From positions 96,001-160,000 of the forward strand of contig JBMNJT010000008.1 of the NCBI GenBank assembly GCA_050951805.1: DNA of 64,000 nucleotides, read 5' to 3'. Within the stretch, counting starts at the first letter, position 1. Every line of letters begins with the position of its first letter. Below the pieces are notes generated by a model. The model did no database searches, was not told where the DNA came from, and was given only the letters and a program-made list of their open reading frames with translations. The stretch is from Bacillota bacterium (lineage in GTDB: Bacteria > Bacillota > DTU025). Shown in pieces: positions 1-64,000 of the stretch. The position numbers were made by a program, and so were the translations under genes.

Positions 1-1
1 G

Positions 2-1363
2 GTGCTGATATTCACTGAGTTCGTGGCCACCCAGGAGATGCTTTGTCAGTTCCTAATCGCCCGAGGCTTTCAAGTAGCCTGCCTTAATGGTTCAATGGAC
101 ATGGAAGAAAGGCAGCACGCTCAGCAGATGTTCGCTGATAGCGCCAGAATTCTTGTATCCACAGATGCTGGCGGAGAAGGCCTGAACTTGCAGTTTTGTC
201 ATGTAGTAATAAACTATGATATTCCATGGAATCCGATGCGTTTAGAACAACGTATCGGGCGAGTAGACCGCATAGGGCAGACCAACGTTGTGCGCGCGAT
301 CAACTTCGTGTTGGAGGATTCAGTTGATCATCGCGTGCTTGAGGTCCTAGAAGACAAGCTGGCTGTCATTTACGATGAATTCGGTGTTGATAAGACTGGA
401 GATGTTCTTGACTCAGCTCAAGCCGCCAACATCTTTGAGCAACTCTACATTGAGGCAGTTCTCAATCCCGAATCCGTTCAAATGTCAGTGGATAAAGCAG
501 TATCCCTCATAGGCACACATGCTCTTGAGAGGAGAGAGAATGCACAGTTGCTGGTGTCTACAGAGGATCTGGATCCGGGTGTAGCGCGGCGCATGATGCT
601 ACATCCCTTGCCGGACTGGGTTGAGCGTATGACCGTGGCATTCGTAAGGTCACACGGGGGTGGCGCAGAAGCGAACAACGGCAGATGGCATATATTCTGG
701 CCTGATGGTTCAGAGGATGTGGACGTCGTATTCACCCGCAGGGATGCAGAGAAGTTTTCGACGGCGCGCCGCTTAACTTTGGAGAACTCACGAGTCCGTG
801 GCTTAGTAATGAACCTGCCACGGTTTGCGCGCGGTCAACCAATCCCGTGCATAGCTTTACCAGGCATTCCAAGGGCAGTGAGCGGGTTTTGGTCTCTTTG
901 GTCCATATCTGTTCAGGCAGAACAGTGGAATCAGCGACGGATCATTCCACTGTTTCTGCATGATGATGGGAGAGTGCTTGGCCCAACAGCAAGGCGGGTC
1001 TGGGATGCTCTATTGTCAGAAACCCCCGTGATAATGGGCCAAATCAGTGGTGCCGATGCGTGCAGCGCTTTCGACCGTCTTTCCGAAGAGGCCGAATCTC
1101 ATGGGAAACCTCTGTATCAGGAGCTTGCAGCAGAGCATGAAGCATGCATGGCCCAGGAACGAGAGAAGGCCAAGTATGCCTTTGAAGCCCGGCGTCGAGC
1201 TATCAAACGTGTTGGACTGGCTGAGGTTCGCCAATATCGACTGGCACAGCTTGGCCGGGAGGAGCAAAGGTGCGAAGCAGAGATGGCACCAAGAACCAGC
1301 ATAATGCCTGAATTGGCGCCCCTGCTCATGATTCATGTCGAGGCAGGTGTTGACGATGAGTAG
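2..1363 (+). CDS. SNF2-family helicase, C-terminal part (BrxHII-like, BREX type 3); truncated by window start
   Basis: Helicase C-terminal motifs LIFTEF, STDAGGEGLNLQ, NYDIPWNPMRLEQRIGRVDRIGQ; overlaps pglZ start by 8 bp. Confidence 0.85.
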   Translation: MLIFTEFVATQEMLCQFLIARGFQVACLNGSMDMEERQHAQQMFADSARILVSTDAGGEGLNLQFCHVVINYDIPWNPMRLEQRIGRVDRIGQTNVVRAINFVLEDSVDHRVLEVLEDKLAVIYDEFGVDKTGDVLDSAQAANIFEQLYIEAVLNPESVQMSVDKAVSLIGTHALERRENAQLLVSTEDLDPGVARRMMLHPLPDWVERMTVAFVRSHGGGAEANNGRWHIFWPDGSEDVDVVFTRRDAEKFSTARRLTLENSRVRGLVMNLPRFARGQPIPCIALPGIPRAVSGFWSLWSISVQAEQWNQRRIIPLFLHDDGRVLGPTARRVWDALLSETPVIMGQISGADACSAFDRLSEEAESHGKPLYQELAAEHEACMAQEREKAKYAFEARRRAIKRVGLAEVRQYRLAQLGREEQRCEAEMAPRTSIMPELAPLLMIHVEAGVDDE

Positions 1364-3362
1364 CTGGCGGGAAGCGATCTTACGTGAGCTTTCACTGAAT
1401 CTTTCAAGATTATATGTTGTGGCAGATCCTGACGGGCTCTTGTTTGAAGAGGGTTTGGCACAAGAAATTCGTGACATGGGTTTTGACATACTTCCGTTCG
1501 ATGATCCTGTAGTATTCAGATATGTCTATGAAAGTCGGTACCGCAATAACCCAATCTACTCAGACACAGTTGGCAGGGGTCTCATTGTGCGTTGTGCCTC
1601 CCATGATTTCTCCGAGCTGCCCTATGATATTCTCAAATCAGGGCGTAATCTTTCATTCGGCCTTGCGGAGTTGTTCCCCAATCTCAGCTATCCTGTAGTA
1701 GCCGAACTGGATTTGGGCGATCTTGAAATTCTCTATCGGAAGCAGGAGCAGTACAAACCTCAGATGCTAGGCGATAATGCGACTAGGGATTTCGTTCTTG
1801 AACACGTTTTCCGAATAGCGCCGGAAAGGGTAAGTGATCCTGCCGATTTGCTATTGGTATTGCTGCGCCGGCATTACGGAGGCATCCAGTTTCCTGTAAG
1901 CTTGGATCAGTATCTCATTGATAGACTTTCCGAAAAAGAGCAGCTAAGGGATTGGCCTCTTGAGCAAATAATCCCTGATGGACAGGCCTTTCTCGGATTT
2001 CTCCAGGAAAGATGGTCGATCTTTCTTGATCACATTGCTGGGCTCGATGGCGAATTTGTGAATGAACCTGCTTCATCCCTAACACTGAAGTTTAGTGGTC
2101 CTGCCTATCTTCCTCTTGATGACGACAGAATTTGTCCTTACATTAAGAGCCTGTTCCTAGATGGTCTTTTGAAGCCAATCGAATACGATAAGTGGGAACT
2201 CGTAACCGATCGTTGGGTTGAAGTGGGGGTAAAGACTGATCAGGAAGCGTATCATATACGTCGTTTGGGTGGCCTAATCGAGTCTGCTTTACACAGCGTT
2301 CCATCTTCAGAGAGTGCCTATCGTGATTGGTTAGCGTATGCTCGTCGGTGGGCGGAGCTGACTGTACTGAGCATGGAGATCCGTGATAAGCTGGATGCTG
2401 AGTTGTTGGACCAACTACAACATTTGTATGCTAGAGTTGATTCTGAGTTTCTTGAGTGGGTGTGTAACCGATATGCCGGGTTACACAACTGCCCAGCATT
2501 TCCGCCCGTTATGGTTCACCATATTCCACGTTTCTTGGCTATGCAGATGGAAAATGGTGTATGTGACAAGGTTGCTCTCATAGTAGTTGATGGCATGGCC
2601 CTAGATCAATGGCTAGTAATCAAAGACACACTGGAAAAGCAGCGACCGGGGTATAATCTCGAAGAAAATGACGTTTTTGCCTGGATTCCTACACTTACAT
2701 CGGTGTCAAGACAAGCCATTTTTGCGGGAAAACCCCCGTTGTATTTCCCCGATAGCCTTCTCTCTACCAACGAAGACAAGGCGCACTGGGTTCGTTTTTG
2801 GGCAGGCTGCGGTGTGGCCAAGAACAGGGTGGCTTACGAGAGAGGATTGGGCCATGACGACCTTGAGTTGGTACGCGAGATAGCGTCTAACCCCGCGATT
2901 CGCGTGATTGGCCTAGTAATAAATACAGTAGACCAGATCATGCACGGAATGATGCTGGGATCAGCAGGGATGCATAACCAAGTGCGGCAGTGGGCCCGTG
3001 AAGAGTATTTGGCCAACCTCATCGATATCCTAATCGATCATGGTTTTCATGTGGCGCTTACCTCAGACCATGGGAACATAGAAGCGACAGGATGCGGCAG
3101 TCCTTCAGAACGGGCCATTGCAGACCTAAGGGGTGAGCGTGTGCGAGTCTATCCAGATTGCAGGTTGAGAGATCTTGTGAAAGAGAAGTTCCCAGACGCT
3201 ATTGAATGGTCTCCCATGGGCCTGCACGATGATTTCCTACCTCTTATTGCTCCGGATCGTTCTGCATTTGTAAACCGGGATAAGAGGATCGTAACGCATG
3301 GCGGCATATCAATTGAAGAGCTGATCGTGCCATTTGTCCAGATTCAAAGGAGGACATCATGA
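1356..3362 (+). CDS. pglZ: BREX PglZ alkaline-phosphatase-fold protein
   Basis: Motifs IVVDGMALDQW, FAWIPTLTSVSRQAIFAG, TSDHGN, THGGISIEELIVP; ATG 1356 overlaps the helicase stop. Confidence 0.9.
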   Translation: MSSWREAILRELSLNLSRLYVVADPDGLLFEEGLAQEIRDMGFDILPFDDPVVFRYVYESRYRNNPIYSDTVGRGLIVRCASHDFSELPYDILKSGRNLSFGLAELFPNLSYPVVAELDLGDLEILYRKQEQYKPQMLGDNATRDFVLEHVFRIAPERVSDPADLLLVLLRRHYGGIQFPVSLDQYLIDRLSEKEQLRDWPLEQIIPDGQAFLGFLQERWSIFLDHIAGLDGEFVNEPASSLTLKFSGPAYLPLDDDRICPYIKSLFLDGLLKPIEYDKWELVTDRWVEVGVKTDQEAYHIRRLGGLIESALHSVPSSESAYRDWLAYARRWAELTVLSMEIRDKLDAELLDQLQHLYARVDSEFLEWVCNRYAGLHNCPAFPPVMVHHIPRFLAMQMENGVCDKVALIVVDGMALDQWLVIKDTLEKQRPGYNLEENDVFAWIPTLTSVSRQAIFAGKPPLYFPDSLLSTNEDKAHWVRFWAGCGVAKNRVAYERGLGHDDLELVREIASNPAIRVIGLVINTVDQIMHGMMLGSAGMHNQVRQWAREEYLANLIDILIDHGFHVALTSDHGNIEATGCGSPSERAIADLRGERVRVYPDCRLRDLVKEKFPDAIEWSPMGLHDDFLPLIAPDRSAFVNRDKRIVTHGGISIEELIVPFVQIQRRTS

Positions 3363-4141
3363 CGGATCGTTTTTCACAGATAGGATTCAGCAGACATATA
3401 TGCCTTGAATGGCTTGAGCATACTGCCAATCTCGTCTTAGCTGGAAACGATGAGACGGCGATCTCGGGAATTCTCGACGAGTCTCTCCGAGATCAAGTTG
3501 CTGTCGGAAGCAGCGCCAAACGTAATGCTCGTGACAAGACAGTGACCATACTTATGAAAACATGGGCTAATGTGCAGCCAGAGCTCGGATCCTTTCGAGA
3601 TAGGGGGCTCAGGATGATCAAGGAGACCCCTATGGAGCAACATGTTGCAATCCACTATGGCATGGCCATGGCGGCCTACCCATTTCTGAAGACTGTTGCC
3701 GAGAACACAGGCAGGCTTTTACGCCTTCAGGATACTGTGAAGTTGAGTCAGATTCAGCGCAGGTTGAGGGATGTTTACGGTGACCGGGAGACTGTTTCCC
3801 GATCTACCCGGTATGCAATTAGTTCTCTTGTTGACTGGGGTATATTATCGAAAGGCGCATCTCCAGGGTTCTATGAGTCAGGGCAGGTTTGCCGCGTAGA
3901 CAACGAAGAAATGGCTATCTGGCTTATGGAGGCATTGCTTCATGCAACGGAAAATGGAAGGGCACCTATGTCCACGACTCTGAACTCACCTGCCCTGTTT
4001 CCGTTTTCTTTGACCTACGTGCCATCGGATCTTGTTCCAAAATACAGTCAGGTTGATGTCGTGCGCCATGGGTTGGATCAGAAATTGCTTGTACTTCGAA
4101 CCGATTTGGACAGTCTTGCCGCTAGGAACCGCAAAAATTGA
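3359..4141 (+). CDS. BrxA-like protein (last gene of BREX type 3-like operon)
   Basis: ATGA overlap with pglZ; 260 aa; position after helicase-pglZ matches type 3 BREX order; family inferred from context and segments such as HYGMAMAAYPF/GRLLRLQ. Confidence 0.6.
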   Translation: MTDRFSQIGFSRHICLEWLEHTANLVLAGNDETAISGILDESLRDQVAVGSSAKRNARDKTVTILMKTWANVQPELGSFRDRGLRMIKETPMEQHVAIHYGMAMAAYPFLKTVAENTGRLLRLQDTVKLSQIQRRLRDVYGDRETVSRSTRYAISSLVDWGILSKGASPGFYESGQVCRVDNEEMAIWLMEALLHATENGRAPMSTTLNSPALFPFSLTYVPSDLVPKYSQVDVVRHGLDQKLLVLRTDLDSLAARNRKN

Positions 4142-4344
4142 CGTATGGATTTCAGTCGCTTTGTTCTTGCCTTGTCTTTTTCATGCGATGGATGGCGATC
4201 CGTGCAGGCAATCTATTGGGCGCAGTAGATTCGGGGAAAAGATGGGAACAGTGGAGGAGTGCTCCGGTAATTGGAGAAGATGAAGGGTAGTGTATGGTTA
4301 TTCATCTTGTAGCTAATGAATGTGAGTAATCGACAATATGGGGG

Positions 4345-4684
4345 ATGCATATGCAGCTTTATCAAGGCATGAGTGAACAATTCGTGACTATGGTAAGGGA
4401 GAACCGGGTGGATTACGTCCTAACGGAGAGTTATAAGAGTCAGCTCGGTTCGAATCCGTCTCCGTCTGAAGTGAGGTCATGGCGGAACTCTCTTAAGGAA
4501 GTGGCCTGGACACTCGAGGATTCTGGATTTACGGATCTCGGCATGATAGTTGAGTACAGGCTTCCACAGACGAGTAGGCGCCTCGATGTGATGATGATGG
4601 GCCGGGACACCTATTCAAAAGATAATGCTGTTATTGTTGAGCTCAAACAGTGGGATACTGCTCGGGCTACCGATATAGATGACA
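4345..4684 (+). pseudogene. 5' part (PD-(D/E)xK nuclease-like domain) of IS-interrupted DUF2075 nuclease-helicase gene
   Basis: IVEYRLP..RRLDVMM..VIVELKQW motif; joins in frame with 6342..7870 after IS removal; start may be 4351. Confidence 0.8.
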
Positions 4685-6332
4685 AGTCACGTCCGATATA
4701 ATGCTGTAAAAAGGCCTTCGCCCTGTTGTGGTGGGTGGGGATGGGTATGGAAAGGCCACTGGTTCTCTAGTAGAATTGGAGCATGAGCGAACCAATTATC
4801 TACTAGGAGGAGAACCAATGGCTACATATCAGATTAGCATATCCGAAGAGCAATTGCATGGACTTTTTGATGGGGACCGTGGGTTAGCAAACCTTCTTGA
4901 ATCAGTGCTTAACCAGGTGCTTGAAGCGCAGGCTACGGAGCAGCTTGGGGCAGAGCCTTATCAGAGAACTGAGGAGCGGACCGGGTATCGCAATGGGTCC
5001 AGAAGGCGACCCTTGGTGACGCGGGTGGGCTCAATTACCCTTGAGGTCCCCCAGTTTAGAAAGGGCAAGCTGGATACGGACCTTTTTGAAAGGTACCAGC
5101 GCAGCGAACGAGCCCTGATTGCCACGCTTGTTGAAATGGTAGTGAACGGAGTGTCTACTCGTAAGATTCGAAAGATAACCCGCGAGCTATGTGGTGTGGA
5201 CATCTCGGAATCCACAGTCTCAGACATGGTGAAGACGCTGGACCCTGCAGTGCGCGAATGGCGTGAACGTCCTCTCGACAAAGGGCCATATCCATTTTTA
5301 TTGGTTGATGCGATAGTGATCAAGATCCGCAAGGGAGGCAGGGTCTGGAATCACAGTGCGCTGATCGCCGTAGGCGTAAACTCTGAAGGCATGCGCGAGA
5401 TTATCGGGTTCATGCTTGCAGACAGCGAGAAGGAAGACTCATGGCGCGAGTTCTTCAACTCTTTAAAGGCAAGGGGCCTTTCGGGCGTAGACCTTGTGGT
5501 GTCAGATGACCATGGAGGACTAGTCAATGCTGTAGCAGTAGAGTTTCAGGGGGCATCATGGCAGCGTTGCCAGACTCATTTCACTAAGAACATCCTGGAT
5601 GCGTGCCCCAAGGCGCTTAAGGATGAACTCCACTCCCGACTGCGCCTCATGTTTGAAGCGCCCGATATGGATACTGCCAGAGAATTGCTTGGTGGCATCA
5701 TCGCTGATTTCGCAGCTCGGGCCCCTAAGGCAATCGACAGGCTTGAAGAAGGATTTGACGATGCAATGGCTGTAATGGTTCTACCCCAATGCCTCCGGAA
5801 AAGGCTGAGAACAACCAACTGTGTAGAGAGGCTCAACGAAGAGATCCGAAGGCGGGAACGGGTGATAAGGATATTCCCAAACGGTGATTCGGCCATCAGG
5901 CTGCTTGGTGCTGTGCTTATCGAAAGGGATGAGGATTGGTCTACCGGTCGCAAGTATCTCAACATGGCCGAGTATTGGCAATGGAAGCAGGCTTGTGAAT
6001 CGGGCCAGGCAGAATCCTCGCTCCATGTCGCTTGAGGGTTAGCGCTTCTCGTTACAATCCAAGCTGATGGCTATCGCTGACTCCGGCGCAGACCGAGAGG
6101 AAAGCAGAACCTAGCTAGAGATAAATATCTTGGTCATGGACTAACTTGCCTCGAGGCCGAGCCGGAGTACAATACTCATTCGGCTTGGATAGAAAGTGCA
6201 AACCAGTCGAATGCGTCCACTATACCAAGGAAGAGGAATTGGATGAAATTCGTCGGCAGTCCCGACTAGCTACCTATACAAACATGCTCCAGTAGAGGAG
6301 AACTGTTTTTACAGCACATTTCGGACTTGATC
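4685..6332 (+). mobile_element. IS256-family insertion sequence (1648 bp)
   Basis: Imperfect terminal IRs AGTCACGTCCGATATAATGCTGTAAAAA (4685-4712) and revcomp GATCAAGTCCGAAATGTGCTGTAAAAA (6306-6332); flanking direct repeat TAGATGACA at 4676-4684 and 6333-6341. Confidence 0.92.
4818..6035 (+). CDS. IS256 (Mutator) family DDE transposase
   Basis: GYRNG, NGVSTRK, VDA, VVSDDHGGL, WQRCQTHF, RTTNCVERLNEEIRRR motifs; RBS AGGAGG before ATG 4818. Confidence 0.95.
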   Translation: MATYQISISEEQLHGLFDGDRGLANLLESVLNQVLEAQATEQLGAEPYQRTEERTGYRNGSRRRPLVTRVGSITLEVPQFRKGKLDTDLFERYQRSERALIATLVEMVVNGVSTRKIRKITRELCGVDISESTVSDMVKTLDPAVREWRERPLDKGPYPFLLVDAIVIKIRKGGRVWNHSALIAVGVNSEGMREIIGFMLADSEKEDSWREFFNSLKARGLSGVDLVVSDDHGGLVNAVAVEFQGASWQRCQTHFTKNILDACPKALKDELHSRLRLMFEAPDMDTARELLGGIIADFAARAPKAIDRLEEGFDDAMAVMVLPQCLRKRLRTTNCVERLNEEIRRRERVIRIFPNGDSAIRLLGAVLIERDEDWSTGRKYLNMAEYWQWKQACESGQAESSLHVA

Positions 6333-6341
6333 TAGATGACA

Positions 6342-7870
6342 CAGTCATGGTTGGGCCCGTGTATCATCTGCATCCATCGCGGCAAGCAGGTAACTATGCT
6401 GAGTATCTTAGGGATTGCCATACTGCCTTCTACGCATCTCCCGACAACACAAATCCTATCCAACTCTCTGCATGCAGCTTCCTACACAATGCCCATCGCC
6501 AAGTATGTGGCGACCTTTATAGCCCCATGTACTCTGATACATTGACCGAATATCCATTATTCACTGGAGATCAAAGATACGATTTCCGGGGTTTTCTTGA
6601 AGAACGTGTTTCAGAGGGCGGGGGTGATGAGGTGCTGAACAGGTTCCTTACCAGCAGATATCGTCCTAGCAAGAAACTATTGGACAATGCTGCGAGAATG
6701 ATAGAAGGCAATCCCGTGTTTACTCTCCTAGATGAACAGCAACTTGTCTTCAACATAGTGGTGGCCTCGGTTAAGAAACTGCAGATCACAGAGCACAAGT
6801 CAGTTGTAATAGTTACGGGTGGACCTGGCACCGGAAAAAGCGTAATAGCTGTACGTCTTCTAGCTGCCTTGGCAAGGGAAAATGTGAATGTAGTTCATTG
6901 TACGGGCTCGGCTGCATTCACTACTAACCTCAGGGCTCAGGTTGGAAACAGACCAGCTGCCCTGTTCAAGTATTTCAACTCGTTCATGCAAACAGGCTAC
7001 AACGAGATAGATGTCCTGATTGCAGATGAAGCTCATCGTATTCGTGAGACCAGTAACAGCCGATTTACCCGGAAGGATCAACGATCAAACAAACCTCAGG
7101 TTTACGAGCTGATAGATGCGGCGAAAGTGAGTGTTTTCTTCTTGGACGATCATCAAGTTGTGCGACCGGATGAGATTGGCACCCCAGACTTGATCGAGAA
7201 GGCAGCCCGTGAGCGTGGGGCCAGAGTATTCAAGGTCGATCTGAACGCACAATTCAGATGCTCTGGTTCAGAAGCGTATATCGACTGGCTCAACTATGTT
7301 TTTGGAGTTGGGGGCAGAGAAGATCTGTCTTGGCTCTTAGAGAGGGAATACGAGTTCGAAATAACGTCGTCTCCCGAAGAACTTGAGGAGATGATTCGTG
7401 GTCGTGCTAAACAGGGCAACACCGCCCGCATAGTGGCGGGTTTCTGTTGGCCATGGTCAAATCCTCTTCCAGACGGCTCTTTGGTGCCTGACGTGGCCAT
7501 AGGAGAGTGGTCTAGGCCATGGAACAGAAAACGAACAGGCTCGCCGTCGCCAAAGAATGACCCATATACAATCTGGGCAACCCGGGACGAGGGACTAGAT
7601 CAGATAGGTTGTATCTATTCCGCACAAGGATTTGAGTTTGACTACTGTGGTGTCATATTCGGCACTGACTTGGTTTGGGATGACTCAACTGGTTCATGGG
7701 TTGGCTTGAAGCAGAACAGCTGCGATGCTGTTGTGAAAAGAAGTGCTGATTTTACGCAGTTGATGCTTCATACCTATAGGGTCCTTCTATCCCGCGGCAT
7801 GAAAGGCACCTACGTATACTTCCTCGACCAGGCAACCCGAAACCATTTTGAGGAGGCTCTTTTCGGTTGA
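6342..7870 (+). pseudogene. 3' part (SF1-like DUF2075/Schlafen group 3-type helicase domain) of IS-interrupted gene
   Basis: Walker A GGPGTGKS, Walker B IADEAHR, QFRCSGS, YSAQGFEFDY, YRVLLSRG; frame intact. Confidence 0.85.
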
Positions 7871-8238
7871 TGGACAAACCGGTTACAACAGCACATGCCC
7901 GAAGCGAACTAATGCAGTTGCTGCTCGTGTTCCGCGATGAAAGAGAGTGGGGCCAGTTCCATACCCCCAAGAACCTAGCGATAGCGCTTGTAGCGGAGGC
8001 GTCGGAGCTGCTTTCGCTCTTTCAATGGACCAAAGATGCGGAGCTCGATGAGAGATGTCGGGAAAAGCGGACCGAAATAGAACAGGAGATCGCCGATATC
8101 TACATATACCTTCTATTCCTCGCCAACGAACTTGGAATTGACCTTGATGAAGTGGCTGCAGAGAAGATGAAGCTCAACGCCGAGCATTATCCCGCTAACA
8201 AGGCAAAGGGCAACGCCAGGAAATACACGGAGCTTTAG
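7870..8238 (+). CDS. MazG-like nucleotide pyrophosphohydrolase
   Basis: FRDEREWGQFHTPKNLA, EASELL...EQEIADI (ExxE..ExxD); TGATG overlap with the helicase stop. Confidence 0.9.
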   Translation: MDKPVTTAHARSELMQLLLVFRDEREWGQFHTPKNLAIALVAEASELLSLFQWTKDAELDERCREKRTEIEQEIADIYIYLLFLANELGIDLDEVAAEKMKLNAEHYPANKAKGNARKYTEL

Positions 8239-8400
8239 CAATGCACGGCTCGATGCAGCTGCTGCCTTCAGTCGCCAGGGGGTGTTAACGCTGGTCCACG
8301 GGCATGGAAAGATCCCTGGTAGGCTTCATCGAACAAGAAGATCAGGTCTTCGCCTGCGTAAAGGGGCTGTCCGGTTAGCGCACGGCTGACATAATGCAGG

Positions 8401-8640
8401 ATGTGGAGCGGACGCCGCTACACCGGAACACAGAAGTGTCTGTTGTACCCGTCAGAGCTTGCGCCTATTACCATAGGCGATTGCCCGGTGGGATCCTCAG
8501 GTCGCGGAAGACCGCTGGTATCTGGACATTGCCATGCTCACAGCCACTGGGCGAAGGAGACTGCCACCTCACTGCTCGCCCTGTACGAAAGCCTCAGTAT
8601 TATCCGCGAAGAGGGACTTGAGGCCCGTTGTGCAAGGCAC
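8401..8640 (+). pseudogene. Internal fragment of class V aminotransferase (alanine-glyoxylate/serine-pyruvate type)
   Basis: (DAA)YTGTQKCL..LAPIT PLP-lysine region and LYESLSIIREEGLEARCARH; frameshift just before YTG; no intact start or end. Confidence 0.6.
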
Positions 8641-8763
8641 GAGCTTCAATTAACAAGACCTCATCCAACCCGGATCAGGGCTCGCTGCCGCCTACCAAAA
8701 TGGAATCACGTCGCGTCCTGCCAGCAAAACTAGAACCAGCGTGCATATACTTGCTCGATGTTA

Positions 8764-8792
8764 TTGACATATGCACAAAATGCATGTAGTAT
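8764..8792 (+). promoter_or_regulatory. sigma70/SigA-type promoter for DUF134-mrp
   Basis: TTGACA-17 bp-TAGTAT. Confidence 0.6.
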
Positions 8793-8843
8793 CCTTGTGG
8801 AATGTGCGCGATTTCACAAATGCATCTTAAGAGGGGCGAGAAC

Positions 8844-9428
8844 ATGGGCAGACCTCCCAAGGTGAGATGTGTGGAGATGATCCCTCCTGTAAGAACCTTT
8901 TGCCCGTGTGGCAACTGGCCGGAATGCCGTGCTCATCGTGGGGCAGATGAACGAATCGAGATGACAGTGGATGAGATGGAAGCTATTCGCCTCAAGGATC
9001 TGGAAGGCTGCGAACAGACAGAGTGTGCAGACAGAATGAATATCTCGAGAGGCACATTCCAGAGGATACTCTCGTCTGCCCGCTGGAAAGTGGCGAAGGC
9101 TCTCACAGAAGGCTTGATCTTGCAGATATCCGGCGGTGAATACTGCCTGGCCCAATCGACCATCATCTGTCTCGACTGTGGGCATGCTTGGCCTGTTTGT
9201 CGCCCAAACGCCGATAGCAAGGATGAATGTGAAGAGACCGTAACTGCCGAGGACGGCACAGTATCGGGTTCATGTCCTGAGTGCAGAGGGACCAACCTTG
9301 TCGAGAAAGGCGGAGAATGCTCGGGGCCTGGCGGTAGGGAAGATTGTCCGCGCAGAAGAGAGCGTGGACGCCGTGGTTGCTCGCATCGCTCAGGCGCCGA
9401 AGAGTCAGCAGCCAAAAGCACCGACTGA
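8844..9428 (+). CDS. DUF134 family HTH protein with C-terminal Zn-ribbon
   Basis: MGRPPKVR, DEMEAIRLKDLEG, MNISRGTFQRILSSARWKVAKAL, CLDC...CPEC. Confidence 0.85.
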   Translation: MGRPPKVRCVEMIPPVRTFCPCGNWPECRAHRGADERIEMTVDEMEAIRLKDLEGCEQTECADRMNISRGTFQRILSSARWKVAKALTEGLILQISGGEYCLAQSTIICLDCGHAWPVCRPNADSKDECEETVTAEDGTVSGSCPECRGTNLVEKGGECSGPGGREDCPRRRERGRRGCSHRSGAEESAAKSTD

Positions 9429-9534
9429 TCGACATTGCTCGATCTACGGAAGCGGTGATAGTGGCTGAAGTATTGGTTGTGCTGCCCCACGAGGGTGGGT
9501 ATACCGAAACTAAAGACGCAAGAAGGACGGAAGA

Positions 9535-10320
9535 ATGGAAGAATACGAGCAAAACGCGCTTTCGAGCACGCGTCATGTCATTGGAGTAATGAGCGGAAAG
9601 GGTGGAGTGGGCAAGTCGTCGGTAACGGCTCTTACCGCGGTCGCGCTGGCCCGAATGGGATACAAAGTAGGCGTAATGGACGCAGACATTACCGGCCCTA
9701 GCATACCCAAGATGTTCGGTGTTCATGGCAAACTTGATTCTGCGGAGACAGGGCTCTTTCCGGCGCAAACAGAGAGGCTGGGGATTAGGATAGTCTCCCT
9801 CAACTTGCTTTTGGACAGGGAAGACAGGCCAGTAGTATGGCGCGGTCCTCTTCTTGCCGGAGCAGTAAGGCAGTTTTGGACAGACGTTAGCTGGGGTGAT
9901 CTCGATTTCATGATAATCGACCTTCCACCGGGAACGGGCGACATTCCGCTTTCAGTCATGCAGTCGATACCGGTCGAGGGGCTGATAACGGTTTCATCCC
10001 CGCAGGACGTAGCGGCTCTCGTCGTTCGCAAAGCGGTGAACATGGCCGAGATGATGGACAAACCCATAATCGGGCTTATCGAGAACATGAGCTACATCAA
10101 GTGCCCTGGATGCGGCGAAACGATGTATCCCTTTGGGAAGCCGGCAGGCGCTGGATTTGCCTCTGAAATGGGAATTCCGTTCATCGGGGAAATGCCTATC
10201 GATCCCGCTCTATCTGAAGCAGCCGATAGGGGCGAAATCGAGATGTATGAGAGTCCAATCATGCAGGGGATCGCCGAAGCTGTTGTACGGCACGTACAAG
10301 CGAGTGCGCAAGAAGAGTAG
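9535..10320 (+). CDS. mrp: Mrp/NBP35 Fe-S cluster carrier ATPase
   Basis: SGKGGVGKS, DADITGPS, VVWRGP, DLPPGTGD, ENMSYIKCPGC. Confidence 0.92.
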   Translation: MEEYEQNALSSTRHVIGVMSGKGGVGKSSVTALTAVALARMGYKVGVMDADITGPSIPKMFGVHGKLDSAETGLFPAQTERLGIRIVSLNLLLDREDRPVVWRGPLLAGAVRQFWTDVSWGDLDFMIIDLPPGTGDIPLSVMQSIPVEGLITVSSPQDVAALVVRKAVNMAEMMDKPIIGLIENMSYIKCPGCGETMYPFGKPAGAGFASEMGIPFIGEMPIDPALSEAADRGEIEMYESPIMQGIAEAVVRHVQASAQEE

Positions 10321-10418
10321 CGCGTCGGCGCTGCGCGAGAGAGATTCACACAAGTTTCTCTTGAAAAGGGAGAGTGAAGCAGGGCGGTCTGCAAAGATAG
10401 CCCTGCTTCTTGGATCAA

Positions 10419-13298
10419 TCAAAATATGCTTGCAACCTTTCCAGCTTCGCCCGACAGAATCTGGTTCGGATTGGAAGGCGCCGATGTCCTGCCGTCCTTG
10501 AGAATGTAGGCTCGGTCCGCAACTGAAAGAGCGGCCTTCGCGTTCTGCTCCACCAGAAGAACCGCGGTTCCAGCCCGGTTTATCTCGGCAATGGCCTCCA
10601 TAACCCTTTCCACCATTATAGGTGCTAGCCCCATGGAGGGTTCATCCATGCATATGAGGCGGGGAGATGTGACGAGAGCCCTTGCAATGGCCAGCATCTG
10701 TTGTTCGCCCCCGGACAGGGTTCCGGCGAGCTGTGATCTCCTGTCTGCCAGGACAGGAAAGAGGGAGAGCGCTCGGTCGATGCCTTCCCGGGCCCCTTCC
10801 GGGTCTCCTAAGGCATCAGCCGCCACTTCCAGGTTCTCCATCACCGTGAGTTCCTGAAAGACCCTTCGTCCTTCCGGCACAACTCCCATGCCCATCCTGA
10901 TGATCTCGTTGGTTTCCCGTCCGTCTATCCGCTCGCCCATGAACCGGATCTCCCCCCGAGTGGGGCGGAGCCTTCCTGCAATAGTCTTTAGCAGGGTGCT
11001 CTTGCCTGCAGCGTTCACTCCTAAAAGCGCCACTGCTTCGCCGGGATTGACGTAGAGGTTTGCACCCTGCAGGACCACTGCGGGGCCGTATGATGAATTG
11101 ACATCTATCAGCTCGAGGAGGGGCGTGGGAAGCCCCGACGTAGCAGCTGACGACGTCGACATGGCATTCGATGCCAAGCTTTGAGCCGGCTTTCGATCTG
11201 GCGCCGCGGAACTGCCAAAGTAGGCGCGGATGACCTCCTGATCCTTTGCCACTTCGCTGCATGAACCTTCAGCTATCTTTTCGCCGTGGTCCAGAACAAT
11301 CACCCTATCGCACGCCGACGCGATCAGGTCCATGTGATGCTCGATAACGACGATGGTGTAGCCGCGGTCCCGAAGCGCCACGATCTCTCTCGCCATCGCC
11401 GCGATCTCCTCCGACGTCATCCCGGCGGCAGGTTCGTCGAGGAGGATGAACTTCGCACCTGTGGCCAGCGCTCGGGCCATCTCCACTCGGCGTTTGTCGG
11501 GGTATGAAAGCTCTGCAACGATGTCAGATTCCCGCTTCTCGAGGCCGCAATCCATGTCCGAAAGGATGTGCCTTACGCACAAGATGTCCTCCTCTTCCTT
11601 GCGAACATGGGACTTTGTCCTGAAAAGCACCTCCCAAAGGTGTGCGTCTTGCTTCAGGTGGCGTCCGGCGAGGACGTTCTCGAGGACGGTTTGTGTTTCA
11701 TAAAGCCTTATATTCTGAAACGTCCGCGCCGCTCCCATCGCTGCCACTTCGTGCGGGGATTTGCCTACGATCGATTGCCCGTACAGTCTGATGTCGCCCG
11801 CACTTGGGTTCGCAAGGCCTGTAATCAGGTTGAAAAGGGTCGTTTTACCCGCTCCGTTGGGACCGATTATCCCGAGGATTTCGCCGCGCTTGACCGTGAA
11901 ACTCACATCCGAAAGAGCCTGCACTCCCCCGAAACGGCAGCTTAACCCCGTAACCTCGAGAACTGTGGCTTGCCCTGGCGACGCCGATGTGCTCGCGCTG
12001 CGGATAGCTTCCGGCTCGCCGCCATTATCGGGTATGGGGCAGGATGAAGCAGACACGGCATCATCTGTTGTTCTTTCGGCAAGACCTGCGTTCGCATTTG
12101 TGCCCAGACATATACCTGGGCCAGGGTGTGCGCCATGTGCTCGGGTCGGGTCGACCCCGACCAGTCTTTCGCCTGTGGCGATCAAGCCTTGGGGGCGGAA
12201 GATCGCGAGCAGTACCAGGGCGAAGCCGTATATGAGCATCCGATAGACGCTGTATGCGCGAAGAACCTCGGGCAGCACCTGAAGAAGCAGCACTCCCAGC
12301 ATTATCCCTGGCACGCTTCGAGTCCCGCCCAGCACGAGCATGCAGTAGAGGGCGATGGTCTCGCTCATAGTGAAATTCTGAGGAAAGACCGCCCCCTGCC
12401 AGGAAGCAAAGAGTGCTCCGGCAAGTCCGGCGATTGCTGCAGCGCCTGCGAAGGCCGACACTCGGTATTTCCTCACGTTCACGCCCATGCATTCCGCGGC
12501 AGTCTCGTTCTCACGCAGCGCATTCCATGCCCGGCCCACCTTGGAACCTGCGAGCCTCGATACGCCTATCAGCACCGCCGCGGCGAAAATCCAGATGAGA
12601 ATGTATTGCGATTCCATTGACGCTAAAGACGAGCCGAAGATGTGCGGCGGATCTATTGCGACTATCCCGTTTGGGCCGCCTGTGATGTTGATAGGGCGAT
12701 CCATGTTGTTCAGGAGTATACGGACTATCTGGCCGAACCCCAAGGTAACCATAGCCAGGTAGTCACCGTGAAGACGAAGGGTCGGCAGGCTCACGGCAAA
12801 TGCCGCGATCACCGCCGCCGCCACAGATGCCGCGGCTGCCACGAAAAAGGGCATGTGTATCCCGAACTGGGGGGATGCGAGCAGCGCGTATACATATGCT
12901 CCGATCCCGTAGAATCCCGCATAGCCCAGATCGAGGAGGCCTGCCTGTCCCGCCACGATGGAAAGCCCCGCTGCCAGCATCAGGTATATGCCGACAGACC
13001 CTCCCGCACGCATCAGGTAGTAGTTCTTCGTTATCAAGGGGACGGGCAAGAGAACGGCATAGCCCAAGAAGACGAGGGCGCGCTCGATCGGGACGCGTCC
13101 GCTTTGCCACAGGCCCAACCGCTCCAAAAGTCCGATTCGAAGCCGTCCGCCGGCGAGATTGGGCCCATCGGCTGCCTTGGCGGAATTTGACGCCCGAGTG
13201 GCCGCTTCCGGTGCCACCTGCGCCTGCTCGGCTTCTGTTTGCCGGAGCGATGCGCTGTGGGGGTGCTTTTCAGTGGTATTCACGCATTCATTGGACAT
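10419..13298 (-). CDS. Fused Liv-type ABC permease (LivM) + two ATPase domains (LivG, LivF)
   Basis: LLDLGYAGFYGIG/DYLAMVTLGFG permease, then GPNGAGKT..LLDEPAAG and GVNAAGKS..LSGGEQQML..MDEPS in one 959-aa ORF. Confidence 0.88.
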   Translation of the reverse strand: MSNECVNTTEKHPHSASLRQTEAEQAQVAPEAATRASNSAKAADGPNLAGGRLRIGLLERLGLWQSGRVPIERALVFLGYAVLLPVPLITKNYYLMRAGGSVGIYLMLAAGLSIVAGQAGLLDLGYAGFYGIGAYVYALLASPQFGIHMPFFVAAAASVAAAVIAAFAVSLPTLRLHGDYLAMVTLGFGQIVRILLNNMDRPINITGGPNGIVAIDPPHIFGSSLASMESQYILIWIFAAAVLIGVSRLAGSKVGRAWNALRENETAAECMGVNVRKYRVSAFAGAAAIAGLAGALFASWQGAVFPQNFTMSETIALYCMLVLGGTRSVPGIMLGVLLLQVLPEVLRAYSVYRMLIYGFALVLLAIFRPQGLIATGERLVGVDPTRAHGAHPGPGICLGTNANAGLAERTTDDAVSASSCPIPDNGGEPEAIRSASTSASPGQATVLEVTGLSCRFGGVQALSDVSFTVKRGEILGIIGPNGAGKTTLFNLITGLANPSAGDIRLYGQSIVGKSPHEVAAMGAARTFQNIRLYETQTVLENVLAGRHLKQDAHLWEVLFRTKSHVRKEEEDILCVRHILSDMDCGLEKRESDIVAELSYPDKRRVEMARALATGAKFILLDEPAAGMTSEEIAAMAREIVALRDRGYTIVVIEHHMDLIASACDRVIVLDHGEKIAEGSCSEVAKDQEVIRAYFGSSAAPDRKPAQSLASNAMSTSSAATSGLPTPLLELIDVNSSYGPAVVLQGANLYVNPGEAVALLGVNAAGKSTLLKTIAGRLRPTRGEIRFMGERIDGRETNEIIRMGMGVVPEGRRVFQELTVMENLEVAADALGDPEGAREGIDRALSLFPVLADRRSQLAGTLSGGEQQMLAIARALVTSPRLICMDEPSMGLAPIMVERVMEAIAEINRAGTAVLLVEQNAKAALSVADRAYILKDGRTSAPSNPNQILSGEAGKVASIF

Positions 13299-13367
13299 CG
13301 GCTATGCCGCCTTTCAGATTAGTGATTGTATACCGTTGCCTCATCGGTTGGCCATCGTGCTTGCTCC

Positions 13368-14303
13368 TCACGCCCTGGCTTGCTGGGGTTTACCGTAGAG
13401 TCCGTGGGGGCGGAGGATGAGGGTGAGTATTAGCACAGCAAAGACGATGGCGTCTTTGTAGACCGGGGGCGCGATCAGCACCCCGAAGCTTTCCGCCAGC
13501 CCGAGCAGGAGTCCTCCTACTACAGCTCCACGGAAGCTCCCTATCCCCCCCAATACTGCCGCGGTGAAGGCCTTCATTCCTGCCGAAAACCCGATCATGA
13601 AATCTACTTGGGTGTAATACAGGCCTATCATCACCCCCGCCAGCCCCGCTAGGGCCGAGCCGAGCATGAATGTGGCGGATATAACCAGCGACGTTCGGAT
13701 TCCCATGTATTCCGCCGCCTCCGCGTCTTGGCTCGTCGCTCGCATCGCCCGGCCGAACTTAGTCTTCAGCACCACGGCATCGAGGATGACCATGGCCAGG
13801 ATGGACGTGCCCAACATGGCGAGGCGTGTCGCAGAGATGGCCGCGCCTGCGACGTGGACGACCATGTCCTGTGGGATCAAGAGCTCAGTCGGGAAAGTCT
13901 TGGCCCTCCCAGACGTGAGGAGCATCGCTGCGTTCTCAAGAATGATGGAAACGCCAAGGGCTGAGATGAGGGGGGCGAGGCGAGAACCGCCCCGGAGCGG
14001 CCTATAAGCGAACCGTTCAATTGCCGCGCCGAGAAGAGCGGTCGCGACTATAGCCCCCAGCGCCATCGCAGCCAGAGCCAGAGCGGGCATGGCTATGAGC
14101 CCATTCTGTTCGAAGAGGGAGAGGACTGCCCAGCCCGCGAAGGCCCCGACCATGAAGACGTCACCGTGGGCGAAGTTGAGCATCTTCAAAACCCCGTAAA
14201 CCATGGAGTAGCCCAGGGCGAGGAGGGCGTATACACTCCCGAGCGTGACCCCGTTTACTATCTGTTGCGGAACTTGAGCCAGAAACTGTTCCATGAAATT
14301 CAC
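13368..14303 (-). CDS. livH: Liv-type ABC permease (LivH)
   Basis: GSVYALLALGYSMVYG..NFAHG, KAFTAAVLGGIG; start may be ATG 14294. Confidence 0.88.
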   Translation of the reverse strand: MNFMEQFLAQVPQQIVNGVTLGSVYALLALGYSMVYGVLKMLNFAHGDVFMVGAFAGWAVLSLFEQNGLIAMPALALAAMALGAIVATALLGAAIERFAYRPLRGGSRLAPLISALGVSIILENAAMLLTSGRAKTFPTELLIPQDMVVHVAGAAISATRLAMLGTSILAMVILDAVVLKTKFGRAMRATSQDAEAAEYMGIRTSLVISATFMLGSALAGLAGVMIGLYYTQVDFMIGFSAGMKAFTAAVLGGIGSFRGAVVGGLLLGLAESFGVLIAPPVYKDAIVFAVLILTLILRPHGLYGKPQQARA

Positions 14304-14382
14304 CTCAATTGAGCTTTGCGGACGCCGCGTTTTACGGAATTGGGCCCTTGGGCTAACCTTTAAGGACGAGCGTGGCGCCGGC

Positions 14383-15573
14383 CTACTTGGCTCGCACCGT
14401 CGCAGGGTATTCCTTCACAGGCACGAACTCTTTGCCCTTCACCTGATAGACGAAGATGCTGGCTCCCACCACATCGCCTTTTGAGTCGAAACTTATCGGG
14501 AATCCGAGGATGCCCTTGTAGCCGCGGGTCTTGCCCAGCGCTGCGAGGACATTGGCCCGGGTTATCTTCATCGGGTCGGAATGGGCTCGCCTGGCCGCAT
14601 CTATCAGAATATTGGCGGCCTCGTACGATTGCCCGCCGAAGACGCTCAGGGCCCCGTATTTCGACTCGAACTTCCGGATGAAGTTGCGGGCTTCAGGAAC
14701 CTCCCTGATGTCTCGGCCTATGGAGGTGACATACATTCCTTCGGCAAGCCCTGCTGCGCCGTCGATCAGCTGGTCCTTCTCTTTTAGCCCGTCGCCGCCC
14801 ATAAATACCGGCTTGAGTCCGAGGCCCGCGGCTTGTTTGATCAAGCTAGCCGCCTGTGCGGGGTTGGCCAAGCCGAGGTAGACCAAATCGGGCGCGGATG
14901 ATTTGACCCGGGTGAGGATGGGGGAGAAGTCCCTGTCCTCCATGGATATCTGCCCTCGGAGAACCCTAACGCCTGCAGCCTTGAGGGCCGGTTCCACTTG
15001 GTCTGAAAGGCCTTGGCCGTAGGTGGTCTTGTCATCTATGATGTATACCGTCTTTGCCTTTAGGACTTCTATTATGAAGCGGGCTGAAGCCGGCCCCTGA
15101 GCATCGTCGCGCGGACAGATCCTGTGCATCACCGTGTAGCCCATCTCAGTCAAGTCGGGATTCGTTGCCGACTGGCTTATGACGGCAAGGCCTGCTCTCT
15201 GATACGTTGGGAGGGCTGCCTGGGCGGTGGCGCTGTTCATGGGCCCGATAACACCGATGACTGAACGGTCCATCGCGAGTTTTTCCGCTACCAGAATCGC
15301 CTTGGACGGGTCCGCTGCATCGTCTGCCTCCACTATCTCGATTTTGCGCCCCCCGATTCCGCCTGCTGCATTCGCCTCATCCACGGCCATCCTTATGGCG
15401 TTCAATCCGTCAAGCCCGATCTTGGACACATCGCCGGTGTAAGGCCCTGCAGCCCCTATCTTGATGGGAGTGAGCTTTGCCGATCGGCCCAGCCCTGTTG
15501 CGGCTGTAAGCAACAGTGCCGCCGCCACGGCAAGGCAGATGATCTTCATTTTGCCTCTAGAACTCTTAATCAT
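14383..15573 (-). CDS. Liv-type ABC substrate-binding protein (probably Trp/aromatic amino acid)
   Basis: Signal peptide, IKIGAAGPYTG, DDKTTYGQGL; RBS AAGGAGG before ATG 15573. Confidence 0.85.
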   Translation of the reverse strand: MIKSSRGKMKIICLAVAAALLLTAATGLGRSAKLTPIKIGAAGPYTGDVSKIGLDGLNAIRMAVDEANAAGGIGGRKIEIVEADDAADPSKAILVAEKLAMDRSVIGVIGPMNSATAQAALPTYQRAGLAVISQSATNPDLTEMGYTVMHRICPRDDAQGPASARFIIEVLKAKTVYIIDDKTTYGQGLSDQVEPALKAAGVRVLRGQISMEDRDFSPILTRVKSSAPDLVYLGLANPAQAASLIKQAAGLGLKPVFMGGDGLKEKDQLIDGAAGLAEGMYVTSIGRDIREVPEARNFIRKFESKYGALSVFGGQSYEAANILIDAARRAHSDPMKITRANVLAALGKTRGYKGILGFPISFDSKGDVVGASIFVYQVKGKEFVPVKEYPATVRAK

Positions 15574-15725
15574 GGTAGTGGCCTCCTTTTTCCTGCTTGA
15601 CTGGTCAGTTGGATGAAAGCCGATGCTGTCGCACCTTTCAGCCTGGCCACGCGGCCAGGGCCAGAGGGCTGCGCTCGGGGACAACCACATTGAGAGCCGC
15701 GATGCCTCGGGCTTCGACGGTACGC

Positions 15726-16012
15726 AAAAAAGCCCGTCCGCCAAGGGACGAGCTCAAATCTCGTGGTGCCACCCTAATTGGATAGGATAACCTATCCCAC
15801 TTATCCAGGGCGCGGCCTCCATCTCGGTGAAGGCGATGCCCCTGCCCGATAACGGGGGCTTCCGGCTCAGCCTACTAGGCTCCACGCACGCATTGTGCGC
15901 CTTTCGGCCTGCGACTCCGGGGCCCACTCGCCACATCCTTCCCGCAGGGCTTTCACTCTCCCCCGCTCGCTATGGGATGGTTTTTCTGCGGCGATCTTCC
16001 CCATCAAAGTCT
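15726..16012 (-). ncRNA. T-box riboswitch, predicted tRNA-Trp specificity
   Basis: Stem I with GA motif, AGCGAG and GTGAAAG loops, specifier TGG at 15926-15924; T-box AATTAGGGTGGCACCACG (15779-15762); terminator GCTCGTCCCTTGGCGGACGGGC-T6. Confidence 0.9.
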
Positions 16013-16042
16013 TTTCATCCACACATGATTCAGTTTCGTACT

Positions 16043-16071
16043 ATTTAACACCAGAGGAGTAGAGTTGTCAA
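16043..16071 (-). promoter_or_regulatory. Promoter of T-box leader
   Basis: Perfect TTGACA (16071-16066), 17 bp, TTAAAT. Confidence 0.55.
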
Positions 16072-16149
16072 GAGGCAGTTTCTTGCCCCGAGTGGAGTCC
16101 CGATGGAAGCATACCGATGCAACTGGTTCTAGACCAATCGGTGTTATGC

Positions 16150-16443
16150 CAGGATGTAGTAGGCGTGAACGCGGCCTATCGAGGGTACGCCATAACGGGC
16201 AGGTTGATTTGGAGCGTGGCGTGTTACAGATACGACGGCCATGATCCTGGCGCCCTCTGGAAAACGAAATCGAGCTCCAATCCCGTGCCGCACCTGAGGC
16301 CGGGGATGGACAGGGATCTGGTTGGCAACAGAGTAGAATTCATGGAAGGTCGGCATTATCTCCTGCATGTGCGCCTCATACGTTTCAACTCTTCTATCGA
16401 AGAACTTGGCCATTTGCTCAAAGCCGTTGTGTCCATCACTCAT
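16150..16443 (-). pseudogene. Decayed class I SAM-dependent methyltransferase
   Basis: Good RBS and N-terminus FEQMAKFFDRRVETYEAHM, then a frameshifted, degenerate motif I (LRCGTGLELDFVF). Confidence 0.55.
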
Positions 16444-17047
16444 GGCCCATGTCCTCCCTTCATAATACGGAGCTCTAACGAAATCAGACAGGGCAGCGAG
16501 GAGAGTTCGTGTTCGGCAAAGTAAAGACTGAGGATAAAAAGTCACGCGACGAACGCGCTCAGCCCGTATGGCGTTGTCGGTGCCTCTAACTCTGGCATAG
16601 ACACGCCCTGGCCCGCAGGGGCCTGACATGTTCCTTTCGAAGTAAGTTTTCCCCCGTCGATTCTGCCATTGGCTCTGGCTACTGCCTATAGCGCACCATA
16701 GTCGACGGAGCGTTTCGAGCCGCCAGCAGGTCGCTCTGCCATGGATTCCAGCTTCAGGACGATGCGCCGGCGTTCTGCACTGTAAATGCCAATAAGAAGG
16801 ACTTGCGAGGCCCTGAAAAGAATCAATCTATTTGTTGCCTGGCGCTGCCAGTTCAGTTCGGCTAGCTATACTGCCGAGCCAGTCGAAGATTGCGGCTCTT
16901 GTGCCCTGCTAGGCGGGAGCGTATGGCCTGAATACCCGCTGGGCGCGGGCGGCTGCCGTTGGAAGAAGACAGAGCGCGTTAGAACGGAAAAACGGATGCG
17001 AGGAGGAAAGCGGCGTCTGCAGCGGCAGCTGCCGGCGCAGAAGCGAC

Positions 17048-20000
17048 ATGGTCTATAGCCCCCCGATAGTTCGAACCAAATTCGTGCCGCCGTTACCAAG
17101 AAAGAAACTCTTGAACAGGCCTAAAATTATCGAGGCCCTTCAAGGCATTGCCTCCTACCGTGTAACTATTGTCCAGGCCGGCCCGGGATATGGGAAGAGC
17201 ACCGCTCTCGCGTCCTACCTCGCGCAAAATCGCACGCCTGCTGCATGGTACAGCGTCAGCGGCGAAGATGCTGACCCCAATGTCTTTATGGCCCATCTCA
17301 TCTGGTCCCTCCGCGCTTTGTGGCCCGCCATCGGGGGGCGGTCCTTGTCGATGCTGGAGGAACGATACGACGTTGTGGTGCGGCGCGATGCTATCGATCT
17401 TCTTGCAAACGATATCCTCGATATGATCGACGACGACTCTGTCATGGTCATCGATGATTACCACTTAGTGGGCGGGAATCCCGAAGTCAACGAACTTGTC
17501 GAACGCCTGATCAACACCGCTCCGCCTCACTTTCACGTTGTCCTTTCGACCAGGGAGCGCCCCTCCTTTGGTTCACTGGCCAGATGGCGCGTGAAAGGCG
17601 AAGCGCTGGAGATAACCGAGGCCGACCTGGCTTTCACCAACGAAGAGATATCCGCCTTGTTCACCGGAGTCTATGACTATTTGATCACCCCCCATCAGCT
17701 AACTGCGATATCCGAACGCACCGAAGGATGGATCATTGCCTTGGAGATGACGTGGCACGCTCTGCGCGAAGGAGCATCATTCGAAGACCTTATCACCAGG
17801 CCGGCCGCCTCGCTGACCAGCGTCTTCGACTACCTCGCCCAGGAGGTCCTCGTGAAACAGGCGCCCCATGTAGTGGAATTCCTCATTGACGTCTCAGTCC
17901 TTGACGAACTGGATCCGGCTATCTGCAACCACGTCTCGGGCAGGGACGACAGCGACAGCATCCTTGCCGGGTTGTCTTCCAGCGGACTCTTCGTCTACTC
18001 GACAAGATCAGGGGCGTACAGGTTCCACAACCTCCTCAGGGAACATCTGCGCCGGATCTGTCGGAAGGATCCAGGAAGGTGGGCGGCAGCGAACCAGAGG
18101 GCGGCCGATTACTATGGAGAAAGAGGCCAGAGCCTGCAGGCAGTGGATTGCCTGCTTGCAGCGGACGATTGGAACGCCGCGGCGCAACGCCTGTCGAACG
18201 TGGCGCCTGAACTTGTGACGAGTGGGAGATATGATGCTCTCGCTGCGAGGCTCAGCGATCTTCCCGGAATTGTCCTGGAGGCCTATCCTGACCTATTGGT
18301 TTACAGAGCTGACGTTTACAGGTTGACCAGCGACTACCAGAACGCCCTGTCATGGTATTCCATGGCCGATGAGATCTTTGCAGCCAAATCCGACAATACT
18401 GGAAGGGTGCGTGCTCTCAAGGGGAAAGCAATGATCTATCTCGATACAGTCCAGCCCGCAAAGAGCGAGGAACTGCTTTCGGAGGCTTTTGGACTCGTCG
18501 CTTCCGATGACAGGCTGGAACAGGCCGCCCTTCTCAGGATGATGGCTGAAACTAAGACAAATGAAGGTCAAATTCAGGCCGCTGTCGAATTCGCGCGCTC
18601 TGCCGAACAGCTGATAAACCAGGCAATGGAGGACGAACTGGACATAAGGGTTCACCTTCGAACCGGTAGGCTCTCGTCTGCCCTCGATTCCCTGCGCCGC
18701 AGGGTAGACAAGGAGAGCGGATCTTTCAGGCCTTCCCGGTCACACAGAGAAACACAGCTCCTTCTCTCGCTGATCTACTCACTCATAGGCGAAGGCGATG
18801 CCGCTCGCAGTTGCGCCGAGGCTGGAATAGCCCTCGGACGCGACCTCAAAGCTCCCTTTGTCGAAGCCGTAGGCTACATGCGCCTTGGTCATGCATGTTA
18901 TATAAGCCCGTATTTAGGCGCCCCTGATGCAGAGGAGTGCTACAGGCGGGCACTGGAGATTACGGATGAGATAGGGGTGGTTCGGGGACGGGCCGAACCC
19001 CTCATGGGCCTTGCGTTGCTCCATGCCGCAAGGGGCGAGGCGGCGCTGGCAGAGACAGAAGCCCGGGAAGCGATGGAGATATGCCAGGCAGCCGGCGATG
19101 AATGGCTTGCCGGATTCGTTCAGCTCGGCGTGGGTTCGGGCTTGGCCTCGTCAGGCAATGACCTGCAGGCCCGCGCCTGGCTGGAAACGGCCGATGAAAC
19201 ATTTGCAAGGTGTGGCGATGAATACTGCGCAACTGTCTGCAGCATGTGGCTTGCAGTATTGGCCCTGCGCGGCCAGGAGAACGAGGAGCGTTTGACGGGG
19301 ATCCTTGAGATCCTTTTCAGAGATGTGAAATCCCACAGCTACGAGTTTCTCTTCACCAAGAGGACGCTTTTCGGCCCGCCAGACTTGGGGGCGTTGGCGC
19401 CATTGCTCATAGAGGCGAGCCGCCTCGGCGTCGACAGGGAACACGTGGATTGGATCAGATCAGTGACTGGCCTTCCGGAACTGGAATACCATCCTGGTTA
19501 CACTCTTCACATTAGGACACTCGGCAGGTTTGCGCTCTATAGAGGCACAGAGGAGGTTTCCAACCGAGAGTGGCAAAGGGAGAAGGCGCGAAGCCTCTTC
19601 CAGCTGCTCGTAGTAAACAGAAAGGCATTCCTCCACAGGGACCGAATCCTCGATGCGCTCTGGCCCGGGCTCGATTCGGACATTGCTGCTAGGCACCTGA
19701 AAGTGGCCTTCAATACGATGCTCAACGTGCTCGAACCCGACAGGCCTCCGCGGCTCACTTCATTCTGTGTTACCCGCGAGGGGCCGCTCTATTGGCTTAA
19801 CCCGCACTCAGGATGTTGGGTGGATGCGGATGAATTCGAAAGCCTGACCATAAAAGCGAGGCGTCTCGCCGAGACCGACCCTGAGGCCGCCCGCGATCTT
19901 TATCGGAGCGCCCTCGACCTTTACCGAGGGGACTTTCTTCCTGAGTGTCTCTATGAGGACTGGGCGACGGTCGAGCGCGAACGGCTTTTGGCTCTGTATC

Positions 20001-20272
20001 TTCGCTCAGCTCAGAGCTTCGCAGGACTCCTGTTCTCAGGCGGCGAGACTGATGAATGCATCAACGTGTGTGAGCAGGTGATTGCGAAAGATGTATGTTG
20101 GGAGGAGGCCTATCGCCTCCTGATCCTCTGTTACCTTCAGCGGGGCAACAAGTCCATGGCACTCAGGGTGTATGAAAGGTGCGAGACGACGCTCAAAGAC
20201 GAAATGGGTGTAGGGCCTAGCCGCGACACCATGGCAATATTCCAGCGCGTCAGGATGATGCCTGAAAGGTGA
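17048..20272 (+). CDS. MalT-like STAND ATPase/TPR transcriptional regulator with C-terminal SARP (wHTH + BTAD) domain
   Basis: TKFVPP, AGPGYGKST, VIDDYH, TEGW, FDYLAQEV, YRFHNL; C-terminal IRTLGRF, LWP, VDADEFE, LYRGDFL, WEEAYR. Confidence 0.9.
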   Translation: MVYSPPIVRTKFVPPLPRKKLLNRPKIIEALQGIASYRVTIVQAGPGYGKSTALASYLAQNRTPAAWYSVSGEDADPNVFMAHLIWSLRALWPAIGGRSLSMLEERYDVVVRRDAIDLLANDILDMIDDDSVMVIDDYHLVGGNPEVNELVERLINTAPPHFHVVLSTRERPSFGSLARWRVKGEALEITEADLAFTNEEISALFTGVYDYLITPHQLTAISERTEGWIIALEMTWHALREGASFEDLITRPAASLTSVFDYLAQEVLVKQAPHVVEFLIDVSVLDELDPAICNHVSGRDDSDSILAGLSSSGLFVYSTRSGAYRFHNLLREHLRRICRKDPGRWAAANQRAADYYGERGQSLQAVDCLLAADDWNAAAQRLSNVAPELVTSGRYDALAARLSDLPGIVLEAYPDLLVYRADVYRLTSDYQNALSWYSMADEIFAAKSDNTGRVRALKGKAMIYLDTVQPAKSEELLSEAFGLVASDDRLEQAALLRMMAETKTNEGQIQAAVEFARSAEQLINQAMEDELDIRVHLRTGRLSSALDSLRRRVDKESGSFRPSRSHRETQLLLSLIYSLIGEGDAARSCAEAGIALGRDLKAPFVEAVGYMRLGHACYISPYLGAPDAEECYRRALEITDEIGVVRGRAEPLMGLALLHAARGEAALAETEAREAMEICQAAGDEWLAGFVQLGVGSGLASSGNDLQARAWLETADETFARCGDEYCATVCSMWLAVLALRGQENEERLTGILEILFRDVKSHSYEFLFTKRTLFGPPDLGALAPLLIEASRLGVDREHVDWIRSVTGLPELEYHPGYTLHIRTLGRFALYRGTEEVSNREWQREKARSLFQLLVVNRKAFLHRDRILDALWPGLDSDIAARHLKVAFNTMLNVLEPDRPPRLTSFCVTREGPLYWLNPHSGCWVDADEFESLTIKARRLAETDPEAARDLYRSALDLYRGDFLPECLYEDWATVERERLLALYLRSAQSFAGLLFSGGETDECINVCEQVIAKDVCWEEAYRLLILCYLQRGNKSMALRVYERCETTLKDEMGVGPSRDTMAIFQRVRMMPER

Positions 20273-20536
20273 GGAGAGTGGGCTAATACAGGATTTGGGA
20301 TGCGGGCGATTCGGGCTTTCAGGCTGTGGCGTCGAGGTTCATTCTCTAAACCGACAAAAACGAGCGGCGATCAAAGAAGATACCTTGTCCATTAAGAAAA
20401 CTGTGACATAGCCGATTTCATGTTGCCGGCACATACTGTGGCGGGCCCCGAACGTGCTCAGGAGGGGAATAGGGTAGCCTGCGAGGGATTGTGTTCGGGC
20501 AAATCCGGTCGCAGTAAGATTGGAGGAAGCGCAGCT

Positions 20537-21310
20537 ATGCAAAGCGGGACGCCGTATGGTCGAGTATTCGCAGAGGTGTATGAGAAGAAGTGGACTTGGT
20601 TTGCGCGGCAGCTGGCACCCAAGATAGAGTCGTTCTACGCCGCGACGCCAATAGGAAGATGCAACAAGTCGATCCTGGATGTCTGTTGTGGCACCGGGCA
20701 GCTTGCCCTCTACTTCCTCGAACGCGGGTTCAGCGTCGCTGGTGTGGATTTTTCCGAGCACATGCTCGCTCATGCCCGCGCCGCGGCGGCGGAGTGGATT
20801 GAGACCGGCAAGGCGCGCTTGGTTCAGGCTAACGCGACGAGCTTCGATGTGGGCGCAGGTTATGGCCTGGCCGTTTCGACATATGACTCTCTCAACCATC
20901 TTCCCGACATCGACGCCCTTTCGGCTTGTTTTCGGTGTATCTATCGGTCTCTTGCCGACGATGGATGGTTTCTTTTCGACCTCAATACGGATCTGGCATT
21001 CAGGACCGACTGGAACGGGGTTTCGGTTCAGGACGATGAGGAATCAATGATCGTGATGAGATCGATCTACGACTCTGTGAACAGGCGAGCCTTCATGAAG
21101 CTGTCGGGGTTTGTGAGGGCGCAGGATGGCAGGTACGATAGGTTTGAGGAGTTCGTGTCTGAGACAGCGTTTCCTCTGAAAGAGGTCAAGCATGCTTTGG
21201 AGGATGCAGGGTTCAGTAGCGTGAGATGCGTTGACGCAGCGGATTTTGGGACGCCACTTGACAATGATCCCGAGACCAAGAAGAGGGTATTTTTGGTGGC
21301 TGGCAAGTGA
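20537..21310 (+). CDS. Class I SAM-dependent methyltransferase
   Basis: ILDVCCGTG, GVDFSEHML, YDSLNHL, FLFDLNT; RBS GGAGG. Confidence 0.88.
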   Translation: MQSGTPYGRVFAEVYEKKWTWFARQLAPKIESFYAATPIGRCNKSILDVCCGTGQLALYFLERGFSVAGVDFSEHMLAHARAAAAEWIETGKARLVQANATSFDVGAGYGLAVSTYDSLNHLPDIDALSACFRCIYRSLADDGWFLFDLNTDLAFRTDWNGVSVQDDEESMIVMRSIYDSVNRRAFMKLSGFVRAQDGRYDRFEEFVSETAFPLKEVKHALEDAGFSSVRCVDAADFGTPLDNDPETKKRVFLVAGK

Positions 21311-21415
21311 AAGCCCGGCGTCAGGCCGGCAGACGACGGTCGGTAAGTAAGATGAGGGCTCTGCGGAGAGCCTAAGATGACAAAAAGAGGAGTGTGTTGA
21401 GGAATTAGGAGATTC

Positions 21416-21700
21416 TTGCGAGAACAGCGTTTCGTTATTCGTGCTGCTGCCGTCTTGGACATTGGGCGTGGATTGCCGCCCGCAGCTCAACAGACTCCGC
21501 GAGGCCTGCCTGCTCAGTCTCTTACGGACTGCGATACCCGCGAGCTTCGATATGATGCCCAGTTCGAAGTGAAGGTCCATGATGGTGTGTATGGTGTGGG
21601 TGCCTGTGAATTCATCGGGACCCTGTACGAGGCGATCCAGCTCTCTCAGGTGAGGAATTCTACGTTCGCCACCGGCATTATACAGATTATGGGAATCGGG
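21416..21700 (+). pseudogene. Possible degenerate Nudix hydrolase relic
   Basis: QSLTDCDTRELRYDAQFEVKV resembles an eroded Nudix box. Confidence 0.3.
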
Positions 21701-22321
21701 GATAAGGCGGGAGCATCACAAGCCAGATTATCACGTAGTAAGGATCGACTGTGGCCGCTGTGCCTCGACGTCTAGCTGGATCAACCATCTTCTCAAGGAT
21801 GATTGTGAAGGGCAGGGTTTGTATTCTTAGACAGGAAATCGGCAGGTCATGGTTTCAACCCCATCAAGCACGAAGCATACTACTACATTGTGGACCTCAC
21901 TCACTACCTACTCGAGCTTGGGCAGAAAAACACGCCGGAGTCTGTCGATTGGGAGGATTACATTCGCAGCGACATTCTGCTTTGAAATGTGTACGAGGTG
22001 GTTTCGCTTGAAGAGTACATATACCACTTCCGGCTGGAAGGGATTTGCGATATGCTATTGCCTTGTCTGTAGGCTTCACGGCTCCGGACGCGTCTCCCGT
22101 TGCCCACAAGTATCCGGGTGGGCGTCTTGAAGTAACATTCCCTGAAGGGTTGGAGCTGAGGGTATTGTATGGTGATCCTGATGACTTCGCTTTTGCCCCC
22201 GAGCCGGCAAAAACGACTAGGAGGAACTTTCGTCAGCAGGCTTTGCAATGCCGCAGCCCTGACGTGGGGGGCCAATTGTGGTAGAGTAGTTGCAGTCTGT
22301 TTTGAGAGGCGGGGCGCATTC

Positions 22322-22858
22322 GTGGAATTATGGGATGTATATGACTCCAACAGAGAGAAGGTTGGCAAGACTGCAGTGCGAGGGCAGGGACTTGAGGCCG
22401 GAGAGTATCATGTTGTTGTCCACATATGGTTGGTGAATAGTGAAGGCAACTTCCTGATCCAGAAGCGTGCAGCATCTGTCGAGGCGGCGCCTAACATCTG
22501 GGCCACGACCGGCGGATCGGCGCTTGCCGGGGAAAACAGCGCCGCTGCGTGCGCAAGAGAGCTGTATGAGGAGATCGGAGTCAGGGCCGACATGGGTAAG
22601 GCCCGGCTTGCCTTCACAGAGAAGAGGGCAGACTGTTTCTGTGACATTTGGATCATCCGACAAAGCATCAACATAGAAGATTGCAAGCTGCAGGTTGAGG
22701 AAGTGAGCGAGGTGAAATGGGCCTCTCCCGGAGAGATCCGGTTCATGATAGCCCAGGGGACGTTCTGGGGGTACCGATACATTGAAGGCCTGTTCAGCCT
22801 GGTGCAGGCTGACGAATCCGAAAGTCGCCCAAGAAAGCGTTCCGGCTTCAACAGCTAA
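22322..22858 (+). CDS. NUDIX hydrolase (IDI-like subfamily)
   Basis: ELWDVYD, FLIQKR, GGSALAGENSAAACARELYEEIG Nudix box; GTG start. Confidence 0.88.
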   Translation: MELWDVYDSNREKVGKTAVRGQGLEAGEYHVVVHIWLVNSEGNFLIQKRAASVEAAPNIWATTGGSALAGENSAAACARELYEEIGVRADMGKARLAFTEKRADCFCDIWIIRQSINIEDCKLQVEEVSEVKWASPGEIRFMIAQGTFWGYRYIEGLFSLVQADESESRPRKRSGFNS

Positions 22859-23831
22859 TACAGGCGTCGGCCCCATCTTTGCCGCTCCCTTCATGGAATG
22901 CTGACACATACTTGGATCATCTTGGCGCTTGGGGCCCGTTAAAAGCCCATCATAGCCCGCCAATCTGGAACAGATCGACTCAGCGGGTCGCCGTGCGGTG
23001 GCAAAACGAAGAAGAAGGCGCTGCGGTGATAGTCGGAATACTCTGAGGCTGGGAAAGCCAGCCACATTAGGAAGCGGCGAGGCTCCACAAAGGCTAAAAT
23101 GCGAGGCCACGAGCGTGCTCGCGCTGTAGTTCTTCAAGCATTGATCGAACTAGCCCTGCTCCGAAAAGCATGGACCTGTATGCTGAAAATCGGCTGATGC
23201 GACTTTTCGCGAATATCCCTTCCAATCCGCTTCGGCCCACCTGAGTAGACCGCAACAAATCTCTGCGCGATCCCCAAGTTGTACTGTCGCTGTCTGGGAG
23301 ACTCCTAAGCCTAGGAAAGCGCCGTGCGGCGTAAGGTTCGCCGCGGGGGCGAGCAGGTTCTGCAGACCAGTCTAAAACTTAGACACCCGCGCCCGAAAAG
23401 CGACTAAATAATAGACACATTCCTTGAAGGCAGGCCCAAGTCGCCCTTTCATATGGGTGCGTTGAATGCATAGACTGCCGGAGCGCTCACACGAATCTTA
23501 TGCGCATCGTTTTCGTCGTTGTAAAGAAGATGGTTGCCCGCAAGCGTCGAACCGGGATTTCGATCTACCCTGGCTTTGCCCCGTGAATCATATCCCGGCG
23601 CGGCTCAATGCTGCGGGCGTCTATGGCTAAGGCCAAGATGCGTACGTTGTCGATGCACAAATGCGAACCAATTACCGCACTGCGAAATCGGTGCAAAGAC
23701 GTGTCTACACCTATCAGACATGATATGGCAGGCCGCAAAAGCTTATTGGGAGTTACTTAGCATGCCTGTAGCTTGCCACATCTTGAAGCCCTATTCCAAA
23801 GACGCTCAATCGGGAACAGGGCACGAAAAGT

Positions 23832-23875
23832 TGTTACCCGTCTGTAACTTCCCCGTAACCCATTATTATTACCAT
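23832..23875 (+). promoter_or_regulatory. Three phased heptamers plus -10 box: putative SARP/BTAD-activated promoter
   Basis: TGTTACC (23832), TGTAACT (23843), CGTAACC (23854) at exact 11-bp period; TACCAT at 23870-23875. Confidence 0.55.
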
Positions 23876-23973
23876 CAATTCAGAGTCTGTGTACTCCGCT
23901 CCAATGACACAGCGAGGCACGGAAGATACCGTAGTACCGGAATATTGCGGATTGCGGGGAGGAGCAGAAGAGA

Positions 23974-24714
23974 ATGCGACTTGACGGCAAGGTTGCAATA
24001 ATCACAGGATCCGGAAGGGGTTTAGGCAAAGAAGCCGCTTTTCTTTTTGCGGAAGAGGGCGCAAGGGTAGTGGTCTGCGACATCAACCGACAGAGCGCTG
24101 AAGAGGTTGCCCTAGCCATTGTCGATGCGGGCGGCGAAGCCATGGCCACAATGGTGGACGTGACCGACTCTGAAAGTGTCCAGAGGATGGTGGATGCCGC
24201 CATGGAGCGGTTCGGAACCATCGACGTGCTGGTTAACAACGCCGGCATAACCGCCGACGCCCAGCTGGTGAAGATGACAGAGGACCAGTGGGATCGGGTG
24301 ATCGCGGTCAACCTCAAGGGCGTGTATCTTTGCACCAAGGCGGTGGCGCCCATTATGATCGCCAAGGGTTCGGGCAGGATCATCAACACCTCTTCAGTGG
24401 TGGGCATCTATGGCAACTTCGGGCAGTCCAACTACGTTGCCACCAAAGCCGGGGTCATCGGAATGACAAAAGTCTGGGCCAAGGAGCTCGGACGGAAGGG
24501 GATCACCGTAAACGCTGTAGCCCCCGGTTTTACCATGACAGAGATGATGTCCACCGTTCCCGAAAAAGTCCTCACCGGTATCAGAGACAGAACTCCCTTG
24601 GGCAGACTGGGCGAGCCTCGAGACATCGCCTATGCATACCTTTATCTCGCATCTAACGAAGCAAGTTTTGTCAATGGCGCGACGATTCAGGTGGATGGCG
24701 GTCTGACTCTTTGA
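23974..24714 (+). CDS. fabG: SDR family 3-oxoacyl-ACP/acetoacetyl-CoA reductase
   Basis: TGSGRGLG, NNAGIT, YVATK (YxxxK), VAPGF. Confidence 0.85.
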   Translation: MRLDGKVAIITGSGRGLGKEAAFLFAEEGARVVVCDINRQSAEEVALAIVDAGGEAMATMVDVTDSESVQRMVDAAMERFGTIDVLVNNAGITADAQLVKMTEDQWDRVIAVNLKGVYLCTKAVAPIMIAKGSGRIINTSSVVGIYGNFGQSNYVATKAGVIGMTKVWAKELGRKGITVNAVAPGFTMTEMMSTVPEKVLTGIRDRTPLGRLGEPRDIAYAYLYLASNEASFVNGATIQVDGGLTL

Positions 24715-24754
24715 TCACGATTTGGCACAAGACATGTTGCGAGGAGGGACGGTA

Positions 24755-26047
24755 ATGGATGTTAAGGAGCTTTACCGCAGCAAGCTGATCTCCACCCAAG
24801 AGGCGGTGGGCATGGTCTGTTCGGACCAGAGCATCGTTTCAGCCATGTGTGCGGCAGAGCCCCCGGGACTTTTGGGGGCGATCTCTTCCCGCAAGTGCGA
24901 GCTGGAGAATGTGACCATCATGTCTTGCCTCCTGATGCGGGATTACGATTTTCTCAAGCCCGAGATGAAAGGGCATTTCCTAAACGAGGCCTGGTATTAT
25001 GGTCAATACTCCTATATGGCCCATCCAGGCGGAACAGTCACGTTCCTCCCGAACCACCTCAGCGAGTGTGGGCTCAAGAAGGCCCAGATCGATCCGCCCG
25101 ACATCTTCTGGGGAACTGCCACCCCGCCTGACAAGAATGGTTACATGTCCTTGTCCCTCAGTCTCACCTATGAAAAACCCATGATAGCGGCGGCAAAAAC
25201 CGTCGTCCTTGAGATAAACGAGAATCTCCCTCGCACCCTAGGCGACACCCACATCCACATCTCGCAGGTGGACTATGTCGTCGAGAATGCCGTCCCCCTC
25301 GTCGAGATAGACCACATCACCCCTTCAGAGGTCGAGATGGAGATAGGACGTAACGTGGCGTCCTTGATCGAGGACGGAAGCACCATCCAGCTGGGGATAG
25401 GTGGCATTCCAAATGCAGTGACAGCATCTCTCATGGACAAACGCGACCTCGGAGTCCACACCGAGATGCTTACCGACGGCATGGTGGACCTCTTCAATGC
25501 CGGGGTGGTTACAGGGCGCGCGAAGACGCTGTGGCCGGAGAAGATGGTCGGCTGTTTTGCCTTGGGCACTCGCAAGCTCTACGACTTCATCGACGACAAC
25601 TTAGGAGTGGAGCTTCACGGAGGCCACATCACCAACGATCCTAGGGTGATAGCCAAAAACCACAAGATGGTGAGCATCAACACCACCATGCAGGTGGACC
25701 TCGCCGGCCAGGCCAACTCCGAAACCCTGGGAACGAGGCAGTACAGCGGGGGAGGCGGTGCCCTCAATACATGCATGGGTGCGCAGATGTCGCCCGGAGG
25801 CAAGTCAATACTGGCGCTGAGGTCTACAGCTAAGGGCGGTGCCATATCCACCATAGTGCCGTGTTTTGGGGACGGACAGTCAGTTACAATTCCCAGAGCC
25901 GACATCGATTACGTGGTGACGGAGTATGGCATTGCCAGGCTGAAGGCTATGAATATTCGGAAAAGGGTCGAAGCTCTGATCGCCATAGCCCATCCCAACT
26001 ATAGGGATTGGTTGTGGTCGGAGGCCGAGGCTTTGCAATATGTGTAG
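24755..26047 (+). CDS. Acetyl-CoA hydrolase/4-hydroxybutyrate CoA-transferase family
   Basis: IEDGSTIQLGIGGIPNAV, DLGVHTEM, QYSGGGG, DYVVTEYG, IAHPNYR. Confidence 0.88.
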   Translation: MDVKELYRSKLISTQEAVGMVCSDQSIVSAMCAAEPPGLLGAISSRKCELENVTIMSCLLMRDYDFLKPEMKGHFLNEAWYYGQYSYMAHPGGTVTFLPNHLSECGLKKAQIDPPDIFWGTATPPDKNGYMSLSLSLTYEKPMIAAAKTVVLEINENLPRTLGDTHIHISQVDYVVENAVPLVEIDHITPSEVEMEIGRNVASLIEDGSTIQLGIGGIPNAVTASLMDKRDLGVHTEMLTDGMVDLFNAGVVTGRAKTLWPEKMVGCFALGTRKLYDFIDDNLGVELHGGHITNDPRVIAKNHKMVSINTTMQVDLAGQANSETLGTRQYSGGGGALNTCMGAQMSPGGKSILALRSTAKGGAISTIVPCFGDGQSVTIPRADIDYVVTEYGIARLKAMNIRKRVEALIAIAHPNYRDWLWSEAEALQYV

Positions 26048-26086
26048 CCCGTGGCGGAAACTACCGAATTAACGGAGGCGTTGTTG

Positions 26087-27091
26087 ATGGAACGGTATGC
26101 GAGGATCATCGGGACCGGTCTCTATCTTCCGGAGACCGAAATATCCAATGCCCACATGGCTGAGAGGATCAATCAGGCCGCACCTGGCCTAGGTGACGTG
26201 GTGTTCAAGTTTGAAGAGTCTTCGCGCATAATGAAACGGTACTATGCTCCGCGCGATTGGGCCACAAGCGACCTTGCAGCAAAAGCGGCAATGGCCGCCT
26301 TGGAGGACGCGGGGGTTGCCCCTGAAGACCTGGATTTGATCATCTTGGGCACTGACAGCCCAGATTTCATAACCCCTGCCACGTCCGTGGTAACACAGCA
26401 CAAGATCGGGGCAAAAAATGCCGGCACCTACGACATCGGGTGCGCCTGCGCTTCCTTTCCTACAGGTATTGCGGCTGCAGCTGGCCACATCGCGACCAAC
26501 CCGTGGATCCGTTACGTGCTAGTTATCGGCGCATACATGATGAGCAAGTTGGCCGACCCCAATGACGTCACTTCCTTCTTTTACGGGGACGGGGCGGGGG
26601 CGGCAGTGCTTACCGTCGATGACAAGCCCGGGTTCATCACGTCATCATTCATAGCTGATGGATCCTACCACGAGGCATGGGGTATCTACTCTGGCGGAAC
26701 GTACGAACCTGCTACCTGCGACTCTGTCCAGGCGGGCCGGACGAACGTGCGGTTCGTGTCGAAATACCCGGCGGAGGTTAACCATCAGGGCTGGCCCAAA
26801 GTAGTGCGGGCGCTCGCCGAGAGGGGCGGGTTTGAAGTCTCCGATATAGACCTGGCCATATTCACCCAAGTAAACTGGTATTCCATAGACATAGTCATGG
26901 CCGACTTGGGCCTTCCTATCGAAAAGGCACATCGCATCATGGACAGAATGGGATACACCGGATCTGCATGCATTCCCATGGCTTTGGACGATGCGAGGAA
27001 ACAGGGGAGGATTAACCCTGGCGACCTGGTGGTTCTCGTGGGTTCCGGAGTAGGCTACAACCAGGCCGGAGTCGCACTGCGCATGTGGTAG
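26087..27091 (+). CDS. KAS III (FabH)-like condensing enzyme with non-canonical active site
   Basis: [17 protein letters not shown] (catalytic Cys), GDGAGA; FTQVN and GYTGSA replace HQAN and GNTS. Confidence 0.82.
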
Positions 27092-27291
27092 CGGGGGAGC
27101 CACGAACCCCAGCCGAATCGGGGGCTTGGGGCGCTGCCATGGATGGTATTGGGACTGGTTCCCTAACTGAGAAAGGCTGGGCGGGGGTGGAAGGTTCAGG
27201 CCCAACTTCGTTGAATCTTGGAATGTGCAGGGGTCTCGGCGAATGCTGCCTTGACCTTGTGCGACCAGAATTGCAATGGAGGTATAGAGGC

Positions 27292-28470
27292 ATGAGAGAG
27301 GTAGTCATAGCTTCTGCTGCGCGAACTGCCATAGGCACGTTTGGGGGAACTCTCGCGACTGTGCCCGCGCCCCGTTTGGGCACTATTGCGGTAAAGGCGG
27401 CTATCGAGAGGGCAGGGATTCGAAACGACGCGGTGGATGAAGTGATCATGGGTTGCGTGCTCCAGGCCGGACAAGGGCAGAACCCTGCGCGACAGGCGGC
27501 GATCGGGGCCGGATTGCCAGTGGAAATTCCCGCAATGACCGTGAACAAAGTCTGCGCTTCAGGGCTTAAGTCGGTGGCCTTAGCCGCCCAGGCGATCATG
27601 GTGGGTGATGCCGAGATCGTAGTGGCGGGCGGGCTGGAGAACATGAACATGGCCCCATACATCCTCGATAAGGCGAGGACCGGGTATCGCATGGGGAACG
27701 CTGAGATCATTGACGAGATGGTTCATGACGGGCTGTGGTGCATCTTCGGAAACACCCACATGGGCATCACCGCGGAGACCGTTGCCGAAAAGTACGGAAT
27801 TTCCCGCGAAGAGCAGGACGAGTTTGCGGCCAAGAGCCAGCAAAAAGCGGCCGAGGCCATAGAGGCCGGCAGATTTGCTGAAGAGATAGTTCCCGTACAG
27901 ATCCCTCAGAGAAAGGGAGATCCGATCGTATTTGCCCAGGATGAGCACGTAAGGCCAGGTACGACAGTGGAGGTTCTCGCAAAGCTCAGGCCGGCCTTTA
28001 AGAAGGACGGCACGGTAACTGCTGGAAACGCCTCGGGCATCAACGACGGCGCGGCGGCGGTAGTGGTCATGTCGGCCGAGCGCGCACGCGACCTGGGGAT
28101 AGAGCCTCTGGCCAAGATCAGATCCTACGCCTCTTTAGGTGTCGATCCGAGCGTAATGGGGATCGGACCGGTGCCTGCCACCAGAAAGGCGCTTGCAAAG
28201 GCCGGACTGTCCCTGGAAGATATCGACCTGATAGAAGCGAACGAAGCCTTTGCTGCGCAGTCCATAGCGGTCGGACGCGACTTGGCATGGGATCCTGACA
28301 AGGTGAACGTCAACGGAGGCGCTATTGCCCTTGGCCATCCCATCGGCGCAAGCGGAACGAGGATCCTCGTCACCCTCCTCCATGAGATGAAACGGAGAGA
28401 TGCCAAGCTCGGCCTTGCTACCCTTTGTATCGGCGGAGGCATGGGCATGGCGATGATAGTTGAGAGGTAA
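27292..28470 (+). CDS. Acetyl-CoA C-acetyltransferase (thiolase)
   Basis: [30 protein letters not shown]. Confidence 0.95.
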
Positions 28471-28688
28471 TCTCTACAGGCAATCACTTTGCCGGGTGGT
28501 CTGAAAGTTCGGAGGCTCGGGAACTTCCGAGGCAAGCCTCGTCAGCTGGCGAGCGATGCAAAGCAGAGCACTGGGAATTTGAGATGGACGCGGGTGGGGC
28601 CGGATGACGACCCTGCGCGGCAATAGCCTCTGGGAAGGACGGTCCCGCATCTATTACACTTAACAGAAATAGCGGAGGAGTTCGAGAA

Positions 28689-28910
28689 ATGACGCGCGAG
28701 ACAGTGATTGCGTCGTTCGTGATCAGGTTCGTCAAGCCCGCGGTGAGCATGGGCCCGCTGGAGAGGGCAGATATGGACCTGGACGATGGGGCGCCAAACC
28801 TCAGAATTGCGGTCAGGCACATCCAAGGGGGATATGAGCGCAGGTTCGCGGATTTGGATGATGCCATTGGCTTCATCCGAGATGAGATCCAACTGCTTGA
28901 GCTGGAATAG
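28689..28910 (+). CDS. Small hypothetical protein (73 aa)
   Basis: RBS GGAGGAG; SFVIRF...VRHIQGGYERRFADLDDAIGFI; 3 bp upstream of livH. Confidence 0.6.
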   Translation: MTRETVIASFVIRFVKPAVSMGPLERADMDLDDGAPNLRIAVRHIQGGYERRFADLDDAIGFIRDEIQLLELE

Positions 28911-28913
28911 GGG

Positions 28914-29792
28914 GTGGGGAATGTGTTCGGGCAGCAGGTAGTAAGCGGCCTTTCAGCTGGATGCCTATATGCTCTGGCAGCGTTGGGGCTCGTACTGGTC
29001 TACCGAACCATGGAGATCGTCAACTTCGCCCACGGCGAAATGGCCATGGTATCTACTTTCGTGGCGCACACCCTGCTGATTAAGGCAGGACTGCCATACA
29101 TACTTGCCATGATTGGGGCATTGATATTCGCATTCATCTTCGGTATGGCAGTCGAGCGGATATTCCTCAGGCCGATCCAAGAAGGGCCCCTCATCAGCAT
29201 GATGATCATGACACTCGGGCTTTTCATGGTTTTCAACGGAGCGGCGGGATGGATATGGGGATTTGACCCGGTAAGCTTTCCATACGCGGTTAAGGGACGC
29301 CCCATTCTCATCGGGGACATCATCGTAACCCGCGACAGCCTTCTCGTGTTGGCAGTCACCGTTACAATTGCCGGAGTGCTCTATGCGGCGCTCAAGTTCA
29401 CCATGGCCGGCATTGCTATAAGAGCTGCCTCACAGAACCCGCGCGCCGCGAGGCTCATGGGAGTCCCGGTGCCGAAGGTCTATTCGCTCACCTGGGGCAT
29501 AAGCGCAGTTCTAGGCGCTGTTGCCGGAATACTGATCGCTCCAACCACGTTCTTGAGCCCTAGCATGATGGCGGAGGTCCAGATAAAGGCCTTCACCGCT
29601 GCGGTGCTTGGAGGATTCTCGAGCCTGCCCGGGGCCGTGGTCGGCGGATTGCTCTTAGGCGTGCTTGAGAACCTGGTTGCGGGTTACATCTCTACACAGC
29701 TCAAGAGCACTTTTGCCTTTGCTCTTATAGTCATAGTCCTCCTGATCCGTCCCAGCGGGATCATGGGCGCGACCGAGAAAAGGAAGGTGTGA
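28914..29792 (+). CDS. livH: Liv-type ABC permease (LivH)
   Basis: YALAALGLVLVY..NFAHGE, KAFTAAVLGG. Confidence 0.88.
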   Translation: MGNVFGQQVVSGLSAGCLYALAALGLVLVYRTMEIVNFAHGEMAMVSTFVAHTLLIKAGLPYILAMIGALIFAFIFGMAVERIFLRPIQEGPLISMMIMTLGLFMVFNGAAGWIWGFDPVSFPYAVKGRPILIGDIIVTRDSLLVLAVTVTIAGVLYAALKFTMAGIAIRAASQNPRAARLMGVPVPKVYSLTWGISAVLGAVAGILIAPTTFLSPSMMAEVQIKAFTAAVLGGFSSLPGAVVGGLLLGVLENLVAGYISTQLKSTFAFALIVIVLLIRPSGIMGATEKRKV

Positions 29793-30820
29793 GGCTCGTG
29801 AAAGACACCCCCAAGGGAACTCGTTGCTTGCTCAAGATGCCTGGCGGTCGCAGTGTTTTGCTCGGCGCGGCCCTCCTTCTGTTGCCCCTCGTTACAATGG
29901 CTTTCGGCAGGACTTACGTAGTATATCTTTACAGCCTTGTCATGGTCTACGTCATTGTCTCATTGGGGCTGAACATTCTGACAGGCTATACAGGACAGAT
30001 TTCCATCGGGCACGCTGGTTTCATGGGAATAGCGGCCTACGCTTCGGCGATATTCACCGGCAGGTTGGGCATCCCGTTTGTTCCCGCAATGATGCTTTCG
30101 GGGCTACTGGCGGCGGTTATAGGGCTGGGCCTTGGGGTGCCTGCGCTGCGGCTTCATGGGCACTACCTCGCCATATGCACCATGGGCTTTGGAGTCGCCG
30201 TAAACCAGCTGTCTGCGGTCTGGGACGGGCTGACAGGCGGATATCAGGGAATGAAGGTTCCTGCCGCATCGATCTTCGGCTACAGGTTCGAGAGCGACCT
30301 CAGCTACTACTACTTGGCCTTGGCAGTGACTTGGCTGATGGTTGTTGCAGCCCGGAATATCCTCCGTTCGCGCCCGGGTAGAGCCCTGATGGCCGTGCGC
30401 GACAGCGAAGTCGCGGCAGAGGCCATGGGGATAAACCTTGCCAAATACAAAGTGGCCGCCTTTGCCATAAGCGCGTTCTATGCAGGGATTGCCGGGAGCC
30501 TCTATGCGCACCTTGTGAAGTACGTGAGCCCGTACGATTTCAACATGGGGGTTTCCATGACATTGCTCGCTTCGATCTGCGTTGGGGGCCTGGGCAGTGT
30601 GCCAGGGTCTATCCTAGGGGCGATCTTTATGACGCTGATGCCCCATGCTTTCAGCCGAGTGAAAAACCTGCCGTTGGTCCTATCAGGAATCTCCCTGATA
30701 TTGGTAGTGCTCTTCCTGCCCTATGGGCTGGCGAGCTTGCCTTGGAAGATAAAGAGCGCAAGAAGTGCAAGATCCACAGGGGGTACAGCGGGGAGGGTAG
30801 AGACGAGTGGCGATGCTTGA
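29789..30820 (+). CDS. livM: Liv-type ABC permease (LivM)
   Basis: GLNILTGYTGQISIGHAGF, GHYLAICTMGF, AFAISAFYAG. Confidence 0.88.
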   Translation: MRLVKDTPKGTRCLLKMPGGRSVLLGAALLLLPLVTMAFGRTYVVYLYSLVMVYVIVSLGLNILTGYTGQISIGHAGFMGIAAYASAIFTGRLGIPFVPAMMLSGLLAAVIGLGLGVPALRLHGHYLAICTMGFGVAVNQLSAVWDGLTGGYQGMKVPAASIFGYRFESDLSYYYLALAVTWLMVVAARNILRSRPGRALMAVRDSEVAAEAMGINLAKYKVAAFAISAFYAGIAGSLYAHLVKYVSPYDFNMGVSMTLLASICVGGLGSVPGSILGAIFMTLMPHAFSRVKNLPLVLSGISLILVVLFLPYGLASLPWKIKSARSARSTGGTAGRVETSGDA

Positions 30821-31586
30821 ACTTGAAGGGATAACCGTGAGGTTCGGGGGACTGGTTGCAGTCGACTCCCTCAGTTTTGGGGTGCGCGAGGGGACTATCC
30901 ACGGACTGATAGGTCCCAACGGAGCCGGAAAGAGCACCGTCTTCAACTGCATATCTGGGTTTGTGAGGCAGGACGAAGGAAGCATATCCTTCCGCGGGCA
31001 GCGGCTTGCATGCGAGCCCCATGACGTCATCGCACGGGGTATAGCCCGAACATTCCAAAACGTCGAGCTTTTCCGCGGACAGACCGTACTCGACAATGTC
31101 CTGATCGGGCTACACACAGCGGGAACCGCTAATTTCATCACCGGGGCATTCCAGACCCGGTCGGCGAGGAAGGATGAAGAGCGCCTCCGGGAGCAAGCAA
31201 TGAAAACCCTCGATTTTTTGGGAATCGGCGAATACGCCGGCAGGATCGCCTACGGTCTCCCCTATGGAGTCCAAAAGCTGGTGGAGCTCGCCAGGGCATT
31301 GGCGCTCAGGCCGAATCTGCTCTTGCTCGACGAGCCTGTTGCAGGCATGAACCCAACCGAGCGAGGGGAGCTGGCAGAGGTCATAAGGAACATCAAAAAA
31401 GAGTTCGGCATGACGGTGCTTTTGGTCGAACACGACATGTCTTTCGTTATGGGGCTCTGCGACGAGATAACTGTGATGAATTTTGGCCGGAAGATAGCGG
31501 AGGGCACTCCCAGCGAGGTCCAACAGGACCCGCAGGTCATCCAGGCCTATCTCGGGGAGGATGCAGGAGATGCTGAGGCTATCTGA
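30807..31586 (+). CDS. livG: Liv-type ABC ATPase (LivG)
   Basis: GPNGAGKS, RTFQN, LLDEPVAG, VEHDM. Confidence 0.9.
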   Translation: MAMLELEGITVRFGGLVAVDSLSFGVREGTIHGLIGPNGAGKSTVFNCISGFVRQDEGSISFRGQRLACEPHDVIARGIARTFQNVELFRGQTVLDNVLIGLHTAGTANFITGAFQTRSARKDEERLREQAMKTLDFLGIGEYAGRIAYGLPYGVQKLVELARALALRPNLLLLDEPVAGMNPTERGELAEVIRNIKKEFGMTVLLVEHDMSFVMGLCDEITVMNFGRKIAEGTPSEVQQDPQVIQAYLGEDAGDAEAI

Positions 31587-32313
31587 CGTCGATGTTTACT
31601 ACGGCATGGTCGGAGCGCTCCGAAATGTGTCGATGGAGGTGCGCCAGGGTGAGATCGTGGCCCTTTTAGGGGCGAATGGTGCCGGAAAGACCACAACGCT
31701 GCGGGCGATCTCCGGGATCGTCAGGCCTGCTTCCGGGTCAATCGAATTTGAGGGCAGAGCAATCCATGGACTTTCTCCGGAGCGCATAGTCTCCCTTGGA
31801 ATCGTTCAGGCCCCCGAGGGGCGGCAGGTCTTTCCGGAGCTTTCGGTAAAGGAAAATCTTCTCATTGGGACATATTCCCGCCGGGACCGCGCCAAGATTC
31901 CAGAGGACTTCGCTCACGTTTACGATCATTTTCCCGTCCTGAAGGAGAGGGAATCTCAGCCGGCAGGGACCCTCAGCGGAGGGGAGCAGCAGATGCTTGC
32001 GATAGGGCGAGCCTTGATGGCAAGTCCCAAGGTCTTGCTTCTTGACGAGCCTTCGCTGGGATTGGCCCCACTGGCAACGAAGCAAATTTTCAAGATAATC
32101 GAGGCACTCAATGCCGAAGGCACAACGATACTCCTGGTGGAGCAGAACGCCAGGCTTGCCCTAGCGGTATCGAACAGAGCATATATACTGCAGACGGGCA
32201 GCGTTGCCCTTTCGGGGCCCAGTGATGAGCTGCTCGCAAGCGAGGACGTGAAGCGCTCCTACTTGGGGGGAAGCACTGGAGGCAGAGACATTGCCGAGGT
32301 TGAGCGAGCTTGA
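31570..32313 (+). CDS. livF: Liv-type ABC ATPase (LivF)
   Basis: GANGAGKT, LSGGEQQML, LDEPSLGLAP. Confidence 0.9.
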   Translation: MLRLSDVDVYYGMVGALRNVSMEVRQGEIVALLGANGAGKTTTLRAISGIVRPASGSIEFEGRAIHGLSPERIVSLGIVQAPEGRQVFPELSVKENLLIGTYSRRDRAKIPEDFAHVYDHFPVLKERESQPAGTLSGGEQQMLAIGRALMASPKVLLLDEPSLGLAPLATKQIFKIIEALNAEGTTILLVEQNARLALAVSNRAYILQTGSVALSGPSDELLASEDVKRSYLGGSTGGRDIAEVERA

Positions 32314-32552
32314 TGTATCGCGAAGTTTCAGCGTGTAGCCGAAGTCGGCCCGGGCTTGGCGATTTCCAGGACTGAGTAGGCGAGTCGCGATTCCGACTCG
32401 CTGGCGAAGACAACCGAGATCAGGATACTCGGGATTGAGCGGTTTGAGACTGTATCAGGCTGCACCTTGCCGACAAGAGCGAAGATATGCGCGGACCCGG
32501 CGATTGCGGTATGGTGCTGACCATACGTCAAAAAGCTGAGGAGGTTAGCAGG

Positions 32553-33749
32553 ATGAAAAGGCATTGGACGTTGGTGCTCGCATCCCTTATGGTTGTTCTT
32601 CTTATGGGAATCCCGGGGCCGGTCACGGCCGCCCCGGAGCCCGGCGTGACCGCAAATCAGGTTCTCATAGGCGCGTTCCAGGATCAATCGGGCCCGGCCG
32701 CTGTGGTCGGAATAAACATGCGCAAGGGCATGGAAGCCTACTTCAACTGGATCAACTCGAAGGGCGGAGTGAATGGACGGAAGATCCGGTTCATAGTTGA
32801 AGACGACGGTTTTCAGCCGTCTAGGTCGATTGCGGCCGCCAAGAAACTGATTGAGCAGGACAAGGTTTTCGCGCTCGTCGGAACGCTGGGGACTCCTGGC
32901 GTGCAGGCGACCATAGACTACATCCAATCGAAAAAGGTTCCGTCAATATACCAAGGCAGCGGTATCAGCGAATTAGCGTTCCCACCGAAAAGGTATTTCT
33001 TCCCGGTTCAGCCCAACTTCATCAGCGAGGGCCGCATTATCGCCCAATACGTGGTAGAAGGGCTGAAGTGCAAGCGGATCGCAGTGGCATGTGAACAGAC
33101 TGACATTGGGTCAGAAGGCCTTAGGGGCATCAAGGAGCAGTTGGCCGTCTACAAGATGCAACCGGTCGAAGTCGTCAATTTCGGCGCAGCAGATGTCGAC
33201 TTCAGCTCCCAGGTTCTCAAGTTGATCAAGGCCAAGCCGGACGCGGTGATAATCTATTCCACCCTCAAGCCGTGCGCAGGTTTCCTGAAACAGGCTGATC
33301 TCATGGGGCTTGATGCGCAGTTCCTCACGACATACGTGAATGCCGATCCAATTCAGATGCCGGCGCTCGCCGGTGAGGCATGTGTGGGGCTGATCGCCCC
33401 GGGTTGGGTCCCGGTGCTTGGGAACGATGAGGATTCCGTCAAGTACCTCGAAATCTACCAGGCCACCTATCCCAATGAAATGCCGAGTGCTTTCGCGGCA
33501 GCCGGATTCATTGCGGCTGAGGTTTTTTGTGAGGGGTTGAGGAGATGTGGGGCCAATCCCACCAGGGAGGGCCTAGTGGCTGCAATGGAGACATTCAGAG
33601 ACTGGAATGGAATCATGGCTAAGGGCATAACCTACACCCCAGAATGGCGGTCAGGCAAGGCTTCGATGTACTTCATGAGGTTTGCCAAGCCCAAGTTCGA
33701 GGAGGACTCGATCGAAGTCATATCAGGCTGGGTTAAGCTGAAGATATGA
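32553..33749 (+). CDS. ABC substrate-binding protein (periplasmic binding protein type 1)
   Basis: Signal peptide, GVTANQVLIG, INSKGGVNGRKI, EDDGFQP; RBS GAGGAGG. Confidence 0.88.
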   Translation: MKRHWTLVLASLMVVLLMGIPGPVTAAPEPGVTANQVLIGAFQDQSGPAAVVGINMRKGMEAYFNWINSKGGVNGRKIRFIVEDDGFQPSRSIAAAKKLIEQDKVFALVGTLGTPGVQATIDYIQSKKVPSIYQGSGISELAFPPKRYFFPVQPNFISEGRIIAQYVVEGLKCKRIAVACEQTDIGSEGLRGIKEQLAVYKMQPVEVVNFGAADVDFSSQVLKLIKAKPDAVIIYSTLKPCAGFLKQADLMGLDAQFLTTYVNADPIQMPALAGEACVGLIAPGWVPVLGNDEDSVKYLEIYQATYPNEMPSAFAAAGFIAAEVFCEGLRRCGANPTREGLVAAMETFRDWNGIMAKGITYTPEWRSGKASMYFMRFAKPKFEEDSIEVISGWVKLKI

Positions 33750-33916
33750 CGCCGGGGCACAGCTTGCGTCCGGAGGGTCGAAAGCAGGCGCCGAAAACGG
33801 CAACAAGGGCTAAGCAAGTCGTCTAAAGCGTATTGGCAGCAAGGCTCAAACCTCAATCAGGGAAAACGGGATGATTGCGCAAAGACTATCTGAGAATTGC
33901 TAAACAGTATAGTCTG

Positions 33917-33950
33917 AAGATACTACGATTTTTTCGTAGTATCTTTTCTT
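33917..33950 (+). terminator. Perfect 12-bp hairpin with T-rich tail; terminator or operator
   Basis: AAGATACTACGA-TTTTT-TCGTAGTATCTT followed by TTCTT, downstream of the fabG-liv operon. Confidence 0.45.
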
Positions 33951-34385
33951 ATGCTGCGAAACAATCGCAGTGTTGCAAAGAAATATCACGGGGCCACAGT
34001 ATCTGCTCTGACCGGCTCCCAATGACCCTTCCCATCGGCCTCCCGTTTCTGCTGCCTTCTTATGGAGTATGCCCCATCGATCTGGGCAGGTGGCCTTTGC
34101 GAGGCTGGCGATTCTCTGATCTCCTGGAACTGGATCCTAAGTGGTGGGGGGTGCTCGAGTCCTCTCTGAGATGTGCTCAGATGAAAGGTATAACGTGTGA
34201 AATGTTGAACCAATATGAAGCGTCAGGTTACTGCTGAAGTAGGATGTCATCCGCGGGCGCGGGGGCTGGCCTGAACGTCCGCAGCGGGTTGGCATGCGCA
34301 ACAGAGCACGACGTTGATGCGTCTTCGCGACAAGACAGGTAGGGCAATCGTATACGTTCCTATTTCACAGAGGAGGTGGTTGGAC

Positions 34386-35342
34386 ATGCCCGACAAAGCG
34401 TCAGGACAGCCAGTCGTCCTGGAATACGTGAAGATGCGGTTGCCGGAGCTTTCCGCTCTTGACCGCGAATCCACAGTCTTCATAATAAGTGTGAGCCCAA
34501 TCGAGGTCCACGGACCCCATCTGCCGGTGGGCACGGACGTTTTCATCGCCGAGGAGCTGGCCGCGAGATACATCCGTGAGCTTTTTGCACGCCATCCCGA
34601 GCTTACATTCGTAACCCTACCCTCGCTATACTTGGGCTCAGACGCCCTTCCGGTGAAGGGATCGCTTTCGGTGCCTGCTCCCTATCTAGAGGGGGCCTTG
34701 TTTTCTTACGGCAAAGGCCTGGCGGCCCAGGGTTTTCGCTATCTTTTCGTGGCCGACAACCATGGCGGTCCTCGCCATCAGATGGCGATTGAAGCGGCGG
34801 CCCGGGCACTCTGGAAGAAGCACAAGTTTTACCTCATAGATCCGTTCAACATAGAGTTCCGCTACATGGTTGAGCACGACCCGGATTTCGTGAAGAGGAC
34901 CGGACTCGGGCCCGGCGTATGCGGAGATGATCCCGACAGCCATGCAGGGACAAATGAGACATCGCTGATGTTGGCATGTTGCGAGGAGCAAGTCGCTGGA
35001 GGATACCGCGAAGTTCCGGCCTCTCTGCCCCCGCCGCACACAGGAGGGGCATCATTCGTAGCCGGACTGGCCAAGATCGTAAGGTTTTTTGGCGGAGATG
35101 TGCTCTCTCGCGACCTGGAACACCTCGCGAACACGTTGGCCTGGGTAGGTGATCCCGACATGCTGCCATACATGGGCGATCCGAGCAAGGCCACGGTCGA
35201 GGCGGGGGAGGCCATGCTTGCTGCCAGAGTTGAAGTTGCGATGGAGCTATTCGAGCGCGCCCTTGCGAGCGGGGGTAAAGATCCGGTGCACCTGGAGCCG
35301 ATGCTTTGGGGCGTGAGAGCCATGAGAAAACTGCCAGAGTAG
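34386..35342 (+). CDS. Creatininase family amidohydrolase
   Basis: PIEVHGPHLPVGTD, NHGG, HAGTNETS; RBS AGGAGGTG. Confidence 0.87.
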   Translation: MPDKASGQPVVLEYVKMRLPELSALDRESTVFIISVSPIEVHGPHLPVGTDVFIAEELAARYIRELFARHPELTFVTLPSLYLGSDALPVKGSLSVPAPYLEGALFSYGKGLAAQGFRYLFVADNHGGPRHQMAIEAAARALWKKHKFYLIDPFNIEFRYMVEHDPDFVKRTGLGPGVCGDDPDSHAGTNETSLMLACCEEQVAGGYREVPASLPPPHTGGASFVAGLAKIVRFFGGDVLSRDLEHLANTLAWVGDPDMLPYMGDPSKATVEAGEAMLAARVEVAMELFERALASGGKDPVHLEPMLWGVRAMRKLPE

Positions 35343-35567
35343 CAGAATGCGGGCGGATTATGCATCTGGCAGATCCGCTCGGCCGACATGGAAGACCGCT
35401 CTATCTTGCGATCATCCGTCAACTGGGCCGCAACGCGCCATGGGCTGTAACCGCCCATCCCTGCCTCGGAGGGTGCGTTCTCCGCATTGCGGTTATCATA
35501 AAAACATGCGGCCATAAGTTCAAATGACAGGCAAGAGATGGAATTTGACACATGGGAGAAGTAGATT

Positions 35568-38120
35568 ATGGAGATTCGTTTTTTGGGGGGCGCTGAGGAA
35601 GTTGGCGCCTCATGCATACTTGTCAAAACAGAATCGGGGAAGAACGTGCTCCTCGATGCAGGCGTCAGGGTGAGCGAAGAGGGGACGGAAATGCTCCCCA
35701 ACCTTGAGCCGCTCAACGACGTAGTTATCGATGCGATAATCCTGTCCCACGCCCATCTAGATCACAGTGGCGCCCTTCCGCTAGTGGCCAAACTTTCGCC
35801 CGGGGCATCCATATTCGCCACGACGGCAACGCGCGATTTGGCCACAGTCTTGCTGTACGATTCAGTCAAGGTTGCAGAATTCAGGGAAGGGCTGCAGCTC
35901 TTCGACGCAGACGATGCCCAGCAGGCCCTAGACAGGGTGGTCACATACGGGTTCGGGACTTCTTTTGAGGCAGTAGAGGGGATTCAGGCGGTGTTCCTCC
36001 AAGCAGGGCACATCCTCGGCGCTGCGGCGGTACTGCTTCAGACAGAAGAAGGGACGCTCCTTTACACTGGCGACTTTACCACATTTGAGCAGGAGACCGT
36101 AGGTATGCAGGCGTTCAGTGGAGCTCTCAAGCGCGGGGCCGATGTGGTGATCACCGAGGCCACCTATGGATCGAGGATTCACGCTCCGAGGTCTCAGGAG
36201 ATGCAAAGGCTGCTCGATACTATCGGCGAGACGCTGGACGCTGGCGGAAGGGCGCTTGTGCCTGCTTTTGCCGTGGGAAGGTCTCAGGAGATAATCTTGG
36301 CTCTCAGAAACTACATGCGGCGAACGAAGAGAAAATACCCTGTGTACGTTGATGGTCTGATACGAAACGTAAATACCGTTTTCGCTAGGAACCCGAATTA
36401 CCTGAAGCAAAGATACAAGAAAGAAGTCCTGCGGGGCCATGAGCTTTTTTACACGAATGGTATCGAAGCAGTGGGGAGCAAGTCCCAAAGGGACAAGATC
36501 CTCGCATCGAAAGATCCGTGTGTGATAATTGCGAGTTCAGGGATGCTCACAGGCGGAGTGTCGCCGATATACGCAGAGAGGATTCTCGAGGATGAGAAGA
36601 ATCTCTTGGCGATAGTGGGGTACCAGGATGAAGAATCGCCGGGAAGAAGATTGCTGGACTTGGCTGAGCTTCCAAAGAATGAACGGACGATACTTTTGAA
36701 CGAAAACGAATACCGGGTTAGGTGCAAGGTGGGGAAGTTCGGTCTTTCGGCCCATGCGGACTCGCTCGGGATCATCGCTTCAGTAAAGGCTTTAAGGCCC
36801 GACTTCGTCCTCCTCAACCATGGGAATGAGGAGTCTCTTGAAGCGCTCTCCCAAGCCCTGGCAGACGAATTGCCTGACACCCGCATAGAAGTGGCCGGCT
36901 CGGGTGGGGTCTACGAGTATGTTCCGGCGCCGGGCGGGGGAAAACGACGATACTCCTTGAAGCCGCAGGTGCGCAGGATAGCGTTGCACAAAGAGGAGCC
37001 GGTAGATCCGGAGGAGCTTTGGCAACACCTGTTCCAGACAGGGACTCTGGGAACGACGCTCACAGTTGCGGATTTGATGATGGTGTGGTACGGTCCCCGA
37101 GAGATCTCCGACGAAGAGAAACGGGCTTTCCGCAAGGAAGTCAGCGGGTCGCCGCGCTTCAGGTCCGCCTACACCAACCCCAATATTGTGTACGTGTTGA
37201 CTGAGGAAGAGTATGTGGACGCTGTTACGCCGAAGCCGATGGAACAGAATGAGGCGTGGGCACTGATTCAGGAAAGATTGTCGCCGTTTGGACTTCAGAA
37301 GGTGGGATTTGCTTCAGATGGAAGCGTGACGCTGTATTTTCCGACGCCGAAATATGCCGAGAGGTGCACAGACGAGATCGGAGAATTGGAGCGGGAGATA
37401 CTGCGCAGAATCGAAGTTGCGCCAAACTCCAATATGGAATTCCTGAAGACCAAGATCAAGACGGACTTGGCAGAGGAGTTCGGCATAAGGGTCAACCGCG
37501 ATCCGTCCTTCGGCGCACAATCGGTCACTGTGAAGGAGCCAGCAGGGTTGGCACAGCCAGGAATCCGAGGACGAACGTTGGGAGAATATGCAGAGGCGTT
37601 CGAGGAGGAGACAGGCTACAAATTGCTGTTTAGGGTTGAAGGACAGAGCCTTCTGGATCAGGTTGCCGCACGGCGCAGTCAGGACCCGTGGACGCCGGAG
37701 GGTGTACCGTCACACGGCGTGAGTGAACCTATGGAGCAGAATATGGCGAAGGGCATGATCGACGATGCTTTCGCGGGAGCGGTCAATCAACCGAAGGTCA
37801 GCATTTACAGGGATGAGGGACGGATGGCGCTTGCCTTCATAACCCCCCAGGTCGGGGAGAGATACAAGGAGATCCTGGACAAGCTCGAGGCGGCGACAGG
37901 ATGGAGACTGGAAATCCAGGAGAGCGCGAGAGTGAATGAGCTGGCCGACTTGGCCAGGGAGCTCCTGGCCGCCAACGGCCTAGGAGGGATGAAGGTTGGC
38001 GTTCATTCGGGCTATGCCGAGGCAAGGGGCCCTGTGGACGTTGACGAGGCGGTTGCCCAGAGGCTGAGCAAGGCCTACTCAGAGTTGACAGGTTACGAGC
38101 TGAGGTTCAGACGGACGTAG
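35568..38120 (+). CDS. MBL/beta-CASP ribonuclease (CPSF73-like) with long repeated C-terminal extension
   Basis: FLGGAEEVGASC, SHAHLDH, AGHILG, YTGD, EATYG, FAVGRSQE, SSGML, LSAHAD, NHG. Confidence 0.88.
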   Translation: MEIRFLGGAEEVGASCILVKTESGKNVLLDAGVRVSEEGTEMLPNLEPLNDVVIDAIILSHAHLDHSGALPLVAKLSPGASIFATTATRDLATVLLYDSVKVAEFREGLQLFDADDAQQALDRVVTYGFGTSFEAVEGIQAVFLQAGHILGAAAVLLQTEEGTLLYTGDFTTFEQETVGMQAFSGALKRGADVVITEATYGSRIHAPRSQEMQRLLDTIGETLDAGGRALVPAFAVGRSQEIILALRNYMRRTKRKYPVYVDGLIRNVNTVFARNPNYLKQRYKKEVLRGHELFYTNGIEAVGSKSQRDKILASKDPCVIIASSGMLTGGVSPIYAERILEDEKNLLAIVGYQDEESPGRRLLDLAELPKNERTILLNENEYRVRCKVGKFGLSAHADSLGIIASVKALRPDFVLLNHGNEESLEALSQALADELPDTRIEVAGSGGVYEYVPAPGGGKRRYSLKPQVRRIALHKEEPVDPEELWQHLFQTGTLGTTLTVADLMMVWYGPREISDEEKRAFRKEVSGSPRFRSAYTNPNIVYVLTEEEYVDAVTPKPMEQNEAWALIQERLSPFGLQKVGFASDGSVTLYFPTPKYAERCTDEIGELEREILRRIEVAPNSNMEFLKTKIKTDLAEEFGIRVNRDPSFGAQSVTVKEPAGLAQPGIRGRTLGEYAEAFEEETGYKLLFRVEGQSLLDQVAARRSQDPWTPEGVPSHGVSEPMEQNMAKGMIDDAFAGAVNQPKVSIYRDEGRMALAFITPQVGERYKEILDKLEAATGWRLEIQESARVNELADLARELLAANGLGGMKVGVHSGYAEARGPVDVDEAVAQRLSKAYSELTGYELRFRRT

Positions 38121-38184
38121 AGGCTGTACCACTTCGTGGTTGACGGGTTTTGCCGGGGAAGCGAAACTACACGGGGGCATTACG

Positions 38185-39810
38185 TTGAAGGCTGTTTATG
38201 GGAGTGCATTATTGACGAAACCTCGCCCATCTTGGACTTTGACAATGGCGTGGGCGTTGGTGGTTGCCGCATTGTCTGGGCATGCTGCAGCAGGGGAGAT
38301 AGGAGCTGAGCTTGTTCTGTCGCCTCAGGCAAGAGCCATAGTGGAGACAAACAGGCCGATTTGTCCTGGGCCGTCTGGTGACGACATCGAGAGAGAGGCC
38401 ATAGAGCTGTTGTATAACTACACAGGCCTGGAAGATGAGATTGATGTAGCCCAGATTTGGCGAAATCAAGGCCGATCGGTCAGAACCGGCCAATCGCACC
38501 AATGGCATATCTCTCCACATTATGCTGCGGAAGAAGTTGAACTGTTGTTCGAAGTATTGAAGTACGGATATGCTGGGTACGAATACTTCGGTGGCGATGA
38601 AGCCTTCGAAGCGGCAAAGGACGGGATACTCCGCGAGATAGGCGAATTTGCGGAGGAGATTCCCATGTGGCAATACATAGACATCATCGCCGCAAATCTC
38701 AGTTTCGTTCGGGATGGACATCTCTCAATTGGGGAGAGAAGAATCTGTGAATACCATCAATTCAGGGCAAGTCCGACTCACAGTTTTTGCATGGATAATG
38801 AGGGTCAATTCTGGAATGCCGATGGCGAGAGAATTCTATCCATAGATGGCCAGTCCCCGTCTGCATTCATGAAACCGTCTATAGATGAAGCCGGCGACAT
38901 AGTCTACCTGTTGGGGATGGTTCTGCCTGAGGGAAGCGGGGATGTAGCGCTCAAACTCGAATACGCAGACGGGTGCGATGAAATGGCCTGGCTTGTCCCT
39001 TTTTCACCCATGGTTCTTGACGGGCCTGTCTACGAGCTGTCCGAGGTTGGGGGCGTGCCGCTCATAACGTGCGGAGACTTTCGTGATCTTCCCGGCCAAC
39101 GGCGCGCCATTGCTCGATTCGCCGAGGATGCGGAGGGTTTTCGGGATGAAGACGTGATCATCTTGGACCTTAGGTCCAATCGCGGGGGAAGGTATGCCTA
39201 TGGTAGGGAATGGTGTCGCCGGTTGAGCGGTGGAGACGTTGGGCCGAGCACCTATTCCAGGCGACTCGTTACAGATGTGGCATTGGCATTGTTATCCAAC
39301 ACGTTGTCCGAATCAGATGATAACCTGTCTAGTCTCGAAAACCAGGATGATGCGCCTTGGATGAAGGACAGAAGCGAGGACCCCGAGTTGCCCGGGTGGA
39401 GCTATGCAGTCGTCGAACAGGAGGCCCGGGCAGGTAGGACGCCATTTGTTGTTGTGCTCCTCGATTCATACGTGGCCAGTGCAGCCGAAGTCTTCGTCAG
39501 AAGGTTACGATATTGCCAAAATACTGTCTTTATTGGGACGAATACGCGAGGTGCCGCGCTTTGCGGCAATACGGGGGTGATGGAGCTTCCTTATTCCGGG
39601 CTGAAGGTGAGCCTGCCTACTATGATCTGTTTTGACGGCGAGATGCAGAATATCGATGGATGTGGGTATTTTCCTGATTTCTGGGTGCATCCTGACTTTG
39701 TGATGGAGAGGGCTGTGAGGTTCATCGAGAAGCAGCTAGTGTCGGTGCAAGCCGATGGGGCCCTCGGGCAGACGAGCGAAGAAGAACCTGGAGGCATTAT
39801 GCGGCAATAA
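38185..39810 (+). CDS. Secreted S41 family peptidase (paralog 1)
   Basis: Hydrophobic N-terminus, DGH, ILDLRSNRGG, VASAAE, IGTNTRG, GYFPDFWV; start uncertain. Confidence 0.8.
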   Translation: MKAVYGSALLTKPRPSWTLTMAWALVVAALSGHAAAGEIGAELVLSPQARAIVETNRPICPGPSGDDIEREAIELLYNYTGLEDEIDVAQIWRNQGRSVRTGQSHQWHISPHYAAEEVELLFEVLKYGYAGYEYFGGDEAFEAAKDGILREIGEFAEEIPMWQYIDIIAANLSFVRDGHLSIGERRICEYHQFRASPTHSFCMDNEGQFWNADGERILSIDGQSPSAFMKPSIDEAGDIVYLLGMVLPEGSGDVALKLEYADGCDEMAWLVPFSPMVLDGPVYELSEVGGVPLITCGDFRDLPGQRRAIARFAEDAEGFRDEDVIILDLRSNRGGRYAYGREWCRRLSGGDVGPSTYSRRLVTDVALALLSNTLSESDDNLSSLENQDDAPWMKDRSEDPELPGWSYAVVEQEARAGRTPFVVVLLDSYVASAAEVFVRRLRYCQNTVFIGTNTRGAALCGNTGVMELPYSGLKVSLPTMICFDGEMQNIDGCGYFPDFWVHPDFVMERAVRFIEKQLVSVQADGALGQTSEEEPGGIMRQ

Positions 39811-39852
39811 CGATTATCCGGAATCCATATGATTTCTTCGTGAGGTGAGGTC

Positions 39853-41427
39853 ATGAGAAATCCCCTACACCTGCGCGAATCACGTCTATTCCAGGCTCTC
39901 ATGGCATTCTGCGTAATCGCCATTGTGACGCCTGTTCAACCTGTGTTAGCATCATCCAGGACGCGATTAGTCTTATCGCCGGAGGCGAGGGCTATCGTGG
40001 AGGCGAACAGGCCTGAGCTTTCCGAGGCATCTAGGGAGGATCTGTTAGCGCGTTTTTCAAGCATGCTGTATGAATACAGCGATTTCGAGGATGAGGCGTA
40101 CCCGAGCGCACTCAGGTGGGACACAGCTGCGGGCCGAGAGAGTGTCATGGAGGAATGGTCGATCAGTCCGGCAAGGGCTGTGCAAGAGGTAGACCTCTTG
40201 TTCCACGCACTGAAGTATGGTTATGCTGCCTATCAGTTCTTTGGTGGCGATGAAGTCTTCTGCGCGGCGCGGGAGAGGATGCTGGATGAGATAGGCCGAC
40301 ATTACCATGATATTCCGTTCTGGCAGTATTCCCAGATCATCATAGCTAACCTAAAGTTCATCCAGGATGGCCATTTTGCTTTTGGAAGCAGGACATTATG
40401 CGAATGGAGCACTTTCAGAGTCAGTCCGTATCTTCGGTTTTCACTGGATGAAGACGGCTTTTTCATTAACGATGGCGGCAAGCGCGTTGCTTCAGTCAGT
40501 GGCCAAGCTCCGTCTTCTTTTCTTAAACCGTCAATAGATGAAGATGGAAACATCGTCTACGTTCTTGGGATGCTCGTCCCGGAGCAACAGGTTGATTTGA
40601 TGTGTGAGATAGAATACGCAGACGGCAGCAGGGAGATTGCATGGCTGGTGCCAATCATCTCCATGGATTACGGCGGAGCGGTCTACGAGCTTGGAGAAAT
40701 AGAGGGTTTCCCCTTGGTGTCTTGTCGCAGCTTCGATCCTGATCATGATGAAGGGAAGGCTCTCAACAGGTTTGTGGAGGACGCGGAGAAGTTGCGACAA
40801 GAGGATGTTATCTTGCTTGACCTTAGGTCAAATCACGGGGGATCGACGATCTACGGCATGCTTTGGTGCCAAAGGTTGACGAAAGGGAACGTGGGCCCGT
40901 ACTTTTTTACAGCAGAGTTGGCGACTGACACCTCTATCGCTCTGCTCCTGAATGGGCTTTCGGAAAGGCTTGGGGAGGAGTTTTCTTCCGACCAGGCGGA
41001 GGCTTTGTGGAGATACTGGAAGAATGCCGAGGACCCAGATAGGCCCGGATGGCGTCGCATAGGCATTGAGCAGGGTGGGCATATCAGCGATGCTCCGTTC
41101 ATAGTAGCACTTGTGGATTCCAACGCCGGGAGCGCGACGGAGGCTTTTGTCCGTCGTCTGCGGAGCTTGGATAATGTTGTAATCATCGGAACTAACACCC
41201 GAGGCGCTTTGCTTTGCGGAAATCCCGGTATGCTTGTTCTGCCCTATTCAGGTTTCGAGGTGAGAATACCCACGATGTTCTGGCTCGACAGCGAGATGCA
41301 CAATTACGACGGCGTCGGGTATTCTCCGGACTTTTGGGTTCATCCAGACTATGCGTTGGAACGGGCCGTGAAGTTCATTCGCAGACATCTCGTTAGAGAA
41401 GGGGCCAGTGTCTCACTTGGCGGTTGA
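39853..41427 (+). CDS. Secreted S41 family peptidase (paralog 2)
   Basis: Signal peptide, DGH, LLDLRSNHGG, AGSATE, IGTNTRG, GYSPDFWV. Confidence 0.82.
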   Translation: MRNPLHLRESRLFQALMAFCVIAIVTPVQPVLASSRTRLVLSPEARAIVEANRPELSEASREDLLARFSSMLYEYSDFEDEAYPSALRWDTAAGRESVMEEWSISPARAVQEVDLLFHALKYGYAAYQFFGGDEVFCAARERMLDEIGRHYHDIPFWQYSQIIIANLKFIQDGHFAFGSRTLCEWSTFRVSPYLRFSLDEDGFFINDGGKRVASVSGQAPSSFLKPSIDEDGNIVYVLGMLVPEQQVDLMCEIEYADGSREIAWLVPIISMDYGGAVYELGEIEGFPLVSCRSFDPDHDEGKALNRFVEDAEKLRQEDVILLDLRSNHGGSTIYGMLWCQRLTKGNVGPYFFTAELATDTSIALLLNGLSERLGEEFSSDQAEALWRYWKNAEDPDRPGWRRIGIEQGGHISDAPFIVALVDSNAGSATEAFVRRLRSLDNVVIIGTNTRGALLCGNPGMLVLPYSGFEVRIPTMFWLDSEMHNYDGVGYSPDFWVHPDYALERAVKFIRRHLVREGASVSLGG

Positions 41428-41969
41428 TGGAATCGAACGTCTAAAGAACCGGGTCTTCCCGTTGCCTGCTGCATGCGTTGGGGGATTGCTCTTTACATTG
41501 GCATTGGTCTTCTCATCCCCGACACGTGTGGGATGTCCGGGCAAGAGCTTTATCCGCTACCAACCCAAAACTTCGACATCGGGTCCTGGCCGCAGAAGCA
41601 GGATGGAGAGGGTGCGGAGGAACGCCGTCGAGGAGCTCAAGGGAATATGTAGGTATGCGAGCTCGCTGATGCAATGATACTCGGCCCGCGCCTGACAGGC
41701 ACTATAGGGATGGGGGAGATCCGGCGGTGTTCGAGTGCGCTATCGGCGCTACAGCTGAGGCGGGGCAGAAGGTGTCCGTCTTCAGCTCGAGGAGTGCGGG
41801 AAGGAGCTTAGCGAGGCCATGACGTTAGATATCGGTCCGCAGGTTCTATGGGAGCACTAGGCTTTGCTGGTGGGGCATCGCCTCAAACGGGAAAATCCAA
41901 AAGCCGCGTTATCTCTGCCGTGGCCTCTTACTTGAATACGTAGACTGCGATCTTATCCCGAGGCTATTC

Positions 41970-42953
41970 ATGGAAACTGCAGATGGTGACGGGGGGTTGT
42001 CCTTGAAAAAGCTATTTATCATGGGGGATGGCCGGCTCAGGCCAGAATGGAGGCTCATTGTCGTATTGATACTTGGATTATTGATAACGGCAATGCTCTT
42101 TCGCGTCCTCTGGGATCTGACCATGTTGTCCCTGAAGGTTCCTCCTGGCCTGGCTCCGGATGGGAGGCTGGAGTTTTTGATGGAAACGATTGCCGGTGAC
42201 GAGCTCCTTGGGCTTGCAAGCCAGTTGATCCCTTCCATCGCCTTAATCCTTGCGATCCTCTTAGCTTTGAGGTTCATTGACAGAAAGAGTATTGAGGACA
42301 TAGGAGCGGGATTTTGCGCAAGGGATCGCAAGGAACTAACCTTTGGGCTGGGGCTTGGCGCTCTTTCGATGACGGTCATCTTCGCCGTCTTGCTCGCCTC
42401 GAAAAGCATCACCCTCGAAAACGATCTTGCCCACCCTATGCTCTCATGGAATCTGGCGATTGGGATGGTTGTCTTCATCTTCGTTGGGCTGTCGGAGGAA
42501 CTCTACTCGAGGGCGTATTCGATATCGGCTCTGTCTGAGATATACAACCGTTGGAGTGCGGCCATTGTATCGTCCGTCCTCTTTTCTCTTCTTCACGCAG
42601 GAAACGCCAATGTGTCCATGGGCGCACTGGCAAATGTGCTATTGGTAGGGATCTTGTTTGCCTACATGTTCTTGCGGAGCGGCAGCGTGTGGATGCCCGT
42701 GGGTTACCACATCACCTGGAACTATTTCCAGGGCTATGTTTTCGGGTTTCCGGTGAGCGGGGCAGAAGTGGAGGGTGCCTACACTGTTGCAGCAAGCCGC
42801 AATGACTTTCTGACAGGCGGGGCGTTCGGCCCTGAGGGCGGGTTATTGGCGACTACGGCGATCTTGGCAGGTTTCTACATAGTATGGCGGTTCACCGGGG
42901 GCGGGAACCCGTGGCGCACGAGAGAGCCGGAAGGCGATTCTGAGTTTCTGTAG
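41970..42953 (+). CDS. CPBP (CAAX/Abi) family intramembrane metalloprotease
   Basis: GLSEELYSRAY, FSLLH, GYHITWNY; multiple TM segments; start may be TTG 42003. Confidence 0.87.
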   Translation: METADGDGGLSLKKLFIMGDGRLRPEWRLIVVLILGLLITAMLFRVLWDLTMLSLKVPPGLAPDGRLEFLMETIAGDELLGLASQLIPSIALILAILLALRFIDRKSIEDIGAGFCARDRKELTFGLGLGALSMTVIFAVLLASKSITLENDLAHPMLSWNLAIGMVVFIFVGLSEELYSRAYSISALSEIYNRWSAAIVSSVLFSLLHAGNANVSMGALANVLLVGILFAYMFLRSGSVWMPVGYHITWNYFQGYVFGFPVSGAEVEGAYTVAASRNDFLTGGAFGPEGGLLATTAILAGFYIVWRFTGGGNPWRTREPEGDSEFL

Positions 42954-43155
42954 CAATGCGGGAAGGCTTAGTTTGAACATGATCAGCGGATGAGTCTGAT
43001 CAAGGCGAATGTTATTCCTGACTGACCAGCGAAGGATTTGATTGGAGATGTTGGGCGACATACGGTTTTTGAGCGTGACCCAAAGAAGACGGCAAGGCTG
43101 CTTGCGGCCGTGCCCGGATTGTAGATACTGCGAAGGTCCGGTACTATGAGTTATA

Positions 43156-44256
43156 TTAGGGATTCGCAATCGAGCACTGGGCCTTTGACCCTGACGGACG
43201 TTCGTACTTTCGCAGCTGATTGCCTGGGGCTGTCAGTCCCCTGTCTTCAAATCCAAGCATTTCGTAGTATGCGCAAAGAGTTGGGTTTCCTGCATCGCAT
43301 TCCAGTCTGACTAGCCGCCTGCCCTTGGAGGCTATATAAGAGGATGCCCACTCAAGGAGGGCTCGTCCGACGCCGGCGCCTGCCCACTCCTGCTTGACTC
43401 CGAAGCCATACACATACCCTGCTAAGCGGTCGCTGCCAGCATCCTCCCACGAGCAAGAATCGGCCCACTTGATCCAGAGGACTGCTGCGGGAGAACCACT
43501 GATGAAGCCGATGAAGTAATCGCAGTCTCGTATTTTTTCTGCTACATGTTGTTGGCCTTCTGCGGTGAAAAGCCAAAAGGGAACCCGCTTTCCGCGTTCC
43601 ACAACTCGCCGGCAACTGTCAAGAAGGACTCCATAGGCGTCGTGCATGTGTTTTGCGGTGGCTCGCATGATGCACATAGGGCCTGCTTTAGTCGGGATTT
43701 CACAGACATTAGAATAAGGCTTCAGCAAGCTCAAGTAGAATGTCTGTCCCGACTCGGCTTGGCCTAGCAACTCGAAGCCGCAATCTTGAGCGATATGGGC
43801 AATAGCGGAGCAGTTTTGGGATTTGTCGGGCCAGCCCACTCCGTAGGCGCATGTTGTGGCGCCGGCGCCTGTCACAATCTTCAGCTCAATTATGAACAGA
43901 TCATCGCCGGGCTTTGCAGGAGGTATCTCTGCGTCCCATATCCGGAGCCTTCCTCCTGGCGCAAGCACCCTGAAGATCTCCGAAAGGACCCGTGGGATCG
44001 ATTCCGGGGACATGTACATCAGGCTGAAAAAGCAAGTCGCCTCATCGAAGGATCCGTCCAAAAACTGCATGCTTCTCGCGTCCATCACTAGCCGGAGCGC
44101 GTCATTGGATGACTCCTCCAGCTCCTCCCTGAGGATATCGATGGCGACTACTTGTCTTCCGAGGACAGAGCCTATGATTCCCTCGCCGCCTCCGCCCACG
44201 TCCAGAACGAGACCTGGCGCGGTCAGCCCTGACAGGTTTATGGTATCGAAAGCCAT
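43156..44256 (-). CDS. Class I SAM methyltransferase fused to GNAT acetyltransferase
   Basis: VLDVGGGGEG..MDARSMQF..FRVLAPGG, then WAGAGVGRALL..RLECDAGNPTLCAYYEMLGF. Confidence 0.8.
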   Translation of the reverse strand: MAFDTINLSGLTAPGLVLDVGGGGEGIIGSVLGRQVVAIDILREELEESSNDALRLVMDARSMQFLDGSFDEATCFFSLMYMSPESIPRVLSEIFRVLAPGGRLRIWDAEIPPAKPGDDLFIIELKIVTGAGATTCAYGVGWPDKSQNCSAIAHIAQDCGFELLGQAESGQTFYLSLLKPYSNVCEIPTKAGPMCIMRATAKHMHDAYGVLLDSCRRVVERGKRVPFWLFTAEGQQHVAEKIRDCDYFIGFISGSPAAVLWIKWADSCSWEDAGSDRLAGYVYGFGVKQEWAGAGVGRALLEWASSYIASKGRRLVRLECDAGNPTLCAYYEMLGFEDRGLTAPGNQLRKYERPSGSKAQCSIANP

Positions 44257-44659
44257 GGTCTAATCGCCCCTCCATCACTCAAGGATGTCGCAATTGCAGA
44301 GCACTTTCATTATGGTTCCACTTTTATAGTCCGGTTCCTGCGAGCATACAGAATCTATAAGGGCTGCAAGTTCTGAGTAGACCGCATTACACATAACGAG
44401 TGTGCCATCAGCATAGGCCTTATCGATCAGCCCTTTGGTAGCGCATCGGGGAGCAGGATGCCAACAAGAGCGTCTGTGTCAACGGAGCTGATCACGCATG
44501 CCCTCTCATTACTCTGTTGGTGTCGGTGTCAGCCCCTCTCGGATATCCCACATAACGATCGAATGGAGAATCCTCAACATACTTGCTGAGAATGTAGCCT
44601 TGGGGGGAGTCTCGTATACCCGTGATCGAGCCCTGTCTTTCCGCGAACGTCTATAGACG

Positions 44660-45780
44660 TGCTATGAACGGCCAATAGTAAAAAGCAAATCTGCACCTTG
44701 ATAACTGAACCTGCTGGCCTCCATTTGCCATCCGGACCATATGGCTGATTGCGAATTCAAACGAAATAAAATGAGGTGAACTAGGGCTCCTGTTCCTAGA
44801 CCTGTTGCTCTTCCGTGGGGATTTTCATGGTCAAAAGGGGTATATGACCCTACGGAGTTCTGGAGAGCCCTGTTTGGACATCCGGTTCCTTGATTCGCTG
44901 TCGCATCGATTTCTGCAGATGCCACCAAGGTGTATGTCACCGATTTTCCCAATGATGGCCGCGGCGACAGTAGCTTCTAGGAGCCCCGGAGCATGCTGCG
45001 ATTGCAGGTCCTCCACGGTAAGCCTGATGCAGGGAATCTGAGGCTCTATGAACTAGATCTGGCTGAGGATTAGTCTCAATTCAAAGGCCATCCACAGCTA
45101 ATCAAATAGCTGAAGGTTTCTCTGGCGAGCTCTTGGGTGCACCGAGCGTGGCCCTTGAGCTTATTGAGGTCAAGCGCTGCGACTGCTTCCGGTGTAGCAT
45201 GGCTTTTTAGCAACTCTGGAGATGTCTCGATGAAGCAACTGGCATACTCAGGGAAGATGCGATCTAGAACCCGATAGCGCGTTGGCCTCCGAGGCCATGA
45301 AGGTCTCTTCAGTCTGGTTGAGACGTAGCAGGTTGGCGAGGATGAAGGGTCGATCTTGCTCTTTGATATGGCGTCAGAGTGGATGGGTTAATCACATGGA
45401 CTCGGTATCCCTGTAGTAGGTGCCGCTAACGCGCTTGCGCTCAGCTTTGGGCTGCGTGTTCGGAATAGTCATCATTGACACAAGCCTCGTGCTGCTTCTT
45501 GGCGACGTCGATACCGGTCAAGTCAGTAGTAGACAACCTAGCTGTTTACTCGAGACATGTGGGTATACCGCATTCCCAACGTGCTCATTCGAAAATCCTT
45601 GTAGAGGCGGGGTAATACTCTATCGGGCTTCCTAGTCAATGAAACTACCAAGACACGTTGGCTTTCCGAAACATGACTCCTCTTTGGTTTTCAAGGATCA
45701 TCTGGGGCCTGTACTAGGGAACTTCATTCTCTTCGTGTTTGAGTCGCGCGAGTCGGAGTAATACTACCTACTGCAAACAT
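44660..45780 (-). mobile_element. Heavily decayed IS110-family element (pseudogenised transposase plus upstream non-coding end)
   Basis: Collinear fragments in several frames on the minus strand: TGIDVAKKQHEAC (from 45518), GYRVHVINP, LDRIFPEY, AFELRLILSQI, AAIIGKIGDI, LVASAEIDA, NRMSKQGSPELRR; boundaries approximate. Confidence 0.75.
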
Positions 45781-45891
45781 GGCGGGAAGCGGGCGGCCTG
45801 GGCGGGCGTTAGCCGGAGGCGAGCAGCCTTTCTGGTCTTGGGGAGCTTTGCGGGTGCAGGGAAATATGATGTAGTTTGGGAGGGCTGATAG

Positions 45892-46329
45892 ATGGGCATC
45901 ACAAGATGGGATCCATTCGATGATCTCGTCGCGCTTCGCGATGCGTTCGGTAGAGTGCTTGGGGATACGAGCCTGAGGACGGGCTTCTCAGGGATAGGCC
46001 GTTGGCGTCCTTCGGTGGACATGTACGAGACCAACGACAACGTCGTAGTCAGGGCGGATTTGCCCGGAGTCGATCGGGACGACCTCGAGGTGACCGTGAC
46101 AGACAATACCCTGACAATCAAGGGGCAGTCCAGGCACGAGCATGAGATCGAATCGGGAAATGTCTTTCGGAGGGAGCGCGCCTATGGACAGTTCACGAGA
46201 ACGCTTCCTATAGATGCCGGGATTCGGGCAGACGAGGCCAAGGCCAGCTTCAATCAGGGGGTTCTCGAGATAGTCATTCCAAAAACGGAAGAGTCGAGGG
46301 TGAGAACGCGAAGAATAGACATTAACTAG
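45892..46329 (+). CDS. Hsp20/alpha-crystallin small heat shock protein
   Basis: RWDPF, PSVDMYET, ADLPGV, RRERAYGQFTR, NQGVLEIVIPK. Confidence 0.93.
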   Translation: MGITRWDPFDDLVALRDAFGRVLGDTSLRTGFSGIGRWRPSVDMYETNDNVVVRADLPGVDRDDLEVTVTDNTLTIKGQSRHEHEIESGNVFRRERAYGQFTRTLPIDAGIRADEAKASFNQGVLEIVIPKTEESRVRTRRIDIN

Positions 46330-46547
46330 CAGCAACGCAATGCCGAACAGAGGCTACGGCTGCCCGGCCCGCCCGTATAATCCCCCTGGCAATCGCGATT
46401 GGAGCAAAGTGCCTCACCAAGCGGATAATGTAATGTTTTGCATGATTGTTGCTGCATATTAAAGGATGTATGAAGGAATCTTCAGAAACATGGATAATCC
46501 ATATTATACGTGATTTCCAGGAGTTGCGTTCGGTGGGGGTGACTGTA

Positions 46548-47078
46548 TTGACCAAGAACGTAATTGAGGCCATCGAGGAAAGACGCAGCGTGAGAGAATT
46601 CAAGCCGGACCCTATCCCCGACTCCATAATCGCCCGCATCCTCGAATGTGGACTTAAGGCGCCAAGCGCAGGGAATGTTCAACCTTGGCAGTTCTGGGTG
46701 GTCAGTCGGCCTAGTCTCAAGTCAGCTTTGGCCGAAGCCGCCTTCGGCCAAGAATCCGTGGAGCAAGCGCCTGTAGTCATAGTGGTTTTGGCCGAGCCTT
46801 CGCGGAGCGCTGCTAGGTTTGGCTACCGCGGGTCTAAGCTTTATTGCATACAAGATACTGCAGCTGCGGTACAGAACATGATGTTGGCGGCAACAGCTTA
46901 TGGAATCGGGTCCTGCTGGGTAGGGGCTTTCGACGAGAAGATGGTGAGCAAAGCCCTTGGCCTGTCAGAGCGATTTCGGCCTATGGCATTGGTCCCCATG
47001 GGATATCCGGCGGAGGTATCGCAGCGCCGGCCGCGTTCCCTGAGGCCATTGGCTGAGACAGTCGTCACGGTTGAGTAA
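46548..47078 (+). CDS. Nitroreductase family protein
   Basis: IEERRSVREF, APSAGNVQPW, QNMMLAATAYGIGSCWVGAF, GYP. Confidence 0.92.
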   Translation: MTKNVIEAIEERRSVREFKPDPIPDSIIARILECGLKAPSAGNVQPWQFWVVSRPSLKSALAEAAFGQESVEQAPVVIVVLAEPSRSAARFGYRGSKLYCIQDTAAAVQNMMLAATAYGIGSCWVGAFDEKMVSKALGLSERFRPMALVPMGYPAEVSQRRPRSLRPLAETVVTVE

Positions 47079-47276
47079 GACGCTGTCGAGCGAGCATCGC
47101 ACGTTGAAGTGCCTGGATGCGCTCCTACTACGAGAGCTGTTTTTTGCGCAGAAGCGTGGGTTAACACGAAATGCATCTACGAGTTAGGACAAATCACGGT
47201 TTTGGCGCGGGTTAGCGTGGCCGATCAGGGCCTGGAGGGCTAACCCGCGCTTGGTTTTCGATGGGAGGAGTCGAGC

Positions 47277-48134
47277 ATGGATCCACGATTGGAAGAACGC
47301 CATTTCCTTCGACCGTCAGTAGTTTATGCTAGGGGCCGAGTGCCGGTGGAAGCGGCTTTTGTCGCAAGGCCCAATAGATTTGTGGCTATCGTTCGTCTCA
47401 GCTGTGATGTTGAGCATGCCTACGGTCTCGATCGCGCTGGCGCCGAGATCACTGCCCACGTAGCCGATCCCGGTCGTCTTGAAGAACTACTCATTCCCGG
47501 GGCCAAGGTATATGTGTTGCCTGCTTTCCCTAAGGGAATGGATACGATGGATTACTCACCGACTCTAGCAGGAGTGGGAAGGAAGACACTCTATGATCTT
47601 GTTTTGGTTGACTATGAAGGTATATTGGTATCCATAGATTCACGCGTGCCCAATGAGCTCGTGCACAGGGCTCTGCAGGCAGGCTTTTTTCCTGAACTTG
47701 CCGAGTACCACCGAATCGTGCGGGAATCGGCTTTCGGCAGCAGCAGGTTTGATTTCCATCTCTCGGCTCCGGGTCAAGTTATAGGGACCCAGGCTGCCAT
47801 CTTGGACGAGAACATCTCTGATTGCTTTGTGGAAGTGAAATCTGTGACCCTTGTTGAGGATGGCTTGGCCAAATTCCCCGACGCACCCACAGCCAGAGGC
47901 GCGAGGCACATGAGGGAACTCGCCCAAGCGGTTTCCGCAGGCTTGAGAGGCGTCGTCATCTTCGTCATACAGCGCAACGACGCGTCGAACTTCACGCCCA
48001 ATAGGGCCATGGACCCGAAGTTCGCTGGCGCCTTGAGCGATTCGGTGGAGGCCGGGGTTGAGGTTTGGGCATGGCGGTGCGACGTCGGTTTGGACAGGAT
48101 CTCGCTTGACGCAGAAGTTCCTGTAAACATCTGA
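47277..48134 (+). CDS. sfsA: Sugar fermentation stimulation protein A (DNA/RNA nuclease)
   Basis: RPNRF, HVADPGRLEEL, SRFDF, VEVKSVTL, FPDAPTARGARH. Confidence 0.92.
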   Translation: MDPRLEERHFLRPSVVYARGRVPVEAAFVARPNRFVAIVRLSCDVEHAYGLDRAGAEITAHVADPGRLEELLIPGAKVYVLPAFPKGMDTMDYSPTLAGVGRKTLYDLVLVDYEGILVSIDSRVPNELVHRALQAGFFPELAEYHRIVRESAFGSSRFDFHLSAPGQVIGTQAAILDENISDCFVEVKSVTLVEDGLAKFPDAPTARGARHMRELAQAVSAGLRGVVIFVIQRNDASNFTPNRAMDPKFAGALSDSVEAGVEVWAWRCDVGLDRISLDAEVPVNI

Positions 48135-48250
48135 CATCGTCTCTGACAGCTCGCCATGGAAGTTCCCTCCATCCAACATATGTGGTTTGCTGCACAATAC
48201 AGGCGTAATCAATAAACGTTACTGAGTAGTTAATATTAGGGACTATAGAC

Positions 48251-48279
48251 TTGACAATATTGAATACATCATTTAGGAT
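48251..48279 (+). promoter_or_regulatory. SigA-type promoter of ABC exporter
   Basis: TTGACA-17 bp-TAGGAT with AT-rich upstream region. Confidence 0.6.
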
Positions 48280-48392
48280 TGAAACGGTGGAATTGAAACT
48301 CATGTTATCCACTGCCTGGCGCAGATCCCAGGAATAAGATGCCTGAAGGCGCAGCATGGGCAGGGCAGCCGGAAGATGGGGGAGGTGGCTTG

Positions 48393-49370
48393 GTGTTGGA
48401 CATTACACGCAATGCTCTCGCAGTGGAGTCTTTGACGAAGACGTTTCGCGACGGGGGTCGTGGGTCGGTTAAGGCCGTCGACAATGTCGCTTTTCAGGTC
48501 GAACAAGGCGAAGTCGTGGGCTTGCTCGGGCCGAACGGTGCGGGCAAGACGACCACGATCAAGTGCATCCTCGGGTTGATGCGTCCCGATTCCGGACACG
48601 TCACAGTGTTTGGCGAGGATGCACAGACGAATTATCCGCGGATACTTTCGAAGATGAGTGCGGTTCTTGAGGGGAGCCGGAACCTATACTGGCGGCTGAC
48701 GGTGTGGGAAAACATTCTCTTTTTCTCCGCGCTCCACGGGGTGGCATCCCCGGCAGACAAGAGATACTTCGACCACCTTCTGAAGCTCTTTTCATTGGAA
48801 GACAAGCGCAATGTAGAAGTGAGGAAACTGTCGCAGGGCATGAAACAGAAGACGAGCGTTGTGTGCGCCCTGGCGCGTCGCGCCCCGCTGGTCTTTCTGG
48901 ACGAGCCCACTTTGGGGTTGGATGTCGAGACATCTTTGGAGCTGAGGAGCGTATTGCGGGAACTTTCTTGCGAAGAGGGCCGAACGTTCGTAGTAAGCAG
49001 CCACGACATGGCCGTGATCCAGGATGTCTGCCAGCGCGTAATCATAATGTCCGAGGGCCGCATAGTTGTGGACGATAATGTGAGCCACCTCATGGACCTC
49101 TTCCGGACGAGGTGTTATCGGATCGTTCTTCGCGGACCTGCACCCGAGGGGCTGGAGAAAAGGCTCGTACACGAGTTTGTTGGTTCGTCTGTGGCTGAGG
49201 GGGAGCAAGGCGCCGAAATCAAGGTGAACTTGTCTGAAGATGAGGATATCTACCGCCTGATGGACATCTTGCGCGGCGTTGACGGAGTCATAGACGAGAT
49301 CTCTCACGAAGAGATCGACATGGAAAAGGTGTATCTCGAGGTCGTCAGGAAGGAGCGGTCGTTTCAATGA
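48393..49370 (+). CDS. ABC-2 type exporter ATP-binding protein
   Basis: GPNGAGKT, LSQGMKQK, FLDEPTLGLD, SSHDM. Confidence 0.9.
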   Translation: MLDITRNALAVESLTKTFRDGGRGSVKAVDNVAFQVEQGEVVGLLGPNGAGKTTTIKCILGLMRPDSGHVTVFGEDAQTNYPRILSKMSAVLEGSRNLYWRLTVWENILFFSALHGVASPADKRYFDHLLKLFSLEDKRNVEVRKLSQGMKQKTSVVCALARRAPLVFLDEPTLGLDVETSLELRSVLRELSCEEGRTFVVSSHDMAVIQDVCQRVIIMSEGRIVVDDNVSHLMDLFRTRCYRIVLRGPAPEGLEKRLVHEFVGSSVAEGEQGAEIKVNLSEDEDIYRLMDILRGVDGVIDEISHEEIDMEKVYLEVVRKERSFQ

Positions 49371-50146
49371 ACCTAGGCACTGTTTTTGGTGCTGTCTTCA
49401 GGCGGGAGTTGACGATGATCAGGAGGTATATGGTCAACTCCATATCAAGCTTAGTGTCGGTATACCTTGTCTTCATCTTGATGTTCATGGGCTTTCAAAG
49501 CATGTCCAATTACGTTAAGACCGGGGCACTGGAAGGCTCCCTTGAAGGCACTATCGTCGGGTTTTTCGTGTGGACGTTTACGATATATGCCTTCTCCGAC
49601 CTGTCGTGGAGCCTCATAAGCGAGGCCCAGGCGGGCACCTTGGAACAGCTGTATCTGGCGCCATGCGGGTTCAAATGGGTGGGGGCCTGCACGGTCATAT
49701 CCAATTTCATCTTCAGCCTCGTTCCGATAATGGTTCTTCTGTTTGCAATGATGGCCACTACTGGCAAATGGCTCAACCTCGACTTTGTCAGCCTCATCCC
49801 ACTGTTGCTCATTACGTTGCTGGGCGCATACGGGTTCGGCTTTGCCCTGGGCGGCCTGGCCCTGGTGTTCAAAAGGATACAGGCGTTCTTCCAGATCATG
49901 CAGTTTGTATTCATTGGCTTCCTGATAGTCCCGACACGCCTGGCGTGGGCTAAGTTCCTGCCGCTTGCTGTGGGAAATGATCTGATAAGCACAGTGATGG
50001 TCGACGGCGCCCGCCTATGGGAGCTTCCATTGAACGACATTCTGACCGCCACTGCAGTGGGCGCGGCATATCTTGCCATCGGAATCGTGATATTCTCGTG
50101 TTGTGAGAACGTCGCCAAGAGCCGTGGCCTTCTCGGTCATTATTGA
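49367..50146 (+). CDS. ABC-2 type exporter permease
   Basis: About 6 TM segments, EAQAGTLEQLYLAP, G(L)LGHY end; ATGA overlap. Confidence 0.85.
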   Translation: MNLGTVFGAVFRRELTMIRRYMVNSISSLVSVYLVFILMFMGFQSMSNYVKTGALEGSLEGTIVGFFVWTFTIYAFSDLSWSLISEAQAGTLEQLYLAPCGFKWVGACTVISNFIFSLVPIMVLLFAMMATTGKWLNLDFVSLIPLLLITLLGAYGFGFALGGLALVFKRIQAFFQIMQFVFIGFLIVPTRLAWAKFLPLAVGNDLISTVMVDGARLWELPLNDILTATAVGAAYLAIGIVIFSCCENVAKSRGLLGHY

Positions 50147-50567
50147 TCTTTCGGCGATCGATTGCCGGATCGAGGGCATTATCTCTCCTGATATTGGCAA
50201 GGAGGGCAAGCGTGCGGGGAATCGAAGATGTCTGCGCTGTCCAGAGACTCTGCAAGATTTATCGTGGATCTCGGGCGGCAGCCAACTCCCATATCAACCT
50301 GCGAGTGTTGAAAGGCTAAATCCTGGGCGTTTTCGGCCTAACGGGGCGTGCTCCGCCCCGTCAGCGGCTCTACATATCTTGGGCAATGAAAACCCTCAAA
50401 TAGCGCCTATGATTGTATGGGGTTTTTGCAGGAGCAAATGCTTGACGATCATTCGGGTCACTCGTGATGTTGTCGAGGCCGACAAAGTCGATCATCTTCA
50501 CGAGGCAAACATGGCATGAAAGCGGGTCTCTTGCCTTGTGGACAGCTGAATGACGGGGCGAGTGGAA

Positions 50568-50611
50568 GCGGCAAGAAGCGTCAATGGTGTTGCATCGACG
50601 CTTCTTGCCGC
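50568..50611. terminator. 15-bp perfect hairpin between convergent ABC and pyr operons
   Basis: GCGGCAAGAAGCGTC...GACGCTTCTTGCCGC. Confidence 0.55.
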
Positions 50612-50667
50612 AATACTTGATCGGTGGGTTTGCAGGCTCAGGCGATGGTCTTTAGGACACACTGCGC

Positions 50668-51186
50668 CTAACGGTCGAAGTAAGGGTTTTTTCCGGATGC
50701 CGAAAGGGGCACTCCGCAGGCTACGTCTGCGTCTATGAGGCCCATCTTGCGGGCTACAACCCCGATCCGGTACATGATCCTGTTGTCTACATTATGTATT
50801 GACGCTGTTTTCGCAGCTGATCCCAGCGCAATCCCGAGGTCAACTAGGCGCCATGCGCAGATCGGTCCGGCAAACTCTCGACCCTCAGAGAGATCGGGCA
50901 GGTCTGCGCAGGCAGAATAGCCACATGCGCCGCAATTGAGGCCACAGGGGGCTGCATCTTTCAAGCCTACAAGGAGCAGCGCCCCGGCTGCAGCAACGCC
51001 ACGGGCGTCCCTGTCATAGTTTTTCTTGCCGGTCTCTTGGCCGTAGAGTTCCATCTGCTCTGCCAGCCTTTTCAGATCATCGCCTGCCACTACCTTGGTG
51101 ACCACGAAATCCTTCCCGACCGCCTTGGGCGCGGTTCGCGCCGAAATCTCCATCAGTTGGGCCACAAGCTCAAGCGCATCTTCCAT
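50668..51186 (-). CDS. DUF2148 ferredoxin-like domain protein
   Basis: SARTAPK, LNCGACGYSAC, DLGIALGSA, VDNRIMY. Confidence 0.8.
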   Translation of the reverse strand: MEDALELVAQLMEISARTAPKAVGKDFVVTKVVAGDDLKRLAEQMELYGQETGKKNYDRDARGVAAAGALLLVGLKDAAPCGLNCGACGYSACADLPDLSEGREFAGPICAWRLVDLGIALGSAAKTASIHNVDNRIMYRIGVVARKMGLIDADVACGVPLSASGKNPYFDR

Positions 51187-51319
51187 ATTCCTCTTCGCGC
51201 TCCCGGGCCGTGCGGGCCCGGGCTGGCGCCCTGCCTCCTTTCAGATGGTATGCTGTAGACATAGTACTTGGCCAATAGGCAAATTCCTCTTAGAAGGGGA
51301 CGATGGCACGGATTAGCAG

Positions 51320-51916
51320 CTACTTGCGGCTTCCAGGCTTCACCGGCTCCGATCCCCCGCGGCAGAGCGGACAATCGGCGGCGTCCCAAGAGACGACTTC
51401 CATGGTGATGACCGCGCGCTGCTTCACGCCAAAGTCGATTGCGCCGTTGCTCCTGTCCACCAAAACCCCCACGCCCGCTACGATTCCGCCGGACTTTTCT
51501 ACCAGGCTCATCACTTCCCTCACTGAGCCTCCGGTGGTTGTGACGTCTTCTACGACGAGTACTCGTTGGCATGGGGTGATGGAAAATCCCCGACGGAGGG
51601 CCATCGTGCCCGAACTGTCGCGCTCTGCGAAGATTGCGGGCACACCCAGTTGTCGTCCGGTTTCGTAGGCGACGATGATGCCGCCCATAGCCGGGCCTAT
51701 AACGAGGTCTATCTGGTCATCCGCGAAATCCGCTGCCAGCCAGCGTGCCAACTTTTCAGTGTATTGCGGGAATTTGAGGACCTGAGCGCACTGCATGTAT
51801 CTATCACTGTGCCTTCCGGAGGTGAGCAGGAAATGACCATCGAGAAGAGCTCCGGATTCGGTGAAGATCTCCAGGGCCTCCTTCAGATGGTCGTTGCAGC
51901 CAGGTTCATTGCCCAT
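51320..51916 (-). CDS. pyrE: Orotate phosphoribosyltransferase
   Basis: GHFLLTSGRHS, VLVVEDVTTTGGS. Confidence 0.95.
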   Translation of the reverse strand: MGNEPGCNDHLKEALEIFTESGALLDGHFLLTSGRHSDRYMQCAQVLKFPQYTEKLARWLAADFADDQIDLVIGPAMGGIIVAYETGRQLGVPAIFAERDSSGTMALRRGFSITPCQRVLVVEDVTTTGGSVREVMSLVEKSGGIVAGVGVLVDRSNGAIDFGVKQRAVITMEVVSWDAADCPLCRGGSEPVKPGSRK

Positions 51917-52673
51917 ATGCCAAACACCTCTCTTTTTCGGCCTTAGCTTCGGCAATCTCCATCACTATTCTCCTTGCAGCTTCAAGTCTGTTTTCGGCTC
52001 GGGTGATGGGGCGTCCCACAACTATGTAATCGGCGCCGAGGGCGATGGCTTTCGCTGGAGTAGTTATTCTGCGTTGGTCGTCTGTGGCCAGACCTGCGCT
52101 CCAAGATGGACGAATTCCGGGGGTGACGATCTTGATTTCGGGTCCGCACGCTTTCCGCACGGCGACTATCTCCCGGGGTGAACAGACTACGCCGCCTGCG
52201 CCGCATTCCTGCGCCAGTTTGGCCCAGGATGCAGCCACTTCCTCGACGGAGGCATCGTGTATTAACATCTCTTTATCGAGTTGTTCCTGACCGATGCTGG
52301 TAAGCACCGTCACAGCGAGGATGAGCGGCTCATCCGCTCCGCAAGCGGCACTTTCGTCCTTCACAGCTTCGGCCAAGGCTTTTAGCATGTGGGTTCCGCC
52401 TGCCGCATGGACAGTGAACATGGCGCATCCGAGCCTCGCCATGATTCTGCCTGCAGCCGCAACCGTGTTGGGGATGTCGTGAAACTTGAGGTCTACGAAC
52501 ACCTGTCCGCCCAGCTTTTGGATACTCCTGACTACATCAGGGCCTTCGCTGTTGAAAAGCTGCATCCCGATTTTAAAGGCGCCGGCTTCACCAGCGAGCT
52601 CGTGCGCTATTGCCAAAGCTTCTTTTTTGGTGTCGACGTCGAGGGCTACGATGAGGGCGTCCTTAGGTTCCAT
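51906..52673 (-). CDS. pyrF: Orotidine-5'-phosphate decarboxylase
   Basis: IVALD, DLKFHDIPNTV, VTPGIRP, VVGRPIT. Confidence 0.95.
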   Translation of the reverse strand: MEPKDALIVALDVDTKKEALAIAHELAGEAGAFKIGMQLFNSEGPDVVRSIQKLGGQVFVDLKFHDIPNTVAAAGRIMARLGCAMFTVHAAGGTHMLKALAEAVKDESAACGADEPLILAVTVLTSIGQEQLDKEMLIHDASVEEVAASWAKLAQECGAGGVVCSPREIVAVRKACGPEIKIVTPGIRPSWSAGLATDDQRRITTPAKAIALGADYIVVGRPITRAENRLEAARRIVMEIAEAKAEKERCLAYGQ

Positions 52674-52708
52674 ATCGCACGCTCCTTTTGCGGCGGCGTC
52701 TTTCCATC

Positions 52709-53638
52709 TCATTTGAGAGCCGCCCCGATAATCTGGTCAATGCTTTCGAGATCGTGGGAGATCAGATAATCCCTAACTCCTTCAATGACTTCCATGGCAA
52801 GTGTGGGGCGGATGAAGGTTCCCGTCCCGATCGATACTGCCGTTGCACCCGCCATGTGAAACTCCAGGGCGTCCTTGGCCGAGATGATACCGCCCCCGCC
52901 CAGAATGGGAATGTCGACCTCCCTTGCGACCTGGTATATCATGCGAAGAGCTACTGGCTTTATGGCGGGTCCTGAAAGCCCGCCGAAGACGTTCCCCAAT
53001 ACGGGACACCTGTTTTCCACGTCAATCGCCATGCCCGCAAGCGTGTTTATCATCGATATGGCGTCAGCGCCCGCATCCTGGCAGGCTGAGGCTATGGCGA
53101 CGATATCGGCGACGTTGGGAGAGAGTTTCGGGATTACCGGAAGTGATGTAACGCTACGGACCGCGCTCACTACTTCCCGGGCTGCGCCGGGGTCAGCCCC
53201 AAAGTGCATTCCTCCCCGCGCCACGTTGGGGCATGAGATGTTTATCTCTATCCCGGCTACCCCGCCGTGACCGTCGATGATTGCAGCCAGTTCGGCGTAT
53301 TCGTCGACGGTTTCCCCAGCTATGTTGGCTATCACCGTGACATGGCGATCCAGGAGAGACGGGAGATGCTCGTCGAGAAAGGCCCTTATGCCAGGGTTTT
53401 CAAGACCGATGGCATTCAGCATCCCGCAGGGAGTCTCGACTATCCGCGGTGGCGAGTTTCCGGCGCGCGGGCGCAAGGTCGTTCCCTTGACCACAACAGC
53501 GCCTACGCTGGCGGGATCCACCAGATCTATGTAGTCCATGCCGTATCCGAAGGTTCCTGACGCCATTACCACGGGGTTGGCAAGCTTGATCCCTCCGAGG
53601 TCGACTCCAAGGTTTGGGGCTAATCCTTCCGCTCGCAT
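52709..53638 (-). CDS. pyrD: Dihydroorotate dehydrogenase catalytic subunit (class 1B)
   Basis: [36 protein letters not shown]. Confidence 0.95.
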
Positions 53639-54504
53639 CCTGCGACCTCCTCTCCGCCGAAGTCTGCCTCGGCTTCAAACTCGATACTGTCCAAGGGAAA
53701 GACGGGTCCGTCCACACAGACCTTCACGTAGCCTTCGTCGCTTCCCCGGAGCTTTCGCGCGCAGCCGAGACATGCCCCGATGCCACAGGCCATGTGAGCC
53801 TCGAGGGATGCTTCTCCGGATATGTTGAACTCTTGAGCAAATCGGGCCACGGTCGCCATCATCTGCTCAGGGCCACAGGTGTATACGGCGTCGGGCTTGC
53901 ACTCTTCGAGCGCCCGGGGGAGGAGATCTGTCACCACCCCACGAGCTCCTGAGCTTTCATCCAGCGTAGTGCAATGGCATGAGGCGCCCAGTTGCTGCAG
54001 CCGGTAGAGGGCTACTAGTTCCCCGCAAGTGTTTGCACCGTATAAGACATCGACTTTCCAGCCTGAGTGGACAAGGACGCGGGCGAGATACACGAGAGGC
54101 GCAATTCCGACCCCCCCGCCGACCAGGAGCGCGCACGGCGTATGCGTGCGTCGCGGCACGGAGAACCCCCTTCCTAGTGGGCCCATGATGTCGACGAGGT
54201 CGCCTGTCCTGAACCTCGTCATCAAGGATGACCCCGTTCCCCGAGCCTTGTAAAGAATAGAGATGCTCTCGCGTTCCGTGTCCACATCGTAAAGGCTAAA
54301 GGGCCTCCGGAGGAGTGGGTGTGCATGTTCGCCCGCAAGATACGGGGGCGTGGTGCACGCGTGGACAAACTGCCCCGGGCGCGGCCTTGCCGCCACGGTC
54401 CGAGGTGCGGCGACTTCCATCTCCCAAAGCCCCACTCCTACATGATCGTTCCTGATGATTGTCGCCGTTTCCACGCAAACGGTGCCCTCTTCGACTCGTT
54501 CCAT
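53620..54504 (-). CDS. pyrK: Dihydroorotate dehydrogenase electron transfer subunit
   Basis: [42 protein letters not shown]. Confidence 0.92.
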
Positions 54505-55814
54505 TAAAGCTTCATCTCCGTAACGATACCTTCTTTGAAAACTATGTGACCGTCCACAATAGTCATCCACGGCCATCCTCTGAGCTGCACTCCCTTGTAT
54601 GGAGTGTTTTTGCCCTTAGAGTAGAAGCGGCGCGGATCCACGGTCCTGACTTCGTCGGGGTCTATGACAGTGATGTCTGCAGGACTGCCTGGAGTCAGAG
54701 TCCCCTTGTCGATCCCGAGGATTTTGGCCGGTCGGGTAGTTAAAAGAGCGATCGCAGTACAAAGCTGCAATGCTCCCGTGTTGACTAGTCTATCCATAAT
54801 TAAGGCCACTGCAGTTTCAAGGCCTGATATTCCAAATGCCGCAGCGCCGTACTCGCAATCCTTGCTCTCCACATGATGGGGCGCGTGGTCGGTGGCGATG
54901 CAATCCACCAAACCTGATGCGACAGCTTCCCGCAAGGCCGCAACGTGTTCTTCGGAGCGCAGAGGCGGATTCACCTTTGTGTCGGCATCGTAAGAGCCCA
55001 CAGCCTCGTCGGTGAGGGTGAGGTGATGGGGGGTTGCCTCGCAGGTGATGCGGACTCCCTCTGCCTTTGCTCTCTGTATGATCTTCAGACTCCCAATAGT
55101 CGAAACGTGGCAGATGTGGAGCCGACCTCCTGTGAGCTTTGCCAGCATCACGTCTCTTGAGACCATTATCTCCTCAGCCTCGGCCGGAATCCCTTGGAGC
55201 CCGTAGATGGTGGAGCGGAACCCTTCATGCATCTGTCCGTCGCGGGAGAGGTTGATATCCTCGCAATGGGAGAGGACGGGAATATCGAACATGCGGGCGT
55301 AGTCTAGGGCATGGCGCATGATGTCGGACCTCATGACCGGTTTACCGTCGTCAGAAACGGCTACGCATCCCGCCTGGACCAGCTCAGCCATTTCGCTCAG
55401 TTCCTCGCCGTCTTGGCCTTTTGTGATGCTCCCTATTGGGAGTACGTTGACGATGCCTACTTCACGCGCCCTTCTGGCGACGTATCCTGCTACTGCTCCG
55501 TTGTCCACCACTGGGTTTGTATTCGGCATGGCACATACCGTAGTGAATCCTCCTGCTGCCGCTGCGCGGGACCCGGTCAGGATATCCTCTTTGTATTCGT
55601 ATCCTGGCTCCCTCAAATGTGCATGGAGATCGATGAATCCGGGGCAGACGATCTTTCCGGAGCAGTCTATCACGTTGGTGCCAGAGTCCGCGCTTTCCTC
55701 GCCTGGTATGTCGCCTATGGCGGCGATCCTTCCGTCTTCCACCAGGACACAAGTTACAGTGTTAATTCGGTTAGCCGGGTCTACGACCCTGCCGCCCCTA
55801 AGCAGCAATCTCAT
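54504..55814 (-). CDS. pyrC: Dihydroorotase
   Basis: PGFIDLHAHLREPG, MPNT, KVNPPLR, ATDHAPH. Confidence 0.95.
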   Translation of the reverse strand: MRLLLRGGRVVDPANRINTVTCVLVEDGRIAAIGDIPGEESADSGTNVIDCSGKIVCPGFIDLHAHLREPGYEYKEDILTGSRAAAAGGFTTVCAMPNTNPVVDNGAVAGYVARRAREVGIVNVLPIGSITKGQDGEELSEMAELVQAGCVAVSDDGKPVMRSDIMRHALDYARMFDIPVLSHCEDINLSRDGQMHEGFRSTIYGLQGIPAEAEEIMVSRDVMLAKLTGGRLHICHVSTIGSLKIIQRAKAEGVRITCEATPHHLTLTDEAVGSYDADTKVNPPLRSEEHVAALREAVASGLVDCIATDHAPHHVESKDCEYGAAAFGISGLETAVALIMDRLVNTGALQLCTAIALLTTRPAKILGIDKGTLTPGSPADITVIDPDEVRTVDPRRFYSKGKNTPYKGVQLRGWPWMTIVDGHIVFKEGIVTEMKL

Positions 55815-56739
55815 CTTTTCGACCTCCCATCATGAGGAATAGGAGTGCCATGCGGACTGCAACTCCGTTTGCGACTTGTTCATTGACGAGGGTGTTGGGA
55901 CTTTCCGCAAGTTCAGTAGATATCTCGATGCCTCTGTTCATCGGCCCCGGATGGAGGACGATGGCGTCGTCGCCTGCGAACTTGAGATGTTCGGGGCGGA
56001 GCATGTATAGTTCGGCATATTCGTCGAGGGAAGGGAAGAGTCCTGTACGCTGTCGCTCCCTTTGAATTCTGAGGACATTTATGACGTCCACTCCGCTGAT
56101 ACCCTCTTTGAGGTCGAAATACTGCTTGACCCCGAGCCGTTCGATCTCGGGAGGCATCAATGTAGACGGGCCTACTACGCGCACTTCGCAGCCGAACTTG
56201 CTCAGGCCGTATATGTTCGACCGTGCCACGCGGCTGTGGAGGATGTCGCCGACAATCGCGACCTTCAGCCCTTCCAGCGTGCCCTTGCGTTCGCGGATGC
56301 TGAACATGTCAAGCAGCGCCTGAGTTGGATGCTCATTTGTGCCGTCGCCAGCGTTTATCACCCGCATAGTGGTGTTTCTGGCGACGTAATGGGGAGCTCC
56401 GCTCATAGAATGGCGCATGACCAGGATATCAGGGCCCATCATCTCGATGGTTTTTATGGTGTCCTTGAGGCTTTCGCCTTTCTGAACGCTGCTGGTTGAT
56501 ACGGCAAGATTTGATGTGTCAGCGCTGAGATACTTTCCGGCAAGCTCGAATGAGGTTCTGGTACGGGTGCTGTTCTCATAAAAGACAGTGATCATGCCCT
56601 TACCGCGAAGAGCGGGCACCTTTTTGATTTCGCGCCTGATCACGTCCTTCATGGGGACGGCAGTATCGAGTATCAGTTCGATCTCTTCCTTGCTGAGGTC
56701 CTTGAGCCCCAATAGATCTTTTCTTTCGTCAAAGTTCAC
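55798..56739 (-). CDS. pyrB: Aspartate carbamoyltransferase catalytic subunit
   Basis: FYENSTRTRTSF, HPTQALLD, HPGPMNRG; GTG start. Confidence 0.95.
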   Translation of the reverse strand: MNFDERKDLLGLKDLSKEEIELILDTAVPMKDVIRREIKKVPALRGKGMITVFYENSTRTRTSFELAGKYLSADTSNLAVSTSSVQKGESLKDTIKTIEMMGPDILVMRHSMSGAPHYVARNTTMRVINAGDGTNEHPTQALLDMFSIRERKGTLEGLKVAIVGDILHSRVARSNIYGLSKFGCEVRVVGPSTLMPPEIERLGVKQYFDLKEGISGVDVINVLRIQRERQRTGLFPSLDEYAELYMLRPEHLKFAGDDAIVLHPGPMNRGIEISTELAESPNTLVNEQVANGVAVRMALLFLMMGGRKDEIAA

Positions 56740-56807
56740 CGTCGCGCCCCCTTGTGCCCTGTAACTGTCCTTGCGAAGGCAGAATCGTTGCCGCAGCTTT
56801 AGGTTAC

Positions 56808-56902
56808 AAGAAACCTTCCCCGCAGTGCGTTGCAGGGAAGGCACACCGGCATCATGCTGCTGCACTTTCCCTTGCCAGCCTCACTGGACTAGTTTAAAGG
56901 GA
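56808..56902 (-). promoter_or_regulatory. PyrR-binding attenuator 2 (pyrR-pyrB intergenic) with terminator
   Basis: CCTTTAAACTAGTCCAGTGAGGCTGGCAAGGG binding loop; hairpin CCTTCCCTGCA..TGCGGGGAAGG-TTTCTT. Confidence 0.85.
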
Positions 56903-56920
56903 CTATTATATTGGAAACAC

Positions 56921-57481
<561 letters not shown>

Positions 57482-57494
57482 TTAATTGTGGGCA

Positions 57495-57630
57495 TAAAAA
57501 GAACCTGCACAAGCCGTGAGGCCAGGCAGGAACAGCATGCGTGCAGCGATCCTTGTTAGCCTCACGGGGCTACCCTTAAAGGTTCTGCTCAGTCGCATTT
57601 GATTTTAAGGCAATAGGGTCCCAAAGTCAA
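57495..57630 (-). promoter_or_regulatory. pyr promoter and PyrR-binding attenuator 1
   Basis: TTGACT-17-TAAAAT (57630-57602); CCTTTAAGGGTAGCCCCGTGAGGCTAACAAGG loop; terminator CCTGC..GCAGG-TTCTTTTT containing complementary GCCTCACGG. Confidence 0.85.
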
Positions 57631-57787
57631 TGGCCACACGCACATTCTCTTGCATCCCGCTCAAGTGCAGTACCCAAGGCGCTTGGCAGCGCATTCAGTG
57701 CTAGGCACGTACGGTGCAGGCCGCAGCAGTGGTCAACTGCAAAGCTGGATATGAGTCCTGTTGGGCTGGTGGAGCCAATTGGGCCTG

Positions 57788-57846
57788 TTGACAGGGGAAG
57801 GGGATAGCGCTACCATATTACTGCACTGACTGGTCAGTGCAATAAT
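57788..57846 (+). promoter_or_regulatory. Promoter plus palindromic operator (putative TetR site)
   Basis: TTGACA-17-TACCAT, then TGCACTGAC-TG-GTCAGTGCA (57822-57841). Confidence 0.75.
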
Positions 57847-57865
57847 TTGTGGATGGAGATCTGGT

Positions 57866-59941
57866 ATGCAACTATTGGCTCACACGATCGTGAAAAACAG
57901 GCATCTTGTCTTGGTTATAGCCTTGATCTTGTTGATTCCGTCAGTATATGGCGTGCTTCATGCCAGAATAGAATATGATCTCATGTCATACCTTCCGGAC
58001 GACCTAGATTCCGTACGGGGAATGGATATTCTGGATAGGGAGTTTCATTATGCTGATCGTGCAATAGTTGTCATCAGGGATGATCCCGATTGGAAAGTCC
58101 TCAAGCTGAAGGAGATGATCGAACAGGTCGATGGGGTCTCGTCCGTCTTTTGGATTTCGGACATTTCGGACCCAGCGATCCCCCACGACTATCTTGGAGA
58201 AGAAATCGTCTCCCAGTTCTATAAGGGCGACATCACATTTCTGTTGGTGCATCTGGCGGAGGGCGGCATATCGCTTGAATCCGAAAAAGCGATAGCCGAC
58301 ATCAAGGCCCTGTTAGACGATAATCAGCGTCTCATAGGCCAGGTTGTAAGTGGCATTGAAATGAAGGAGCTGGGGATGAGCCAAACGCCTGGAATGGTTC
58401 GGGCGGCGGTCATCTTGATATTCCTCGTGCTTTTGCTTGCTTTGCCTTCGGTAGCATTGCCCTTCATATTCATGGCGACTATAGGGGCGGCCTATGCCTA
58501 CAACATGGGAATTGCGTACATCTTCGGACAACGGGTGTCATACATAACCAACTCATGCGCTGCTGCGTTGCAGCTTGGCGTGACGATGGACTACTGCATT
58601 TTCCTCATCCACAGTTTCCAGGCTGAACGCAAAACGCACGACCCGGAGACAGCGATGGAGAAGGCGATTGCCAGCACTGCAACGGCGGTCGTTGCAAGTG
58701 CCATTACAACTGCCACCGGATTTGCGGCGCTCGCGCTGATGAGCGTGAGGCTCGGGGCGGATATGGGGCTTTTCATGGCAAGGGGCATACTCCTCTCCGT
58801 AATTGCTACATTGACGGTACTTCCCAGTCTGGTACTGGTCTTTCAAGGTGTCATCGACAAGTTTGCCCACCGATCGTTTCTTCCCAGATTTGACGGGATC
58901 GCAAATTGGGCGATCCGGCGCAGAGTGCCTGTTTTTGCCCTGGCTGTCGTAATCATGGCCGCGGGCTATTATGGGTACTCCAAGGTAGAGCTCAATTACG
59001 ACTTGGAGGCGACCTTTCCCCGGGAGATACCGTCAATCGTCGCCATGGAGGAGTTCAGTGAGGCTTTTGGGAGCATGCGGGAGGCCTATGTAGTCATTCG
59101 CGATATGCCTGGCTGGCGGCTGCAGCAGATAACGGCTGAGCTTCGGGAGATAGAAGGCGTGAATTCTGCTGAATGCCTCGCCGATCTGGTGGATCCGGCG
59201 ATCCCTCTCGACTTTGTGCCTGGGGAAGTGGCCAAGAGATATGTGGGTGGCGGGTACAGCAACATCATCCTGAACATAGCAGGCTCAGGCCTGGATGATA
59301 CAACTGAAAACCTCATTGCAAATGTCAGGGAAGTATTGGCTGATGTGGATGAAGAATGCTATCTTACCGGAAGTCCTGTCATAACCAGTGATCTTCGGAG
59401 GATCACCGACCGGGACATGGTAGTGGTTAACGCAGTCTCAATAGTTGCGATCTTCGTCATCGTGATGATCGCATTCCGTTCTCCCACCGTAGCGATTGTC
59501 CTTGTCGCCGCCATAATGAGCGCGATATGGGCTAACCAAGCAATATCAGGGATCTTAGGCCAGCCGCTCTTTTTCTTCTCGGGCCTTGCCATAGGTGCGA
59601 TCCAACTAGGTGCCACGGTGGACTACGCGATTCTCGTGGCCAGCACGTTCCGGGAGAAACTGGGCGAGTTGGACCCTGTAGAAGGGATGCGGCGCACCAT
59701 GATAGAATGCGGGCCAGCGATTCTCAACAGCGGTCTTGCGCTGTTCGCTGCGATAATGGGGGTCTACTTTGCAACTACACTGCTGGCAGTTAAGGAATTG
59801 GGGCTTCTTCTGGCCAGAGGGGCTCTGATAAGCATGGGGGTTGCATCTGTACTGCTTCCCCCTGTGATTCTCGTGCTCCATCCTCTTTTGGTAAGAACCT
59901 CACTAAGATGGCCTGCAGGACGCGACCTGGAGCAGAATTGA
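57866..59941 (+). CDS. MMPL/RND family transporter
   Basis: Two repeats of TM + extracytoplasmic domain + 5 TM; LQLGVTMDY and IQLGATVDY motifs. Confidence 0.88.
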   Translation: MQLLAHTIVKNRHLVLVIALILLIPSVYGVLHARIEYDLMSYLPDDLDSVRGMDILDREFHYADRAIVVIRDDPDWKVLKLKEMIEQVDGVSSVFWISDISDPAIPHDYLGEEIVSQFYKGDITFLLVHLAEGGISLESEKAIADIKALLDDNQRLIGQVVSGIEMKELGMSQTPGMVRAAVILIFLVLLLALPSVALPFIFMATIGAAYAYNMGIAYIFGQRVSYITNSCAAALQLGVTMDYCIFLIHSFQAERKTHDPETAMEKAIASTATAVVASAITTATGFAALALMSVRLGADMGLFMARGILLSVIATLTVLPSLVLVFQGVIDKFAHRSFLPRFDGIANWAIRRRVPVFALAVVIMAAGYYGYSKVELNYDLEATFPREIPSIVAMEEFSEAFGSMREAYVVIRDMPGWRLQQITAELREIEGVNSAECLADLVDPAIPLDFVPGEVAKRYVGGGYSNIILNIAGSGLDDTTENLIANVREVLADVDEECYLTGSPVITSDLRRITDRDMVVVNAVSIVAIFVIVMIAFRSPTVAIVLVAAIMSAIWANQAISGILGQPLFFFSGLAIGAIQLGATVDYAILVASTFREKLGELDPVEGMRRTMIECGPAILNSGLALFAAIMGVYFATTLLAVKELGLLLARGALISMGVASVLLPPVILVLHPLLVRTSLRWPAGRDLEQN

Positions 59942-59972
59942 CGCACCAAGCTAAGAAGGAGAATACGGACAA

Positions 59973-60548
59973 ATGGACACAAGAACCCTCATATGCCATG
60001 GGGCTGTGCGCGTTTTCGCGCAGAAAGGCTATGATGCGACATCTGTTGACGAAATTGCGGCGGCAATCGGTGTGGCTAAAGGCACGATCTACTATCATTT
60101 CAAGGGCAAACGGGAGCTGTTCGTGGCATCGATCAAAGGTGGCCTAAGGGATCTGATCGATGAGGCGAAGGCAGCCGTAGATAGGATCGGCGACCCGATT
60201 GAACAGCTCAGCTGCATATTTGATACCCTTTTGGAGCGGCAGAGGAAATCGAAGGATTTTGTGTACTTGCTCTTCAAGGAGGCGATGGCTCCTGGCAGGG
60301 AGTGGCTCGAGGAGATATCGGAATGCTGGAATGAGCTTGCATCCCTCATATCCCACGTAGTCGACAGGGGCAAAGAAGCCGGGGCAATACAGAATCTGGA
60401 GACTGATACGATAACCAGGTACATACTGGGCTCCATGGCCACGGCGGCCATGGCCGGAATGGGTGATGGAACGCAGACTCCTAGGACTGCAGAGGGGCTG
60501 AAGAAGATCATGTTGAGGGGAATAGTGACGGCAGGCTGTCCGGTGTAG
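59973..60548 (+). CDS. TetR/AcrR family regulator
   Basis: FAQKGYDATSVDEIAAAIGVAKGTIYYHFKGKREL. Confidence 0.93.
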   Translation: MDTRTLICHGAVRVFAQKGYDATSVDEIAAAIGVAKGTIYYHFKGKRELFVASIKGGLRDLIDEAKAAVDRIGDPIEQLSCIFDTLLERQRKSKDFVYLLFKEAMAPGREWLEEISECWNELASLISHVVDRGKEAGAIQNLETDTITRYILGSMATAAMAGMGDGTQTPRTAEGLKKIMLRGIVTAGCPV

Positions 60549-60654
60549 CAACGGGATGGACCGCTAGATGATGGGAGAGGTGTGCCGGGGCCTGCGAACA
60601 CCGAAAATGTCCGAGGCCCTGTCCGATTGAGGCATATTCTATAGGCACCCTCTT

Positions 60655-62028
60655 CTATCTTCCCTTGGCGGCTTTTGAAGCGAGGTACTTCTTTGTTTCG
60701 TTGGGGAACAGTGCGTAGGAGATGGCGTCTTCCTCTGTTCCTCCGAACTCCGCCACACTTTCTCTGGCAGCCGGCATTCCAGGTTCCAGGCCATCCCCGG
60801 GCCTTCGCGTGGTGGGCGTCTCATCTCCGATAGCTTTCTTTTTCAGTTCGGGGTCTATCTTTCCTGGTGGTCTCCCGTATTCGCCGCGGATGTACGCACG
60901 CACTTCATTGGAAATTGTCTTGTACCTTTCTCCCTGGATCACGTTGAATGTGGCTTGGGTGCCCACGATCTGGCTCATGGGAGTGACCAGGGGCGGGTAA
61001 CCCATCTCTTCTCTCACCCGAGGAACCTCCGCAAGGATCTCCTCTATCCTGTTCTCCGCGTTCATCTGCTTGAGCTGGGCGCGCAGGTTAGAGATCATTC
61101 CGCCGGGTATCTGGTATACTAGGACATCGGTGTTGACTTGCACAGGAGCGATGAGGTCGCTGTACTCGGGCGTATTCTCGATTATCTCTCGCAGAATGGC
61201 GGCAGCTGGCCTGATTTGCCTTACATCCAGTCCGGTGTCGTGATCCGAGCCTGCGAGAGCTACTATCATGGACTCTGATGGCGGCTGCGACGAACCCAAC
61301 GCAACTGTGGAGGTGGAACAGTCAACTACTGTTGCTCCTGCTTCAATCGCCTTGAGATACGTCATGGATGCCATTCCTGACGTATAGTGGCAATGAACAT
61401 GAATGGGCAGGCCTACTGTCTCAACCAGTTTCCCCACGAGCTCTTCAGCGGCGTAAGGCGCGAGGATTCCTGCCATGTCCTTTATGCATATGGAATCTGC
61501 GCCGATGTCCTTGAGCTGCTGAGCGTATTTGACGTACCCATCTATGGTGTGCACAGGGCTGATGGTGTAGGATATCGTTCCCTGGAAATGGGCGCCTGCA
61601 TTCTTTACGGCAAGGGCCGCGCGTTCTATATTTCTCACATCATTTAAGGCATCGAATATCCTTACAATATCTATTCCCAGCTCCACCATTTTGTTGACGA
61701 ATGCATCGACCACATCGTCGGGGTAAGGCCGGTAACCGACGAGGTTCTGGCCGCGAAGCAACATCTGCATGGGCGTGTTCACAAGCGCTTGCCTCAAAAG
61801 GCGCAACCTTTCCCATGGATCTTCATCTAGATAGCGCAGACACGTGTCGAATGTTGCCCCTCCCCAAACTTCCATGGAGTAGAAGCCGACTCGATCCAAA
61901 TAGGCTGCGAGCTCGAGCATGTGTTCGGTGCGCATCCGAGTGGCGAAAAGGGACTGATGGGCGTCGCGAAATGTTGTGTCGGTTATCCCCACTCTAGCGC
62001 CGTCTTTTGTTTTCGGGACCCTGATCAT
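60655..62028 (-). CDS. Pyruvate/oxaloacetate carboxyltransferase subunit (OadA/PycB-like) without biotinyl domain
   Basis: RDAHQSLFATR, WGGATFD, MLLRGQN, IKDMAG, HCH, PGGMISNL, PPLVTP; no EAMKM biotin motif. Confidence 0.9.
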   Translation of the reverse strand: MIRVPKTKDGARVGITDTTFRDAHQSLFATRMRTEHMLELAAYLDRVGFYSMEVWGGATFDTCLRYLDEDPWERLRLLRQALVNTPMQMLLRGQNLVGYRPYPDDVVDAFVNKMVELGIDIVRIFDALNDVRNIERAALAVKNAGAHFQGTISYTISPVHTIDGYVKYAQQLKDIGADSICIKDMAGILAPYAAEELVGKLVETVGLPIHVHCHYTSGMASMTYLKAIEAGATVVDCSTSTVALGSSQPPSESMIVALAGSDHDTGLDVRQIRPAAAILREIIENTPEYSDLIAPVQVNTDVLVYQIPGGMISNLRAQLKQMNAENRIEEILAEVPRVREEMGYPPLVTPMSQIVGTQATFNVIQGERYKTISNEVRAYIRGEYGRPPGKIDPELKKKAIGDETPTTRRPGDGLEPGMPAARESVAEFGGTEEDAISYALFPNETKKYLASKAAKGR

Positions 62029-62218
62029 CTTCTCCATCCCCCTTTCGGGCGAGATTAATCGGCGTCCTCTGACGCGCTTAACACATAGTATAGCACCTCT
62101 TCTGTCAAATGGGCAGCAACCTAGGGAGGTTTTAGCAGATCCGCTTGTGGGACATCCCGGTTGGAGGATGGATGATGTTGGGTGGCGAAGATCTCTGTAG
62201 TGCGGAGGTGAAGTAGGG

Positions 62219-63160
62219 ATGTCACAGCTGGTCGTTGTAGATGGGGATATCGTCGATGTTGAGGAGGCGCACGTGAGCGTGCTTGACAGGGCCAATCTCT
62301 TCGGGGACGGACTATACGAAGTCATTCGATGCTACTCGGGATGCTTGTTCGAGTTGGCAACCCACGTGTCACGCATTCTTGAAGGCGCGAAGGCGCTCGG
62401 CATCTTGCATGATTGGACATCGGAGTCGGTGGAATTGGCGGCCAGGCGGCTGCAGGCCGAGACGGGGATTATGGAGGGCGAGATGTACATCCAGCTTTCG
62501 AGGGGCCCGGCGGTTCGGACGCACTACTTCCCCAAGATACAGTCGCCAACCATGTTTATCACGCTTTCGCCTGTCAGGCCCATCCCGGAAGGAGCGCGCA
62601 CAGTCGGGACCTCCGTCATTACCTGCCCGGACATGCGACATGGCTGGTGCCATTTGAAGACGGTGAATCTGTTGTCTAACTGTCTTGCCAAAGAAAAGGC
62701 CGCAAGGCATGGGGTGTGGGAAGGGCTCATGCTGAGGGGGCTGGACCGGAGCGCGTTGCCTCGGACTGTGGAGGAATACTGCAATGTGCCTGGGGAACTG
62801 TCCGGGGCAAAGCCGGGGGATGATGTTGCGGGGTGGGTTACTGAAGGCGCCAGCGCCAATCTGTTCGTTGTGAAGGACCGGTGGATCGCTACTCCCCCTG
62901 CCTGCAACATTTTGCCCGGGGTTACGCGCCGAATCGCGTTGGAGCTTGCGGAATTGGCCGGGCTTGACGCAGAGGAGAGGCCCGTTGCGGCAAAGGAGCT
63001 TCTCACAGCGGATGAGGTTTTTCTGACCAGCACTATAGGGGAGATAATGCCCGTGGTCAACATAGATGGACATTTGGTGGGCGCAGGAGAACCTGGCCCC
63101 ATAACCAAGAGGCTTGCTGAGATGTACACAGACCGCGTGGCAAGTGCCGCGTGTCAGTGA
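62219..63160 (+). CDS. Class IV aminotransferase (D-amino-acid aminotransferase-like)
   Basis: DRANLFGDGLYEVIR, LKTVNLL, VTEGASANLF, ILPGVTR, EVFLTST. Confidence 0.9.
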   Translation: MSQLVVVDGDIVDVEEAHVSVLDRANLFGDGLYEVIRCYSGCLFELATHVSRILEGAKALGILHDWTSESVELAARRLQAETGIMEGEMYIQLSRGPAVRTHYFPKIQSPTMFITLSPVRPIPEGARTVGTSVITCPDMRHGWCHLKTVNLLSNCLAKEKAARHGVWEGLMLRGLDRSALPRTVEEYCNVPGELSGAKPGDDVAGWVTEGASANLFVVKDRWIATPPACNILPGVTRRIALELAELAGLDAEERPVAAKELLTADEVFLTSTIGEIMPVVNIDGHLVGAGEPGPITKRLAEMYTDRVASAACQ

Positions 63161-63290
63161 AGGGTTGATTGTTGGCCAAAAGAATGTAGCTCGCCGCGCC
63201 TTGCGCCATGTGGGGGCGCGACCGCGGCGAGCTCTTTATTCACCGGCTGTTTGTCCTCATCATGCCGGAAAACCCAAGCCCGGGCAGTTT

Positions 63291-64000
63291 CTAAAACTCG
63301 AAGACGGACTTGATAAGGCCTGTGTGTCCGGCATTGAGGTTGGCCTCGATTGCTTGTTTGTAATCCTCGAGCGCAAATTTGTGTGTGAGAAAATGGGCCA
63401 GTTTCAGTCTCTCTGTGCGCAACAGCTCTACTGCTACTTCATACGTGCGCATCCGGCGTCCTTCGAATTTCTCCGTGGAGCACCAGAAGGATCCGCGGAC
63501 CTGTACTTCTTTTAACCATATTGGAGTCCAGTCCACGCCCTTGGGGAAAGACGCTAGCCCCACGAGGACCATGGTACCGTGGGGGAGGGTGAACCGGAGG
63601 GCATCGTCTATGCTAGTGGAGCTCCCTACGCAGTCGTAGACTATGTCGGCGCCGCCCAAAACGACTTTCTTGCCGAGCATCGGGTCGAGGAGCTTGGCGT
63701 CGAGGGCTTTTGCAAGGCTCGTATAGTAGTCTGATGAGCGACTCATGTACACTACCTCGTCCGCCCCGCATTCTTTTGCGGCCTCTCCTTGAAATGGGTA
63801 TTTGGCCAATGCTACGATGCGGGCTTTGCCGCCCAAAGCCCGGATGGCGGCGATGGCCGACAGACCTATTACTCCGCATCCTATCACGAGAACGGTCGAG
63901 TCGTCGCTCGGGAAATTCCTCATAACCGGGTGCAGGGAGGAACAAAAGGCGTCCACAAGCACTGCGTCCTCAAAGGAAACATTATCAGGAATGGGGATGA
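63291..64000 (-). CDS. Zinc-binding (MDR) dehydrogenase, C-terminal part; truncated by window end
   Basis: VLVIGCGVIG Rossmann motif, DIVYDCVGS, LTHKFALEDY. Confidence 0.85.
   Translation of the reverse strand, partial: IPIPDNVSFEDAVLVDAFCSSLHPVMRNFPSDDSTVLVIGCGVIGLSAIAAIRALGGKARIVALAKYPFQGEAAKECGADEVVYMSRSSDYYTSLAKALDAKLLDPMLGKKVVLGGADIVYDCVGSSTSIDDALRFTLPHGTMVLVGLASFPKGVDWTPIWLKEVQVRGSFWCSTEKFEGRRMRTYEVAVELLRTERLKLAHFLTHKFALEDYKQAIEANLNAGHTGLIKSVFEF

Follow-up and report, generated by a model that had tools for sequence, protein, structure and literature searches.

The window (the whole 64,000-nucleotide stretch analysed here) opens within a BREX type 3 operon in which BrxF, BrxC, PglXI, BrxHII, a type 3 PglZ and BrxA are encoded together. 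The gene for the SNF2-type helicase BrxHII starts upstream of the window, with its 5' part at L182:16568-17998 and its 3' part at 2..1363 on the plus strand (PADLOC BrxHI/BrxHII, PDLC02500, E 2.7e-192), and pglXI is separated from brxHII by an additional gene, PDC-S68. The operon continues on the plus strand with the type 3 pglZ (1335..3362; NCBIfam BREX_PglZ_3, NF033449, 764 bits against a cut-off of 250; PADLOC PglZ, E 2e-260) and ends with brxA (3359..4141; PADLOC BrxA, PDLC02444, E 1.3e-91). The stop codon of brxA at 4141 is followed after 203 bp, on the same strand, by the ATG of a nuclease-helicase gene at 4345, which agrees with an earlier note that had placed this gene about 200 bp behind the BREX operon.

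The nuclease-helicase gene is split in two, and both parts lie on the plus strand. Its 5' fragment (4345..4684) holds codons 1–113 and all of the catalytic residues of a PD-(D/E)xK nuclease (E70, D81, E99 and K101), while the 3' fragment (6342..7870; PF09848) holds codons 114–622 and the stop, encoding the remainder of the nuclease-fold domain, a helical linker and an SF1B helicase. Joined together (340 + 1529 = 1869 nt), the two form an open reading frame of 622 codons plus stop that reads ATDIDD immediately before the junction and TVMVGP immediately after it. The last bases of this gene overlap a MazG-like gene of the DCTPP1 type (7870..8238, plus strand; PF12643, 62.2 bits against a cut-off of 27), such that the sequence TGATG at 7868-7872 contains both the helicase stop and the MazG start, as had been claimed.

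Between the two fragments lies a 1648 bp insertion sequence of the IS256 family (4685..6332, plus strand). It is bounded by imperfect terminal inverted repeats with an 11-nt perfect core (4702-4712 and 6306-6316), and a repeat search identified a 9 bp target-site duplication, TAGATGACA, as direct repeats at 4676..4684 and 6333..6341. Target duplications of 8–9 bp are typical of this family. The transposase open reading frame (4728..6035, plus strand; PF00872, E 2.2e-124) scores 364.8 bits with NF033543, above the cut-off of 150, and probably starts at an in-frame ATG at 4818 which is preceded by GGAGGAG. Five full-length copies of the element, 94–100% identical, are present in the genome; together with the transposase score, the terminal repeats and the duplication, they place it in the IS256 family.

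The uninterrupted form of the gene exists in nature. Two metagenome contigs (L082 and L083) match the window at 1-4689 and 6329-12000 with 99.6–99.7% identity and lack the element, and L082:7659-9527 is an unbroken 622-aa open reading frame that shows the predicted junction exactly and follows directly on brxA. Both fragments can also be aligned over their whole length with P0001, an intact homologue of 638 aa, the 5' fragment at 91% and the 3' fragment at 93% identity, with no gap where they meet. The join proposed in the earlier note is therefore correct, but its treatment of the module as live is not: the broken 5' reading frame runs into the element and stops at 4701, and because the insertion parts the catalytic residues of the nuclease from the helicase, the module has been inactivated in the present genome by a recent IS256 insertion. 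BREX-3 and the MazG reading frame both remain intact. With a natural knock-out here and, at 99.7% identity, an intact allele in a metagenome contig, the speed at which modules of this kind are lost becomes apparent.

The 622-aa protein has an N-terminal nuclease domain of the restriction-endonuclease fold, a helical linker and a C-terminal SF1B helicase. The nuclease motif first recognised as E..D..ELK corresponds to E70, D81 and E99-L-K101, which are invariant in 56/56 aligned homologues, in members linked to MazG and in those without it alike. A structural model of this domain (pLDDT 92.8) finds its best structural matches in nuclease domains (VC1899, Z 8.6; Can2, 8.0; Cdn1, 7.5; Upx, 7.2; McrC, 6.6), and resembles NucS at a Foldseek E value of 2.9e-3. 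The assignment of an SF1-type helicase also holds. PF09848 (SLFN-g3_helicase, formerly DUF2075) is matched over its entire length (model positions 1-354 of 354; 293.3 bits against a cut-off of 24, E 3.7e-87; 294.7 bits in the genome search), the 3' fragment displays Walker A (GGPGTGKS), DEAH and LLSRGMKG motifs, and the full-length model (pLDDT 87.3) retrieves RecD, SLFN11, RecD2, Dna2, Dda and Upf1 with Foldseek E values of 1e-10 to 4e-7. Some members of the family carry, in addition, a C-terminal LexA-type S24 domain (PF00717 in P0056, P0057 and P0071; also in L104).

The partner is an all-alpha NTP pyrophosphatase whose matches in the structure database include PDB 4qgp (E 2.2e-24) and mouse DCTPP1/RS21-C6 (2a3q and 6sqw; E 2e-22). 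Its metal-binding ExxE...ExxD tetrad (E44, E47, E74 and D77) and K100 are invariant in 53/53 partner MazGs. In a tree, the window MazG clusters with those of the closest helicase relatives, and paired and stand-alone MazGs interleave with seven changes of label, at least four of which are forced. A MazG-family match is found in 43 of the 401 genomes of the window's phylum, and 19 of 20 further strong MazG loci from that phylum sit in ordinary housekeeping contexts. The MazG family is thus not dedicated to this pair.

Viewed from the nuclease-helicase, the earlier claim of a conserved pair holds. MazG lies within 150 bp in 38/79 evaluable genome loci and 25/51 evaluable metagenome loci, in both gene orders and across many bacterial and archaeal phyla; the same numbers (38/79 and 25/51) have no MazG on the examined stretch. 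Five of seven full-length relatives on viral contigs have MazG within about 1 kb. Among the 401 genomes of the phylum, seven match the nuclease-helicase family, six of which have MazG within about 1.1 kb, and the family is absent from the single further genome that belongs to the window's genus. Apart from MazG, no neighbour is widely shared, the 763 neighbours falling into 661 clusters. The counts show a genuine pairing that is facultative and does not depend on BREX; MazG is an accessory rather than an obligatory partner.

These counts bear on two other ways of reading the pair. The first, in which MazG acts as an antitoxin that neutralises a toxic nuclease-helicase in a toxin-antitoxin or abortive-infection arrangement, had been raised in the earlier note and draws on the overlap and tight pairing of the genes and on the frequency of toxin-antitoxin and Abi genes nearby (AbiEi/AbiEii in L185; UPF0175 in L181). 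A type II toxin, however, would always be accompanied by its antitoxin, whereas about half of this family has no MazG; gene order varies, MazG also occurs alone, and no catalytic residue of an enzyme is missing from the partner, all of which makes an antitoxin role very unlikely. The second would make MazG the effector, emptying the dCTP or dNTP pool on infection, with the nuclease-helicase serving mainly as sensor or activator. The invariance of the MazG tetrad and the translational coupling of the two genes (in the window and also in L183 and L184) fit such a scheme, and nucleotide depletion is an established defence strategy in the parts of the literature consulted (dCTP deaminase, dGTPase, and MazG replacing calcineurin-CE in PUA-HAD systems). 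Yet MazG cannot be the sole effector because about half of the family works without it, the nuclease motif is invariant with or without MazG, and where members of the same MazG family occur alone, cells evidently tolerate them as constitutive housekeeping enzymes. We regard this second scheme as distinctly improbable.

The surroundings of the family point towards defence. The island to which the window's own pair belongs comprises an McrBC-like pair, BREX-3 and PDC-S68. Scanning three genes per side, we found PADLOC-model matches at E <= 1e-15 in 32/281 neighbours and 22/57 nuclease-helicase loci, compared with 1/75 neighbours and 1/19 loci in the control set of MazG genes that stand alone (Fisher p = 0.006 by protein and 0.008 by locus), in a comparison whose control spans two genes per side and one phylum and whose related loci are not independent. 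The predicted proximity to defence genes is accordingly seen, in neighbourhoods that are highly variable. The neighbours include Hachiman, CBASS, Wadjet, type IV restriction, PglW and AbiE-like genes, and several of them represent modification-dependent restriction: HNH enzymes whose HNH domain resembles that of VcaM4I adjoin the pair in L002, L015, L023 and L025, an EVE-domain McrB and McrC are encoded immediately upstream of MazG in L035 (with matching genes in L060), and a type IV methyl-directed enzyme is found among the neighbours in L031. In 35 of the 57 scanned loci there is no PADLOC-type neighbour within three genes, and none of the 12 neighbours in the closest whole-genome relative (G282) is of that type.

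The same data weigh on the suggestion that the pair is an accessory of BREX-3, comparable to a BrxU- or BrxL-like add-on. The same-strand position 203 bp behind brxA is shared by the window and L082, and two relatives lie near BREX parts (PglW in L045 and a BrxH fragment in L046). Those two are nevertheless the only ones of the 57 scanned loci with BREX parts within three genes, and tblastn searches of five same-phylum loci with nine island proteins (BrxF, BrxC, PglXI, BrxH, PglZ, BrxA, PDC-S68 and the McrBC-like pair) found nothing. Moreover, the present strain keeps BREX while the module is broken. The link to BREX is local rather than general, and a role as its accessory is extremely improbable.

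A housekeeping function, in which the nuclease-helicase acts on replication intermediates that are damaged or stalled, MazG keeps the dNTP pool clean and phages play no part, deserves more weight. The same MazG family occurs mostly alone in housekeeping contexts, with a single defence-like gene among its 75 neighbours, 35 of the 57 nuclease-helicase loci have no defence-type neighbour, and the C-terminal LexA-type S24 domain of some members points to a RecA/SOS signal. Set against this are the very patchy distribution (7/401 genomes of the phylum and none in the other genome of the genus), the hugely variable neighbourhoods, the enrichment of defence genes within them, the loss of the module here to an insertion sequence while a 99.7% identical strain keeps it, and the published anti-phage activity of Nhi and Nhi-like proteins, as described in the parts of those preprints consulted, which share the same architecture. 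On balance, we consider a housekeeping function unlikely.

Judged from sequence and genomic context, the nuclease-helicase and MazG are likely to form a two-gene defence module. The reading that we favour (with a probability of roughly 0.6) is that of a mobile two-gene module of defence-island type, knocked out in this genome by a recent IS256 insertion. In such a module the ATP-driven helicase would load on incoming foreign DNA, most likely that of phages in the course of replication or with modified cytosines, and pass it to its own nuclease domain. MazG, for its part, may hydrolyse dCTP-type nucleotides, above all 5-modified dCTPs. The emphasis on modified cytosines draws on the modification-dependent restriction neighbours, on phage escape from Nhi-like through methylase loss and on the activities described for DCTPP1. 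Hydrolysis could deprive the phage of a special precursor; alternatively, it could prevent the modified nucleotides that phage DNA yields on degradation from entering the host chromosome, which would otherwise become a target itself. Both the target specificity of the nuclease-helicase and the substrate specificity of MazG are what we purely infer.

A bolder version of this reading is possible but tentative: MazG-DUF2075 may be a widespread and unnamed immune system of bacteria and archaea directed against cytosine-modified phages, in which the helicase would destroy modified or replicating DNA and MazG would destroy 5-substituted dCTPs, so that protected phage DNA could not be rebuilt and no debris would enter the host genome. 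If true, it would be the prokaryotic counterpart of a Schlafen-type helicase paired with sanitation of the dCTP pool. Nuclease-helicase fusions of the DUF2075/Schlafen type are proven antivirals in bacteria and have relatives in human immunity. The conserved and translationally coupled partner resembling a dCTP pyrophosphatase, together with the recurrent modification-dependent restriction neighbours, offers the testable idea that DNA degradation is tied to editing of the nucleotide pool.

Among known proteins, the eukaryotic group 3 Schlafens (SLFN11 and SLFN14) share the Pfam helicase family PF09848 with the window protein; SLFN11 is one of its best structural matches (E 1.6e-10) and gives a profile match at E 0.0012. 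Both combine a nuclease with a helicase and have a role in immunity, putative in the case of the window protein, but sequence similarity is limited to the helicase, and the N-terminal nuclease of Schlafens, which targets tRNA/RNA, belongs to another fold family. Almost the whole of the MazG partner can be aligned with DCTPP1/RS21-C6 and with the archaeal pyrophosphatase 4qgp (E 2e-22 and 2e-24), and the partner retains both the ExxE...ExxD tetrad and the W..FH.P.NL stretch. DCTPP1, described in the sources consulted in part as acting on abnormal cytosine triphosphates and 5-methyl-dCTP, is a housekeeping sanitiser of the nucleotide pool, whereas the window gene is coupled to a nuclease-helicase and its substrate is predicted.

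The proposed comparison with Pfam and PADLOC families placed PF09848 and PF12643 above their cut-offs, while the Nhi, AbiO and PDC-S41 models match weakly. PDC-S41, a PADLOC single-gene candidate (PDLC05014; 657-position model), has the same layout and aligns to the N-terminal domain and the C-terminus, but the window protein reaches 57.5 bits in two stretches, short of a strong full-length match, compared with 905 bits for a true member (L029:9942-11942); PDC-S41 is a sister family and not the same one. That true member lies directly behind a MazG-DUF2075 pair. The lactococcal abortive infection protein AbiO (PDLC02350) has in common a DUF2075-type P-loop region within a defence protein; it scores 48 bits in that region alone, and no MazG partner is described for it. 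The portion of the DefensePredictor supplement consulted (PMC13092281) lists PF09848 under AbiO.

The closest likeness is to Nhi (SERP2475 of Staphylococcus epidermidis; Bari et al., preprint, 10.1101/776245) and to Nhi-like (Millman et al. 2022, preprint, 10.1101/2022.05.11.491447), the latter stated to be without sequence identity to Nhi. In the parts of these preprints consulted, both follow the same plan in one polypeptide, an N-terminal PD-(D/E)xK-type nuclease and a DUF2075/PF09848 SF1 helicase; both share the defence-island setting of the window family, and their helicases are likened to Dda, Upf1 and Dna2, as is that of the window protein. The intact L082 allele, with nuclease and DUF2075 helicase fused, belongs to this architectural class. 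For Nhi-like the resemblance rests on described architecture, not on sequence, and the PADLOC 2.0 model of Nhi (PDLC02372) gives 51.4 bits over residues 259-392 of 622, the P-loop region (model positions 192-306 of 470), short of a full-length family match. Phages are described as escaping Nhi-like through loss of a phage DNA methylase, and the sensitisation to Nhi-like by phage DNA methylation fits the type IV neighbours of nuclease-helicase/MazG loci. Nhi and Nhi-like are, as described, single-gene systems, whereas half of the window family has a coupled MazG. MazG-type NTP pyrophosphatases have themselves been proposed as defence components, in DefensePredictor predictions (PMC13092281) and in PUA-HAD variants with MazG in place of calcineurin-CE, a candidate defence (10.64898/2026.01.15.699771); in the text of these predictions consulted, a DUF2075 helicase partner is not mentioned, and our literature search, in which PMC13092281 was covered in part, found no paper on the pairing of MazG with a DUF2075 nuclease-helicase. 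The novelty asserted for the module was too broad: the nuclease-DUF2075 helicase architecture is already known from Nhi and Nhi-like, and what is undescribed, within the literature searched, is the MazG partner of the window family.

The nuclease-helicase gene is split in the window by an insertion sequence. Its 5' piece lies in a 118-codon ORF (4345-4701) and its 3' piece in a 507-codon ORF (6347-7870), which is overlapped by the 123-codon MazG-like ORF (7867-8238). The intervening IS256-family element (4685-6332) has imperfect terminal inverted repeats, a 9-bp target duplication (TAGATGACA) and a transposase ORF at 4728-6035 (PF00872, E 2e-124; NCBIfam IS256, 364.8 bits, cut-off 150). The earlier note had joined 4345-4684 to 6342-7870 as a single gene; the join keeps the reading frame and yields 622 codons, and an intact 638-aa homologue aligns with the two pieces at 91% and 93% identity, gap-free at the junction. 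The empty site also occurs in nature, in two metagenome contigs which lack the element and have flanks 99.6-99.7% identical to those of the window. One of these contigs (L082) carries an unbroken 622-aa ORF, with the junction exactly as predicted, directly behind brxA. This confirms the splitting of the gene, and the insertion is recent. The genome holds five full copies of the element at 94-100% identity (two at 99-100% and two at 94-96% besides that of the window) plus partial copies, on contigs C2, C3 and C8, and the element is active there. All four catalytic residues of the nuclease are cut off from the helicase by the insertion, and the module is dead in this genome. A scan of 4141-4345 found no sigma-70-like promoter, an absence that is uninformative.

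The C-terminal two thirds of the nuclease-helicase cover the whole PF09848 model (293 bits), and the full-length predicted model (pLDDT 87.3) resembles SF1B helicases, with Foldseek matches to RecD, SLFN11, RecD2, Dna2, Dda and Upf1 at E values of 1e-10 to 4e-7. Residues 1-267 are modelled (pLDDT 92.8) as a restriction-endonuclease-type core in which E70, D81 and E99-x-K101 sit on beta strands 66-72, 79-87 and 93-101; these residues are invariant in 56 of 56 homologues. The top structural neighbours of this domain are nuclease domains (VC1899, Z 8.6; Can2, 8.0; Cdn1, 7.5; Upx, 7.2; McrC, 6.6), middling scores that support the predicted fold class and no specific family. Foldseek returned no match to the N-terminal model at E <= 0.001, NucS being matched at E 2.9e-3. 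C-terminal to the nuclease core is an invariant H-P-S-x-Q...Y stretch, which may resemble the QxxxY motif found in nucleases of the RecB/Cas4 type. No close relative of the protein was found among solved structures in a profile search (best match SLFN11, E 0.0012), and NCBIfam has no family for it or for its MazG partner. The family itself is large, with 6824 proteins at E <= 0.001 among 8000 candidates scored, a typical length of ~620 aa and a range that covers many bacterial and archaeal phyla. Some members of ~800-850 aa (P0056, P0057, P0071 and L104:9480-10094) carry a LexA/UmuD-type S24 peptidase domain (PF00717) at the C-terminus, a tail which suggests switching by RecA filaments; the protein of the window has no such tail.

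Pairing with MazG is recurrent, as the two-gene reading of the earlier note supposed. Among 80 genome loci, 38 have a MazG gene within 150 bp (35 upstream and two downstream on the same strand, one downstream on the opposite strand), three have one further away (0.7-4.9 kb), 38 evaluable loci have none and one was not evaluable. An independent sample of 80 metagenome loci gave 25 with MazG within 150 bp (15 upstream, 10 downstream), one with MazG further away, 25 evaluable loci with none and 29 that were not evaluable. In most of the closest relatives (58-74% identity) the helicase is followed by MazG, as in the window, and on viral contigs MazG lies within ~1 kb of five of seven full-length relatives. 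The family is matched in 7 of 401 genomes of the window's phylum, a count that may be too low because three candidates were scored per genome, and MazG lies within ~1.1 kb in six of the seven, one of which has a different DUF2075 architecture. MazG is the sole widely conserved neighbour, the 763 neighbours falling into 661 clusters; the cluster next in size holds a paralogous DUF2075 protein, which Streptomyces-type members of the nuclease-helicase family have beside them in place of MazG. At 10 actinomycete loci (Streptomyces/Kitasatospora, within L044-L081) MazG is absent and a second PF09848 protein of ~700 aa lies one or two genes away, so that a paralogue pair replaces the MazG pairing. 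A toxin-antitoxin system is a rival reading of the pair, for which the recurrent adjacency would speak and against which the evaluable loci lacking MazG would count.

Several individual loci deserve mention. Apparent MazG-helicase fusions in five metagenome loci proved to be separate, overlapping ORFs. At L181 (G098:C10), MazG lies directly downstream of a 553-aa ResIII and PF09848 protein which lacks the N-terminal domain of the nuclease-helicase family, and UPF0175 and DUF3990 genes are close by. In G046, the MazG gene beside one DUF2075 gene (L185:3398-3709, contig C29) has an internal TAA stop and may be a decaying partner gene.

The MazG partner scores 62 bits with PF12643 (cut-off 27), and its alignments with mouse DCTPP1 (RS21-C6; E 2e-22) and with an archaeal pyrophosphatase (E 2e-24) cover almost its whole length. 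Residues E44, E47, E74, D77 and K100 are invariant across 53 partner MazGs, and the protein is therefore an enzyme under selection and not a mere binding protein. A MazG subfamily dedicated to the pair was rejected, stand-alone MazGs of the phylum equalling paired ones in partner-profile score. In a maximum-likelihood tree built from 73 MazGs, seven changes between the labels paired and alone are required, of which well-supported branches force at least four; shuffled labels need 17.1. One stand-alone MazG from the window's own taxonomic family falls within the window's clade. The labels interleave on the tree, and pairing is therefore old within several clades yet has been repeatedly gained or lost: MazG is a facultative partner. 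The rival in which MazG is the main effector would gain from its conserved active site and lose from this facultative status. The MazG family is present in 43 of the 401 genomes of the phylum, and 19 of 20 further strong MazG loci lie among ordinary genes, with neighbours that include GNAT, HAD and NUDIX enzymes, DNA polymerase III delta, ribosomal protein S20 and sigma factors.

A PADLOC scan (E <= 1e-15) of 281 of 388 neighbours of the nuclease-helicase, up to three genes per side at 57 of the 80 loci (L061-L081 left out), matched 32 proteins at 24 loci, or 22 loci once two having generic ATPase or UvrD-type matches alone are set aside. They include Hachiman (L010), CBASS (L014), Wadjet JetC (L027, L055), a type IV methyl-directed enzyme (L031), PglW (L045), SoFic, a true PDC-S41 (L029) and several PDC candidates. 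In the control, which took 75 neighbours (two genes per side) from 19 loci with a stand-alone MazG, one matched (Fisher p = 0.006 for proteins, 0.008 for loci); the control covers one phylum, a narrower span and related loci, and the enrichment is therefore to be read as clear but not quantitative. Two of five further same-phylum loci have clear defence neighbours, namely AbiEi/AbiEii with a CapP-like protein at one, and at the other a type II-A retron (L187:5357-7571, G332:C12; NDT 288 bits, reverse transcriptase 392 bits) immediately upstream of the MazG-DUF2075 pair. A third has a weak PDC-S25 match, and the remaining two show nothing beyond a generic ATPase (mad3) in one. At L029 the true PDC-S41 (9942-11942; 905 bits) lies directly downstream of the pair, placing two related nuclease-helicases next to each other. 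That the pair serves repair or nucleotide-pool hygiene is a rival which would sit well with the ordinary surroundings of stand-alone MazGs and less well with these defence neighbours.

In the window the pair follows brxHII, type 3 pglZ (764 bits; cut-off 250) and brxA. Within the 18 kb upstream of the window come, in order, a pair made up of a McrB-like ATPase and a McrC-like DUF2357/PD-(D/E)xK protein (L182:13-3784, the start of the island; the ATPase matches PDC-M26A at 180 bits), brxF, brxC and pglXI, and the strain therefore also has a type IV-like system ~18 kb from the broken module. Between pglXI and brxHII, an extra gene embedded in the BREX-3 operon (L182:12898-16554, contig C8) encodes a 1218-aa PDC-S68 helicase-type protein (1720 bits) with a RecD-like helicase region. 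The genes 3' of MazG are ordinary (DUF134 regulator, Mrp/NUBPL ATPase, ABC transporter), and the pair therefore marks the end of the defence island. The suggestion that the pair is a BREX accessory, prompted by this position, is rejected: BREX parts lie near it at two of the 57 loci scanned, and tblastn with nine proteins of the island found no BREX at the five same-phylum loci. The defence neighbours and the recurrent pairing support the two-gene defence reading in part, for a module that is inactivated in the window's strain, and we put the probability that the pair is a defence module at about 0.6.

A modified-cytosine theme recurs in some of the neighbourhoods. A ~310-aa HNH protein adjoins the pair in L002, L015, L023 and L025 and, by clustering, in L073. 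Its HNH half is matched by VcaM4I, a modification-dependent enzyme of the EVE-HNH type (6yex, E 5.5e-14; named as such in the accessible part of PMC7897488), and its N-terminal half has no Pfam or PDB match, so we do not call the protein EVE or SRA. At L035 an EVE-domain McrB and McrC lie on the same strand directly upstream of MazG; L060 has genes of both these BLAST clusters, the McrB-like one matching PDC-M26A, and the window's own island has its McrBC-like pair. Accessible portions of earlier work describe DUF2075 NTPases adjoining 5mC/5hmC-dependent McaZI-group enzymes (PMC6765204) and phages that escape a validated Nhi-like protein through loss of a phage DNA methylase (10.1101/2022.08.27.505566). 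Among characterised proteins the nearest relative of the MazG partner is DCTPP1, to which similarly partial sources ascribe hydrolysis of abnormal cytosine triphosphates and modulation of 5-methyl-dCTP. In the defence reading, the helicase would load on invading DNA and feed it to the PD-(D/E)xK nuclease of the same polypeptide, as has been shown for Nhi, while MazG would remove 5-substituted dCTPs or dCTP. This could either deny the phage its precursor or keep modified nucleotides from degraded phage DNA out of host DNA. The modified-cytosine version of the mechanism is tentative, and we consider it rather unlikely.

Our literature search, which covered parts of the sources, found no paper joining DUF2075 or Schlafen with MazG in the sense of this pair. 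MazG is among the predicted, unvalidated defence domains in the accessible part of the DefensePredictor paper (PMC13092281), with whose predictions the pair may overlap. No PADLOC model matches MazG at E <= 0.01. For the nuclease-helicase, sequence scores exclude membership in PADLOC Nhi (51 bits), AbiO (48 bits) or PDC-S41 (57 bits, against 905 for the true member). Nhi and Nhi-like proteins nevertheless share its architecture, and it is in architecture, as far as the available part of the source describes it, that the likeness to Nhi-like lies.
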